A stretch of DNA of 62,105 nt, filler included, from Asterionella formosa (lineage: Eukaryota), in NCBI GenBank assembly GCA_002256025.1. It is 11 parts of 11 records of this genome, joined end to end, with 100 filler letters (N's around TTAATTAATTAA, not from the genome) between each part and the next. Parts side by side here need not be neighbours in the genome. Positions count along the whole stretch, not along the records: positions 56,560 to 62,105 come from NKIB01013022.1; 10 more parts are not named here. One strand, given 5' to 3'. Positions 1-62,105 of the stretch are shown here, piece after piece. Under the pieces are notes generated by a model that was given only the letters and a program-made list of their open reading frames with translations, was not told where the DNA came from and made no database searches. Position 1 is the first letter of the stretch; every line of letters starts with the position of its first letter. A program made the translations under genes and the position numbers.

Positions 1-240
1 TTATGTGGGTTTCTAAAATAATTATGGAAGTTGTCGAAACTATTTTAGTTCACTCCGTCCATATACCGTATATTGTATGATGCATCATATTTTATTGTGA
101 TGTCATACCCTTAAATTATGTACGTAGTAGCTAAATTCGTCATATTGGGCCACCCAAATAATTAATTTGTGTGACCATATTTGACTACCGGTAGCGTTTT
201 TTTTGTGGCGGCTGTACCAGTAATCGGCGTTGTAGATGTA
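1..240 (-). repeat. Terminus of a young TIR-type element (reverse complement of 2984-3223), cut off by the contig start
   Basis: 1-240 is the reverse complement of 2984-3223 with one mismatch that I could see. The inner boundary reads ...TAGATG|TA. Confidence 0.85.
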
Positions 241-1600
241 TTTGTATCCTTCTTTTGCATATTCATGAACATGGACTCCAAAGCAATGCTGTTTGTAGAC
301 TCACGTAGTTGCTCGACTTGATCATAAATTGTATTGAACCTTGCTTGCATATCCCGTTGTTTCCCACCCTCCATACCATTTGTTGCCAACTCCTCCATGG
401 TTTGTATAGTGGCACTTCAGCAAAACACCTGAACCATCATCACTGCCAACAATTTCATTACCAGTATCCCCAGTTGTATACTAGCTCTGGGTCCATACAT
501 CCCAACTATTTTCTAAGATGAGCAAGGCATATGCTTCATCCAATACAGTCAGTTTTTTGTGTTTTTGGCTAGCATAATTACCATACGTCATTACCCGAGA
601 AAAAATGTACTTCTCTAGAATAATGAAGGGATGCTCTTCAGGGAATGGCTTATGGTATTTGGTTGAGCACGTTGCCTTTTTTGATCTGAGGTTGTGAGGT
701 TCAATTCCTGCAATTTTTTTGAGAAGCAATGATTGTTGGGTTTGACTCCCACACTCCTTACCGTCCTGCACGGTCTTGCCTGGTGTGCAAGAAATAGTGG
801 ATTGCCCCCTTACAAGCAGCTTGTGCCGCCTTCCCCAGGCGGTTGGGGTTTCCCCTAACGCTGCGGCTAAGACGATCATCTTTCGTGAAGGGTGGTTGGG
901 GACTCACCTACGCTAACAAAACTAGGGAAGCACAGGTCTTGTCAGCAGGCAGCACAATTAATATTTGCTTGCCTTGAAAAAGGGGAGTAGGAATGGGATG
1001 TATAACAGATTATCATTTTTGAAGGGATGTTCTTCAACTTTACCAAAATCTGGTGTTTCCGACCTGGACTGAACAATCTTATTCCGGGAAAGGAACTGTA
1101 ACTTTCCATACTCAACCATTCCTGTTTTTATAATTAAGTATTGTTTGGAAAAGGAAGCCAACAGCAAGCACGACACCTCATTTTGAACTTACATTTGAAA
1201 CCCTTTCTGATTGATGTTGAAACAGCATTCCTTTTTTCTGACATAACTTTGTTGATGTCACACTTATATGTGAACCAAAATGATTCAAACTCTTCGTCAG
1301 TACCATTTCTGAGTGATGGGAAGAAATGATTACGAAGAGCACCAGCAATGCTTTCGGGTTCCCCAATTTCCAAATCATAATCACCTGTGACAAATTTAAC
1401 TTTTGGAAACAATTCCTCTCTGACCCACCAGCTAGTAGTAGCCAGAAGGTTTGTCCAATGTTTGCACTGGCCAATTCCACCTACTACTCCAATTGTTAAA
1501 CGGTTGTTTTCAGCTGCTAATTCACATAGGCGCTTGATTTCCTGTGTACTCGCAGACAATAGAATTTGGAGTTTATCTCTCTCTTGTTCAGCCGTCAACC
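241..1600 (-). pseudogene. Degenerate transposon-associated ORF, interrupted by a SINE-like insertion
   Basis: Fragments FPKVKF..FW..YK..IN..MSEKRN (1134-1598) and TVLDEAYALLILENSWDVW (481-640). Probable intron 1122-1192 (GTAAGT..CAG). The frame rejoins as GKVEEHPFIILEK when 641-1036 is removed. Confidence 0.55.
641..1019 (+). mobile_element. tRNA-headed SINE-like retroposon, family A, full length with a 17-bp TSD
   Basis: A-box-like TGGCTTATGGT and B-box-like GGTTCAATTCC (698-708). Direct repeats TGAAGGGATG(C/T)TCTTCA at 624-640 and 1020-1036. Homologous copies at 47391-47540 and 51474-51768. Confidence 0.8.
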
Positions 1601-1859
1601 TCCTCCCATCTCCTCTCCTTTGACACTCTCTTCCGCTTCATTATACTCCTCAAGTTGATAATCATCATATCCATCCGATGCAGGATTGTCTGGTATGGAA
1701 TCTGTATCAGACAATGATGCAGAATAGGAATTTTCTCCACTGGAATGGCAGCTGCTGGAAGGCGACGCACAAATGCGTAGCTATTGCGACCTGACGCGCT
1801 CTGTCAGCAGTTTATCTGGTAGTCTGGTAGGTAGGTAGCCCTGTAGGTGTGGCTCAAAA

Positions 1860-2983
1860 ACGGCCCATAGTAGTGGCTGTGCTTGGCAGCGTCAATGGTA
1901 CTTCACGTGGTAACTGCAGAAGAATACCTACCTATTTGGAATGCACAACAGTTCTTTCCAAAAGCCAATCATCAGTCTCACCACCGCACCTCTCTTTGAG
2001 CATATGCATACGTACATGCTCCTCCAATACACAGCCAGGGCAGCTGCCACCTTGGCATCAGGATATGGAGAAGGAGATCAACATCACTGTAAGTTTCTAC
2101 TTGCTTTGTGTGCCGTTTCCAGCAAGTGCGGAAATCTATATCATTGCGGGAGCATCCATTCCTTCATGCATGGCCTGGGTTGAGGGATATTTGCGAAGGC
2201 TGTGTGTTCCAATTAATTCAATGATGCCAAGCTTGTTGAACTCACTAACTGACCAAACTTCATCATGCAGGATACGGTATGCCTTATTTTTTGCATCCCG
2301 ACGAGCAAGGAAAATCGGTGGCTTCCAAGAGGAAAAACCCAGTCATTCTCCGGCCCAGTGAGCTGCCATTGGAGCGACATTCCTTCTGTCTCCAGGTGAA
2401 TTGCCAAGTTAAAGTAGTACACAATACTGTGGCTCACTCCATTGCACCCATGAGGAATTGATCTGGTGCATCCCTCTCATGATCCTTGCTTAACATTCTT
2501 GGACCAACACAGCTGACATATCAGGGTACTAAAAGGAAGCAAAACGAAGATTGGGCTTCAAATTTTCCTTCGTCTTTAATCTGAATTGGACACAATCGTC
2601 GATCCGGCCAACCATGTGGAATTGGAAGGCCAGGAACATAGAGAAAGCAACTATCTGGTAGCGGTGGATACTGTCTTTGCATCGTTGAAGTGCAGCAATT
2701 GTGTTGGTAGCTAAGGCAAATTCTTGGGCTTCAAGCAGCGCAAGTGGACGACGTGCTGCTGAGGATGCTTTTCCTTGCTTGCGGAGCGACCCGACCTCCT
2801 TTTTCTTTACAGCCTTGCTTGATTAGTAGCTAGGTCAAGAACAAGCACAGATCTGCCTGGTTGGGTTTCCACAGTTGGCTGGTCATGACATTCCAAGTCG
2901 AGAGCCGGAGTGGCATGAAGTACTAGTAGGACAATGCCGCCCTTCTTGTAATAGCTACTATTCCATTGAGGTTGATCTAGTAG
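1860..2983 (-). mobile_element. Degenerate Crypton-type tyrosine recombinase
   Basis: Frameshifted minus-strand motifs GNPT, RKQGKASS.ARRPL, FQFHMVGRIDD, WSKNV, ERDAPDQFLMGAM, GTHSLRK (2191-2210), NGCSRNDIDFR..WK, PYPDAKVAAAL and CIGGAC, in the order expected for stramenopile Crypton YRs. Confidence 0.8.
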
Positions 2984-3426
2984 TACATCTACAACGCCGA
3001 TTACTGGTACAGCCGCCACAAAAAAAACGCTACCGGTAGTCAAATATGATCACACAAATTAATTATTTGGGTGGCCCAATATGACGAATTTAGCTACTAC
3101 GTACATAATTTAAGGGTATGACATCACAATAAAATATGATGCATCATACAATATACGGTATATGGACGGAGTGAACTAAAATAGTTTCGACAACTTCCAT
3201 AATTATTTTAGAAACCCACATAATTTTTGGGGCCAACTGACAATATTTTCTTGCGACACGAAGAAAAATTTGTTCAGTAATAATCTCTATATTACGGTAC
3301 TTTTCTCTACAATTCGCAACATTTCCGTTCACAAATATTCTTCACTCTGACTACCATAACCGATTTATCTGATAGCTAGCTAGTATAGGTGATGATAATA
3401 AAATTTCTTACTGCCATGCATACCGG
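2984..3426 (+). repeat. Terminus of a young TIR-type element; 2984-3223 matches 1-240
   Basis: Starts TA|CATCTACAACGCC and truncates the Crypton relic. The far boundary is uncertain; it abuts the Copia LTR at 3427. Confidence 0.7.
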
Positions 3427-3756
3427 TGTTAAAGTATCTAGTAATCTTGAGTAGTATACGTCTATACTTCACTCTCAGCTAGCTATTTCTCGTGATCTAC
3501 TTCTAGATCTTTAGTAAATGTCAGAAACTCACTTTCTGCTTTACTTTATTGTGAGCTTTCTACTTCTTAGAATAAGCTCCTTCCTAAGATCCATTTTCGA
3601 TCTTTCAACTTCTACTTCAATCATCTCGTCATCTTCTTTACCAAAACAATTCTGTGGTCCCTGGGAGCCACATTTACTATAACACATAGTTGGAGCTTAA
3701 TCATAGTTGCAGTCACTTTTGTGACTCGACTCAAATGATCCCTTCACTATTTGTCA
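3427..3756 (-). mobile_element. 3' LTR of a Ty1/Copia element
   Basis: Minus strand TG(ACA)...CTTTAACA, directly after the purine-rich tract GAGATCAGGGAGAG (3757-3770) and the end of the RNase H ORF. Confidence 0.7.
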
Positions 3757-5242
3757 CTCTCCCTGATCTCTGGTCCAACAGTCCAGTGTACCGTTTGAGA
3801 TATTAGACGCATGTAGATCGTGGATTCTGGTTATGACATTCTTTGACAGAAGATCTGATGGATTCTTCTCCGTGTTGACATATTGAACTCTTATGTCTCC
3901 ACATTCAACTTTCTCGCGTATAAAGTGATGTCTCACATCAATGTGTTTTGTTCGTCCTCCAACTTACTTGTTCTTCGATAGGAATATTGCGCCAGTATTA
4001 TCTTCTGCACGTTGTTTCCTTTGCTCCAATTGACAGTGACACATATTCAGCCTCAGTGCTTGACAATGTCACTGTTGCCTGCCCTTTTGATATCCAATTA
4101 ACTAGCCCAGTACCGCCAATGGTTCCCAAATAGGCACTCGTTGATTTTCTTGTGTCAGGATTATCGCCGAAAGAGCTGTCAACGACATCTTGTACACGTA
4201 GTTCCTTTCGTGGTCTCAACTTCAATCTTCGATTTTCAGGTTTAGCACAAATATACCCAAGTAGTCTTTCTACTGCGTTCCAGTGCTCATCACCTGGATT
4301 ATCCAAATGTTGTGACAATTCTCGGCATGCATTGGATCAAACAGGACCAATATTTTTAACGTAGTATAGTAGCTTGCCTACCATAGATCGGTACTCTTTA
4401 CTATGCTTCACTGGATTCCCAGTTGACTTTCTCAGCGTAGTACTGGGGAAAGCCGGAGTTGCTGCATCTTTTGGGAAATGTCCAAAGATATCTTTGAAAT
4501 CGTCTTTCATATCTTGGACAAAACTTTCCATACTACTCTCTAAGTAGCGTCCTGTAGAATCCTCTCCCCATTTGTACCACACGCCCAGGTGTTTCTTCAA
4601 TTGTCCAAGCTCTTTAATTGTGAAATATTTCTTTATCTCATTCTTGAACCACTCTACATCACTAGGCTTTCCGGCTATAGCGCAGTCATCAACGTGTGAG
4701 GCAATTAGTAACATTAATTTCCCATTCCGTTTCAAATAGAAAATACATGGGTCCACTTGACATTGAGTCAGACCAACTAATTTCAAAATTTCAACCAGTT
4801 TCTTAAAAAACTGCAAAGCTCCCTGAACTGTCCCATTCATCGCTTTTTTGAGCAAGATGCAATAATTTTCGGTGTCGGCTTTTGTTTCATAGCCAAGCTC
4901 TTCTATTCCTTCTGGCCAGCCAATATAGATTGCTTCGTCTATATCACCTTCTAGGAATGCCGCTTCCACATCAACAATTTCGCAAATCCATCGTTCGTTA
5001 ACATCCTTGCTGTGATTATAGAGTGTGATTGCAAAAACTGTTCTTGTTGTTGTATCGGTTGCAACTGGGGCAAATGACTCTGTGAAGTCGACGCCAAGGA
5101 TTTGTACATATCCCTTCACAACAATTCGTCCTTTGTAGCGGATGGATAAGTCTTGTTCAGACTTCTTCTTAAACACCCATCGACTGCCTAGCATCTTGCG
5201 TTCATTGAGCATTTTCCTTGGAAATTTCTCCCACACTTTCAT
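3754..5242 (-). mobile_element. Ty1/Copia pol (reverse transcriptase + RNase H), frameshifted and 5'-truncated
   Basis: RWVFKKK..RYKGRIVVKGY, FAPV, DVEAAFLEG, DPCIF, SHVDDC, SSTEAEY and HHFIRE..NPSDLLSK across ORFs 4337-5242, 3998-4318 and 3754-3936. Confidence 0.95.
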
Positions 5243-5568
5243 CTAAGCCGCGTATTACGTGAAGTGACCATCACGTAAATAAGCCTAGTTGATTTTGAAT
5301 GGATCACATGAATTAGTTGAATACATCAAAATGCTTACTTGAATATATCTATATATTATCTGAATACATCACGTTAATTATTTGATCAGAGTATCATGCA
5401 TGCATTCCTGATCATCACTATATTACGTGATCACCTTCACATAATTATTTGAAATACTTCACATAATTATTTGAAATACTTCAATTAATTCTGTAATTCA
5501 GTTCACATTGCCTTAAATTTTTGTTCACGTAATTCTATAATATGGTTCATGTAATTTATTAAATTTTT
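5240..5568 (+). mobile_element. Terminus of a TIR DNA transposon inserted into the Copia RT; 22-bp subterminal repeats
   Basis: Starts CATCTAAGCCGCGTATTACGTGA. Reverse-complement homolog at 17004-17347. Contains TTCACATAATTATTTGAAATAC units. Confidence 0.75.
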
Positions 5569-5668
5569 NNNNNNNNNNNNNNNNNNNNNNNNNNNNNNNN
5601 NNNNNNNNNNNNTTAATTAATTAANNNNNNNNNNNNNNNNNNNNNNNNNNNNNNNNNNNNNNNNNNNN
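5569..5668. other. Artificial contig linker (N44-TTAATTAATTAA-N44)
   Basis: Identical 100-nt linkers also at 11237-11336, 16904-17003, 22562-22661, 28212-28311, 33867-33966, 39521-39620, 45172-45271, 50823-50922 and 56460-56559. The core has stops in all six frames. Confidence 0.99.
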
Positions 5669-6497
5669 TCTGAAGTCATAATAACATGGATAAAGAAATT
5701 GCGAATGAAGTTTTCCTTCGATGAAAGAAGATACATCAACAGTGCCAATGATGATAGTATCAGTGCTGACAATGAATAATGATCATATCATGAGAACCAT
5801 CATGCGAGACAATCGCATATTGCATCATGCAGGCATTATAAACTGTAAAATAACTTCTGTATATTATGCTATATATTTTTTTATTTTCAGGCATCATCGT
5901 TCATACATCATCCATCATTCATCATCTATTCATCAGCATCATCAAATTGACTATTGTCCACTTCGAGGGGAGGAGAGGGGGAATGTCTAGCATATTATTG
6001 AGCAGATCAAGCATAGCTTCTCATTTGTCCACTGTGTCTTCGTCATCTTCAATTTTAACCGGACACATGAATTGTTGCCATGGGCAGTGACAAGGTGGTC
6101 ATTCTCAGCCTCTCATGGTCCTCCTCTCCCAGGCTTTCATACAATCACAAATGGGTTGGTGTTGGTTGAGTAAACAGTACAAGAATTACATAATATCACT
6201 TCGAACATTCTCACATGGTGACACTGTACCTGCTCAGCTACCAATCATCTCAAAAAACATGGGCCAAGGGAAAGCGGGGCGTTAAGGTAGCTCTAAGTCA
6301 TCACTACATATTTCATGAGCAACTGTAATACTTCCATTCGACAATGGTCACTAACATATATGGGACTCAAGCTATTGCCAGGTTAAATAAGAGATTACAA
6401 TTAAAGGTTTGCAAAATGTAAATTACTTAAACCCCATAGTCAGCATGCTGCAGTTGATTTCCTCGCTCAATACAGAATGCTGTCAAGGCTGGGCAGC

Positions 6498-7173
6498 CTA
6501 ATTAGGTTCCAGAACAACGGAAATAGCGTGGAAGATGCCGTTGTCGCACGCAATGTCGACAGGGAAGGAAGATCCGCCTCCGAAGTTATCCTCCTGTCCA
6601 ACGATAGCGTCGTTGACAAAGGTCTTGCGGAACTTGCGCTGGTACATGAGAGCCTTGCCGTTGAGCGTAGGGAGATCACCAGTAATGGCGCTTGCAGTGT
6701 ATTTTCCTGGCACGACGTGGTACTTGAGGACTTCGGCCGTCAATGGCTTGCTGTACGCAGCGAAGGCGGAGTCGGTAGGTGCGAAGACAGTGAAGGGGCC
6801 AGGTCCCTTGAGTGCGTCTCCGAGGCCAGCGGCGTTGACGGCATTCACAAACGCACTGAAGTTATCGTAGCCCTTGACTTCATTCTCTTCCTTACCAACC
6901 ATCACACCTTCGGATCCCCAGACCACGGCAGGTCCTTTGAGACTGGCAGCCGTGTCCATGATGTTTGCCGCGAGGGACACAGATGGGCGAAAGGCTATTG
7001 TTGGAGGGGAAAACGTACATGTGTCAAATCATTATGGTTAGATCTTGAGAGACAACAAATTAGATAATTGATATTACGCGGACTTCACCGGTTGACTTAC
7101 CAATTGGAGTAGGGGCAAATGCTGAGGCAGAGGCGACAAGCGCCATGAGGACAACGGATTCCTTAAACATCAT
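6498..7173 (-). CDS. Fasciclin (FAS1) domain protein with a bipartite plastid-targeting presequence, copy A (exons 7173-7101 and 6994-6498)
   Basis: Exon 1 MMFKESVVLMALVASASAFAPTPI. A 106-nt GTAAGT..TAG intron (6995-7100) splices in frame. FAS1 motifs GPFTVFAPTDSAF, LKYHVVPG and NGIFHAI. Confidence 0.9.
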
Positions 7174-8602
7174 GGTGACGGTGATGGTGACGTTGAAAGT
7201 CAAAGTGTGACAGATATTTGCTGGAGTTACGTGTATCTAATTGTGATGTGAGAGATATGCGTGCGTGGTGCTGACAACCATCATTCATGTTGACGTGCGT
7301 GTGTGTACCTGGCAATGGTAGACTACATGTACCAGGTGGTATACAGTTACTTGAAGAAGATGTTATAGATGTTTCCCGTACAACAACGTACCATACTACG
7401 CATTATCATCCCCCTCATCAATCGTCGAAAATTGTTCTTACCGGAACGGTACCAGGTACCTGGTACTAAATGCTGGCAAATACTATCAGGTACCTGGTAC
7501 CTAGACTAAGTGTACGTACAGTATGAAAAATAGTAGATAGATACAAAATATATTTTGCGATCGGTTTAGTCGTTCCAATTTGTTTTTGATAGGTCGTATA
7601 CCGTAGTGGGGTCTACAAGGAGGTACCGGTACCCCGGTACCTGGTACATAAAGAACCGTAAGCGAAACGGTTGTCGGTTTCAGAAAGGATCATGTTTTGG
7701 GGTACAATCGGGACTTGGTACTACGCAGGTGTGGAAGGGTTACATTTACATGATTTTCAGAAATGAGTCCTTCGTTCATTTCTACCAAACCAATTTGTGC
7801 TTTTAGGAATCATGAAAGATGTATTAAGGACATCGTTACCAAGAGCTATATATACCAGCTCCTACACAGGCTACCTCAGGTACTTCGAGCATGAATCCAG
7901 CCAACACACGGAGGCAATACATTGTTTACTTCATTTCAGTCTTTTTGTGTTTATCAGCAGTGTCATTACTATTAGATTGATGGATATGATGGCAGTTGCA
8001 TTGAAGTGGTGACGTGACAGAATGAGCAAAATTGCTAATTAAGCAAACTGACTTTAAACAAAACAGTCCTAAATTAAGCAAAACCAATGGAAGCAAATGG
8101 CACAAAAGGCAACCCAGATTGGTCTGAATATTTTCGGCTAAATCAGGATAAAGCTAAATATAATTTGGAGCAACAAGCCAGCTGGGCCGGTTTACTGAAT
8201 GGATATCAATATACACACATGTATCAATTTGGAATTGGAATCACTGTCTATTGCCAGCACGATGATGCACTTAGAACTAGATATAGCAAAATTACCACAT
8301 CTTGCAGCAGCTAACCCACTGGTACCACCAGGAAGGTCCGGTAGCGAACAAGGTCTTACGCGCACCTTTTCAGTTTCAACACAGTCCCAATGGATCATCT
8401 CATGCCTCCCAGACAAGATAGGCCAGCTTTCGATGAAAAAGATACCTATAAAAATTTTAGAAAAAAATTACTCCTATTGACCGATGACGATTTGCAGAGT
8501 CAGTCTCTGAACATGACTCGGATTTGCTGACTTATAAATGGGTTCAAGAAACCGTCTTCTAGCTTCAGAATCCACATTGGAATCCTATTTTTCTTCGGTT
8601 AG

Positions 8603-8682
8603 GCTGACAATGACTAGGATTTGCAGACAACAACTAGAATTTTCTGACTATGACTAGAAGTTGCTGACAGCGACTAGAACTT
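8603..8682 (+). repeat. Degenerate 20-bp tandem repeat, 4 copies
   Basis: GCTGACAATGACTAGGATTT and three variants back to back. Confidence 0.75.
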
Positions 8683-9901
8683 GCGAATAAGAATACTGGT
8701 AGATTTTCTGAATGGCCCTTATGCCTATGAAGTATAAACATAAACGAACACAAACCGCTACCCCCTGATTACCTTGCCAAAACTAAATATAAGCATATGT
8801 AACGTCACATCTATATACATAACGTCACATCTATACACATGAGGAATATTATTTTCATCGAAAGCTAGCTTATCTTGTCCAGCAGGCATGAGATGATCCA
8901 AGGTGCGCATAAAATATGCACTACCGGACCTTCAAGGGGTAGTACCTGGTACTGGCATACATCATGCATTTGCGAAATATTTTCGACTACTGGTAGAGCC
9001 TAGTAGCTAGACAGGAATCTAAAATGCGCAAACAGCCGAATTTTCAAGAAATCATGACATTACAGAGAAAGGAAAATAATTCAATTATAAGCATTAGGTG
9101 GATTTTTGTCAACTCTCTTTGTCAAAAGTATATGAAAGCCTTGGTTCTGTATATGATCAACACGGCAAATGAAACAAAGAACCAAATGCGCGATTCTGCA
9201 GTGATTGATGATGCTGAACCAGGTCAATGTGATGATTGAATTCATCAAAAGATGAAAGCTGTTTCCATTTTTTCAACCTGCAATCTTTCCTTGTGGTATC
9301 AACAACCTGTACAGACATTGTTGTCAAATGAGCTCAAGTTGATCATACTCAGCAATTACTTGGCTGTACTTTGGGTCATTTTGAGTGATGCATATTGCAA
9401 ATTAGTTTCATGAAGTCAAGATCAACAATTTAATAAAATTAAATGCATATACACCACTACTAGACAGTAGACTTCAATGAATTCAATGAAGTTTAATCCA
9501 TGCTGCTAAGCCTAAAAGTGGAACTGAAGTTAGAAAAAGGAGTTTGAAACCAGGTATTCACCTTGCAAGTAATACAAATCAGTAAGTACTGATCCGGGAA
9601 TTGCTGGGATAGTTGAGACATACAACTGGAATTGACAAATGCTCCCAATCTAACATATGGCATTGATCCCATGATTGATGTCAAACTCATCACAAATTTG
9701 ACTTTCTTTCTTTCCTCCCATCTAGTAATATTTTGTGGGGGATGTACAGTCTTATTCAACCTCCATACTTTCGTCCTGTTTTCTAATATGGCTATGGTTT
9801 ATACGGTACCATTAGATTCAATAACTGGTTAACAAAAGTTTGAATTATCTGAATATCTGACACCAACAATTCACCTCTTTGTGATTTGAATATCTCATTC
9901 T

Positions 9902-10619
9902 TTACTGAACGCCACCAAGGCCGGCTTCAGCACCGACGGCGGCAAAGCTAGGGTCCAAGACGGTGGAGATGGCGTGGATGATACCGTTGTCGCACGCAAT
10001 GTCGACAGGGAAGGAAGATCCGCCTCCGAAGTTATCCTCCTGTCCGACAATAGCGTCATCTACAAAGGTCTTGCGGAACTTGCGCTGGTACATGAGAGCC
10101 TTGCCGTTGAGCGTAGGGAGATCACCAGTAATGGCGCCTGCAGTGTATTTTCCTGGCACGACGTGGTACTTGAGGACTTCGGCCGTCAATGGCTTGCTGT
10201 ACGCAGCGAAGGCGGAGTCGGTAGGTACGAAGACAGTGAAGGGGCCAGGTCCCTTGAGTGCGTCTCCGAGGCCAGCGGCGTTGACGGCATTCACAAACGC
10301 ACTGAAGTTATCGTAGCCCTTGACTTCATTCTCTTCCTTACCAACCATCACACCTTCGGATCCCCAGACCACGGCAGGTCCTTTGAGACTGGCAGCCGTG
10401 TCCATGATGTTTGCCGCGAGGGACATCGATGGGCGAAAGGCTATTATTGGAGGGGAAAACGGACAGATATCAAAGCATAATGGTTAGATTTCGAGAGACA
10501 AGAAATTAGACAATCGAGATCAAGCGGACTTCACCGGTTAACTAACCAATTGGAGTAGGGGCAAATGCTGAGGCAGAGGCGACAAGCGCCATGAGGACAA
10601 CGGATTCCTTAAACATCAT
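9902..10619 (-). CDS. Fasciclin (FAS1) domain protein with a bipartite plastid-targeting presequence, copy B (exons 10619-10547 and 10440-9902)
   Basis: Same exon 1 as copy A and a 106-nt GT..AG intron (10441-10546). Near-identical FAS1 core with a different C-terminus. Confidence 0.9.
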
Positions 10620-11336
10620 TGTGACGGAGATGGTGACGTTGAAAGTGAAATTGTGAGATTACTTGGCGCTCTGTGGTGCCAAGGCATCTGCATGATGCGT
10701 GGTCTTGAAATGTAATTCGACGTGCGTGTGTCGAAACAATATCTTATTACTAGGGATTTAGAATATCCGGTTGACGACTGTGGTGGAACGAACGCAAAGC
10801 TAGGCCGAATTTGCTTTGCGATCTTATCAGGTTGTTCTACGGGAACTGGTTGACTTTATTAGCTAATATCCGCTACTAGACATGACCAGGTACCGCTACC
10901 GGTAGTAAATAAATGAACCATCATCAGTGACATCACTTGCTTGACGATGTCCTGTCACCGAGAAACTTGAAAATGAACAAAGTACGTATTCGGCATCCAA
11001 CATACCGGCAGCGGTAATCGTCATGTCATGGGTCATGAAGAAAATATAGTAGAGGAACGTCCACGTGAAAGCACCTTGGGAATTGTTCCAAAATGTGCAT
11101 TGTAGGAGGGGTACAACATTTCTCTAACAGGTGCTCGGTGTACCAAATTTGTCTGCGGCCCTTCCGGAATGGTACATACCGGTATCTACCTTCCATGATA
11201 TTGGCATCACATTGCTCATACCTGGAACCCTGATACNNNNNNNNNNNNNNNNNNNNNNNNNNNNNNNNNNNNNNNNNNNNTTAATTAATTAANNNNNNNN
11301 NNNNNNNNNNNNNNNNNNNNNNNNNNNNNNNNNNNN

Positions 11337-11568
11337 GGTTTATGATATTGATGAGAAATGTTGTTGATCAGTTGATATACATTGTGTGATGATAATGTTC
11401 TTATTATCATTATACTTCAAGGTTGGTAAAATATTAATAAATCATCATAGTTACAGGATACCTTGATCATAGTTTTGATCCAAAAATTATCATATATACG
11501 AAAATCCTGTGCCACTTAGCATACAATACCCTTGATCCTATATGCATGATACTTTTTATTTGCAGATG
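11337..11568 (+). repeat. Dispersed repeat (element terminus), homologous to 27586-27802
   Basis: About 220 bp of high similarity ending TTATTTGCAGA(TG/CA). Confidence 0.8.
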
Positions 11569-13176
11569 TGCTTGGGTTTGATCCTACTGCAGATTTGATT
11601 CGAGACGAAAACGATGTTGCCAGAAATACTGGAAGGGGAAGAAGATATCCAATGGGACCAACCTGCAACATCAATGGCCACCAAATGCCTACCTTTTGCT
11701 TCTGCTCCAAAAGTTGAAGCATCACTGCGGTTTTGCTTGTGCAAATGCTACAGACTGTGGACAAAAATTGGAGTTTTCGACCAAACTAACGGAGTACAAG
11801 GGTCCTTGATGGCCATGGTAGCAGATTCGACCTACTGTTCCTGCAATACATCAACACAGCTGCAACGAAATTGAACGTCTGCATTGGGGTGCCATATGGC
11901 ACATCATACTGGCAAGTTGGGGACAGTCCAGAACAAAATGGGTCGTTTAAAATGGCATTCACAAAATGCAAGAGAGACTTACTTACCCAAAAGGAAAGGC
12001 GCCGTGCTGCATTTGCTATTGAAAAGGAAGATATTGTTGACGTGGTGTCGAAACCATCAGATGAATCCTTTGCCCGTATCGCTACAAACCAAAAAGCTGT
12101 TGCTGAACGATGTTGGGGTCCATTGAACTACAACTTGTTGCTCCATCCAGAAATTCAATTGACAAGTACCTCAAATCTGCAAACAGAAACACACAATAAT
12201 CAACCCGCCTCTTCCATTGCCCCATCCGGACTAAACTTGAGCCAAGGCATCACTGGAACCCTTTTTGATCAGGTCGTACAGTATCGCAATCGTGAGGACG
12301 CGAGAAACGGAATAAATCTAGATGAACTTGCCCGCCAACGAAAAGAAACAGCACTAAGGGCGATTGCAAGCAATAAATGATACACAGCCGGTCTTCATGT
12401 CGCTGCAGGCAGGTACTTGTTGTCATGAAGTGGTCGATGACCAGCTAAAAAGGAAGAGGCATGCAGAAGAAGTGCAGAGTGAGCGAGAGAATAAGAAAAT
12501 AGATGCACACATGGCGCTTGCAAACAAGGTTTATGCAATCAGATCCCTTAACAAATAGCCAGCTGAGTGGACAGTAGCACAAACGAAAACAATGGCAACA
12601 TGGTACAAGCAAGCAGGCGATCTTCCATTACCAACAACAAAACAACTACTTCTTACCAGATTCCATGACACCATGATGCGTGGCGATGCTGCAGTACCAG
12701 TTGCAATGGCTGTAACCTTGCCGATTCCTCACCAGCACCCTTTGTTCGCCCCTATTACACAACAAGAAGATATGATCATGGGACAAGGACCACAAGTCTA
12801 AGAATGATCAACAACTACTGCGAAAAAACACGAGGAGACAGAATCAACAAGAACACAATCAGTCTAAAAACGATGCAACAACTTCGAAAAAACATGCAAA
12901 TGATATAATATTTTCTAACCGTCACCTATAAAAATAACTACATGTATGGTAAAAATTTAATGAATGGCTTTGAGCCACTTCGACCGTTTTTGTCACTTTT
13001 AAAATGGATAGATCTCAGTTAATTTATGTTCAAGTAATGAAATGATCTAATTCTCATGTAGCTTAATGAACTAACTAATATCGTGCCAAAGGGCAAAAGA
13101 GGGGATTGATTTTAGCATAATTCTAGAATTAGTCGGAAAACGATATAATAACATGGCTCAAAGCCATTTTTAACTG
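11569..13176 (+). mobile_element. Degenerate pogo/Tc1-mariner-like (DDE_1) transposase with a probable right TIR
   Basis: LDGHGSRFD and VCIGVPYGTSYWQVGDSPEQNGSFKM with frameshifts. The end GGCTCAAAGCCATTTTTAACTG (13155-13176) resembles the reverse complement of the terminus at 53993. Confidence 0.75.
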
Positions 13177-13631
13177 GTACCAGGCACTGTATGCGCACCT
13201 CATGGAATTGTAGATGCCTTATGTCACACATGAGCATGGTATTTGCGCATAAATGGGCGGTATAGCACGTACGATGTGTTATGTATTATCTACAGCATAC
13301 CGTTACATGCATTACAGGTATGTAAATGATCTACCAAGAATGGACTATGTAGGGTTGTTCTTATCATTTTCGATTTGGTATCTTTATTTTTTTGAAAAAG
13401 TATCATGCAACAGCTACTCGATTTAAAACGAAAAAATCCATTCTCCACAAAAATAAAAATAAAATTTTATCACCAAAAAGTATCAGGAAAATTTAACTGT
13501 TATGGGCTGGCTACAAACATGTGCTTTTCCTTCCAGACTACCAGTACGTACTGCTGGGTACCAAACCAGTACTCAAACCATGCAAGAAAGAAATCTATGC
13601 AAATTATGTAAATGGACTACTATAGTCAATA

Positions 13632-13812
13632 GTATTTGCACAGGTATTTGTCGTAGTCACGTGATCATTTTCGTATTCTATTGCCTTGTATGTGCTGGAC
13701 AAGTAATAGTAGTCTACCAGTAGATATGTACCATTAGTGACAGCCAAAGTATTTGCAGAGCTAGTATATGTCGTAGTCACAAGATCATTTTCGTATTCTA
13801 TCGCCTAGTACT
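13632..13812 (+). repeat. Dispersed repeat with an internally duplicated ~55-bp unit, reverse-complement homolog of 35845-36000
   Basis: Two copies of TGTCGTAGTCAC..GATCATTTTCGTATTCTAT.GCCT at each locus. Confidence 0.75.
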
Positions 13813-14565
13813 TTGTCATTAGTTCCCGAATATCCTCAGTACCAGGTACCTGTAATTAGATACCGGGTGTATCTCTATGTACATGACTCAATCTGTTCAA
13901 TTCTCGACTCTGCGGTCATTGTTCTTTGGTGTTGTGGCTGAACATTGCCACACACGGCCGCAATAATGATTGTATGGTGCTTCTTTGATGCACACACTGT
14001 AATATTTTTTATGTATTATATTATATAGATGTGAATGAAAGTACTGCCCTGCAGGCTTATTTTCGGTTATTTTACTAGTGACAACGGAAATGATACCCAT
14101 GTGAAAATGTCAGTATCACTGATACCGTTTTTGGAGGGGGCAAAAAACGGTATCAATTTTGTATCAATGATACAAAACTGATACCATCAAGTTACTGTTG
14201 CTGATACTGTGTTTTGATACCAACCGTCACTTTTTGCCCGCAACCTGGAAATGATACAGCAAATTCGCAATGATAAGAACGACACTTAGACTAGCATAAG
14301 CCTGGCATTTCAAATCTGTGGGAAAAATCGTCCACATCTTTCCGTCCAGTTGAGGATGATTATTACTCGCTAATTTGTCATTTGCGTCATTGTAGCTAGA
14401 TTGACTCGATATATAAATACCGGTACACCCGCTCAAAGTTGCGGTCATAATGCTTAAATATCAATTTTATTTGGAACAAAGATAGCTAAACATTTAGCTA
14501 TACCACATTTTTGGCAACTTGCTGGTATCATGTAGATTAGCAGTTACCATATGATGATACACCAG

Positions 14566-15235
14566 AAGTATATGATAGGAGTACCAGTACCTGTGATGGT
14601 GAGCGATCCTGTGCAACTTCCTGTATGTTAAAAGCTCACGCACTCCTTCACGTCTGATGGGTATCCTCTAACGTAGGTCGTACCTGTTGTACCACTAGTA
14701 CTGTCATTCATCACACTTTGAGAACCTGTTCTTTGTGTTCCCTTTTCGTTGATGCAAACCTTCTTCTGATTGATTTATGACATCAATCTCATTAGCAAGC
14801 TTCTTGACACGGGAACGCACCATTTGACTTATTGGACTATAATCGAGTCCACAGGAGTCCTTGTGACTCATTATAGCCATTGATGCTATATTCTTGGCAT
14901 CCTCCTTGTTGCCATGTCCAAGAAATATTAAAACTGTACCACTCAATACAGGTCTAGATAACCTTGTGATCGATGGGATTGAAACTTAGTTTTAGTTTAA
15001 GCTTATAATTAAAAAACAGTGAGAATTGACAGAGTAAGGTCAATAGCGAAAACTAGCACGAAGGCTAGCAGCAAAGAAGATTAACTAGTAAAAGTATATG
15101 ATAGGAGTACCAGTACCTGTGATGGTGGGCGATCCTGTGCAACTACTGGCAGCTACACATACACCTATTACCCTATAGGGTTGCTTACGTAGATTATATC
15201 ACTACTCCATCAGGAGAGAACTCAACCAAGCAACA
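14566..15235 (-). mobile_element. Probable LTR-retrotransposon remnant (candidate LTR 14965-15235) with a 53-bp direct repeat
   Basis: Minus strand TGTTG...ATCACA followed by AGGTTAT, resembling a Copia PBS start. 14566-14618 equals 15092-15144 with one mismatch. Confidence 0.45.
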
Positions 15236-15326
15236 CCTATTGATACAGTATCGGTAGTATCTATTGAAGATAGAGCTTATTGGGAGCTTTGACATTCAAA
15301 TGAATTTGTCCCGAAATTTGGAAGGC

Positions 15327-15431
15327 AAAATGATATTTCGTCCCCTTATTCCTAACCCTAGCTAACCCTAGACTCGTCCAAGGTAGCATCTGAAGATCAG
15401 GATTAGGGGTAGTGGGACAAAATATCATTTT
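15327..15431. mobile_element. Small MITE-like inverted-repeat element with CTAACCCTA units
   Basis: AAAATGATATTTCGTCCC ... GGGACAAAATATCATTTT (17/18 inverted match). Confidence 0.6.
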
Positions 15432-15759
15432 CCAAAAATTATTATATCACAAATATTCTTTGGTGATATAATATATAATATTGTCATTGCGCTCTGATAC
15501 TTGAATAATTATAAATTACTTATCTGACAGTAAACATAAATTCAAATATAATTTATAACAGTTAAAATTGTCAGAGCAATGCATCCTCCTCTTGTTCATT
15601 ATATATGTGTCTCATAATTTCACCATTGTCAGCCACTGACCATGTCCGCTTTCCTCATCTCATCTTGTCTCATGATTATGATGATGATGACATGATCATC
15701 ACATTGCTACTGCTAGCAGCATGTGATTTATTGCGCCATTCTTTAATGAAAGCTTGACT

Positions 15760-16420
15760 GTTTATGAGGTCAGAAGAAGAAGCAGCAAAATCCGGCACTG
15801 CATACTACAGCATCACATTGTGTGGGTTAAATCATGCTTTCTTTGAGCTCCTCCTACACCAGCTATTCAAGCCTTATTTTGATTCTTTTACTCCCTATAG
15901 GAAAAAATGGAATTCATTGTCAGGAATTCAACAGCAAAATCCGGTTGGCCCAGACTCTTGTGTTCCATCAGTTGTCTGGCACTTGGGCTGGCATGGACTA
16001 AAACTTGTGGATCCTATATGATTCTTCAGATTAATTTCGGCTTAACTTACGGTTCCTTGAGCATTCGGTTGAAGTCTTCCAGGCTGATGATTGTCAAAGT
16101 ACTGCTGGCCTATAAAGATGTCATTGTTCATCTATCCACTGCAGGTAAAACCACTTTATTTGCATCCATGATTCATCAGAAGTATTCTCCCTTTGATAAA
16201 GAACTGTTGGGGAGCGATGGATGGTCTGAAACTCGGTCTGCAACAAACTGAAATGAAACACAACAGAACAATTGCTACAATGGGTGGACTCATGAACACT
16301 ACATCACAAACTTGTGTCTTTTTTCTCCTGTTGGAAAAATTCGTTGCTCGTATTTCAATGCACCTAGTGTTCTCCGTTACTCAACATTGGCCATGTTGTC
16401 CTCTATACATGGAGCAAGGG
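15760..16420 (+). mobile_element. Degenerate PIF/Harbinger-type (DDE_Tnp_4) transposase
   Basis: GWPRLL..CLALGLAW..LQINFG, NCWGAMDGLKL and YNGWTHEHYITNLCLFSP.GKI..YFNAP across frameshifts. Confidence 0.8.
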
Positions 16421-17003
16421 ATTGTGCAGGATTTCCAAAGTGCACTATTATTCTAGTCCACAACCAAGTGGGGTAAAGACCACAACCCTAGTAAACAAGC
16501 TTACAACCTTAAAATGAATCAGATTCTGCAATACCACTAAATTAATACGTGTTCCAACAGGTCAGTGGAATGCTGTGAACAGATGGCATGATATAAAGTT
16601 GCTACCACAACACTCTGGGAAATGAAGTGAAGGATCCATCAATACTGAAGAAAAACTGCTTTTACCCAGCACTCTTTGATGGAAAACCTAGTCCACAATC
16701 TCATGAGCATAGACTAAAACAGAAATTTCAACAGCAATAAATGTATCACTATTCCGATAGGTTAGTGGAATGCTGCGAAAAGATGCCATCATAATGTCGC
16801 TGCCCAAAAACTCAGGAGAACGAGCTTAGGGATCAATCAATACAGAAGAAAATATACGTTAACCCAGCTCAGCTTGAAGTCACACTATTGCGAAGGGCAC
16901 ACGNNNNNNNNNNNNNNNNNNNNNNNNNNNNNNNNNNNNNNNNNNNNTTAATTAATTAANNNNNNNNNNNNNNNNNNNNNNNNNNNNNNNNNNNNNNNNN
17001 NNN

Positions 17004-17347
17004 CTAGAATTATGTGAACGAAATTACAGAATTACGTGAAGTATTTCAAATAATTATGTGAAGTATTTTCAAATAATTATGTGAAGTATTTCAAATAATT
17101 ATGTGAAGTATTTCAAATAATTATGTGAAGTATTTCAAATAAATATGTGAAGGTGATCACATAATATAGTGATGATCAGGAATGCATGCATGATACTTTG
17201 ATCAAATATTTAACATGATGTATTCAGATAATATATAGATATATTCAACTATGTATTTTGATATATTCAACTAATTCATGTGATGCATTCAAAATCAACT
17301 AGGCTTATTTATGTGATGGTCACGTCACGTAATACGCGGCTTAGATG
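17004..17347 (-). mobile_element. Terminus of the same TIR family as 5240-5568, with about five 22-bp subterminal repeats
   Basis: Ends ...CGTAATACGCGGCTTAGATG|TA. GTGAAGTATTTCAAATAATTAT tandem at about 17036-17150. Confidence 0.75.
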
Positions 17348-17489
17348 TAAATGGTTGATTGGTGCCAGCAGAGAGAGGTTCCGGTTTTTTAAATCCAAGC
17401 GCCATAGTAAACTTTCAACCGGAGACAATCTGTTTTTGAGGGATGCTCAAGGGAGACTGGGCCATTGGATTTCATAAAAGCTGGGTGGA

Positions 17490-17620
17490 GAAGGAACCGT
17501 ACTCTGTGGGATGGGTCAGACAGAAATGTAGGTTCGGGTACTACAGTCAGTGGAAGGCATCCTTTGTCCGATTTTTTCAATCCTTTCAATGTTCTTGGCC
17601 ATTGGAAGGATGGCTGTAGT
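17490..17620 (-). mobile_element. Possible Kolobok/Mutator-like transposase fragment
   Basis: DKGCLPL..PEPTFLSDPSHRVR resembles a recalled motif of diatom transposases. Short fragment only. Confidence 0.35.
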
Positions 17621-17977
17621 TTCATGTTCAGTTGAGAGCAGTCTGTTTTAATTGGTGACGATGAGATTGCTATAAACATTGAGCGATGGAGAATGTTTAT
17701 GTATATATTTATTGAATTCGAAAAGGAATCTCTGTATGCATGCACAAATTTCCGGTGATTCAAATATTTCAAATGTAATCACGTCATTCAAAATTAACTC
17801 ATAAAAATTCTTAGTTCCAGGGAATTTCGGCAACCCTAAGCAATATTTTAATTTTTGCCTAGGGGTTCAAATGCAGGAACCTTAACAATTACTAACGTAA
17901 GTAATGCGAAGTCAAGAAGATCCTATACTCTCTTGTCATCACCCGAAGGTACAAGGTAAAGCAATAGCCAGTTTACC

Positions 17978-20900
17978 ATGACAGAGGAAGACTCGTTTGC
18001 TTCGTCAGACTCATCCGACGATGAATTCTTGACAATGAAGGAAGGCGGTGTCAGCCAGGACCGCGACGCTCTGATTCGTAAGAAGCTAATGGAGAGTTTT
18101 TACGGAAAGACCATTCCTGAAACTCAGTCTGCAGCCAGCAAAAGTGACGATGAAGACACTGAAGACGATCTCGTCAAATCAACTGACGGAGTTCACGGGG
18201 AGCAGCAGAACGAGGGAGATAGTGAAAATTTGGCATTGGATGATTTGGATTCTCCTTACTTCGACCCCAATGCCCATACAACTCAGCACGTCATGCAATC
18301 GAATATGCACGACCTACTAGAAACCGAGGAACGCCTGGCCTTGCAGGTCCGAACACTTGATTCGACCATGCAAACGTTGGTCTACGAGAATTACTCCAAG
18401 TTTATCGATGCTACGGATGCTATTCGGTCCATCGGGGTCTCAGTGCACGCAAATGAAGAAGGCTTGACTAGACTTGCTCGTGGCATGGAGACGATTCACG
18501 ATAAGTCACGCGAGGTTGAGGATGCCTTGGGAGGTCTTCGTGATCAAGTGGCGGAAAAACTTCGTGTCAAGAAACTATTGACTAGGTTAGATGCACTGTT
18601 GAAGCTTCCGAAGACGTTGAACGAACACATTGGACAACATAAATACCGTCTGGCGACAACCACATATATATCAGCATATGCCATATTAAGCAGACACTCA
18701 GAAGGTTTTGAGTCTCTCAAGACCATTCAGGTCGAGTGTCATAACATATTGACTAAGATGGTGGCCACGCTAAAGGACAATCTCTTGCATTGGAGTGGTC
18801 GGATAACGGATAACATTCGAAATAGAATGGATACAGATTTCTCGGGAGATTTCGAGAGCTATGATGACGATGACAACCAAGACATGGCAATCAAGTCTGC
18901 AGTTCACGAAAAAGAAGACGGTGATTGGATTTCTCCTCCAGATCCTCCAAAGAACATAAGTGAAATTTTTGAATGCGCAGTAACTCTCATGATCCTTTTT
19001 CCAGAAGCAGAAACAGACGAAGGAAGTCGAATTACCTTTGATTCTGGTTTGAACCCAAGTGAATGCAAGTCCCTTGCTTTGGCTGCATCTGTTCGTTTCT
19101 TAGAGCGCGTCTTAGACAGTCATCATGTGACTTTGCAAGAGTCAGCATTTGACGCTGAGTTTGATGAAGATATTTATGAAACAAGACTTCACAACGTTGT
19201 GCATTCATCTGAATCATCATCTTTGCAAGACGCAACAAGTGGGAGCAATCTTATTCCAGTTGTATTCTTGGACAATGCCTTGGAGGTGGTGACATTGTTT
19301 GGGATCAGCTTGTCACCTGACGGTATAGCAGATTTAAGTGATTCTGATAAACTCCTCGTAATGGACTTTGTCACTGAGATCTTCTCGTCTTTTTTGTCCC
19401 ATGTGCGTTCTGTCTTGAGGGAGCGAAGTATCAAAGCTGATCCTGAATGTAATACAGAAAATGGAGATAGCCACGAGCACTTCGAAGATGATGGGGACTT
19501 GGCGTATGGAGAAATAAGTGGAGCCATGACTCACTTTTTGCACGCTGTGCGTGGCTTCGCTTCTGGATTGGCCCTACCCCAGGTTGGAGTCGATCCACAA
19601 TTCGCATCTGGGTTGATTGAAGAGGCTGTGGTGATCACCGAATCCATGGTACGAAGGCGTGTTGCGCAGAAGTTCTTTTCTCTTCGCCTTCGTGTTGTTA
19701 AAGATTGTATCAGTCCTTTTGTCGACGAAGCAATACAGTTTTCCGTCAAAGCAACGCAATCGGGACCGCCACGAGTTGTTCAGGTTGGACAAATGGCAAG
19801 TGTTGCTTTATCAGATGGATTGCAAATGGTCGACGATACCGTAAAGAGCATCTTGACCGGTGGTGTAGTTGTTTCCGACCTAAAGGGTGTCGACATTGCC
19901 ATGGTCAATGAGGCTGTCCAAGGGTTTTGTCGTAGATTCGCGCTTTGGTTGGCAGCAACTCTTGAGGTTTTGTCAGGTTGCCAATCTGGCGATTCCAAGG
20001 TTACCATCGAAGCCGATGAGGTAGAAGTGACTCTAATTGACGATGCTGAACAAGGTGGGGCGACGGAGAATACATTGAATCCATCTGAGGACTTTAGCTC
20101 TCCAGATGATATGAGTGACATCTCAGACAAGAACAATGCTATTGTGGACAAGGTAGAGGCTGAGCTCAATGAGCTTCTCGAGCGATTGGATTCGAACATC
20201 TCGTCAACAGCAAGGTATGACCTGATGATTGCTATTGCTGAAATGTGTCGCCTAGCAGAGCGATCAGTAATGGAGAACATTAATCTGTCGATTTCATCCA
20301 GTCAAGGTGGAGGCAGACGACACAAGTCTTCTGAGCTCTTCCACTCAAGATCCTCAAAAGCTGTTCTTACTGATGAAGATAAGAAGGTTTGTGAAAGGTT
20401 TAGATTGGCTGCTTCGAGAGCTCTGGGGCATTATGCCATCAATCGAGGTTTCGATGCCGCCATGTTAGTGTGCACAGGGTTTGTTGATATGGCCGCGCAA
20501 GACGGAGATGAACTACCAAAGGCTCCTCGTGAAAGTAATTGGCGAGCTCTAGAAATTGTGAAGCTCGCTTGTATAGATTGCTCAAACGTCTTTGGTGGTG
20601 AGAGTTTTTCCGAATCTGTTCAAGATGTACCAGATGACGAGCCAGAATTTCTAAACACTGGTGCTCTGTCATCGTCGGGACGGAGGCAAATTGGTCACAT
20701 CAAGGGTCTCCAGCTGGATGTTGAGCGACTGTTTGCGGATAAAAAGCCAACATTCCCGCACCCATCTCAGTTTTTGGAGTTCACGAGGAGTGCAGTTGTC
20801 ACAATTATTTTGAACATTGCTGTTCACTCCTTGTTGGAGTTGACTAGGTCGTGTACTTTTACGGCAAGTGGGTATCGCCAGCTCCAAGTCGACGTTGCGT

Positions 20901-21238
20901 TCCTTAAACACATGCTTTCGCATTATGTGAAGGACGATTTCTTGGGTGAAGGATCCACCTCATTGACGGCTTTAGACAACATGCTGAATGAATCTATGAA
21001 GACTGCCGGGAATAGGTGCAAAGACTTTGATATCGTTGGACAAGATAGATATTATGATCCTGTAACGGGGGTTACTTTGACGGTCCGATCAATTCTCCGT
21101 AAGTTTATGAACAGCGCATCGGTGATAGAAAGATCAAATGCCCACGGCGAGGAAGGGGTGGGGGTAGGACAAGTCGAGAACATTTTCACACGATTTATTC
21201 TTGAAAATTCCAGAAGTGAATTCCAGAATTCGACGTGA
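17978..21238 (+). CDS. VPS51: Vacuolar protein sorting 51 (GARP/EARP subunit)
   Basis: 1086-aa ORF. N-terminal DLDSPYFD..LDSTMQTLVYENYSKFIDATDAI; C-terminal DVERLF and GYRQLQVD. Confidence 0.92.
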   Translation: MTEEDSFASSDSSDDEFLTMKEGGVSQDRDALIRKKLMESFYGKTIPETQSAASKSDDEDTEDDLVKSTDGVHGEQQNEGDSENLALDDLDSPYFDPNAHTTQHVMQSNMHDLLETEERLALQVRTLDSTMQTLVYENYSKFIDATDAIRSIGVSVHANEEGLTRLARGMETIHDKSREVEDALGGLRDQVAEKLRVKKLLTRLDALLKLPKTLNEHIGQHKYRLATTTYISAYAILSRHSEGFESLKTIQVECHNILTKMVATLKDNLLHWSGRITDNIRNRMDTDFSGDFESYDDDDNQDMAIKSAVHEKEDGDWISPPDPPKNISEIFECAVTLMILFPEAETDEGSRITFDSGLNPSECKSLALAASVRFLERVLDSHHVTLQESAFDAEFDEDIYETRLHNVVHSSESSSLQDATSGSNLIPVVFLDNALEVVTLFGISLSPDGIADLSDSDKLLVMDFVTEIFSSFLSHVRSVLRERSIKADPECNTENGDSHEHFEDDGDLAYGEISGAMTHFLHAVRGFASGLALPQVGVDPQFASGLIEEAVVITESMVRRRVAQKFFSLRLRVVKDCISPFVDEAIQFSVKATQSGPPRVVQVGQMASVALSDGLQMVDDTVKSILTGGVVVSDLKGVDIAMVNEAVQGFCRRFALWLAATLEVLSGCQSGDSKVTIEADEVEVTLIDDAEQGGATENTLNPSEDFSSPDDMSDISDKNNAIVDKVEAELNELLERLDSNISSTARYDLMIAIAEMCRLAERSVMENINLSISSSQGGGRRHKSSELFHSRSSKAVLTDEDKKVCERFRLAASRALGHYAINRGFDAAMLVCTGFVDMAAQDGDELPKAPRESNWRALEIVKLACIDCSNVFGGESFSESVQDVPDDEPEFLNTGALSSSGRRQIGHIKGLQLDVERLFADKKPTFPHPSQFLEFTRSAVVTIILNIAVHSLLELTRSCTFTASGYRQLQVDVAFLKHMLSHYVKDDFLGEGSTSLTALDNMLNESMKTAGNRCKDFDIVGQDRYYDPVTGVTLTVRSILRKFMNSASVIERSNAHGEEGVGVGQVENIFTRFILENSRSEFQNST

Positions 21239-21843
21239 ACAACGCGATGTACTGTTGGAATTTTGGTTCGAAGGCAGGCGGTTGCTATTAAAATTTATTT
21301 AGAGGCCGAACATTTTTGTTCATCAGCTTTTTTTCAGTCATGAGGCATAGTTCAATGTTGTTCTTCTTTGAACGGAAAATTCAAACCTATTTACTGGTAC
21401 TATTTCAGTACAGCAGAACCTGGATACAATCACTATTGGATGAACCATCTATGAAAGATAAACTTTCTCAACGAAATGCCCCCACATTGGTTATCCTTCT
21501 AATTGACCCTCTCTATAAGATTATTATTCTTTAAAAAAATAGAGACCATCAGCCATGGGTAAGAGCGCCATGCAGATTGCACTCAATTTGAGCCAGCAGT
21601 TTTTCCTCGTTTTCTCTTTTCAACCTCTTATTACTGTGGACTGACATTCATCAGTGTCAGCTGCTTTCACATATAATAGATGCATCAGTACACATAGGAG
21701 CTGAGAAAACCCAATTTGGAAAATAAATTGGGATTTCGAGGGCTATTCTCTTTTTCTCCGTGTCCGAAATCAAAATTGTTATTTTGCCACCAATTTTGCC
21801 CTAGGATGGTCAGGATTAAAGTAGTTGCTTGTTTGTATTAATT

Positions 21844-22561
21844 TGATAAATAATAGTGAATTGTAAATTAGAGTTGTGAAATGATGAGCTGAAAGATTAG
21901 TTTGTCCTTCATTTGTCTCACAGGTTGATTGTAGTGTTTAGGCGGTCGCCTGGAGCTAAGGGAATTGTGCACAGTGTCCCCGGTGTTAAATCCACAAGTT
22001 CGGACTGTATTCTATTGTATCTGTAAGACAACAATGGAGAGAAGACAGTCTACAGGGGAGGCTTTATCGATGTAAACCCGATAATTAGTAAAGAATGAGC
22101 AGAACTCATATTAACTATATAAATATACCTACTCGTTCAGCCACGTAGCCTTCACTGTGGACGTGGCTTCTTTCTTCTTTTTCTTTCCTTGTACTTTAAT
22201 CCATTCATCGTCTGTATCTTGTACGTCCATATTTCCTAACACACTCCTGTGATCCTGGAAGCTAACAGTTGCTGGATCAACATTCATAATCTCGTTTCTA
22301 AATTTCTGGAAAAGGGCTCCCTGTAGTGGCTTTGTAAAAAAATCTGCAACCATTTCTTGTGTGGGGCAGTATTGAACTGACACATCTTTTGCCTCAATAC
22401 GATCAGTGACAAAAAAGTATCTGATGTTAATATTGCGAGTTCTTTTGCTGCTCGATGCCTTGCCATTCTTTTCCAACAGTATTGCGCTCTGATTATCCTG
22501 GAATATAATTGAATCTTTAACGTCATACCCTTGAGCTTCCAAGAAATATCGTGTCCACAAT
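21844..22561 (-). mobile_element. 3' end of a CoDi-type Copia (RNase H + 3' LTR, about 21844-22241)
   Basis: WTRYFLEAQGY, QDNQSAILLEKNG, NIRYFF and MVADFFTKPLQG, then HRSVL encoded by PPT AGGAGTG + TGTTAG. The distal LTR end is tentative. Confidence 0.9.
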
Positions 22562-22839
22562 NNNNNNNNNNNNNNNNNNNNNNNNNNNNNNNNNNNNNNN
22601 NNNNNTTAATTAATTAANNNNNNNNNNNNNNNNNNNNNNNNNNNNNNNNNNNNNNNNNNNNGATGTAATAAGTAGCATCAAATGAGAAATAGAAAAAATT
22701 GTTTTGGGTTAGAAATGAAATAAAAAATAAGAGTTCCAATGGAGACGTATGCATTGTGAATCATTGTAGTACTTACACAGGCAACATTGAGTTTCCATCA
22801 CCACACAATCGAAGACCGAAAGAAGAAGAAAAAAAGCTG

Positions 22840-23330
22840 AATCCAATGTAGACCTGCATCGTTATGTAGCGCAAATGGTCTGGTTTCTGCAACCATGCGC
22901 ATCGCTGTAGTAGCCTGACACCAGTAGCAGTATTTCCACCACAGTCATTCCTCTCCGCAGCCCACCCAACAAGCAACCCTGATCATTCCATTCTGAGCAA
23001 GCGTGATCGCCACGCTGCTCCAGAACTATTGACTCTCTCTAGCTGAGTATTCATGTAGCTTCTGATACGAACTCGTAGTAGAAATGTAGCAAAGCGCGTT
23101 AGAACAAGAAAAGCATTCCTTGGCGGCAATATTGACATCATTGTCAATGACTATACAAATCAACAAATACGATCAACAACGGCACAATACCACATCTTCA
23201 ATGAGTAGTCATTGATAAATGCATTGGTTCTTATGTAGATATGTACAATCGAAACAAAACAACAGTGCGTAATGACAAACAACGATGGAAGCGATCAAAA
23301 CAAACCACGGAAGCAATCAAATCGGAAAGT
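22840..23330 (+). repeat. Old dispersed repeat homologous to 48330-48820
   Basis: Shared AACCCTGATCATTCCA, CAAGAAAAGCATT.CTTGG.GGCAATATTGACATCAT and GAAGC.ATCAAAACA blocks in the same order. Confidence 0.75.
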
Positions 23331-24246
23331 CGATAAATTCAATCTACAATCCACATTCAGTATTTCACTGTTGTACTCACTGATCCGCTTCAACTAGCAT
23401 AACAAGCAGCAGACGATGGGATAAAAGAAAGACGAACGTTGCCTATTGCAAGCCCAAATAGAGCAAAGGTATGCAAGATAGAGTGAGAACTATATTTGTG
23501 AGGACGAAATCGGGCATACAGTACGTAAAATCAATGAATATGTGAACGATATAATTCAACATTTCAGGTCTCGTAAAAATAATACCGAGTCTACAGAGAA
23601 TATTATAACTTGTTCAAAGTAAGCGTTAAAGCATAGGAATGATGAGATTGGATGATCCCGAGCAATGGTCCATTATTTGTTCTTTTTCACTCCCAAAGAA
23701 CCTAAGATGGTCCTTCTCGTTTCGTCCAAAATTTTTCTTCTCCACTTTTCAACTGCAGCTCGATATGAGTCTGTAAATTTTTTCAATTTGATTCCAGAAG
23801 GGCTACTAGTATCATCAGTTACAAAATATTTTTTCAAATTTTTGTCAATTTTGATGCATCCAGAAATTTGGCCAAGAGGTAGATGGTTATACCATCTGAA
23901 GGGAGCAAATTTTTCTTTCATTTGTTGGATCATGGATTTCACGTTGACAACATCATCCTTCTTGAAAGATGAAATGCAAGGAAGACGTCCAAATACTTCA
24001 TTCATCATTTTTACATCTAAATAGGAGCTTCAAATTTTGTCGATACAAAATTGAAGAACAGTTATTTCCAACTGAAACATATCCTCACGAGAATTTGTGG
24101 TTGTCACTTGATGCCAAACTGTTCCAAGATGAAAGTATGTTGACTTGGTTGGTGGGTCAGATGTAACAGATAACAAATCGTCTGTTCGATCAGTTGCTAC
24201 CACCTGAGGTTTTAAGACTTTCCAGGACTCTGTCTCCAAACGGAAT

Positions 24247-24530
24247 TTTGCCTGTCCGGTTGCCAAGAAATTTGGTTGACCGTCTTGCGCCACCCAGCCT
24301 CGAACACATGTATACTCGCAGGCAAGCGACCACCTCGGGCGTGTATTGCCTTCAGCACCAAAGCACCATTGCAGATCATTATGGCCACTGAACATGATTC
24401 CATGTTATTTCAACCAGAAGATGATAGTGGATGGTCATGTGGACCATTTACAATTGTGAAAAAATTGGAGACTCTATTGCAACTAGAAAGGAATGGCAGA
24501 ACCAAATTTCTTGGCAACCGGACAGGCAAA
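24247..24530. mobile_element. MITE with perfect 31-bp terminal inverted repeats
   Basis: TTTGCCTGTCCGGTTGCCAAGAAATTTGGTT (24247-24277) and its exact reverse complement at 24500-24530. Confidence 0.75.
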
Positions 24531-25857
24531 TTAGTTAGCTATTGCAATGTCCGCAAAGAAATTGCAAAATTCAAATGATGACAAAGTCAGGATATGAAGA
24601 GGATAGAATGAAAATGAATTAATAATAATAAATTTAGCATCACTCCAATCATGCTGTGCTGGACAATACAGAGTCGTGAAATTATCACTCCACCATAGTA
24701 GTAAAAATGGAGGTATACCGCTAGATCCAGTACAGGCGCCACTACTAGTAGTATAGAGCAGCGTCAATGTTTTCCTAACATATATGATATGGTTTGTGTA
24801 TTGTAGAAGTCTCACACTAACTATATTTATTATGTAACTACTAGGTATGCATTGGAGTTGTCACTTTTTTGATGAGTGGTTTCCGACCAATGTCGACAAA
24901 ATCAGTAGAATGACGAATATCGTTCTCTGAAATTCCCTGCGTATCTGGATTGAAACCCAAAAAGTTTTGTCGCAATCGTAATTTTCCTTTCAGCACCAAA
25001 AATCAAAAGGCTTCTGTACTTGCATTGATCAGCAAACCAACAAAACGTGATTGCAATTCATACTGTGCCCGAAGACTTAGTTGAAATTTGGCTTGGTCAC
25101 ACCAGATTTGTCTCCTATTAAAAATGGTTCTCCATGGCTTGTCCTGCCTTTAAAATATACTGGAGCAAGAACATCACGCCAGAATTGGTATCCTTGGCTT
25201 CCCCTGTCAATGTCCTTTGACTGCCCAAAACGATAAAGCGTGAACGCCCACCTAATAAAGTCATCAATATCCATAGTCTGGAAGTTATATTCCGTTAGAC
25301 CAGCTGGTGTGTCATGAATTATGTCAGCAATTTTAAATTCAAGCATATTTGATAAGAATATAATCACCGACTCAAAAAATCATGCTTTCAGAGCAACTCC
25401 CGCCCTGCAAGAACTTGCTTACCTAAGATTCCTTTAAATTGATTATTCAATACATTCTGACATTATCTCAACTTTTTAATGCACATACCACCAAATGTTG
25501 ATTTGATGTAATCTAAAGATTCATCGGAAGTAGTGCATTAGAACCATTCCATATGAAATCGGCAAGCTCTGGGTCACTCTCCACTTCTTTGCCTAACTCC
25601 GGTTTCACTGTGTTTAGCCGAGTCAGGCAACATTAGGCAAACCAATCCTGTTTGTGATTGGAAATGCCTTTCATACTACTTGGACCAGATAGGCAGGGCG
25701 GGATGTTTGATTCTCTTTTGGGACCAGAAAGAAGCACATTAGATTGATATTCTTTTTTAAAGTACCTGCAATTCGCGAACTATAACCTCAAACTTACATG
25801 TTAACAGAAAACTTCTTGGTCTTGAAAGCAAATAAAACTCACAACCTTTGTGACTGT

Positions 25858-26100
25858 TGCTTGCTTACTACTCCGAATATCCTTTTTCAATTTTATGATC
25901 ATTCAATCCGAAAAATATGATGACTTAATGTCCCGCTGCAGTAGCAGCACTCATGAACATATGGTGCTCTGTTGCTCGCTTACTACTCCGACTATCCTTT
26001 TTCAATTTTATTATCATACGATCCTAAAACTATGATGATTTACTGTCCCACTGCAGTAGCAACAGTCATGAACATATGATGTTCTGTTACTCGCTTACTA
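25858..26100 (+). repeat. Diverged tandem duplication, period about 115 bp
   Basis: TACTACTCCGA.TATCCTTTTTCAATTTTAT ... CTGCAGTAGCA.CA.TCATGAACATATG occurs twice. Confidence 0.7.
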
Positions 26101-27585
26101 CCTGGTACCCCCAGTACATCACTTCCTACCTGCTACTGGCACTCTATATATATATATATGATAAAATGTTATTTTCGTATGATGTACTGGTACACATGAA
26201 GAACTCCCGCCAAAAAAGGGGCTTAAATAATTTGCTACCAAAATCCTCGCGTATAAATAATGATACAAATGGGTTATGACTTAGTACACCAATTGAATGG
26301 TCTGAATAATTAGTTCCAACGGACGTAGAAAATATTGATGCAAACGAGTTTCAAAAAAACAGTACCGGTACACGAAGTCGTGGAAAACAATGGACATATA
26401 GTGCATTGAATCTTTTCGAATTATCTATATGCAAATATAATCATCTCAGCAATATTAGATGTTCCATATTGAGAGTGCCTTTGATTTTTATAAGTGTACG
26501 ACACTTCATATATTTATATATTTACAAATTTTATAACTATATACATGGCAAATATATTTGAAATCGTTCTGTCATGTTAACAAACAATGCCTGCTTCATG
26601 AAAAGAAATATCGGAGTAAAGCACATCACAAGAAAGGAAAAGTTTACGCAATAACGAAAAACATTGTGGCTTCGACACATTGCGCCTTCAAAGGATGGAG
26701 TATGTTTAAGGTAATGAAGCCATCAATGTGGTACTTGGATGAAAATCATTGGGAGGCAGGACAACAACAAATGCACATTTCCTTTTTTCTCAGTTGAATC
26801 AACAGCTCGTTTCGCTTGTTGGGGAGCACCAATGTAAAACAAGACAAAATTGGTAAGTGCTCTTGTCATTGGACTTATTCACTTCTGATGGAACATAACT
26901 GACTGACACGCCACGACATTCACCTTGTTCTCTCAAAGTTAAGCTAACGAAAATGAATTGGCAAGTTTTATTCGGTAACATTGGAAAGCAACCTGAAACT
27001 TACTTATTCAAGAATTTACTGACAATTTACTATTACAGACTTATACATCACTTGCTTTGATTTGGCTGTGGTAAGTGAAGCAAGCAAGAGGATAAAACCA
27101 CGATGGAATGGCGTGATGTTGTGTCAGTGTAACATGTCTAGCTAACAAGTCGTTCCTTCTCATTGTTACTGTAACTGCATAGGACAATAAAACCGATCAA
27201 AAAATAGAATAGTCGGCGAGTTCAGAATGACATTAACAGCAGGGAGAGAGACGCAAAAGTAAAAAGGCATTGCTTTTTTTGGCACAAGATTCAGAAAAGA
27301 GGAAGAAAAGGGCGAGACAGGAACAATATACATTGAGCCGAGTAGAGAGAGAAACATTGGGTTGCTGGCATGTAGAATAATAGATAGTATTGCTAAATTT
27401 GATAGTTAAATTACGATCCATTTCAATCTATTTTGAACAATGCTTGTGATTAGAATCATGATCATGTTGACGATAGATTAACGATGAAACAATTTAAATG
27501 ATAGCATAGAGTTGAGCTGATTTTAGGATGCATTGTATTAATAATTTACATCGGGCAATCACGAAAATAGAAAATAATATGAGAA

Positions 27586-27802
27586 GGTTTATGATGTTGA
27601 TGAGTTGATATACATTGTGTGATGATAATGTTCTTATTATCATTATACTTCAAGGTCGGAAAAATATTAATAAATCATCATAGTTATAGGATACCTTGAT
27701 CATAGTTTTGAACCAAAAATTATCATATATACGAAAATCCTGTGCCACTTAGCGTACGATACCCTTGATCCTATATGCATGGTCCTTTTTTATTTGCAGA
27801 CA
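27586..27802 (+). repeat. Dispersed repeat homologous to 11337-11568
   Basis: Direct alignment by eye over about 220 bp. Confidence 0.8.
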
Positions 27803-27879
27803 TTAATTTGAGTGCTTGTTGTATTCTGTATTTCCGCAGTGAGCAGAAGGTTATAGTTGAGAGGCCCCCATCCTCGTTC

Positions 27880-28211
27880 TGAGACTGCTTTTCTGTTCGT
27901 TCTTTCATATGCAAAGCAGCAATAGCAAACGGCAAATCATGTTCAGTCTTTTGGTAAGTAGGTCTCGCTTTGCAACTGTCAGTTCCATTTTGAAACTTCC
28001 ATTCTGCTCCGACGAATCTCTGACTTGCCAGTAGGAGGTTCCATAAGGGACACCTATACACACACTCCATGGGGTCAAAGGGCCGTTGATATATTCGAGA
28101 AAGGAGCAATCGAATCTGGAGCCATGTCCATCTAGGATGAGGAAAGGGTTTATTCCATCACTGCGGTCAAACAATTCCAAAGTATCCATTTGGGCCAACA
28201 TTCTCACCAAC
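27880..28211 (-). mobile_element. pogo-like DDE_1 transposase fragment (same family as 11569 and 53993)
   Basis: PFLILDGHGSRFD..FLEYIN..WSVCIGVPYGTSYWQV.DSSEQNGSFKM. Confidence 0.8.
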
Positions 28212-28438
28212 NNNNNNNNNNNNNNNNNNNNNNNNNNNNNNNNNNNNNNNNNNNNTTAATTAATTAANNNNNNNNNNNNNNNNNNNNNNNNNNNNNNNNN
28301 NNNNNNNNNNNAAGGCAAGGAGGCAGGGCCCTCCTCGTATCGCAAACAAAATGTATTTTACAACAACCACATACTGGTGCTACAAATTTCAATCTCAATT
28401 TCAAGACTTCCTCTTCTGTCGTTTCCAAATCAACGGCA

Positions 28439-30838
28439 ATGGCGTACGAAGGTCATCCATTGGCCACAGACTCTTCTGGTAGACGAAGGGACGAACATGA
28501 AAGCCTCTCTGAAGCTGCAAGGCTCTCATTGATCAATCCCTTTGACACTCGACCGCAAAATCCGATACTGAATCGCGATGCAAATATAACGGCTAACGCC
28601 TGTCCCGCCAGCTCCGCTGAAGGTTTAAATCCTCTTGGCCTCCGCCAGCGACCACAACAACAACAGTTTCTTGAAATGGAGGAGGTTGCTTCTAACGACG
28701 GCCTGTTCACTCCTGCGATTCGGCCACATGGAGAAGAGGACCTTTTGGAACCGATCAGAACAACTTCCGGTCTGCTATTAACACACCGGCAAACAGCAGC
28801 CACACCTCGAATCCGACCAACCGTGGTCCAGCAAGACAACGACGACAAGAAGCGCGATGCGTCCATGAAAATGAACGCATCACTGGAAACAGAGTGGGGA
28901 TATGCGTCGTCACGAGATAGCTATAATCACAGGGATCCCACTTCTGTCATGCTTCAAAATGCCGGACGTGTGCTTTCGTTCGCTCGGGTATACATTGTTA
29001 TTTTCGCCTCACTGTTGGTTATAGGGACCTTATCTATCATTCATTCTAGCACCCATGAAATCAATAGCTCCTTAAGTCCCAAGATTGCTCTGTTGAGGGA
29101 AAAGCCACCAGAAGCCAGCCTTTCTCATCCTGACGCTATTGTCGAAGCTGACGAGGCACCAATGAAAATTATTCTTATTCCAATCCAAGATGTTTTGCAG
29201 TTAGAAAATACGAAGCAGCAAGAAGAACAACCCATGGCTACCCTAAGTCACCATGAAACTCACCCCGATAGTACAGTCGATGGAGTTAGACGAGTGCTGA
29301 AGTCCTTGCGGGAAGAGTTTGAAGAATGGATCGAGGAGCATGAGAAGGCGTATGGATCCCATGAAGAAAAGGAGTCGCGCTTTCACGTATGGTCTCAAAA
29401 TCACCATCAAACTATACAAAAGAATAAACGACACGGCCCCTGTAAACTTACCAAGCTACCCGTGTTTGGTTCCAACGCCTTTAAAGATTTGACTCCCGAA
29501 GAATTTCAGTCGAATTATTTGACTGGATACAAGGGGCCCAAGACAGACGAGCTAGAAATACCAATGCAGCAACTCAATGCCTTTGGAAAAAATGGTAAAC
29601 GCCCGAAAACTTTTACGACAACTCCAGGTTCTGGAATGGTATTGGATGCCGAGAACCGTGGAGACTTTCGGACTGCTGCCGAGCGACATCCCGATGTTCA
29701 GAAAAGGTTATTGGAGCACTTGAACGCCAGCGAAATGGGCAAGAAATACATTGAGCATTGGGACCACCCTAATCGCAATCAATCGAATTACTCATATTTG
29801 TTCACTGATGCCGTCATGGAAGCCACTCTTGCTCTCCAAGAGCGAGCTTACAAGAGTAAATTACAGGAATTTTATGATAATTCAGTATGCACTTGGTACG
29901 ACGTTTCTTGTTGGCTACGCTGGGTTGTTGACAATTATGGGGATTTCACCGGTTATTTGAATTTCTCAAGAGAACCAGCCTATGACTCTAATTCATATCC
30001 TACTGCGGTGGACTGGCGCACTGTAGGCGCTGTGACAAGCGTGCATTCACAAGGGAACTGTGGTGCTTGTTGGGCCATTACTGCTGTAGAGACGGTTGAG
30101 TCAGCCTTTTACCTTTCCACCGGTAAATTGTACGACCTGTCGGAGACTGAAATTATTGCCTGTGATGACAGTTGTGAGATGTGCAACGGGGGATGGCCAC
30201 AAAATGCATACGAATATGTCATGAAGCAGAAGGGTATACCTTTAGAAAATGACCTCCAGTACAACGGTAATTTTCTGCTGGCGTTGACAATGGTCGCCAG
30301 TGGCGAAAGCGAGGAACTAAGTCAGGAATATCTTGAAAATTACCTTTCGTCGACATGCCCCAGTGGAAGCAATAATAAAAATGGTAAATCACGATATGGC
30401 AACATTAAGGGTTACGGTTACGCAACCGACCGATGCGTGTGCTACTCGGATGGTTCTGGTTGCAACTGTAACGATCAAAATGAGGAGCTTGCGATTGCAA
30501 ATTTGGCAACTTACGGACCAGCTACGGTCTGTCTCGAAGCCTCATTGTGGCAAGATTATTCCAGTGGTATCATCACGTCAGCCTCAGGTTGTAGTGCCGG
30601 CTTTATGGACATGAATCATTGTGTTCAAGCCGTTGGATACGCCTTTGTGAATGTGGATGACAACGAGAATAGTGACAATGGACACGACGACAAGAAGAAA
30701 GGAAGTACACACCGGGAAGGATATTGGATCATTCGAAACCAATGGTCCTCGAGTTGGGGCATGAAAGGCTACGCGTATGTTGCAATGGGCGAGAATACTT
30801 GCGGTGTTTTGAACGATATGACTGTTGCCTATATGTAG
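28439..30838 (+). CDS. Papain-family (C1A) cysteine protease with an I29-like propeptide and an N-terminal membrane anchor
   Basis: QGNCGACWA (catalytic Cys), MNHCVQAVGY (His), WIIRNQW (Asn) and CNGGWP. I29-like FEEW..H.K.Y..EK..RF..N.F.DLT.EEF. Hydrophobic VYIVIFASLLVIGTLSII near residue 185-200. Confidence 0.92.
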   Translation: MAYEGHPLATDSSGRRRDEHESLSEAARLSLINPFDTRPQNPILNRDANITANACPASSAEGLNPLGLRQRPQQQQFLEMEEVASNDGLFTPAIRPHGEEDLLEPIRTTSGLLLTHRQTAATPRIRPTVVQQDNDDKKRDASMKMNASLETEWGYASSRDSYNHRDPTSVMLQNAGRVLSFARVYIVIFASLLVIGTLSIIHSSTHEINSSLSPKIALLREKPPEASLSHPDAIVEADEAPMKIILIPIQDVLQLENTKQQEEQPMATLSHHETHPDSTVDGVRRVLKSLREEFEEWIEEHEKAYGSHEEKESRFHVWSQNHHQTIQKNKRHGPCKLTKLPVFGSNAFKDLTPEEFQSNYLTGYKGPKTDELEIPMQQLNAFGKNGKRPKTFTTTPGSGMVLDAENRGDFRTAAERHPDVQKRLLEHLNASEMGKKYIEHWDHPNRNQSNYSYLFTDAVMEATLALQERAYKSKLQEFYDNSVCTWYDVSCWLRWVVDNYGDFTGYLNFSREPAYDSNSYPTAVDWRTVGAVTSVHSQGNCGACWAITAVETVESAFYLSTGKLYDLSETEIIACDDSCEMCNGGWPQNAYEYVMKQKGIPLENDLQYNGNFLLALTMVASGESEELSQEYLENYLSSTCPSGSNNKNGKSRYGNIKGYGYATDRCVCYSDGSGCNCNDQNEELAIANLATYGPATVCLEASLWQDYSSGIITSASGCSAGFMDMNHCVQAVGYAFVNVDDNENSDNGHDDKKKGSTHREGYWIIRNQWSSSWGMKGYAYVAMGENTCGVLNDMTVAYM

Positions 30839-31522
30839 TTTTCGAAACGACAAGAACAAATTAAAGTAAATTTTCCGATTAGGGCCTTTGCCTTTTTATT
30901 TAGAGATTTCTTATTCTACCTTTGCAGCGGCAATTCGATTTTCAAAGGCTGAAATTATTTCAACCAAGTTTTGATGCTGCCACATATCCGATCTTCGACT
31001 GATTTATGCACCATGTCGCCCCTCACGTTGCATAGTCGCAATATAACTTAACTAGCAGTCAGTATTGACTTCCGCGAATCTATTTTGCTGTTCAACAAAT
31101 TTGCAACCCCTACTTTTTTGGCCTTTCTCAATTTCGTGTTAGCAGATGACGATAACCGAAGCCAATTGCCTGCATCAATTTTCTTCTGCATGCGTGCGTG
31201 CGTGAAAAATCCATACCATCAAAGAAATGTCGATGGTGTGTTACCCCCATTCTTCCATACTATGAAAAAAGTCCCTCGAATTCAAGAGTCCGGGCACATT
31301 CATTGCGAGCTCATATTTTCATTTTGCAATATATTTTACCGTCACGTTCCGAATTTCGATTCAGTTTGTCGCGATTTTCACTCTTGACTAGACAAAGCTT
31401 AAATTGCCTAAAACAATTACAATTTCAGTCTCCTATTTTACTCGCTTTCGAGAGATATTGTTAACAGATCTTCTATAATATGGACCAAAGTCATATCCCT
31501 CGCATCACATAAGAGTATCAAT

Positions 31523-32197
31523 TTAGTAATTCATCCAAGCAGAATTCTTTTCTCCATTCATTGCGGCCCAGAGATAATTTGCAATTTCAAACTTGGAAAG
31601 AGTCTTGGGGTCAATTGAGAATCGACAATACCCTTGATGGGATGGAATTGCCATCTGACCGGCCAACACAGTGTCTTGTTCATAGTCCCATCGAATGCCA
31701 GTTGTTGTTGCAAACAATGAAATTTGCTCCTTTAATTTCGGAACATGTTGCATCCGCTCGGCTTCAACAAGGTCAATTTGTTCCATCTCTTGCCTACAGA
31801 CTTGTTGGGCTTCATAGATGGAATCCTTGGTTTCAGATGACTCTGCTGCCAAGTCTTGTATTTCTTGTTCCAAGTCGTCATGGTTAGCATGCAGAGATTG
31901 CAATTCCATTTGAAGTCGGTAAATATCAGCCAATTCAAGCTGACAGGCCGAACTCTCTTTAGCGATGGACTCGGATAGCATGGATTTAATCTCATGAGCC
32001 TTGCTCAAGAGAGCATCGTTTTCTGACGTTAAATCAAAGGGTTCAATGGACCTGACAAGTTCGTCCAGAATTGTGCAAGTGCGCAGGTTCTTGAGATTCT
32101 GTTTTGTTTCGTCCCACATGATGGGATTGGAGGAAACAGCGACTACCGTACGACTAGCGTAGTGTTCCGTGGGTCCTTTGCGCTTCATGGCCGTCAT
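31523..32197 (-). CDS. SPC24: Kinetochore protein Spc24 (NDC80 complex)
   Basis: Long coiled coil, then ISLFATTTGIRWDY...F.ID...SKFEIANYLW. First in-frame ATG is at 32197. Confidence 0.7.
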   Translation of the reverse strand: MTAMKRKGPTEHYASRTVVAVSSNPIMWDETKQNLKNLRTCTILDELVRSIEPFDLTSENDALLSKAHEIKSMLSESIAKESSACQLELADIYRLQMELQSLHANHDDLEQEIQDLAAESSETKDSIYEAQQVCRQEMEQIDLVEAERMQHVPKLKEQISLFATTTGIRWDYEQDTVLAGQMAIPSHQGYCRFSIDPKTLSKFEIANYLWAAMNGEKNSAWMNY

Positions 32198-32900
32198 TAT
32201 GCTGACCGAATTATCGATGTCTGTATCGATTTGGTTTCGTTCTTGACGTTTTGATTTTGTTATGTATTGCAAACGAAATCACACGTCGTCATGCATTGCG
32301 CATAGAATGTAAGCAAAATGTGAGAGAAACGACAAAAAAATTGTGGAATAATAAATAACGGCCATTTTCAATCATCGGTCAGTCACGAGTTGGCCGATTT
32401 CCTTGACTTGATGATGACTGGCAGTATGATTTCTGATGGATGATTTTTGCGATTGCTCACATGATTCTACCATCAGACTTATATATACCGGTAGCTTCGT
32501 TATAGCTATCTCGTGTCGTTACATCGTGTCTCCTCCTAATTATTGATGGAGATGATTTATGCCATGATCCTCATGAGACCATCATTCGAATAATGAGCGA
32601 TCATGAATTCTTCACATCGTAACAACTGGTGATCTGAGACGCGAAGAAACAGTGTCTCACCATTTCGATACTAGTCCAATGGTAATGGTACCAGGGAGTC
32701 TGCTGGATTAATTCACTCCCCATCAAACACCGGGGACACACAGGGCAATAAAGTTTTCTGTGTGTTTAAAATATACTAGATTTTTGACTAAGTCTTGCCA
32801 CGAAGATTGAAAGGGAGGGAGTACATTTTAGAACTGCAAATGGTTGACCCTTCTTATTTACCATAGGTTACCGGTACTTGTGCTCTACCTATAACGGTAG

Positions 32901-33866
32901 TTAGGAATTTTCGATCACAACACGTCCCTGCTCATCGAATACCATGTGTTTAAGTGGTGCAAAAGTTCTTCGATGTATTGGAGATGCTCCATATTGTTTG
33001 ACCAAAGCCATGTGTGCAGCAGTGGGATATCCCTTGTGTTGACCCAACTTATAGACTGGATACATGACATCATACCCTCGCATCAACCGATCCCGAGTGA
33101 CCTTGGCCAAAATGGATGCAGCCGCAATGAGATATTCTTTAGAGTCACCCTTGACAATACATTCTGCATCACAAGGCATGTTTGTTTTGGGAATTTGATT
33201 ACCATCAATCAAGGCAATACATTGCTGGGGATCTACAATGTGTTGCTGATGTTGTTCCAATGGCATTCCAGAAGCATCTGATTGTCCGCGTACAACATAA
33301 CATCCTTGAATGGTACATGAGGCTTGCGATGGATATGGTTCGGAAGACTGATTGGGGTATAGCAGTATGGCTTGAGTTGCCATTGTCATGGCCAACAAAG
33401 AGGCTTGTAATATGTTGATCTCGTCAATTGTTAATGCATCGACTACTGCCACGGCCCATTTCACATTGGGACTAGCAATGATCTGCTCATAGAGCTCTTC
33501 TCGTTGTTCTTCTTTCGTGAGTTTTTTTGAATCGACTATGCCAGCAATATCTGTAGGAACCATGGCAGCGGCAGCCACAACAGGACCTGCCAAGGGACCT
33601 CGTCCAGCTTCATCGATTCCTATAACATACAGGTACTTTTTTTGAGCCAGCAATTGATTTTGTCTCGTTCGTGGCAATGCGTTAGCGGTTGTTGTATGCT
33701 TTCGACTGCTTCTTGACTTGCTGTTGCTCTTATTTTGCGCCTCGTCAGGCGACGACAATAACGGCGTCTGCAGGGCTTGGAGTCGAAGACTTCGCCGCGG
33801 TACATTGACCACCACCATCATGCCGATGACTGGACAGAGCCAATGCCGCCCGTAAGGTCTGGTGAT
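32901..33866 (-). CDS. rnhB: Ribonuclease HII, bacterial/organellar type; possibly 5'-partial
   Basis: GIDEAGRGPLAGPVVAAA, DSKKL, LIDGN, KGDSK..IAAASILAKVTRD, HKGYPT and HRRTF. The frame stays open to the contig end. Confidence 0.92.
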   Translation of the reverse strand: MTRPYGRHWLCPVIGMMVVVNVPRRSLRLQALQTPLLSSPDEAQNKSNSKSRSSRKHTTTANALPRTRQNQLLAQKKYLYVIGIDEAGRGPLAGPVVAAAAMVPTDIAGIVDSKKLTKEEQREELYEQIIASPNVKWAVAVVDALTIDEINILQASLLAMTMATQAILLYPNQSSEPYPSQASCTIQGCYVVRGQSDASGMPLEQHQQHIVDPQQCIALIDGNQIPKTNMPCDAECIVKGDSKEYLIAAASILAKVTRDRLMRGYDVMYPVYKLGQHKGYPTAAHMALVKQYGASPIHRRTFAPLKHMVFDEQGRVVIENS

Positions 33867-35844
33867 NNNNNNNNNNNNNNNNNNNNNNNNNNNNNNNNNN
33901 NNNNNNNNNNTTAATTAATTAANNNNNNNNNNNNNNNNNNNNNNNNNNNNNNNNNNNNNNNNNNNNTTGCTTCGCCTGAGAACAAAACCACGTTCGTTTG
34001 TTTCGAACTGTGCCTGTGCTCGGTACTTGTACGAATCCGAACCAATCTGCAGAATAAGGTAAGTTCGTGGTGATGTGGCAAGAATGTACGTAACCGATTA
34101 TTTGTATCAAAGAAAGACAGGAACAGATTAAAGGTGCCTACTGGTGAAAATACTGTCCTACTATGCAAAGGCACCAACCAGGTAGTCGGTTTTTAGAAAT
34201 CCTGCATATAGCTGTACAAGCATACCGTTGCAATCTACGCACTCTTGGGAATACGACGAAACAAAAAATTAAACTTGAGATAGCCATCGCAAATGGGGCT
34301 TACAAGTTGATTCTGTAAGGACCAATCAGCAGCCGTCAATCAACGGTAATGACGATTGGAGGCATATATATGACTCTCGAAAATATAGCTGTACATCTGT
34401 CCATACATGCAAAAACACATTATAACGGGGGCATAATGAACTTCACACCTCTTTTTGCAGCTGTTCTTGATACACCTGAAACCTATGGCGGTTGGTGCAT
34501 TCATGTACAAATTGATTGCGTTTCTCAATGTGCCTAGATGTCAAATTTCCCTAGCACCGTCTCAGAACAACAACGGACAAATAATATATAATCTAAGACA
34601 TTTCCCAGTTTTGTTCGATCTATTTTGTTCGTTTGGATTCGATGAAACGAGTTGTGTTCAACGACATTTTGTCCTACAGTCGAGCAGTCATTACCGGAAC
34701 TTCTATCGGCTTCTTGGGTGTTTTTGAGAACTTCATCGGACACAAGGATTGAGTCCCTGTTGCTGCCATGCCCATAACAAGTTGCTTTCGTACTTACTAC
34801 CCATTGCCCATGTAGCAGGACAAAGAACTGTGGAATTAGTACTATGGTACCAGGTACCTGGTACCTGGTACCAGGTATCTGGTTCCGGTACCAGGTACCG
34901 GTGGAATCTGCAAGTTGCGGTAATTTTGCTTTAATAAAAATTATCATCTGCCATCGGGTACCAAAGGCTGTAGGAATTTCACTTTCCTCTGATCTCTCTA
35001 CTGCATTGGCAATCCAAACTTCTCCTCTTGTCTCAACTCCTAATCTACCATTGGATTCATCATTTCATCAAGTATTGCTCATTTGTTTATTGCCAAAGCC
35101 TGTCATCACTCGTCCTATTTTACGCAATGACACCTCAGAACAGTCGAGGATCCCAGCACTGTCAAGACCTTGCTCCCTTTCAGCAATAATATGCTTCCAT
35201 CACTGTTTTCACCCTATTGTTTTGATTACCAGCAAATCAAATAAGCTGTGATGTGAACAAACTTCCAGAGTTCCTTTAGCTATCAATTCATTATGACAGC
35301 AGCCTTTCATTCCTCTGATTATTGATCTCTTATCAATTTTTTCTACCATTGCTTGAGCCTTCCGTTCGCTCTATTTTTCAATCTCTCTCTCTCTCTTTCT
35401 CTTTCTTCCAATGCATACAACACATCACATATCTATTCAAGTTTTTCTCAAGCCCTACTTTAAAGCTCTTTTGACAACTTATGTTGTCGGTTCTATCCTC
35501 ACTCATTACTTCCTGTTCAATCAATTTATTCACCATACTCTAAGAGCCACATGGGCTCCTTTCCTGACACAAAACTATTACTGTTACAAACAATTTCTCC
35601 TCCACTCTCTAAGATCCACATGGACTCCTTGCCTGAATCCAATGTCCTACATCTATATTCCTGGCCCTCTTGGCCACAGTGCAACCCAACGAACTCCACT
35701 ATAGTCGAGGCTCTATGACGCGTCCTTACAATTTTTCTTAGCAACCATGTAAACCGGTATTATGTTTAAGGAACATGGTGATTGGTACATGACCTGTAAC
35801 CTGGTACCTGGTACCAGGTGTATACCAGGGGCAACTCACCACGA

Positions 35845-36000
35845 AGTACTAGGCGATAGAATACGAAAATGATCACGTGACTACGACATACAGCTGTGCA
35901 AATGATGCTTTTGCTTTGGCTGTTACTTTCACTCCAGCATATAATAGGCGATAGAATACGAAATGATCATGTGACTACGACAAAAACCTGTGCAAATACT
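35845..36000 (-). repeat. Dispersed repeat homologous to 13632-13812
   Basis: Two copies of AGGCGATAGAATACGAAA(A)TGATCA.GTGACTACGACA. Confidence 0.75.
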
Positions 36001-36149
36001 TTACCAGGAGGTACCTCCTGCACCATCCACCTGCTGATATAAAGGGTTGTACATCAACTGGTACATACATAGGAGCATCATTGGAAACACTGCAGCTTTG
36101 GTTTCATTACCATAAGTTTCAGATTTTAAAAACACAGGGGGAGAGGAAG

Positions 36150-37280
36150 ATCGTTGTGCAAGTAACAAGAAGGGTAGACCACATAAGGACCTTCACACAA
36201 ACCTGTCTCCACCTTGCTTGCTCATACCATTGAACATAAATGTCCTTGACTCTGCCCATTGACCACCCACTATGCACACTGGTGATAGAAGCTGATGAAG
36301 TTCCCCCTGGGCAGGCACTAGTATAAATAGCAGCCCCCTTCCATATACTGTGCATGCTGATGTTTTTTGATTCAATATCTTATTCGAATAGCTGTCCTTT
36401 CTTGGCTTCTGCTTTAAAATTAGATGATAATCTCTTAAATTGATTGTGACCAGGAGGGAATAAGCAACTATCTCCTTTATCAACATTATTAAATCTTCCC
36501 AAGTATACACCAAGAGAAAATATAGGACACACTTTCTGGTCAATTGGAATTGCATAAATATTTCTGGGATATTTTGATTGAGTCCCTTTCTGATCTGTCT
36601 TGGTGGTTGCAAAGTACTTACTCAGAGCATCGTCAGTACACTCCATATGTGACAAGCAGATTTGGCTTGTGCTATTGAAAATGCAAATCAAATTCCAAGT
36701 GAAGACCAGTAGGAATAGTAGGTGACCCCAAATGTCATCACCAGTTCCTAACTCAATAAACCAAGTGGGGGAATGGCTTAATTGGTTAGCACACCTCATG
36801 AGGTGGCGGGTTCGATTCCTGAACTATCCACCTGTATTTGTTTCATATAGTCCCTAGGGTTCTGGGGATGCAGCTGACAAAGAGACAGGTACTGTTGTGC
36901 CGTACAGACTCATAAAACTGGTACTAATTGTTTCCATTCAAGTGGGCATGAGTGCGAAATTGGATAGCTTTAACGTACTATAAAAATGTAATCAACTTTT
37001 AACTCAATGAACCAAGAACAAAGGAGGGGATATAGTTGATTGTTCATGGGTTCCTTACCCTCACAAATCTCTCCTAACTCATAATGATTCTCTACTGCAA
37101 TAATCCGATAAAAACCATGCAAAAGGTTGCTAAGTTCCTTCTCAAAATCAACGGTGAAACCTGTGCCATTATGTTGCCTGAATAATTTGAATAGAGCTGA
37201 TTGCTGATTCCCATAGTAGCTATTGGACAGCTGATCTTGCTTGTGTCCAAGAATGACAAAGGCTCTGGATTAAAGAACAT
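36150..37280 (-). mobile_element. Degenerate Crypton-type tyrosine recombinase, split by a SINE-like insertion
   Basis: EGKEPM..LY..LCSWFIELGT | WNLIC, DDAL..YFATTKTDQKG, PRNIYA.P...VCPIFSLGVY, HSIWKGAA, GWSMGRVKDIY and GDRFV. Confidence 0.85.
36766..36999 (+). mobile_element. tRNA-headed SINE-like retroposon, family B, with a 17-bp TSD
   Basis: GGGGGAATGGCTTAATTGGTTAGCAC (A-box) ... GGTTCGATTCC (B-box). Direct repeats TAACTCAAT(A/G)AACCAAG at 36749-36765 and 37000-37016. Confidence 0.8.
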
Positions 37281-37288
37281 AGTAGCAA

Positions 37289-37650
37289 ATGACTGTTTGT
37301 GAGAATATCACTCCAATTCTTGGCATTGCAAGCCGGATTTCAATTACCTGTGATTTTTGTAATGATAGAAAGTATATTGATCCTATGATTTGCAAAAACA
37401 AGGAAAGCATTCATGAGAAAGGCAATCAAATAGGAAACTTTGCAATCAACAACGTCTTCATTCTTGGATGTCACGAAGCAGGAATGAGTCCGGTTGACGC
37501 TGATATAATATGTTCGTCCCTTTGCAGAGTGGCTACTAGAGCAGGAAGGGAAAATTCAATCATCTGGAGCAACGACTTGACGAAGCTGAAATTGATGTAA
37601 CAGACCATTCAATGAGATAGGCAATGAATGAGGAGGTACGTCTTACTCGA
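37289..37650 (+). mobile_element. Possible Kolobok/Mutator-like transposase N-terminal fragment
   Basis: GIASRISITCDFC ... FAINNVFILG ... G...ICSSL ... AMNEEV pattern, recognised from memory only. Confidence 0.4.
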
Positions 37651-38237
37651 TCCCCTACACTCTTTGCATAAAAATTTCCGAAAATGCTGAATGAGTTGTC
37701 CGGGGAATTTGTGATTTCTTTTTTTCTCTAAATAGCTATGTAGCAAATCAATAATTATTTCTATCAATGATGGAAATTTTAAATGATCTTTTTACTAACC
37801 GAAATGAAAATCGAAAAATATAAACAATTTTTTACTATCATCAAACTTGTGGAGAGAAGTTGCAGTTATCCTCGTAGATTCTTCTTTAAAAACTTCGTAG
37901 CCTTTTTTTGGATAGTTATGATTCTCGGAGGGATAACTGCCAATTCTCTCCAGAAATGAGATCCTTACCATATCTGAATATAGATCATACGACACCTAAG
38001 TCGAACAATGACTTTATCTAAGTATGTGCAAAATGGTCGTATTGGTGACAGCTAGTTTTACCTTTAACTATTTTATTTAGTTGTTAGTAATCTGTGGATT
38101 GAGGTACGCACATCATAAAAATATTTTGGGAAAAACAGACCTCGCACTTTGTAACTGCAGGGCCGCAACCTTAAGAAAAGGGAGTTTCAGAACATGAGTA
38201 CATTTGCGGTTGTTAATGTAATTCTTGGGATCTGGGA

Positions 38238-38658
38238 TGTTAAAGTGAGCTCATCTACGTAGTTAGGACTCGGAGTCAAACGAGTCAAACGATTCGAATG
38301 AGTCCACTTTGATGTACCAAGCTCTCATCAACCACACATTATACTTTGCTACTCCGAATATAATGAGCCGGACAATATAAGCTATTTCGGAAGACCGATA
38401 GTTTGAAATGAATGATCATGGTTAAATACCTATGATCAGTAAGTGTGAGATAGACATGGGTCTATCTATGATTGTATGTTCCTAGAAATGCAAACAGCAT
38501 TTGGAGAATAGTTCGTTTGTTTTGTTCAAACAGAACAACCTAAACTAGATTAGTAAACTCACAATAAGAATATAGAAACGGAAAGAGAAACGAACGTCTC
38601 TATCTATAGTCTTCTTTGTCTAACGATATAGATCTATACTAAAGGTAATACTTTAACA
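38238..38658 (+). mobile_element. 5' LTR of a Ty1/Copia element
   Basis: TGTTAAAGT ... ACTTTAACA (9-bp inverted termini), 29 nt upstream of the gag ATG. Ends ATACTTTAACA like the LTR at 3427. Confidence 0.75.
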
Positions 38659-38687
38659 CGTTTATAAACGGACTTAAGTGTTTTAAC

Positions 38688-39520
38688 ATGTCTACAGAAA
38701 TGTCTGAAGAGAGCATGAGGCTCATCAAGTTTGATGGCAACGAAACGAACTGGTACCAGTGGAGCGTTAAAACGCTCGCTCTGGCGAAGGCAAGAGGATT
38801 CCGAACGATGTACTCCAAGAACCATAACCCGTGTTCTGACGAAGAGTACGAAGTCGAGACAGACAAAGGAGTCAGGGCTATCTACGAGGCCAACGACAAG
38901 GCGTACCAGTTGCTCATCATGAGCTGCACCGGAATCGCCTTCGGACTCGTAAACCAAGCCAAAACGAAAACGTTGATCGATGGCGATGCATACATGGCGT
39001 GGAAGAACCTCGAAGCGAGGTATGCCCCCCATTCTGTGTCGGACCTGATCCAGCTGGCAAGCGATTTCAACAAATGCAAGCTGAACGATAGCTCCTCTGA
39101 TCCAGACGAATGGTTCATTGAGCTCGATCTAATACAAAGCAAGATGATGGCGATCGACCCGTCATTTGAGAAGAAAGAAATGGAAGTGATTGCGAACGTT
39201 ATCGACAAGCTTCCAGTGGAGTACAGCGAGGTTGTTACAGTCGTCGAGGGCATGACAACAATCAGCCTCAACGAATTGAAAGGCAAAATCCGAGCATTCT
39301 ACAAACGAAAGCTAAAGGGCACGAAGAGCACAAAGGAGATCGCCCTATTCACGCAGAAATACAGAGGTATCTGCAAGAACTGCGGCAAACAAGGGCACAA
39401 GGCCGACGTGTGCCGATCGAAAACGAACACAAGCGGAACGAATGCAAACGGTACGAACGAAAAAAATGAGATAAAGTGCTATAATTGCAATAAATATGTC
39501 GGGCATATTGCAAGAGACTG
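38688..39520 (+). CDS. Copia gag polyprotein (3'-partial, intact frame)
   Basis: KFDG..NW..W, UBN2-like core (AY..L, AW.NL..RY, DPDEWF.EL, LP.EY) and Zn knuckles CKNCGKQGHKADVC and CYNCNKYVGHIARDC. Confidence 0.9.
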
Positions 39521-39631
39521 NNNNNNNNNNNNNNNNNNNNNNNNNNNNNNNNNNNNNNNNNNNNTTAATTAATTAANNNNNNNNNNNNNNNNNNNNNNNN
39601 NNNNNNNNNNNNNNNNNNNNTTGTTTTTTTT

Positions 39632-39642
39632 TGTTGTGGTGG

Positions 39643-39715
<73 letters not shown>
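39632..39715. repeat. (TTG)n microsatellite at a contig end
   Basis: Direct observation. Confidence 0.95.
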
Positions 39716-39717
<2 letters not shown>

Positions 39718-40169
39718 CCCTAGATGGACATAGATGATGAGATGATACATTCTATCCATGGCCCTTCAAACACAACTAGCTTGAATACCACGGAATTGAT
39801 GATAACTATTCCTCACCTTCGAAATGTTGAATATCAAACAATTGTCAGAGGTTATGAAGATTCTAAATGCACATTAAAGGATCTTGTGAGAATGTCCGAT
39901 TTTCTGGGTTCTCAGATTTAAATTTCGATGAGATGATTAGAATTCGAGCGCATGGCAGTTGGTTTGTTTGTGTGGTGAGGAGAATTTATTGGTTTGGCGA
40001 TCGTTGGATGAGATCTGTCATGTTCAGGAATGTTGCTGTTGGCAATGATGCAATCGCTATTATTGTAGTTGATATATATGATCATGCATTTGGGTCACCT
40101 CTGCTGCTCGTGGTTTATGTACCACCTGGAATCCTCCTTGTCTGGAACTCGCCATGTTTGATCACGCAA

Positions 40170-40660
40170 GAGGCTCCTTACCAGGGGGTCAGCTATTTCG
40201 AGCCAAGGTACAAGTCTTATTAAAGGGGGCACAACCCTGGTTGCACTGGTCTCCACCCTGGGGTGTCATGTTAAATTTCCCATGTCCATGTCCACTACTG
40301 CACAAGATGATATCCTGAATGAGCATTTTGATTCTGACAGCTATCCTATTATGATAGACAAATGCTGCTCCAAGTGCATGACAAATTGTCGATCCGATTT
40401 TGTCGGCATTCCCCAGCCAGTACAGGCTCGAATTAGCGGAGTAGGAAGTCCTGCACCCGTCCTCTTCAAGGGCACCGTAAAATGGCGTATTGAGGATGAC
40501 CTTGGAAGGACTCACAATTTCCTGATTCCAGGTACCTACTATGCACCGTCAGTCCCGTTTCGCATGTTTTCACCCCAGCACTGGAGCCAGGAATCTTGTA
40601 ACAAGGGAGGAGTGGAGATGGGAACCTGGTGCGCTACATATGAAGACAAAGCGATTATTG
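40170..40660 (+). mobile_element. CoDi-type Copia protease-region fragment
   Basis: FDSDSYPIMID..CS.CMTN..DF, GTVKWRIEDDLGRTH.F.IP.TYY.P and RMFSPQHW. Confidence 0.75.
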
Positions 40661-42959
40661 ACATTACTGTCCACCACAATACCCCTCCAAACACTCCAAT
40701 TTCTTTTGTCTCGGTTGAATATGAAGGGCTGGACGGTCTATTCTTTTATCACAAAAAATGGTGAAGATTCAACTCAAATATAGGAATGAGATCATCGAGC
40801 GTTGTGTTCACCATCGCAGTATTACAATTCAGAATATCATTGTTGCAAGCATGGAAGGCGACGCCCATTGTACCGAGCACCACACCGATATTTTCCACAA
40901 AATATCTTCTAATGAACCTGGCACAGATAACATTCTCAATTTCCCTAATCAACTTAATCGAATTTGTGAGGAATTTTTCTCCCTTGGCATCTTTGAAGAA
41001 AATGTAATAAATTTGGTCACCTTCAGCCTCCATTGCCTTGAGGATGCTTGTCAACACTCCCGGCTTAAGCATGAACATCATCTCTGATTCTGGGTTAATC
41101 ATGCAATGGCCTCTTCACCACAAACCCATTGAATGAAGGGGTGTATCAAAGGCAAATTGTATTGAGCGAGAGTTCGTGGTTGAAGTAAGGAATCTTGTAG
41201 CTCTGATGTCAGTTGCCTGTCAATGTACTCCACATAAACAAAAACGGATTTATTGATGTATTCTACCACATCATACCGAATACCATATAATTCAGTGTCC
41301 TGGCCCCCTCAATGTACAATGCCATGACTGAATTTGACTGATTTTACTTAAGGGTAGGGGGACAGGAAAATGAAGAGATTTCCCTTATAATGGACCTACC
41401 TACATTCATTTTATCTGTTCTACAGGATGGAGCTCATTTTTCTAATATGTATTAATACGACAACTATTTCTGTCCGGTGAAAAATGAGAAAGTTCTTTGC
41501 CTCACAAGAAAAACGCGACTTTATGTTGCTATCGGCGATCTCAATTTTCGATATCATTATTAGTGTTATTACTTTACTTCTTTCACCATTTTATTTTCTA
41601 ATGTCATGTTTAATGTATGTACTAGCAAGCAGCAAAGCGTTTTTCTCAATTTGCGCGGAGATAATTCGTATTTTTGTCATGTCATGGTTGCTATAACATG
41701 ATGCAGGATTCTCGAGCTACTCACAACACTACCTTCATACTCTAGTGTTTTATATGGACAAAGTAATCCCAAATTCGGAGCTAAATATTTATATACCAGT
41801 GCCTACGAGAAAAACAGAATTACAGTATGTTACTTTGTCTATGTCTAGAAATTATTGGGTGTGCAGCAACCTCAGGGGGGGGGAGGCCAGGACTCTGAAT
41901 TATATGGTACGTGTACGGAATTCATGCATTCTCACGCTTGTGTATATTCGGAGAAACAAATAATTGAGTTGGTAGATGCTACGAATTTGTAGCTCTCATG
42001 CAGTAAAAGTTGCTAGAAAAATGGTTCTACACAATTGTTTGTTTTACTTTGTTTGCTAATAGCGATTGCTTTTATAAAAGAGTGAGCTTTATGTAAATGT
42101 AAATTTGAAATGTATAGTTTTCAAACTTCCAAGCTAATGCATGTTTCAAAATAGAGGTGATATTCGGTGGTGAGGTTCATTTATGTTCCCAACTTGAATT
42201 GAGAATAAACTACATCCTCTTCCTTAATACACTTTGTCTAATCTTGACCTGTCTCGACTTAGGCCAGTTGCTGTTTGAGAGATGACTGATTAAAGAATGA
42301 TCCTGTTAATCATAACTAGATCATATCTAGTTTGCTTCTTTAATTTTCCTTGATGTTGTGGACATATCTGTAATTGTCTAATCAATCATTTATTGATTTG
42401 GCCTCTAGGTCTGATCACCTTCTAGAGTCCATTTAAAAGGTTAGAGAGAACTTCTCCTGAAAGTTCCTCTCTAAACTCTGGCATTTTACACGCGATATTC
42501 AATCATGTGTCTTTGAATCAATTATCTAGTGGATTGTGGTACATGTTACTAATCAGGTCACTAGAGACGAAAATATATTGACACTCTCATAACCTGATCT
42601 AGAATCTGGAATCTCTATATGTTTCACCAATGGAGCCATGTTCTATTTTACATTTATTTACATTGTAAAAAAGTAGATTACGTTTTATTGTTACATTTTA
42701 TCTGGTACCGGTAGACTACTTTCAAGGACTGTATCATAACAGTTTTACCGATCTCTTGAATAGTAAAATATCTTGATGATTTCTGATGCCAGCAATGATG
42801 TGCAATCATAACTATTATGTAGATCGCTGATATGCTGTAGTAGAACATTGTGTCGTCAGAGTACAATACAACCTGTTCTATCTCCCAATAATAGTGCACA
42901 TACGCTTGAATCCATTCGGCGTGAATGTTGGCAAGAGCTGAGGCGAAAAGAAGCAGCTC

Positions 42960-44807
42960 ATGAAGCGAAGAGGATACTCATTGGCCTCGAAGTCCTCTGT
43001 CGATTTCAGTAATATTATGGTCAAGACAAGAGAGGCTGGAAAAGGGAGGAACGAACTTGATCTTAGCTTGTCAAGTCTTGGCTCTTCCATTCTTGAAGAG
43101 GAAGAGCACAATGACATCAGAAACTACGCTTTGCTGATTGCCTTGTATACTCTACAGGGAATTCCGATGGGTCTATCCGCGTCCATTCCTTTTTTGATCC
43201 AGCAGAAGGTCAAACTGATTGCTTCGGCGGCCGCTCTTGCTTCCACTGCGGGGGCGGCTGGGGCTGCTTCTTCACCGACAGGCGCAGTGGCCGTTTCTGC
43301 TGCACGACTTTCATATAACGCTAACGCAATCTTTGCACTTTGTTCTTGGCCCTTTTCCATGAAATTGTTATGGGCGCCAATTGTTGACGCCGTGTTCTTC
43401 AAGCAGTTTGGTCGAAGAAAGTCTTGGTTGGTTCCAGTACAATTTATGGCTGGTTTGATTATGATATTGGGATCTGGTTTTGTAGAAAAGGAATTGGGCT
43501 TGGGATCCCTTGGTAATGTTGCTGAAACTGTTGCCGAAGGGGTGCAAGCTGCTATTACTGATATAGTCGCCCCCATGAATGTCAAGGGTGTCACGGCTTT
43601 CTTTTTCGTTTTGTATTTTCTCATGGCGACTCAAGATATTGCTGTAGATGGATGGGCACTCACTATGCTTTCAAAAAATAATCGCGGTCGAGGACCCATT
43701 TGCAATTCTATCGGACAGAACATTGGATATTTTCTGAGCTTTGTTGGGTTTCTTGCGCTAAATGACGCAGAATCCAGTGAGACAATTTGGAGACCACTTT
43801 TTCGACTACCGAGTAAACCCGGTCAAGGATTGGTCAGTCTAGGTGGATTCATAAAATTTATGGGAATATTCATGGTGGTCATAACTGCAATTGTTGCTGT
43901 CTTCAAAAATGAAGGGAAATACTACCCAAACAAAAGCTTTATTTCGCAAGAAAGCTTGTTCAAACCTCTGGGAAACCAAAAAAAAGAAACGGAAGATGAG
44001 GAGGAGTTGGATGCTGCTGTGATTGGAATCAAAGAAACCTACCATCGGTTATGGGCTGTTTGCAAACTGCCAGCAGTTCAAATGCTATTTGTCATTTTAT
44101 TGACATATCGACTCCCCACAGCTTTGAGCGATAATGTTAAGTTCCTCAAGGCGGTTGAGTTCGGAATGAGCAAGTCCACGACTGCCCTGCTTTCTCCAAT
44201 TTTAATTCTGCCCCTAGGCATCATCGTTCCCATTGTTGCAGCGAGAATATGGCATGGTCATCCACTTCGACAATTCATGATTGCCTATAAATTAAGAGTC
44301 ACGGTGGTCCCTCTTTTGGACGCCTTGATGTTACATGTCGTAAAACAGGAAAAGGCAGTATCACAAAGCCTCCATTGGTTTGCAATCATTGCTTCTACAG
44401 CAGCGCAAACCGTTGTAAACAGCCTTCAATTTAACGCGCAAATGACTTTCTTTGCCTCTCGTGTTGACCCTGCAATCGGAGGAACCTATATGACTCTACT
44501 AAATACAGCTGCTAACCTCGGTGGTACTTGGCCAGCTTCTGTCATTATGTACGCTGTAGGGGCACTTACAAAATCACCAACATGTACCGTTGATGGCTCC
44601 GGAATCGAAACTTGTTCTGGTGGTGTTGACGCCTACCTTCCGTTGCAAATAGGTCTGAGTATTATCGGAGTGGCGTGGATCTTTCTCCTTGGTACTCATG
44701 TCAGCAAAGTTGCTGAGTTACCAGATGAATCCTGGAGGACTCATTTGCTGGATGACCAAGATTCATGTGGGGATGAAGAGAATCCAAAGAATTCCAAGAA
44801 CAAGTGA
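42960..44807 (+). CDS. SLC33A1: Acetyl-CoA transporter 1 (MFS, AT-1/AmpG family)
   Basis: LYTLQGIPMGL, WPFSMKLLWAPIVD, GRRKSWLVP, ATQDIAVDGWALTML and DPAIGGTYMTLLNT. Confidence 0.93.
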   Translation: MKRRGYSLASKSSVDFSNIMVKTREAGKGRNELDLSLSSLGSSILEEEEHNDIRNYALLIALYTLQGIPMGLSASIPFLIQQKVKLIASAAALASTAGAAGAASSPTGAVAVSAARLSYNANAIFALCSWPFSMKLLWAPIVDAVFFKQFGRRKSWLVPVQFMAGLIMILGSGFVEKELGLGSLGNVAETVAEGVQAAITDIVAPMNVKGVTAFFFVLYFLMATQDIAVDGWALTMLSKNNRGRGPICNSIGQNIGYFLSFVGFLALNDAESSETIWRPLFRLPSKPGQGLVSLGGFIKFMGIFMVVITAIVAVFKNEGKYYPNKSFISQESLFKPLGNQKKETEDEEELDAAVIGIKETYHRLWAVCKLPAVQMLFVILLTYRLPTALSDNVKFLKAVEFGMSKSTTALLSPILILPLGIIVPIVAARIWHGHPLRQFMIAYKLRVTVVPLLDALMLHVVKQEKAVSQSLHWFAIIASTAAQTVVNSLQFNAQMTFFASRVDPAIGGTYMTLLNTAANLGGTWPASVIMYAVGALTKSPTCTVDGSGIETCSGGVDAYLPLQIGLSIIGVAWIFLLGTHVSKVAELPDESWRTHLLDDQDSCGDEENPKNSKNK

Positions 44808-45757
44808 TATGCTTGGGACTGAATGTCCATTTCGGCCAGTTGAGTATTCCCTATGGCTACGCGACTCTCCTGCCGCCACGATACAATAATTGTATGGTAT
44901 AGATATAGAAAAGAATATTGTTCAAGCTGTAACGTAAAATGCAATCGTCTGCGAGTCAACATTCATAGCAGGCCAGTCGAGTTAGAATAGAGAATTCATG
45001 ATGATCCGTGAATGAAATATCAGTGAGAACCCTTTAAAGTCCTGAGCGACACAGTAACTATCAAGAGCAAGCCTTTCATCATTCTTAATTCGAAACCATG
45101 CAAGTCCCAGTAACAAGCAACCATGCTTTAGCTTCCCGATAAAAATTGTCAGAATGTGTCTTTAGTCCTAANNNNNNNNNNNNNNNNNNNNNNNNNNNNN
45201 NNNNNNNNNNNNNNNTTAATTAATTAANNNNNNNNNNNNNNNNNNNNNNNNNNNNNNNNNNNNNNNNNNNNTTTGTGATCATTCGTTTACTAACGAACAC
45301 GTTCCTGACGTCGGAAAAAGGTGAGTGACTCTTGTTCGTTGAAGAGTGATGCGTTACCCAGGTACCGTACCGGAAGTCTATTAGACTATAGTAGCTATAG
45401 CTCGATTTTCTATCAGACAGTTGAATAAAATATAAAATGGATCGAATCTCGCTCCTCACATCACACTGTTAGAGTCGTAGATTCGAATCTCCGAACAAAC
45501 GTGGTTTTCTGGCGCGTAGATTCGTCAACACACGACTGATGCATGCATTATAGTAGACATGCATACAATCTGGTATATTTAAACAGTAAACATCAGAATG
45601 TTCATACTTCTACAAAGTTCGTGCATAGAATACCGCTTGTTGTAAGCAAAAGTTGGGGTAGTTTTCTTCTATCATCAGCCAGTATACTCTTATCATTTCG
45701 CAGAGGGAGCAACAACAAGAAAATTTGACCCTCCTAGTATGAATACCAACTACCCTT

Positions 45758-45787
45758 CTACCTACCTACCTACCTACCTACCTACCT
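45758..45787. repeat. (CCTA)n microsatellite
   Basis: Direct observation. Confidence 0.9.
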
Positions 45788-47390
45788 GTATCAATACATG
45801 TGTTGCATTGTTTTGAGTCGATTTCCAGGTAGTACCCATAGTATAGAATGTCTAGGAGTCAAATTATATTCCAGCATCCAGCATGCCTGCTGATGTCCTG
45901 ATAGACAAACATTTGCATATATCGCAGGAGTCACCATAGCCATGGTTACTATATAGTAATGGCTGCCTGGAAAAACAACATTTGTAAGGAAATTTGGGGA
46001 TAGAGTTAGTATCAATTGAAGCATTGACTTATGAAATGATATCTTCTCATGGTACCTGCCCTACGGTTGTCAGGATTTAACAAGTAGGTTCTGGCTAATT
46101 ATGAGCTTAACGATAAGTGTATCTATATTAGCTCCTAGTCCAAGGGGACTCACAAGGGTCTTGATGGGAAGGGTATGTACTAGGTGTCAAGAATCCATGC
46201 TAGTTGTCATGTTTTATCCTAGTAGCATTGGTACGTCTATTCTAGCTAGAGGTACATCTGTACCAATAGTTATCACGTAACAGATAGCTGCAGGTACATA
46301 ATGCAATATGTACTACGAGCTACATACTAGTAACCGTGTGTATATCATCACGTACTAATCATTATCATTCTCGTGTACATGTATATGTACTACTTATGGG
46401 TTCCATGGTAGTAGTGTGCGTAATGTAAAAGTGTACTGGTACCATACCAGGTACACCTTTCACTTATGGTTGACGTGGAATACATACAGAGTGTGTATTG
46501 TGTAAATCTCTACAGTGAGAGCAAACAAGTATATGGTCTGTATAGAAGAGCCTAGAAGATTAACGTTGTTTAGGACCTATAGTACAATCTAATGATATAG
46601 TATATCTGGCGTGGTACATACTGTATCATTCTTGGTAAGCACCTAGTACAGTAATTGACTTTCTACTGATTGCAAAACGATTCCTTGGGTCCCAGCAGAA
46701 ATGCAACTTTTTCTACTTTTATTGCCTGAACTATTAAACTATTAGCAATTAGCAAATAGCAATTATCAATTACAGTAATGAAGTTCAGTATTCACCACCA
46801 ATGTCATGCATGCTTTGCCGGAGTTAGGATTAACAATCTTGAAGAACCCTAACCCTAGCCAGCTATACTTCCAGCATCCTCATTGTCCACCATCACTCAT
46901 GATGATCTTAGCTGATGTCATTTTCTTTTTCCATTATCAATCATCAGCATGTATGGTTGGGGCTGACATCATCACCCAACAGGTTGTCTCAGGCCAGATC
47001 ACAACATAGATACGAAGTGGAAAAATATGTTGCTCAGCTTATTGTTATAATAAAAAAATGAAAATATGGAATAGTGGTTACCCCAAATTCGGAAAAGAAT
47101 TTACGACAAATTGAAAGAAGCCGTATGGGCTATCAAGTGGCTGGTGATTGTCTTGTGTTTTGAAAGATTGCTCCCAAAAACTAGCATTTGCAATGACTAT
47201 GATGTGTTGATATCTTTGGATGCGATACCTGAAGTGCCGGCGTTCCAATGCTATCACTATTGCAACCCTTGGTGGATTCGAATTGTATTGGTGTGGAGAA
47301 TGATGATTTGCTCATTGCAATGGAAAATTCGCAAGTAGGGTTGGGACAAGTCTGGTCACCGCTGCTTTTGGGCTAGAAGATATGATTATT

Positions 47391-47540
47391 CCCACTATTT
47401 CTTGCCACCAGGAAAGTTTGTGCGAGATGGTTAGGAGTATGGGATTCGAACCCAATAATTGCTTCTCAAAAAAATTTGCGGGAATCGAATCTCACAATCT
47501 CAGATCAAATGCAACGTGCTAAACCACTAAGCCATTCCCT
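47391..47540 (-). mobile_element. tRNA-headed SINE-like element, family A 5' portion
   Basis: Reverse complement reads GGGAATGGCTTAGTGGTTTAGCACGTTGC..GATTCGATTCCC..TTTTTTTGAGAAGCAAT..GGTTCGAATCCC..CCTGGTGGCAAGAAAATAGTGG, collinear with 641-800. Confidence 0.8.
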
Positions 47541-48329
47541 CAGGAGGAGTGATTATAATACAAACATCCTCATCACTATAATTTTGCTGAGTCTGATGCA
47601 CACATTGAAGAGATAAGGAGAAAACAGCTACCAATAATGTTTTACTGTTACTGAGCTATATTTGTGAAATACTATATCTCTGTAAAGATTCGATTAAAAC
47701 AATTTATAGACGGAAAAAAATTAATTTGTATGTGCCTCTGTTAAGGTTCCTGGGAGTTGACAGAAACTCCGAAGTAAGAAAAGTCACACACGCATAAATG
47801 CAGAAATTTGGAAAAGAATGCAGATAAACATCACATATTGGGGTGTTTTCCTCCTGTTCTTTAGCGGTTTTTGTGCGTTTGTCTCCGGGTTTTTGCATTC
47901 TTTTAAGGTATTTTCTTCCAAACTCTCTCAATTTGATACTAACAGGTATATGACATCTTGCCATGTATTGGAAGAACATTTCATATTGCCTCTGGATGTT
48001 TAATGATTCATAAGAACTCTCTTTGATGAGGAGTAGATAGCTGCTCATACTTTTCAAGAAGTATGCGAACTTCGAAAAAAACGCGAGCTTCTCAGAAGTA
48101 TGCAAAATTTGCACAAAAATGAGCCACTAGAATTTTCCATGATTTTTGGAAAATAAACAGCAAGGTTCATGCATGAGATACACATGAGGAATTTTTTCAC
48201 ATAGCAAGGAAGCACGGAGTTTCCAGGACCTCCCTGCATTTTATACTGTATACGTTGTAATAGAAGACCATACACAAGGCAACATTGACATTCCATCACA
48301 CATAAGTATGATAAAAAAGAAATAGAACC

Positions 48330-48820
48330 CTGCACTCAATTGAGATCTGCATCATACTATACTGGTGAAGCTGATTTTCTAATTGGAACCATGCAAACAG
48401 CTCTCACCTGATAGTAGAAGACAGCTAGTAGCAGCCCCCCCACCCCCCCCAAATACAACCCTGATCATTCCAATCTGTGTGTGCTTGCCTGGTTGCTCTT
48501 CAATCAACTCCCTTTACATGATCAGAAGTTATTGCTGAATATTGAAACATAGAGTACAATACAATATTGTGTTGAAAGATATCAAACTAAGTTAGTACAA
48601 GAAAAGCATTGCTTGGTGGCAATATTGACATCATGGTAAACGACTAAACAATTTAACATATAAGATCAACAACAATACATCTTCAAAGTGTAGGCATTGA
48701 TACAGGCCATGATACATCGGCCCTTGTGGCTGTAGATAGATACAATTGAAATAAAAGAACAGAACAGAATGACAAAAAAAGACAGAAGCAATCAAAACAG
48801 ACTATGGAAGCAATCACATT
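48330..48820 (+). repeat. Old dispersed repeat homologous to 22840-23330
   Basis: Shared blocks in the same order. Confidence 0.75.
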
Positions 48821-49066
48821 GCAAATCAGGCAACAAATATACTAGTATACTGACCTCAGGTCAATACCGATAAGGCAGGTCGCCCCATTTCGCACGTGCG
48901 ATGCACAGACGTTGAAATGGTTGAGAGCCAAGCATCATCTCCGCCTCAAGAAAAACGTGGTAGAAAGATCTGTTCACAATTATTGAAGGCTCATTTAATG
49001 AACGTGTTTGCATATTAGGATGAAGCTCTTGCGGCCGGCCATGGTGATAATGCGTGCGTTATTATC

Positions 49067-49843
49067 ATGAGATCGCTACGTAGCTGCTTCCAGCGACTCC
49101 AACTTAACCCGTGGAGTTCCCGCCTCTATTCCTCTACGTTCTTGGTGGATGCTCGGAACGCTCCAGCCAACTTTGATCCCACCTCGGCTGTTGTGTACGA
49201 AGACTTTCTTGCGGCAGCGGAAGGAGAGGCACTGATTCGGGATATCTCCAGTCGCATGCATCGGTACGTGCAGAAATTACGGCGCCTCGTTCGGCTGACG
49301 CTTGCGCTATGTGGAACCGCTGACCAAGTGCTGTTGCGCTCCTTCCTCAGGCGCAGATATGAGCAGGGACATTGGGACGCTGTCATTACTGATTACAAGG
49401 AAGTGGAACTCGGTGACGAATCGACGTTGTCAACGCTGTCGCAACAAACTTTGGAAAAATGCAGAGAAGAGTTGCGGAACCGGCATTTGAAACCATCGGC
49501 ACAGTTTCTTCCTTGTCATGCCATTGCTTTGCGCGGTCAACTCAAGGCCCACGTGGATTCCATTCGGTTTTCGGGGTCCATGGTAGCTGGGATTTCCTTG
49601 TTGTCCTCGAGTATCATGCGTCTTGTGCCAGCCAACAACAATGGCAACAAACATTGGATTGATTTGTGTCTCCCTCCACTTTCGTTGTACGTCTTGACAG
49701 GAATGAGTCGATATGACTATACTCATGAACTGCTTGAAGGGACAGCAACCTTTCAACACGCGAATACCGCCTCCGTCATTCATGTACAACGAGATCAGCG
49801 GTTAAGCATAATCTTTAGGGATATGAAAGGAGAATTAGAATAA
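49067..49843 (+). CDS. ALKBH7: AlkB homolog 7 (2OG-Fe(II) dioxygenase, probably mitochondrial); intron 49264-49350
   Basis: RRYEQGHWDAVI, HVDSIRFSG..VAGISLLS..IMRL, YDYTHE and RLSIIFR. An 87-nt GTACGT..CAG intron with a GCTGAC branch site. Confidence 0.9.
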   Translation: MRSLRSCFQRLQLNPWSSRLYSSTFLVDARNAPANFDPTSAVVYEDFLAAAEGEALIRDISSRMHRYVQKLRRLVRLTLALCGTADQVLLRSFLRRRYEQGHWDAVITDYKEVELGDESTLSTLSQQTLEKCREELRNRHLKPSAQFLPCHAIALRGQLKAHVDSIRFSGSMVAGISLLSSSIMRLVPANNNGNKHWIDLCLPPLSLYVLTGMSRYDYTHELLEGTATFQHANTASVIHVQRDQRLSIIFRDMKGELE

Positions 49844-50637
49844 GGTACGCAACCTCGAAGTTGATTCTATTTTTTTCCTTGGCTTATGATTAGTGCATTT
49901 ATTGGAATTACCGTCGGATTTTCAACTGACGACAATTTTGCGGCTTTTGAATGAAGCTTTTATTATTATATTGCATATGCACATTTATCTTCAAATATAT
50001 ATTTGCGTTTCTCACACAATTCCCTCTGTCGTTGCTCTGATAAACATTTAATTTAATAAAACATTTAGTATAGCCATTCCATTGAGATTTTTGAAATTTA
50101 TTATGTCGAAAAAGTGCGTGAGAGTTACCTCTTGCTCGCTCTACTTTTCACCAATCAATTTTCTCCAATAAACCATAACACGCATGCAGGCACCTCATTG
50201 GAAACAGTCAACACGAAATGAGCCAGGTATGTACCAGGGTGCCTTGGTCATAGTCCAATGAGTCTACGGTAGTTCAAAGAATCTTCGCGCCTTCCTCGCT
50301 TGGACAGCCACTATGCATGCATGTCATATACACCAGTACATACTCCTAATAGATGTACTTGGAGTACAAGGTACACGCTGTACCTGGTACCAGATTACTG
50401 GTAACACCAGTTACTCCATGGAAGGAGTAATATTCTACAGTACCGGTATGTATCTTATGCCGGTATCATATCGCTCCATCACACTCGGGATAGACTCGTG
50501 AGTCGTGATTCCTTGCCTACTCCGAAAATTCAATCGGCGCATTTGTGACAAGTGAAGATTCGACTTCGACAATTTTACTAAAATATAATATTTCATTGCT
50601 CACTATTAGACCTAGTAAGTGCAAGGTACCGCTTCCA

Positions 50638-50822
50638 ATGTCGATGCTGTCTCTTGCGATCCTGCTAGCTTGGGTTTCGTCAGTACTGTCCCTGCAATTG
50701 GAATCGGCATCAGCCGCTTGGACGACGCGGCGGTCCGCTCTGGTCAGAATCGTTTCGGCGCCTGCAGTACTGGTATTTCCGCGGTTGCCCCAGTCACAGC
50801 TGCACCTTCTGCAGGACCCCTC
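50638..50822 (+). CDS. 5' end of a secreted/plastid protein, possibly thylakoid-lumenal; partial
   Basis: Signal-like MSMLSLAILLAWVSSVLS, then TRRSAL and a hydrophobic stretch. Cut by the contig end. Confidence 0.5.
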
Positions 50823-50923
50823 NNNNNNNNNNNNNNNNNNNNNNNNNNNNNNNNNNNNNNNNNNNNTTAATTAATTAANNNNNNNNNNNNNNNNNNNNNN
50901 NNNNNNNNNNNNNNNNNNNNNNC

Positions 50924-51073
50924 TGCTGTCCTGGGTACTGTAAGACTGACATGACATCTCAGAATGGTGCGCGGAACCCTTCAGATGGGGCTAGGAATGC
51001 TGTTTTGCCAGCGACAATGGAGAATCCTCCTACGGGAGAGCTGTTTGCTGACTTCGAGGTCTCCTCTTGGTAG
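50924..51073 (+). CDS. 3' end of a carbonyl-reductase-like short-chain dehydrogenase; partial
   Basis: Translates CCPGYCKTDMTSQNGARNPSDGARNAVLPATMENPPTGELFADFEVSSW*. Not in the ORF track. Confidence 0.8.
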   Translation, partial: CCPGYCKTDMTSQNGARNPSDGARNAVLPATMENPPTGELFADFEVSSW

Positions 51074-51473
51074 GTTCGTCTCTATTTCATTTCTGGAACT
51101 GTCTTTTTGGAAGTTTGCTCCTAAGATAGTATAGTCCGGTATTTTTTGCTTCATACTTTCATGATAGGGGAAGTAAACAGGATTGAAATGTATTTCATGA
51201 GAGAAAGGCGCCTTGTAGTTCTAAATATGCTAGGCACAAATCTGCTTTCATAGCATCTTGATTTTAACGCAGATTTCTTGTATTGCTCCCAACTCCAACA
51301 TAAGGTCAAGTGCGCGTCTCAGGTTGATTTCTGCCGTTACTGGCTGATTATGTAGTTCAAGAAAATTGTATAGCACATTAAATCTAAACATAAAATCGCA
51401 CTTATGCCTCTGTGACACATGTTAGTGTTACTGGGTGATTATGGCTTAAGAACATCGCTCCACATCTTTCGTT

Positions 51474-51768
51474 GGCTATGGCTCCAAAGGGCATGCTGCA
51501 CATTGCCTTTGATTAGAAGTTGTGTGGTTATATTCCCGAATTCGTTTTGAGAAGCAATTGTTGGGTTCGCCACCCACACGACTCTTCACCGTCTCACACG
51601 GTCTTGCCTGGTGTGCAAGGAAAAGTGGGTTGCAGTGTGCCGCCTTCCTACATACTAGGCTGTCGGAGTTTCCCCCAACTCTGCGGCTATGTAATAGGAT
51701 CAGCTTTCGCGAAAGATGCTTGGGAATCATCTAAACTAGGGAAGCACAAGGTCTTGTCGGCAGGCAGG
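51474..51768 (+). mobile_element. tRNA-headed SINE-like element, family A, diverged copy
   Basis: Shares TTTTGAGAAGCAAT, CACGGTCTTGCCTGGTGTGCAAG, GTGCCGCCTTCC, CTGCGGCTA, AACTAGGGAAGCAC and GGTCTTGTC.GCAGGCAG with 641-955. Confidence 0.8.
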
Positions 51769-53992
51769 CTATGCTATGAAATTCCACGTGTAACTCCTAG
51801 GAGGCGCGTTAGCAAGTGCTGAGTTTCAATTTATTATTACTGGTGCCTAGTAGAAGTCTTACCAGGTACCCGGGTTGTAAGCAAGTGTCTGTCATAGCGC
51901 CAGTATATTCTTCAAGAAATCATTCTGACCTTGCATATCAATCACTTAAAGTTATCATCTGTCCGTTGGTCCTCCTCTTGTTTTTTCAACTCATTTCGTG
52001 GCTTGTGATTGTGGTGGTGATTTCATGAAAAAATCTCAAATGTACTGTCTCAGGTCGACACGCAAGGAGTTCCAGTCGATGTTCTCCATTTTGGTAAGAA
52101 AGGAGCATGCAAAATGACGTCATTCCATATTTTGTGCTGACCAAATCGTCTATATGGATCTTAAATTAATCTTTGAAAGGAAATATTTTCTCATACCGCC
52201 TGAATATTTTTAAAAGGTGATGTCAGCTGAATGCAGTGAATATTATTTTAGCTCGTCCACTCCATTTCTCAACCTTTGAGCTTAATTATGATGTCTGAAA
52301 TGCAATTAAAAATATGACAATTGTTGTTCAGTATTGAAGTCGCTGTAACATTGGTTGAATAATTATGTTCTTATCTAGCATTTTTTTCCAAAACATCATA
52401 AATTTACTCGATTTTACATTGATTCTCAGTTCAAAATCTTCAAAACATTGGCCATCAGTTTTTAGGTGATACTTGCTTAAACATTACCATGAAATCGGAC
52501 TAAAATAATCTGAGTCGTAGCATGTGGTAAATCAAGATGACTGTCAGATTTTAGGTTGTACCAGGGTACATGGTACTCCTGGCTGAGTATGACCGCAACT
52601 TGTGGTCATTCATCTGAAACTGAAATTTTGCACCGGCAGGTAGTAAAATTCGATTCCTCTGGTAATATTAAGTCAATAAATGGAATTTCTAATGGCTGGC
52701 TGGCTCATTAATTTCAATTTTATCAAAATCAATTTTAAAGAATGATTTTCTGAAAAAACCATTGGAGGTTGGTAAACAGAATGCATATTCAACTGTATGA
52801 TCGCTCAACTATGCACCGTTGCACGCACTAGCTCGCCAGCGTGTGTATTTTATTATTGGGTCACCAGGCATGAATATCCGCGATTTCAACATCGTTATTT
52901 CAGCTCATCTCCCATAACTTGCTGGTACCACCTAAGAATGACACTCAACCTTGCTTATGGGTCAGTTTTTACTTAGAGTCGTCATGAAACAGGGTAATCA
53001 CATGTTGTGGGCCAAATATTTAAGATAAGTTGATTCTCTTTCAGACAAAGCCATTTATTGGAATGTATGAAGGAGAAACGTTCATACTTGTAAGCTAGAC
53101 TTTCGTGCCCATTCTTGAGATGCTAATGCCGGAATGTTTTACCTTGTTGAGCTGGCTGGCAATATATTTTGATACTTGAGGGGATATTTCAGCTAATTTG
53201 ATTGTTTGTTGATTCTTTGTTTATTATTGGTGTCTTTTTTTCTACATTGATTGACATGTATTGATCATCGATGTCACACGGGGTGATCCAGTGCGCCGTC
53301 CATTCCAGTGTATAAATAATCACTTTTTACATAATGTTTGTGATGATACCAGAAAAAATGCGTTTTTTATTAGTTATTTAGACGTAAGTATACTAAACTC
53401 CTCGTCATCATTTGTTTAATTATTAGCATCTAAATAAAATATTAAAAACCAATTTAACATAAACTGAATGCAACTTGTCATTATGATATCCATAACATGA
53501 ATAGATCACATGTCATTTAATATCCATTCTTCGGTTGTTGCACTGACAAGGACCATACTACCACCGGACATTTAACGGTTCCAATAATCAAAATGAGCAT
53601 ACTGTCGTTTTTTCCTTCCCGTCATCGCCACTTTCGCAGTTGCACATTCTATGTTCAAAGGCAAGTTAACGTTGTTCTACTTTTGTGTCCTACTTAGTTT
53701 GTATGTCCAGAATAGATGGTTCGAAGAAAAACGGGTCCTCATGCATCTGCTTTTTCTCGAGATGGCCATAAGTGAAATCAAAAAATCCCAAAAACGTTTT
53801 TATGAGAGGTAGTTGCCGATTTTAAATTATCTGCATATATATGATACATGGATCTGTACCTAACAGCAAGGCACACATTAGGGCAATTAAACCGGAGAAA
53901 ATCGTAGGAGTTAAAATGGCCTGCGAGAAATTTTAAGATTTGACGCAATTTTTTTAGCCCAAATGGAGTACCAGGTACCATTAGTTGATAGA

Positions 53993-55620
53993 CATCTAAA
54001 AACTGCTTTGAACCTCTATCGAAATTATTTCACCGCTTTTAACCTCTATACGTTATGCATAGAATAACACGTTTTGTCATGAATTTCTGATACTTTACAA
54101 ATCTGAAACGATCCATCAGTAGCTGGTGAGCATGTAGCGCTTCTCTTTGTGTGAACGAGATACACTGCCTGAACATTCATTCACTTGATCGATTTATATA
54201 TATATATATATATATATATGTGATATATATGTGAAAGTGTAGTCAATCGACCTTTTTTGGACAAAGTAGGAGCTGTTTACTATGTCCTCGGAATATACAG
54301 GCATATGTTCACATACATAAATTAGGTAAACCTGATTATCATATATTTTTTAGATCTCATTTACATTAATTTAGCCCAGTAGTAATTATACCAAATGAAT
54401 TAATTGATGATGTGCCATCACAAAATGAAATAATATGTGCGCCAGACAAATAATATATATATTCCATTATGTTTCATCACAAACATAACGTCGATGCCAA
54501 CAACAAAGAGTAGGCACCAAAATATTCCATCTCCTTTTAGGCAGGTGATGAAACTCATACTCACAAAAATATTGTCCAAATTGAATGTTAACGGCATTTT
54601 GCCCTTGTTGTTGCTACGCTGAAGGTCCTCAATGAATTGATGGTGGCATTGCTCCCTTCCTACTTCTTGATGCACGTGGCTCATGTTTCGACTTGACTTT
54701 CTTGGAATATTTTAACAATCCTGCTAACCCATGGAGTGTATGAATTGGCGTGCCTAATGGTACCTCATATTGGCAAGTCAGAGATTCCAGCCAGCAGAAT
54801 GGAAGTTTCAAGATGAACATCGGTAAAGCAAAGAAACATTCACTTACAAAGAAGTTGCAGAAAGACCTCCCATAGTATTTAATTAAAAAGTATAATATCA
54901 TCAGCATTGTAAATTCGGCTTGGCGACTCTCCTTTGCCACAATAGCATCAAATTGTACTGCAATATGAGGCTGGGGACCCCTCAACTAAAATTGTTTGCC
55001 GGAGGCAGAAATACAGCTGACATCGTGTGGGGACAAATATCCAATTGGCAACACAAATATACTACTCCCTCATGATTTCAACCTTTCTACCGTACTTTCT
55101 GGAATGCTGACTTTTTTAATTGTTGAACACAGAAATCATGAGAGTGCAAGGAATGGAGTTAATGCGACAGAGCAGATACAAAACAAGCGAAAGGCAACAG
55201 CACAAACAGCCATCGACAATCACAAGAAGCTTTCCTCAGGTTTGATTTTTAAAAGCGGCACCTGCAGATTGAGTCCTGAAATGCTTGACAAGACGATTGA
55301 ATCAAAACAGATTACAGCAAACGTTCAAACTGCAGAGGAGATAGCTGTCCAGCAACGATATGACGCCCTTCTGAATCACGTGGATACTGTAAGAGCAAGC
55401 CGAAAGGAAAAAGAAGCCTTCAACAATTCTGAGTTGAGAACCATTGTGTTGTGGTAGAAACGTGATGGTGATGCAGCCATTCCGAAAAATGACTGGAGCT
55501 TCTTGAAAGGTACTACTATATTCCATTTTTTATGAGAGCAGAATTGCCCAGGCCCCCTTCCTTCCCTCTGACAGTGGTGATGCAGGTAGAAGGAATGGAA
55601 GGGGGTAAGGGCCAGAAAGC
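53993..55620 (+). mobile_element. Degenerate pogo-like DDE_1 element with a probable left TIR
   Basis: Starts CATCTAAAAACTGCTTTGAACC. PFLLLDARGSCFD..FLEY and IGVPNGTSYWQV.DSSQQNGSFKM at about 54650-54820. ORF 54996-55457 parallels 12200-12600. Confidence 0.7.
54194..54219. repeat. (TA)n microsatellite
   Basis: Direct observation. Confidence 0.9.
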
Positions 55621-56950
55621 GGTGTTCAATGATGAATTTTCATTGGAAGAATGATTTATATGTTTTTGAGTGATTTCATAATAATAATTATGAAACCTTG
55701 TAATCCATCTTCCCTGTAAAACATAAATTAATTCTATGGTATTACGATATTTTTATATACTGCTTTGAACCTCTATTATGGATAAATGCATCATTATAAA
55801 CAATCATATATTCTGTTGTTGATGGAATCTGGTTGAATCATTTGTCCAATCATAATCCCCCACCTCTCGTGAACATCTGGAGCATCTATGATGATTGAAA
55901 TGAATATTTCAGTGTTTAGTCGTACTAATCTATCGAATGTACCATTACTGGTACGTAGTGAAATTGAGGATCAAACCAACTTTTAGGTGGTACCGGGGTA
56001 CCAGATACGAGGTACGAGCTACCTAGTACTCCCAGAACCTGGTCGTGCTGGTACCAGGTACCGGTACAGTAGTCCATACGGTGTTGAGTTGTCATCTGTC
56101 CGCCAACCGTGACCAAACTACCCGTACCGATGTACCTGTACTTACTATCACCGTAGTGCTTGGGTGATGGTGATAACCACCAACACCAGAAAGCTACATT
56201 TTTAGCACGAAGCAAATATAATTACATTTCATTTTATCTTCATGCCGGTTTACAAGTACACCGGTATACCGGTATCATGACCCTGATCAAGGCAAGCGGA
56301 AGCATTTTAGTCAAACAATTATTATACGTGAAGAATTATAAATACAATTTCTTTTTTCCTGTCCCGCCCTATCCTAGCAGGTGAACATCACACTTGAAGT
56401 TGGTCTCGCTGGCCGTATCCCAAATCTGTAATCACACTTTCATCTGCGGCGCTGTTCATNNNNNNNNNNNNNNNNNNNNNNNNNNNNNNNNNNNNNNNNN
56501 NNNTTAATTAATTAANNNNNNNNNNNNNNNNNNNNNNNNNNNNNNNNNNNNNNNNNNNNCTCATTTTGCTTGAATAGACAATTTAATCCACGATAAAGAA
56601 AGCTATATCTTTAGTTGAGCAAATTACCGCAACTGCCTTGTTGGTACCATGGTCGTAATTTTTGAGTTGCTGTTGTACACCCCCATGGATTGGGCTGTAA
56701 TAATTTTATCTTACCGGCAACCGTATCGGTAGACACGATGATGCAATCTATTCTACAGGTCCCGTCTACCGGTACAGGGTTTGATACCAGTTGCGCCTTG
56801 TTACCAGTACCAGGTACCAGTTGCTGCATCGATCATACTCCTACGGTAACAGGTAGCTGGTACTGGTACCCTGGACCAGCTACTAGGAACTCGGAGTACC
56901 TGTGATCAATTAGAATCAGCAAAAACTTGAAAAATAACGACGCCACTTCA

Positions 56951-58191
56951 ATGCAACAACAGCATTGCAATAAAGAATGGCGAAAGAATGACTGGTCACA
57001 GTGGGCGACGACATACACTACTCTGACGACTCAGTGTGGCTTGTTTGGTCGTAATATGTTTCTATGCTGCGTTTATCATTGTCGTTGATTCTTTGTATAA
57101 TGAAGTCAGTCATTCAGAAAAGGGCAACTTCACCTCATCCCTTGCACTAGAGGCGATTACGGGGCCCAAAGGCCAAGTAGAGAACGCAATACCTCACCAT
57201 CAGCAAATCCAAAAATAGCAGTCATTTCCGAAAACAAAACTGCTACAAAAGCAAACACGAACCCCACTAAAAGTAGTCTATGTAAGCCAGATGACATCAA
57301 GTCTGGCAAGTGGGTGAGAGCCGAAAAGGACCAACCACCATACTTTCCTAGCGATGAGCGGAGAAAGACATCTCTCTGATACAACACTACGGGTCAGAAT
57401 TTGCCATTGATCAGCCCTTGGATCACCTATGTTCGGCTACCACATGCTGATTGTACGTTGTTGGCTTGGAGCAAGGAAACCTTCTGCAAACTAGCAAAAG
57501 GAAAGTCGATCGCCTTCTTTGGAGATTCGTTGAGCTTTGAGTCCTACTCATCCTTGGTTCAGCTCATGGGTTTGCCATCAACTAGTGGTAGTATGCATCG
57601 TGCAAATAGGAAAATCAAAGTCATCATTGAATCCACTTGCAATGTTATAATGCTGCGGTACCGTGATGATCATCTCGACAATATTCAAAACCAATGGGAA
57701 GAATACTCACCAGATATTCTGGTGTTGAACTGAGGAGCACATTACACAGATGACAGCTCCTTGATTCTTGATATTAAAGCAAATATCCAGCAACTCCAAG
57801 AGTATCAAGCAAACTGTACTTACGCCAATCGAACATGTAATGTATTCATTCGAACTACTGCACCTGGTCATTCAAACTGTCAGGATGACAACGAGCCTGT
57901 TAATTCGATTGAAGAAATGGAGATTTTGGTTATCAATCTAGTTAATTACAACTGGACACTAAAGGCAAAAACTTTCATGTGGTGGGAGTTCAAGCATCAG
58001 AATGAAATTGTTTTGGGCCTTTACAACTAATCAAATGTTACCCATACAATTATTGATGGGTACAACTTGCTCCTTTGAGATCCGATAAGCACAGACCCCC
58101 TGATTGCATACGTAGCTGCTTCCCTGGGAAGTTTGATATTCACGCTCAACTGATAATGCATTACCTTTTTGCGGCTGATTCAGTGCAATAG
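56951..58191 (+). pseudogene. PC-esterase/TBL-type (SGNH-like) acyl-esterase pseudogene
   Basis: TM segment, G.WV, IAFFGDSL, ILVLN*GAHY, FIRTTAPGH..C and DCIRSCFPG, with in-frame stops (57731, 58028) and frameshifts. Confidence 0.75.
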
Positions 58192-59401
58192 CTATGATCT
58201 AAAGATGTTGTCAGTGACGGATCACCGTGTCAAATTTTACTCAGGAAAACCATTTTTGTGGTTACTATGAAACTATTTCCTTGATGTCTAGAGAAACGAC
58301 ATGTTGTTTTGTTGAGACATGACACTGAATGCGGGCAGCCCACCTGAGCATCTGCAATTGACCACCATATCATGGGTGATTGGACAGTCATTGAAGAAGG
58401 AGAGGTCGAAATTGGACTGCTCAACATGCTCATGCCTTGACTGCGCTACTCCAGGCTCGATTAGCGCTTGATAGTGAAAGCACGCAGAAGTTGATTGTTG
58501 TTTTCCTGCTGGTCCATTTGACGAAGAAACCGAAGCTAGCATTCAATCAGAAATCAGAGATATCTTTAATGCGGCTGCTGAATTAAATGAACGCACACCT
58601 TGCTTTGCTTACATGTACGACGTCATTGTTAGCAACGACGATACCTGACAGGTAAAATCATGCTTTGACAGTGGGACAAACCACTCAATTTTTTTCTCAT
58701 TCCGTTTTCGAAGTTATTGATTGGAAATGGCAGTCAATCTTAAAGCACCAATCAAGCGAGACCTACATCTATCTCAAAATTCTCACCTAGAAAGTTCGAC
58801 TCAAAAGAAGTTTAACTCCGAACTTCCGAGAACGTCTGCGTCGAGCTGCATTTGCCGTTGGATCCACTGTGGAGACACTTGCTATCCATACGCTTGGATC
58901 GACCAAGAAAATACAGTCGGATAAATGTTGGCAAAACCGAATGATTCCTTGCGAGTTTTCCTAGATCCCACCAATGCATTGCTCAATCATATGGGTGCAA
59001 TCACAAGGGCGATAAATTCTGGGAAAGGTCCCATATTCTTGTGCCCTTGATTTATGCTTGGATTTGGTTGCCATGATTGTCCAAATGGATTTGGGAGCTT
59101 CAAGGGTTTTGCCCAGCATAACATGGGCGGAGGGGGTTCACCATTGATTTCACAATGACACAGATGATTCTCAGGTGATTTCTCAAATTGGCGGAATTCG
59201 ACCTCCTAGGCTTCGAGTTCAGCCAAAGATCCCAGTTGATTTGGAAGTATAGGAAGGAGCAAAGGCAGTAGATAGGCTAATCGAATATGTATGCTAAGCA
59301 ACAATGAATTGATCTTATTAAAAGACATCTTTTATTGTTTCTATTGCACATGCCGAACAAACTCAACAGCACCCACCCACAAATTTCGGCTGGATGGCAT
59401 G

Positions 59402-59929
59402 TTACATAGAAAGGCGAGATTGGCTAGAGTACCCCAGTGGCTCTCTATCCTTTCCATAAGAGCTCCTTGACGAGCGAATCACATCAACACTTTCATTGTG
59501 AATGATGGAATTTTCATCAATATCCTCCTCCAAGTTCCAAACATGATCCCCACCAATGACAGTATTGGTGTGTGTCTCGTCGCTGCATGTCAAGCCATCG
59601 TTTTCCTCGTCACTTGGCCACTTCATGAGTTCCACCGATCCCATGTACCAAGTCTTGGATGAATGTAAATTCAAAAGTTCCTTGTCAATGCTGACATCTG
59701 AATCTTCACCTTCGTTATTGTGGACTTGGACCACAGTAGGAAGATCAGCCCAGTGACAAGGATCATGTGGATAGTGAACCGGTGGCACTCTGGTCTGATG
59801 AACTCTGGATATAGTATTCGCCTTGCGTTGCTTCACTGGAGGCAAGCTCTGAGTGACAGTTTTGTCATTAGTTTGACAACGAAGCTCATCAGTGGCGAAT
59901 GGGCGATGGCGACGAAAAAGTTGAACCAT
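59402..59929 (-). CDS. Hypothetical protein (start uncertain)
   Basis: 175-aa ATG-initiated ORF with gene-like composition, divergent from LSM10. No recognisable domain. Confidence 0.45.
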   Translation of the reverse strand: MVQLFRRHRPFATDELRCQTNDKTVTQSLPPVKQRKANTISRVHQTRVPPVHYPHDPCHWADLPTVVQVHNNEGEDSDVSIDKELLNLHSSKTWYMGSVELMKWPSDEENDGLTCSDETHTNTVIGGDHVWNLEEDIDENSIIHNESVDVIRSSRSSYGKDREPLGYSSQSRLSM

Positions 59930-60259
59930 GGTGCTGGTTGAACAAGCTTTGGGAGTGAGAATGTGCGACTTTCATCCATTCGGATTTTGGACTTGCCGGG
60001 TTTGCTATGGATAGCTTCACCACCTCCGTACGAGAGACTCCGCTCTTCATCAGGTTAGAGTGAGACCAAAAGTGGTGCAAGAAAGTTGCCGCCCACTAAT
60101 AGACGAGAAACATGCAATGCCGATGAGAGATGGGATTGGTCCAAATGAGTGGCAAATTGTGAGGGACTTGTTCGGTACCACGAATTTGTTGATTGCGGCT
60201 GTATGACAATTTGGATGTTGTGCTACATGCTGATGGACGATGCCTCCACTCTTGTGAGA

Positions 60260-60646
60260 ATGGCGACAGTATCAACGGGTTTAAAGCTTTCGAAACCTTC
60301 CCATCGGACACTTGCTTCTCTACTCAAATACTTTCTTGGCGTAACATTGTCCGTGGAGCTGAAGAACGGCCGCCAATACCGCGGAGAATTGACGGAGGCC
60401 GACAAGTGCATGAATTTGACTTTGGAAGGAGCCCAAGACATTACGAGCACCACAACAAGTAGCAGCAGTCGCAGTTGCACTCAGGAAAGTTCAGGACTGT
60501 TTTTGGAACTGAGTATTCGCGGAAGCACAATCAGATACATTCAATTTCCGGACGACTGCGATATTCCGTTGGCAATCAAGCGTGGTCAAGATCGCGAGCG
60601 AAGCCTAACAAACAGATATCAACGCGGTGTACGCAAAACCAAATGA
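60260..60646 (+). CDS. LSM10: U7 snRNP Sm-like protein Lsm10
   Basis: RTLASLL lead-in, Sm1 VELKNG..YRG.L..AD..MNLTL and Sm2 IRGSTIRYIQFPD..DI. Lacks the RG-repeat tail of SmD1/D3. Confidence 0.75.
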   Translation: MATVSTGLKLSKPSHRTLASLLKYFLGVTLSVELKNGRQYRGELTEADKCMNLTLEGAQDITSTTTSSSSRSCTQESSGLFLELSIRGSTIRYIQFPDDCDIPLAIKRGQDRERSLTNRYQRGVRKTK

Positions 60647-62105
60647 GGGTGGCACTGCTGGTGGCAAAATCTTTCATGATCGTCGCCAATTGCAGCGCTT
60701 TTCAACTTTCGCTTGATAGAGCAACAATTATTCTGGGAAGGCTCACGATGTCAAGGTCTACTGCGTCCTACACAGCATGCATCAAGTGTCGCGGCGAAGG
60801 GAACCTCAAACGACCCATGTCCAAAAAAGCTCGCTCTCAAGCAAAAAGAAAAAAAATTGATGATGAACCACCATCACCAACACTGGCACCTTGCGTGATT
60901 TGCTCTGGATCTGGTCTTGTGGAAGGCGTACCCCCAACTCCTTCAGGACCAACGATCGCTATTGTTGGAGGTGGACTGGGAGGCTTAGCCCTGGCCGTTG
61001 CTTGCAAACATCGATCCATCCCTTTCACAGTATACGAACGTGATGCCGACTTTTCCGAACGATCACAAGGGTACGGTCTAACCATGCAACAGGCCAGCAA
61101 GGCGTTCAAATCGTTCGGGATCACGTTGGAAGGTGGTGTTACCTCCACTCAACATTTTGTGCATACACCGGACGGTGAAGTAGTCGGGAGTTGGGGCTTG
61201 AGAAAGTGGGGAAGACCAGACAATAAAAAGGAAGCGAAGCGTCAAAACATACATATAGCTAGGCAGTCGCTGCGCTGGCAATTACTCGAGGCCATGGGTG
61301 GACAAGTGGAATGGAATTGTCAATTGGTGGATTTAAAACAAGGCAAGGAGGGGGTCAAGATGACTTTTCTCAAAGGAAGCGAAACCCTGGAAAAAACTGC
61401 TGACTTGGTGGTTGGAGCAGACGGAATTCGAAGTACAACAAGGCGTCTATATGTGGGTGATGAGACCAGCCCACTTCGGTATTTAGGATGTTTGGTAGTT
61501 CTGGGCATTGTACCCCTTTCCAATGTAGTCAGCACGTCAGGCCTTCTTGACGGAGCCACTGTCTTCCAAACTGCAGATGGAACAACTCGCATCTACGCGA
61601 TGCCATATTCACCTGACAAATACATGTGGCAGCTTAGCTTTCCTTTGGAAGAAGAAGAGGCCAAAGTTATCAGTTTTGGTGGGTCTTCATCTCTAAAAGA
61701 TGAAGCTCTAAAACGATGCGGCTCCTGGCATGATCCCATTCCTCAATTACTTAAGGCAACACCAGAATCTCTCGTATCAGGATATCCAGTATACGATCGC
61801 TCAAATCTATCTCGACACATCCTAGATCCAAAGTCAATGATAACTCTCCTAGGCGATGCAGCTCATCCCATGAGCCCTTTTAAAGGTCAAGGCGCAAACT
61901 GTGCTATTCTCGATGGTTTGGATCTAGCCAAGGCCATCTACAAATCACCCGATAATCTTGAAGTCGCTGTGCAAAAGTATGAAACTGCGATGCTGGCAAG
62001 AAGTGCCACCAAAGTCAAGGCATCGGCGGAGGCAGCGCAATTTCTTCATTCGGAGATTGCTATCCAAGTGGGGGACGTGACTAGAGGATGTGCAGCTCAT
62101 ACCAA
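60643..62105 (+). CDS. FAD-dependent monooxygenase with an N-terminal CxxCxGxG zinc-finger pair; 3'-partial, absent from the ORF track
   Basis: Open frame from ATG 60643 to the window end: MRVALLVAKSFMIVANCSAFQL, CIKCRGEG..CVICSGSG, IVGGGLGGL, YERD..RSQGYGL, LVVGADG and LLGDAAHPMSPFKGQGAN. Confidence 0.9.
   Translation, partial: MRVALLVAKSFMIVANCSAFQLSLDRATIILGRLTMSRSTASYTACIKCRGEGNLKRPMSKKARSQAKRKKIDDEPPSPTLAPCVICSGSGLVEGVPPTPSGPTIAIVGGGLGGLALAVACKHRSIPFTVYERDADFSERSQGYGLTMQQASKAFKSFGITLEGGVTSTQHFVHTPDGEVVGSWGLRKWGRPDNKKEAKRQNIHIARQSLRWQLLEAMGGQVEWNCQLVDLKQGKEGVKMTFLKGSETLEKTADLVVGADGIRSTTRRLYVGDETSPLRYLGCLVVLGIVPLSNVVSTSGLLDGATVFQTADGTTRIYAMPYSPDKYMWQLSFPLEEEEAKVISFGGSSSLKDEALKRCGSWHDPIPQLLKATPESLVSGYPVYDRSNLSRHILDPKSMITLLGDAAHPMSPFKGQGANCAILDGLDLAKAIYKSPDNLEVAVQKYETAMLARSATKVKASAEAAQFLHSEIAIQVGDVTRGCAAHT

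Follow-up and report, generated by a model that had tools for sequence, protein, structure and literature searches.

In dimeric SINEs of the Alu type, what remains of the left monomer's tail links it to the right monomer, and diatom genomes have been described as dominated by Copia-type LTR elements. Alu carries an A and a B box (PMC12193147). The tRNA-related SINEs of plants that end in poly(T), among them p-SINE of rice, TS of tobacco, ZmAU, ZmSINE1 and ZmSINE2, are described as sharing their tails with LINEs and are thought to be primed by the LINE reverse transcriptase on an RNA ending in U (PMC2774510). Helenus (TRIMp3), also short and non-autonomous, is described as a group of LTR retrotransposons with two LTRs, a PBS, a PPT and target-site duplications of 4–5 bp (PMC10886601). 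For diatoms, the Phatr3 annotation of Phaeodactylum tricornutum counts 13 putative SINE copies that amount to 1,454 bp (PMC5859163), and putative SINEs have been annotated in Cyclotella cryptica v2 (PMC7466962) and in Pleurosigma (PMC12803021). These annotations concern the same host group and nominal class as the elements reported here, but as described they are pipeline classes, given without heads, tails, duplications or empty sites; some of them may be the same family. An earlier reading of the present locus from its sequence alone (the sequence-only reading) held that SINEs are scarcely described in diatoms, which is fair, except that putative SINEs had already been annotated in P. tricornutum and C. 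cryptica (PMC5859163; PMC7466962).

The window analyzed here is a stretch of 62,105 nt from Asterionella formosa (GCA_002256025.1), in which N spacers separate eleven contigs, each about 5.5 kb long. An acetyl-CoA transporter gene lies at 42942–44807; among the 120 relatives listed, those with an organism name all come from diatoms, namely Nitzschia inconspicua (63% identity), Skeletonema marinoi, two Thalassiosira and Conticribra weissflogii, and a further one bears a JGI code that probably denotes Pseudo-nitzschia. In an Atlas comparison the nearest cluster likewise consisted mostly of Bacillariophyta, and a second such comparison carried no taxonomic signal. With the freshwater and algal labels of the runs described below, the source is accordingly a diatom that occurs in freshwater samples.

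A short repeated element in this window, called family A below, has as its closest known type within SINEs the plant poly(T)-ended group, going by description. Like the plant elements as they are described (PMC2774510), family A has A and B boxes near its 5' end, a short non-coding unit, in one copy a clear flanking duplication, and a terminal T-run in place of poly(A); unlike them, on the same comparison of descriptions, it resides in a diatom, its terminal T-run is only 4–5 nt long, and an internal run of T4–T7 directly follows the head. With Alu, family A appears to share a left unit that carries the promoter, a homopolymeric linker, a further, incomplete unit derived from a small RNA, and a tail of the same kind as the linker. 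It differs from Alu in that its head is tRNA-like rather than 7SL-derived and its linker is T-rich where that of Alu is A-rich, so that the linker of family A, unlike Alu's, should act as a Pol III terminator. The likeness to Helenus as described (PMC10886601) lies in a tRNA-like, Pol III-promoter sequence within a short non-autonomous retroelement, whereas family A is a single unit with a duplication of 14–17 bp and no LTRs.

Results

The first copy of family A (copy A) is a non-coding insert of 379 bp at 641–1019 on the plus strand, which may begin 3 nt earlier, at 638. As the sequence-only reading had stated, it lies between near-identical 17-bp repeats: the left copy of the target-site duplication at 624–640 (TGAAGGGATGCTCTTCA) and the right copy at 1020–1036 (TGAAGGGATGTTCTTCA) are identical at 16 of 17 positions, and the same pair was picked up by a direct-repeat scan of the window. 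The chance level was estimated from 200 composition-shuffled windows, in which direct repeats of at least 17 nt with at most one mismatch and a spacing of 80–900 bp were expected 0.185 times per window, at least one being present in 33 of the 200. ORFs within the element reach at most 64 aa and, because of indels, are not common to the copies.

Logan contigs from four runs (X1, which is probably the source sample, X3, X4 and X9) were aligned to positions 250–2900 of the window at a likeness of at least 80%; stretches that had no cover in X4 were disregarded. The runs that contain the first contig are labelled as algae or freshwater metagenomes, and X9 is an RNA run. Contigs shorter by 396 bp (379 + 17) were found, one each in X3, X4 and X9, in which position 634 is joined to 1031, with 66–82 nt on the shorter side and an ambiguity of 6 nt at the joint. 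A vacant target that holds the 17-mer only once would look like this. Related joints in X1 connect 622 or 624 to 1020 with 5 other letters between them, and were given no weight because their shorter side measures only 27 nt. The data therefore support a mobile insert that is discrete, non-coding and present in several copies, with a head of Pol III type and a long duplication, the latter verified by the empty-site contigs.

The host sequence reads on the minus strand, where ORF 958–1188 (...GKVEEHPF) and ORF 481–903 (...EEHPFIILEKY...) are in one frame. Since 396 equals 132 × 3, the frame is re-joined once the insert and one repeat are removed, and translation confirmed this earlier claim (GKVEEHPF/IILEKY); the frame nevertheless lies in a high-copy repeat and not in a unique gene. 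This repeat, with degenerate ORFs, occupies 250–1762 on the minus strand, and one of its members carries copy A; summed contig depth over 250–1762 is about 10 times that over 1763–2900 in X1 and X3. It follows that the empty site is the state of the collapsed consensus of the repeat, and that the contigs showing it represent a paralogue, not necessarily an allele. No Pfam family was found for the host ORFs, and a search with ORF 1134–1637 returned no longer relatives, just 7 unnamed ones from metagenomes. We also considered whether the insert might be an intron or introner, and rejected this reading: the minus-strand frame has no GT..AG pair at the equivalent positions of the two direct-repeat copies around the insert, so the insert is not a splice-ready introner. 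Contig 1 also bears a suspicious 240-bp perfect inverted repeat.

Two collinear copies had been proposed at 47391–47540 (minus strand) and 51474–51768 (plus strand), and BLASTN confirmed both. Copy B (47391–47542, minus strand) has an intact 5' end (TGAGGGAATGGCTTAGTGG), a perfect A box and a T7 run, and aligns with copy A over 47392–47539 (79.5% over 161 nt). Past 47391 it is diverged or deleted and may reach about 47295; it looks degraded towards the 3' end and not truncated at the 5' end, which departs from the way SINEs usually decay. Copy C (51474–51768, plus strand) is old and diverged, with 72–75% identity to copy A and to a metagenome locus described below (72.3% over 300 nt for 51498–51767 against copy A by BLASTN); it belongs to a different tail subfamily, the end of which is not defined, and may extend to about 51834. 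Because the window is made of contigs joined by N spacers, the three copies sit on three contigs, as had been claimed, and BLASTN found no further fragments of family A in the window.

A single scan of metagenome contigs with a 23-nt degenerate pattern yielded two more loci, L001 and L002; three scans of viral contigs and two of genome contigs yielded 0. L001 keeps about 200 nt of the 5' part (87% identical to copy A over 215 nt) and then runs into an apparent sequencing adapter, its 3' end being absent. L002 covers family positions of about 44–379 with an intact 3' end and is 89% identical to copy A over 335 nt. With the three window copies, these loci place the unit in five unrelated flanks, and it is accordingly not part of a larger LTR or DNA element.

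At each position of the element in X1, 31–81 contigs leave copy A yet continue with family sequence (loose ends), and the consensus of these loose ends at the head resembles copy B (GGGAATGGCTTAGTGGTTTAGCAC...). The tails fall into two types: 74 contigs of X1 continue past 958 with the type-1 tail, as in copy A and L002, and the type-2 tail of copy C (...GGCAGGCTATGCTATGAAAT) equals the loose-end consensus of 31 contigs in X1 and 21 in X4. Additionally, bins within the element (695–961) are 4–40 times deeper than the adjoining bins in X3, X4 and X9, where depth is summed contig depth and not copy number and was used solely for abundance and for the existence of subfamilies. Family A is abundant, with subfamilies, and the suggestion of an abundant family is thereby borne out by variant contigs and depth in X1, X3, X4 and X9. 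A comparison of flanks for duplications at copies A, B and C and at L002 was convincing at copy A only (1 of 4). The best match around copy C (8 of 9 positions, at 51426 and 51835) is at chance level, as are the matches at copy B and L002, which are short.

A second SINE-like family is present in the window at 36766–36999 on the plus strand. It is 234 bp long, starts with TGGGGGAATGGCTTAATTGGTTAGCAC, has a perfect B box in a head related to that of family A (85% identity with copy B and L001 over the initial 27 nt), and ends in ...CAACTTT. The insert is bracketed by TAACTCAAT(A/G)AACCAAG, a duplication of 17 nt that matches at 16 positions, with its left copy at 36749–36765 (TAACTCAATAAACCAAG) and its right copy at 37000–37016. 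Its body is unrelated to that of family A. A likeness between the tails of the two families, seen by eye, was examined by local alignment against 2000 shuffles and was not significant (p = 0.14 for L002 and 0.93 for copy A). The second family contains no internal T4+ run, has the same kind of ends and therefore agrees with the Pol III model of SINEs in its plain form. Although a separate family from A, it lends support to the mechanism and independently shows that elements with a tRNA-like head and a T-run tail insert here with duplications of about 17 bp.

Comparison across the families defines the ends. Immediately after unrelated flanks, TG(A/G)GGGAATGGCTTA opens copy B, L001 and the second family alike, which constitutes a sharp 5' end shared among them. 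Copy A shows TCA where these three show TG(A/G), and TCA is also how its duplication ends. As judged from the other three starts, the true 5' end of the element is probably TG(A/G)GGGAATGG; and because the TCA at the start of copy A doubles as the end of its duplication, that duplication measures 14–17 bp. On the 3' side, the T-run reported at the end of the insert is present, but only 4 T lie within the insert (1016–1019, plus strand), a fifth at 1020 being shared with the duplication. When copy A is aligned with L002 by BLASTN, the match breaks off precisely at the T-run of each sequence (889–892 in L002; T4–5).

The head of copy A (641–720, plus strand) is tRNA-shaped, with a degenerate A box at 646–656, a B box at 698–708 and a T7 run at 714–720. 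Its B box (GGTTCAATTCC) agrees with the consensus at 8 of 9 specified positions; its 'A box' (TGGCTTATGGT) agrees with TGGCNNAGTGG at only 6 of 9 and is degenerate because an indel disrupts the sequence. Both boxes announced by the sequence-only reading are therefore imperfect in copy A, and the perfect boxes belong to copy B and L001. A composite promoter pattern (TGGCNNAGTGG, a gap of 25–40 nt, then G(A/G)TTC(A/G)ANNCC), with consensus A and B boxes taken from the descriptions in PMC12193147 and PMC2774510, has a single match in the window, in copy B, and matched none of 100 shuffles; the strict A/B-box consensus also matches L001.

The Rfam tRNA model aligned to the head of L001, the most consensus-like copy, over positions 1–71 of 71 with 13.6 bits (threshold 29), or E = 4.8 after multiplication by 4227 families, and gave no match at E ≤ 10 on copy A, copy B or the second family. 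ARAGORN at default settings found no tRNA in the window; with relaxed settings it made calls that were mutually inconsistent, at different offsets in different copies, and these were not counted. By its sequence, the head can be described as tRNA-shaped, Pol III box-bearing and putatively tRNA-derived.

In each of the five copies the head is immediately followed by a T-run, which is T7 in A, B and L001 and T4 in C and L002; in the Rfam alignment of L001 this run forms, by G-U pairing, the 3' side of the acceptor stem. Stretches of T are described as Pol III terminators (PMC12193147). If the internal T4–T7 run acts as one, full-length Pol III transcripts should be rare. SINEs are commonly expected to have no T4+ terminator inside the transcribed unit, and family A has one there. 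Because of this internal run we are less confident of plain Pol III transcription; our confidence in retroposition itself is unaffected.

Beyond the T-run lies a second T-arm-like segment (738–762, plus strand; GGGTTTGACTCCC in copy A), followed by ...ACC(G/A). It matches the B box perfectly in copies B and C, L001 and L002 (e.g., at 47442–47452), and together with ACC(G/A) it resembles in sequence the 3' half of a second tRNA. In a predicted fold of L001:100–229, the two T-arm segments can pair in a long hairpin (z = -2.27). The body with the type-1 tail (763–1015, plus strand) comprises about 250 nt unrelated to tRNA and contains several conserved hairpins; these are kept in copy A, L002 and copy C, three sequences, which is no evidence of selection on structure. 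No known structured RNA was found in the body with Rfam, whose matches were noise (E ≥ 0.12, far below threshold).

Discussion

We lean towards the view that family A is a tRNA-related, T-tailed SINE moved by target-primed reverse transcription. In this account it would be a non-autonomous retroposon of roughly 370–380 bp in a freshwater diatom. Its first 72–79 nt or so would form a tRNA-shaped unit with an internal Pol III promoter, the B box lying about 32 nt past the A box, and would be followed by the T-run, the 3' half of a second tRNA-like unit, a structured body of about 250 nt and a short T-run end. TFIIIC-type boxes would set the start of transcription at the first bases of the element, and a LINE would supply the endonuclease/reverse transcriptase that copies the RNA where the chromosome has been nicked in staggered fashion, so that a target-site duplication of 14–17 bp would be left. 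The element may furthermore be a composite (dimer-like) SINE, in which a T-tailed left monomer is joined to a 5'-truncated tRNA-derived unit with a T tail of its own, the internal T-run being a relic tail of the left unit; one alignment and the analogy with Alu suggest this composite origin.

Directly observed are the insertion with its duplication and empty site, the dispersal of the unit, its sharp 5' end, its T-run 3' end, its boxes and its lack of terminal inverted repeats, LTRs and a shared ORF. From these features we infer that Pol III transcribes the entire unit, that the RNA is reverse-transcribed and that a LINE acts as partner. The LINE-driven, target-primed retrotransposition put forward in the sequence-only reading is supported in part: it gains from the long duplication and the empty site, and is weakened by the lack of a LINE in the window, by a clear duplication at only one of four copies and, as regards Pol III transcription, by the internal terminator in all five copies. 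Among the 72 window ORFs scanned, there was no non-LTR reverse transcriptase or endonuclease, the only finds being a Copia reverse transcriptase and gag. RTE-like LINEs are reported to exist in diatoms (PMC2806351), and Cyclotella cryptica has been annotated with over 2,000 LINEs (PMC7466962). The element is present in the RNA run X9, in which DNA carry-over is possible, so this presence does not prove transcription.

The internal terminator is also the starting point of the alternative that survives best, although we regard it as unlikely. Here, too, the element would be a retroposon spread by target-primed reverse transcription, but one not driven by a Pol III promoter of its own: the head would be a self-contained tRNA-like gene with its own terminator, Pol II or read-through transcripts would supply the template of 380 nt, and an enzyme such as RNase P would cut the 5' end of this template back to the tRNA-like fold. 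The element would then be a processed copy of a longer structured non-coding RNA and not a classical SINE. The retention of a T4–T7 run directly after the head in five of five copies speaks for this alternative; the strongly structured body, with hairpins conserved across A, L002 and C, agrees with it, as does, weakly, an element-to-flank depth ratio for which the RNA run X9 gives a higher value than do the DNA runs. It has to contend, however, with the second family, which combines a similar head and the same kind of ends with no internal T4+ run, and with a body in which Rfam shows no known structured RNA.

The remaining alternatives would dispense with a SINE-like retroposon. That family A is a non-autonomous DNA transposon (MITE-like) or another cut-and-paste element would account for a small, non-coding, multi-copy unit between direct repeats, but we consider it improbable. 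Terminal inverted repeats are absent from copy A, whose longest inverted pairs are internal and 9–11 nt long and whose ends are a tRNA-like head and a T-run. Moreover, a duplication of 14–17 bp exceeds, to our knowledge, that of any known DNA-transposon superfamily.

More improbable still is a solo LTR or a Helenus-type TRIM, that is, a tRNA-like sequence residing in the LTR of a non-autonomous LTR retrotransposon. Such tRNA-like sequences are known from the LTRs of Helenus as described (PMC10886601), and Copia elements are present in the window, but the duplication of 14–17 bp compares with the 4–5 bp given for Helenus (PMC10886601), copy A contains neither LTRs nor an internal direct repeat of more than 20 nt, and no copies are paired at TRIM spacing within the window. 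The idea that nothing moved at all, the difference being a deletion between chance 17-bp repeats in most copies of the host repeat or an assembly artefact, might draw on the short-contig, metagenome-type assembly and the 240-bp inverted repeat of contig 1, but deserves almost no credence and is close to refuted by the independent copies, since two other contigs and two independent metagenome contigs also contain the unit, each time between unrelated flanks, and dozens of variant contigs from the four runs align to it.

Returning to a SINE moved by target-primed reverse transcription, the two families can be read jointly, and this we offer only tentatively, as something that may well prove wrong in one part or another. 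The diatom would have two or more SINE families whose tRNA-like heads are related, which end in T-runs and whose insertions duplicate about 17 bp, and these would be the first structurally validated diatom SINEs and T-tailed SINEs outside plants. Family A would be the composite one, with a Pol III terminator in its left unit, and would spread by read-through or by a promoter-independent route.

No major concept is changed by these elements; a known class is extended to a poorly sampled host group. The verified insertion, its empty site, the boxes and the defined ends are a concrete seed for annotators of diatom genomes, and insertion polymorphisms could serve as strain markers in freshwater metagenomes. 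Family A implies LINE-type machinery that is active, or was so recently, in this lineage. For the standard Pol III model of SINEs, the conservation of the internal T-run poses a minor yet genuine problem, and the composite reading, if true, would offer a natural case in which to gauge the degree of Pol III termination that a SINE tolerates.

Host repeat around copy A

The sequence that received copy A of family A, a putative tRNA-related, T-tailed SINE, is itself a high-copy repeat (250-1762), for which the summed contig depth (obtained from aligned public sequencing-run contigs, and not a copy number) was approximately tenfold that of positions 1763-2900. The minus-strand ORFs of this host repeat are degenerate and matched no Pfam family, with its relatives being exclusively unnamed metagenome sequences. 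Positions 1-240 and 2984-3223 form a 240-nt inverted repeat with 100% complementarity, one arm of which sits at the extreme start of contig 1; this structure reflects either an assembly artefact of the fold-back type or a pair of very young terminal inverted repeats around the host repeat.

A family A copy is also carried by a public marine-metagenome contig (L001), where an apparent transposase-library adapter (L001 1-27) directly adjoins the element. The end of that contig is therefore artificial, and its copy of the element lacks the 3' part.

Other short inserts and reverse transcriptase genes

A second SINE-like family is represented by a 234-bp insert at 36766-36999, which has a tRNA-like head related to that of family A, a perfect B box and a T-run at its end, and whose body is unrelated to family A. 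This insert is flanked by its own 17-bp duplication (16/17 matching; 36749-37016 with duplications included). Among the 72 ORFs of the window that were scanned, genes related to reverse transcriptases occurred solely in Copia-type retrotransposon pieces, located at 3754-5242 on the minus strand and at 38649-39572 on the plus strand; these comprise an RVT_2 reverse transcriptase (E = 6e-36) together with a gag of the copia type.

Closely upstream of copy C, the diverged family A copy at 51474-51768 (plus strand), a 17-nt direct repeat, GTTACTGG(C/G)TGATTATG (16/17; 51336-51443), encloses a 74-bp insert (51353-51426). This insert, which had no match elsewhere within the window, could represent a fragment that was retroposed in heavily truncated form.

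Dispersed and tandem repeats

The ends of the contigs numbered 1 and 3 share an inverted match of 275 nt (92%; 5234-5508 and 17079-17353) that contains a 22-nt tandem array of AATTATGTGAAGTATTTCAAAT-like units. This match represents a further dispersed repeat, which may be subtelomeric or satellite-like. In addition, two minus-strand ORFs with Fasciclin domains (6498-7028 and 9902-10483) share a 300-nt direct repeat (93% identity; 6492-6791 and 9938-10237), which looks like the product of a recent tandem gene duplication.

What the first reader, a model, noticed from the sequence alone, without database searches (positions are those of the whole stretch)
60260..62105. LSM10 stop overlaps the monooxygenase start (ATGA): candidate bicistronic locus in a diatom
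Seen: LSM10 ends AAA-TGA (60644-60646). The ATG at 60643-60645 opens an uninterrupted frame of more than 480 codons. Its first ~20 residues look like a signal peptide ending CSA-F, similar to the ASA-F plastid motif, which argues that this ATG is used. That leaves no intergenic room for a 3'UTR or promoter; even the later ATG at 60748 is only about 100 nt from the stop. Established: ATGA overlaps mediate termination-reinitiation in bacteria and some viruses, and polycistronic nuclear mRNAs with a short first ORF are known in green algae. Inference: a bicistronic transcript, or a promoter embedded in the LSM10 CDS.
Basis: partly seen in the sequence, partly recalled or inferred. Interest (0 to 1): 0.75.

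Follow-up and report, generated by a model that had tools for sequence, protein, structure and literature searches.

The report
Conserved two-protein diatom messenger RNA
In this diatom a small RNA-processing gene ends on the very letters where an organelle-targeted enzyme gene begins, the pair is kept together in distant diatoms, and both proteins are probably made from one messenger RNA, a trick known from green algae but not found in print for diatoms.

Summary
The ATGA overlap is real. ORF1 (60260-60646) is LSm10-like, by elimination rather than best hit. ORF2 is a 499-aa FAD monooxygenase with a 35-aa presequence. In 3 of 4 runs laid, one unspliced contig covers both ORFs from 20-57 nt before ORF1, while the DNA upstream is uncovered; contigs cannot prove one transcript. 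The pair recurs in 7 other diatom lineages: DNA seen in L009 (21-nt gap), adjacent Epithemia locus tags, a wrongly fused Phaeodactylum model, and indirect evidence for four more; 2 of 4 fetched loci are unlinked. The spacer varies (-4, 21, about 65 nt), so ATGA itself is not conserved. ORF1 holds one ATG in 380 nt (3% tail). Best reading: bicistronic mRNA (about 0.7), ORF2 reached by leaky scanning (0.55 overall). Rivals: internal promoter, reinitiation. Known in green algae, including stop/start overlaps; not found for diatoms in my searches. This scan noted other diatom candidates on other DNA.

The parts
59324..60202 (.). Upstream stretch without RNA cover in X3, X4, X5 (silent control); holds the presumed promoter near its right end and a divergent 175-aa ORF
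   Evidence: X7 alone has a contig over 59715-60519
60203..60259 (+). Short 5' leader; RNA contigs begin at 60203, 60230 and 60239
   Evidence: table 8 (contig ends are only a weak hint of a start site)
60260..60646 (+). ORF1: LSm10-like Sm-fold protein, 128 aa; start and stop match orthologues; 8 of 10 strain differences are synonymous
60410..60412 (+). The only ATG between the two start codons: invariant Met51 of the Sm motif, T at -3
60643..60646 (+). ATGA: ORF2 start overlapping the ORF1 stop (-4 nt)
60643..60747 (+). 35-aa presequence of ORF2 (hydrophobic stretch, CSA|F, basic and acid-poor), with a second Met at 60676 kept in the closest orthologues; 2 of 2 strain differences are synonymous
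60748..60750 (+). Internal Met36 in front of the mature domain, A at -3; a Met at this place recurs in diatom orthologues and is near where bacterial homologues start
60778..60915 (+). Two CxxCxGxG motifs (DnaJ-type zinc-finger-like; label recalled) flanking a basic loop, shared with bacterial homologues
60643..62105 (+). ORF2: FAD-dependent monooxygenase (FAD_binding_3), 499 aa, single locus; continues to L005 position 164, followed by about 87-186 nt of 3' cover and an AATAAA at L005 221

Best explanation
One capped, polyadenylated, unspliced mRNA of about 2.0-2.1 kb starts shortly before ORF1 and ends after ORF2. Most ribosomes start at the ORF1 AUG and make the LSm10-like U7 snRNP subunit. 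Some scanning complexes pass that AUG (very short leader), meet only one weak-context AUG in the next 380 nt, and start at the AUG inside AUGA (or at M12), making the monooxygenase with an organelle presequence; those that pass these too can start at M36 and make a shorter untargeted form. The overlap is the extreme of a short, freely varying spacer, not a coupling signal. Shown: ORFs, overlap, continuous unspliced RNA cover, linkage in other diatoms, ATG scarcity. Inferred: single transcript (about 0.7), translation of both ORFs, leaky scanning, targeting, the M36 form.
For: One contig spans both ORFs with no gap, joint or loose end in 3 of 4 runs (X3 and X5 poly(A)-selected, X4 RNA by guess; three studies), with zero cover over the upstream 879 nt in those runs; X7 bridges the junction with a 180-nt contig. 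ATG scarcity: 1 ATG in 380 nt; 4 of 134 equal CDS windows are as poor; all 18 other Sm/LSm domain matches hold 1-5 out-of-frame ATGs, ORF1 none. Presequence: 19 diatom-clade orthologue extensions contain 7 acidic residues in 850, against 10% in the mature protein. The junction is 48-49% GC with no UTR-like stretch; the true 3' flank is 37%. The anatomy matches green-algal bicistrons: short ORF1, short leader, ATG depletion, 5 of 43 Auxenochlorella rows with a 0-nt spacer (PMC11291117 sections 4, 8; PMC11892635 dataset S01).
Against: All runs were contigs with flat depth: two overlapping mRNAs give the same picture, and one run may come from the genome's own source. ORF1's start has A at -3 and G at +4, a strong context by the classical rule (recalled), and ORF2's has C at -3; my own context matrix (51 ORFs) was too noisy to decide. 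Given the protein sequence, zero out-of-frame ATGs has p = 0.07 only. The linked locus L009 has 7 ATGs in 468 nt and L007 has 3 in 368, though 10 of 35 and 8 of 43 curated green-algal rows have 7 or more. L008 and L010 are not linked to the monooxygenase. For five of the seven linked lineages the junction DNA was not seen and no spacer could be inferred. No peptide or ribosome data.
Confidence: 0.55

Rival explanations
1. Two overlapping monocistronic mRNAs: ORF2 has its own promoter inside the LSm10 coding sequence, and the LSm10 mRNA is polyadenylated inside or after ORF2. Linkage persists because the embedded promoter cannot be separated from ORF1.
For: Contigs cannot tell this apart. It explains conserved linkage with a free spacer and the ATG-rich ORF1 of L009. 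PMC7896298 (passages) reports many green-algal loci that are only partly polycistronic.
Against: No loose end or break anywhere in 60230-62105 in two poly(A) libraries (weak, contigs drop minor forms). The only AATAAA before the window end is at 61222. It does not predict ATG scarcity over all of ORF1.
Confidence: 0.22
2. One mRNA, with ORF2 made by termination-reinitiation: ribosomes that finish LSm10 restart at the overlapping or nearby AUG, so both proteins rise and fall together.
For: AUGA is a classic reinitiation junction in viruses (PMC10275272 section 9). A second, distant locus, L007, also has ATGA at the LSm stop, in front of an unidentified presequence-like ORF cut by the contig end. 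Spacers that could be read or inferred are all short (-4, 21, about 65 nt). It tolerates internal ATGs, as in L009.
Against: Reinitiation after a long ORF usually needs an RNA element. No TGGGA motif (recalled TURBS core) in the 145 nt upstream or at L007-L009, and folding of 60540-60680 is no better than shuffles (z = +0.94). The exact overlap is not conserved. In green algae the mutational tests went against reinitiation (PMC11291117, passages).
Confidence: 0.15
3. One fused protein, by splicing (as the Phaeodactylum database model has it), frameshifting or readthrough; or ORF2 starts only at M36 and the overlap is an accident.
For: XP_002180103.1 is annotated as an Sm-monooxygenase fusion. 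The ORF2 frame is open 60 codons upstream of its ATG. Several database calls start at the internal Met.
Against: No joint in any run laid. The fused model drops the conserved LSm C-terminus, the presequence and a conserved block inside the enzyme, while other members of its cluster have the intact 549-aa ORF. Of 211 LSm-like proteins held, only that model matches the monooxygenase. No slippery heptamer; the frame relation differs between species, and L009 has two in-frame stops in the spacer. The extension is conserved in character across orthologues.
Confidence: 0.05

Closest known systems
Nuclear bicistronic genes of green algae translated by leaky scanning (Gallaher et al. 2021, PMC7896298; Duenas et al., PMC11291117 / PMC11892635)
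   Same: Short ORF1 (387 nt; their medians 357 and 291), long ORF2, short leader, spacer of 0 to tens of nt including stop/start overlaps, few ATGs before ORF2, conserved collinearity, unrelated functions, organelle-linked products. One Auxenochlorella bicistron also holds a U7-associated LSm gene (A05.08890).
   Different: A stramenopile, not a chlorophyte. Here the LSm gene is ORF1, there ORF2 (819 nt, 70-nt spacer, unrelated partner). No long-read, chromatin, poly(A) or ribosome data here; a weak ORF1 context is not shown.
Viral termination-reinitiation at AUGA/UAAUG (caliciviruses, influenza B, HvV190S; PMC10275272 section 9)
   Same: Stop and start share nucleotides (AUGA), out of frame.
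   Different: No TURBS-like motif or strong upstream fold found; the overlap is not kept in relatives; cellular mRNA.
LSm10 of the U7 snRNP
   Same: SmD1/LSm4-like Sm fold; extra paralogue beside a full canonical Sm/LSm set; LSm11-like gene and SLBP in the same genome; LSm10/11 homologues reported in stramenopiles (10.64898/2026.10.14.759114, passages).
   Different: Human LSm10 is not the best solved-structure hit (E 6e-7 against 5e-12 for LSm4); U7 snRNA was not sought.
Group A flavoprotein monooxygenases (HpxO, TetX, salicylate hydroxylase-like; group name recalled)
   Same: FAD_binding_3 domain; distant hits over the whole catalytic domain.
   Different: Far below every NCBIfam cut-off (best 108.7 against 500 bits). 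It belongs to an unnamed subfamily with an N-terminal CxxCxGxG pair, shared at about 54% identity with Flavobacteria, Verrucomicrobia and Marinomonas; substrate unknown.

Membership tests
Green-algal-type nuclear bicistronic gene | Single RNA molecules span both ORFs (long reads) | tested here: inconclusive
   Short-read contigs span both in 3 of 4 runs; no long reads or raw reads were offered.
Green-algal-type nuclear bicistronic gene | One promoter before ORF1 and one poly(A) site after ORF2 | not testable with these tools
   Contig ends fit (60203-60239; 87-186 nt past the ORF2 stop) but cannot show starts or ends.
Green-algal-type nuclear bicistronic gene | Two separate, conserved ORFs, not one fused protein | tested here: met
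   Both families conserved; no intron; the only fusion among 211 LSm-like proteins is a database model that deletes conserved parts.
Green-algal-type nuclear bicistronic gene | Short ORF1, short leader, short spacer | tested here: met
   387 nt, about 20-57 nt, -4 nt.
Green-algal-type nuclear bicistronic gene | Collinearity conserved in relatives | tested here: met
   7 other lineages, 1 by DNA and 6 by indirect evidence; 2 of 4 fetched loci unlinked, 1 undecided.
Leaky-scanning mechanism | Few ATGs upstream of ORF2 | tested here: met
   1 in 380 nt; 4 of 134 control windows as poor; p = 0.07 given the protein; not met in L009 (7 in 468).
Leaky-scanning mechanism | Weak start context at ORF1 | tested here: inconclusive
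   A at -3 and G at +4; 20th percentile in a noisy 51-ORF matrix.
Leaky-scanning mechanism | ORF2 output varies inversely with ORF1 start strength | not testable with these tools
   Needs reporters.
TURBS-type termination-reinitiation | Stop/start overlap or close spacing | tested here: met
   ATGA here and in L007; 21 nt in L009.
TURBS-type termination-reinitiation | Structured upstream element with an 18S-complementary motif | tested here: not met
   No TGGGA (motif recalled) in 145 nt; fold z = +0.94. Non-TURBS elements are not excluded.
LSm10 | Closest to LSm10 among Sm/LSm proteins | tested here: inconclusive
   LSm4 and SmD1 score higher than LSm10.
LSm10 | Extra SmD1-like paralogue beside canonical SmD1, SmD3, LSm2, LSm4, with an LSm11 partner and SLBP | tested here: met
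   23 LSM matches in the genome; paralogues named by my reading of their sequences (labels recalled); L026 is a long SmD2/LSm3-like extra that hits LSm11 at E 2e-4, not as best hit; SLBP over cut-off.
Diatom bipartite plastid presequence | Signal peptide followed by small-x-small and F/W/Y/L, then a basic, acid-poor transit part | tested here: inconclusive
   A home-made loose rule was met by 13 of 19 extensions and 3 of 13 bacterial N-termini; SignalP/ASAFind were not available; a mitochondrial presequence is not excluded.

The most novel reading that the evidence does not exclude
Diatoms have independently built an ancient class of nuclear two-protein mRNAs, and at this locus ORF2 is made by reinitiation after a full 128-codon ORF without any viral-type element. 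That would tie output of an organelle enzyme with bacterial relatives to synthesis of the histone-mRNA processing factor LSm10, and explain why the spacer stays short even where ORF1 is rich in ATGs.
Probability: 0.15. Interest if true: 0.82.

Novelty: new member of a known kind. Interest (0 to 1): 0.6.

Why it matters
If confirmed, nuclear bicistronic mRNAs extend from green algae to diatoms, a separate eukaryotic supergroup; my searches found no such report (the library lacks most subscription journals). The locus is directly testable in the model Phaeodactylum tricornutum, where the public gene model welds the two genes into one false protein and loses the enzyme's targeting sequence. It would give diatom engineers a native way to express two proteins from one promoter. 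It also names a diatom LSm10 and suggests, with the Auxenochlorella case, that low-abundance U7 subunits recur in bicistrons.

Tried and rejected
Scans of prokaryotic genomes and viral contigs for LSm10 loci found none; the metagenome scan gave only 4 loci. Matching contig lengths by eye between 10 more monooxygenase clusters and 10 more LSm clusters gave no further pair; these are mostly different organisms, so this says nothing against linkage. The alternative-frame test failed on first try (profile of 2 rows); repeated, it gave 1 clear positive (P0024) among 24 N-termini long enough to score. The reverse test on 4 LSm proteins with C-terminal tails gave one weak hint (P0256: 0 of 40 shuffles, 1 of 8 tests), not counted as linkage. 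The start-context matrix was too noisy. The LSm tree was poorly supported and the script stopped before the last labels; no conclusion drawn. Spliced fusion, frameshift and readthrough were rejected. A 5-codon uORF at 60240 was set aside: its ATG is lost in strain X7. A paper search for a diatom start-codon consensus returned nothing relevant. A sequence look-up among earlier scan findings was blank. Lack of RNA cover over the divergent ORF is not taken as evidence about that ORF. No structure or complex prediction was run: it would not bear on the transcript question.

Full report
Observation. The window is a chain of short contigs joined by N; the finding lies at the end of G000:C13022, with an allelic copy on C14179. 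ORF1 runs 60260-60646 and its TGA shares three bases with the ATG at 60643 that opens ORF2. ORF2 continues into contigs L005/L006 and has 499 aa. That the organism is a freshwater diatom is inferred: the RNA holders are lake and freshwater runs and the named relatives are diatoms. In a 256-kb sample of the genome, 0 of 38 complete ORFs of 250 aa or more overlapped an upstream ORF's stop (the query itself runs off its contig and was not among them).

The two genes. ORF1 has an LSM domain. Its start at 60260 and its stop agree with orthologues, and 8 of 10 strain differences in it are synonymous. Solved-structure searches rank LSm4 and SmD1 above LSm10, so the name rests on elimination: the genome's 23 LSM matches include, by my reading of their sequences, SmB, D1, D2, two D3-like, E, F, G and LSm1-8, plus a long SmD2/LSm3-like extra that hits LSm11, and SLBP is present. 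A 2026 preprint reports LSm10 and LSm11 homologues in stramenopiles (10.64898/2026.10.14.759114, passages). ORF2 is an FAD monooxygenase below every NCBIfam cut-off, present at one locus, with two CxxCxGxG motifs. Among the best 120 homologues, 31 form a diatom-containing group apart from the bacterial ones (support 0.996, midpoint root); bacterial relatives are about 54% identical.

Is the overlapping ATG used? Of 29 diatom-clade rows with the cysteine motif, 20 have 21 or more residues in front of an internal Met. I set aside P0032, whose annotated N-terminus is hydrophilic; the other 19 hold 7 acidic residues in 850, against 10% in the mature protein. Several rows are close relatives. The closest orthologues keep the stretch around M12, and both strain differences in the extension are synonymous. 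So a translated presequence is likely, starting at the overlap ATG or at M12. A loose signal-plus-F/W/Y/L rule fits 13 of 19 extensions and 3 of 13 bacterial controls: plastid targeting is plausible, mitochondrial is not excluded.

RNA. Four of the 14 runs listed were laid, all as contigs. X3 and X5 (poly(A)) and X4 (RNA by guess) each give one contig of 1991-2126 nt that begins at 60230, 60239 or 60203 and runs 87-186 nt past the ORF2 stop, with no gap, joint or loose end, and no cover over 59324-60202. X7, a strain about 96% alike, gives four pieces, one bridging the junction and one reaching into the upstream stretch. This excludes a dominant spliced fusion and shows both ORFs in one continuously covered unit; it does not show one molecule.

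Conservation. Of four metagenome loci fetched, L009 (LSm 41% identical) has the monooxygenase 21 nt downstream; L007 has another ATGA overlap with an unidentified ORF cut by the contig end; L008 has an unrelated 544-aa ORF 244 nt downstream, and L010 a gene on the other strand. Epithemia clementina has the two genes as ACA910_020725 and _020726 on one contig (strand and gap not seen). Phaeodactylum tricornutum XP_002180103.1 joins them in one 598-aa model that lacks the LSm C-terminus, the 42-aa start of ORF2 and a conserved block of the enzyme, while other cluster members have the intact 549-aa ORF; I read this as false introns. The over-long N-terminus of P0024 encodes the LSm C-terminus in another frame (80.5 against at most 42.4 in 60 shuffles), implying a gap near 65 nt. 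Three pairs of protein clusters share exact contig lengths (order and strand not seen). The linkage is therefore old and common but not universal, and the spacer varies.

Mechanism. Between the two starts lies one ATG, the invariant Met51, with T at -3. Four of 134 equal coding windows are as poor, and all 18 other Sm/LSm domain matches have 1-5 out-of-frame ATGs against none here. Given the protein sequence the deficit is weaker (0 against 1.8 expected, p = 0.07). In-frame Met counts in the LSm core average 2.8 over 129 orthologues; this one has 1, as do P0123, P0124 and the Phaeodactylum part, while P0122 and Epithemia have 2. Against: L009 has 7 ATGs in 468 nt, ORF1's context looks strong by the classical rule, and my context matrix was uninformative. 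Curated green-algal bicistrons include 10 of 35 and 8 of 43 rows with 7 or more upstream ATGs (PMC11892635 dataset S01), so L009 does not rule the model out. For reinitiation I found no TURBS-like motif and no unusual fold, and such elements are usually needed after a long ORF (PMC10275272 section 9). I put a single mRNA at about 0.7: leaky scanning 0.55, reinitiation 0.15; separate overlapping mRNAs 0.22; fusion or late start only 0.05.

What is known. Gallaher et al. (PMC7896298; passages and a supplement search) and Duenas et al. (PMC11291117: abstract, passages, sections 8 and 16, first part of section 4; PMC11892635: supplement searches and part 1 of dataset S01) describe such loci in green algae, with stop/start overlaps and leaky scanning shown by mutation; neither of the two texts searched for the word mentions diatoms. 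One Auxenochlorella bicistron has a U7-associated LSm gene as ORF2 with an unrelated partner. Five searches for diatom or stramenopile nuclear polycistrons (listings only, plus one passage check) found no report; the library lacks most subscription journals. Earlier notes of this scan describe four other diatom candidates, two in this genome; I did not test them, and none concerns this pair.

Verdict. A real, conserved LSm10-like plus monooxygenase gene pair, probably a bicistronic nuclear mRNA: a known kind in a lineage where I found it unreported. Interest 0.6.

Noticed in passing
Phaeodactylum XP_002180103.1 / B7FZ78 (P0378): The public model fuses LSm10 to the monooxygenase and drops conserved parts of both; probably two false introns.
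   Followed up: partly
L007 1962-2054: Second ATGA overlap at an LSm10 stop in a distant diatom; the downstream ORF looks like a presequence but is cut by the contig end.
   Followed up: partly
L008 2497-4131: LSm10 followed 244 nt later by an unrelated 544-aa ORF with a presequence-like N-terminus and no NCBIfam hit; the spacer has 4 ATGs.
   Followed up: partly
L005 and L006, 691-835: A long array of a five-base repeat begins about 530 nt after the monooxygenase stop and runs to the contig end.
   Followed up: no
window 59402-59929 (-): Divergent 175-aa ORF about 330 nt upstream of ORF1, no Pfam hit.
   Followed up: partly
L021-L023 and L025; L026; L054: The genome appears to have two SmD3-like genes, an LSm11-like gene with a long N-terminus, and SLBP with a stop inside the match, perhaps an intron: a likely U7-type histone pathway in a diatom.
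   Followed up: partly
P0001 family: An unnamed monooxygenase subfamily with an N-terminal cysteine-motif pair is shared by diatoms and by Flavobacteria, Verrucomicrobia and Marinomonas at about 54% identity; gene transfer is possible, direction untested.
   Followed up: partly
P0004, P0005, P0160: One close linked lineage seems to have an intron early in the monooxygenase: its gene calls begin just after the first FAD motif.
   Followed up: no
P0256: An LSm10 orthologue with a 65-aa C-terminal tail whose end may encode the monooxygenase cysteine motif in another frame, which would mean a deep overlap; weak.
   Followed up: partly
PMC11892635 datasets S01, S05: Auxenochlorella A05.08890, a U7-associated LSm gene (819 nt), is ORF2 of a curated bicistron.
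   Followed up: yes
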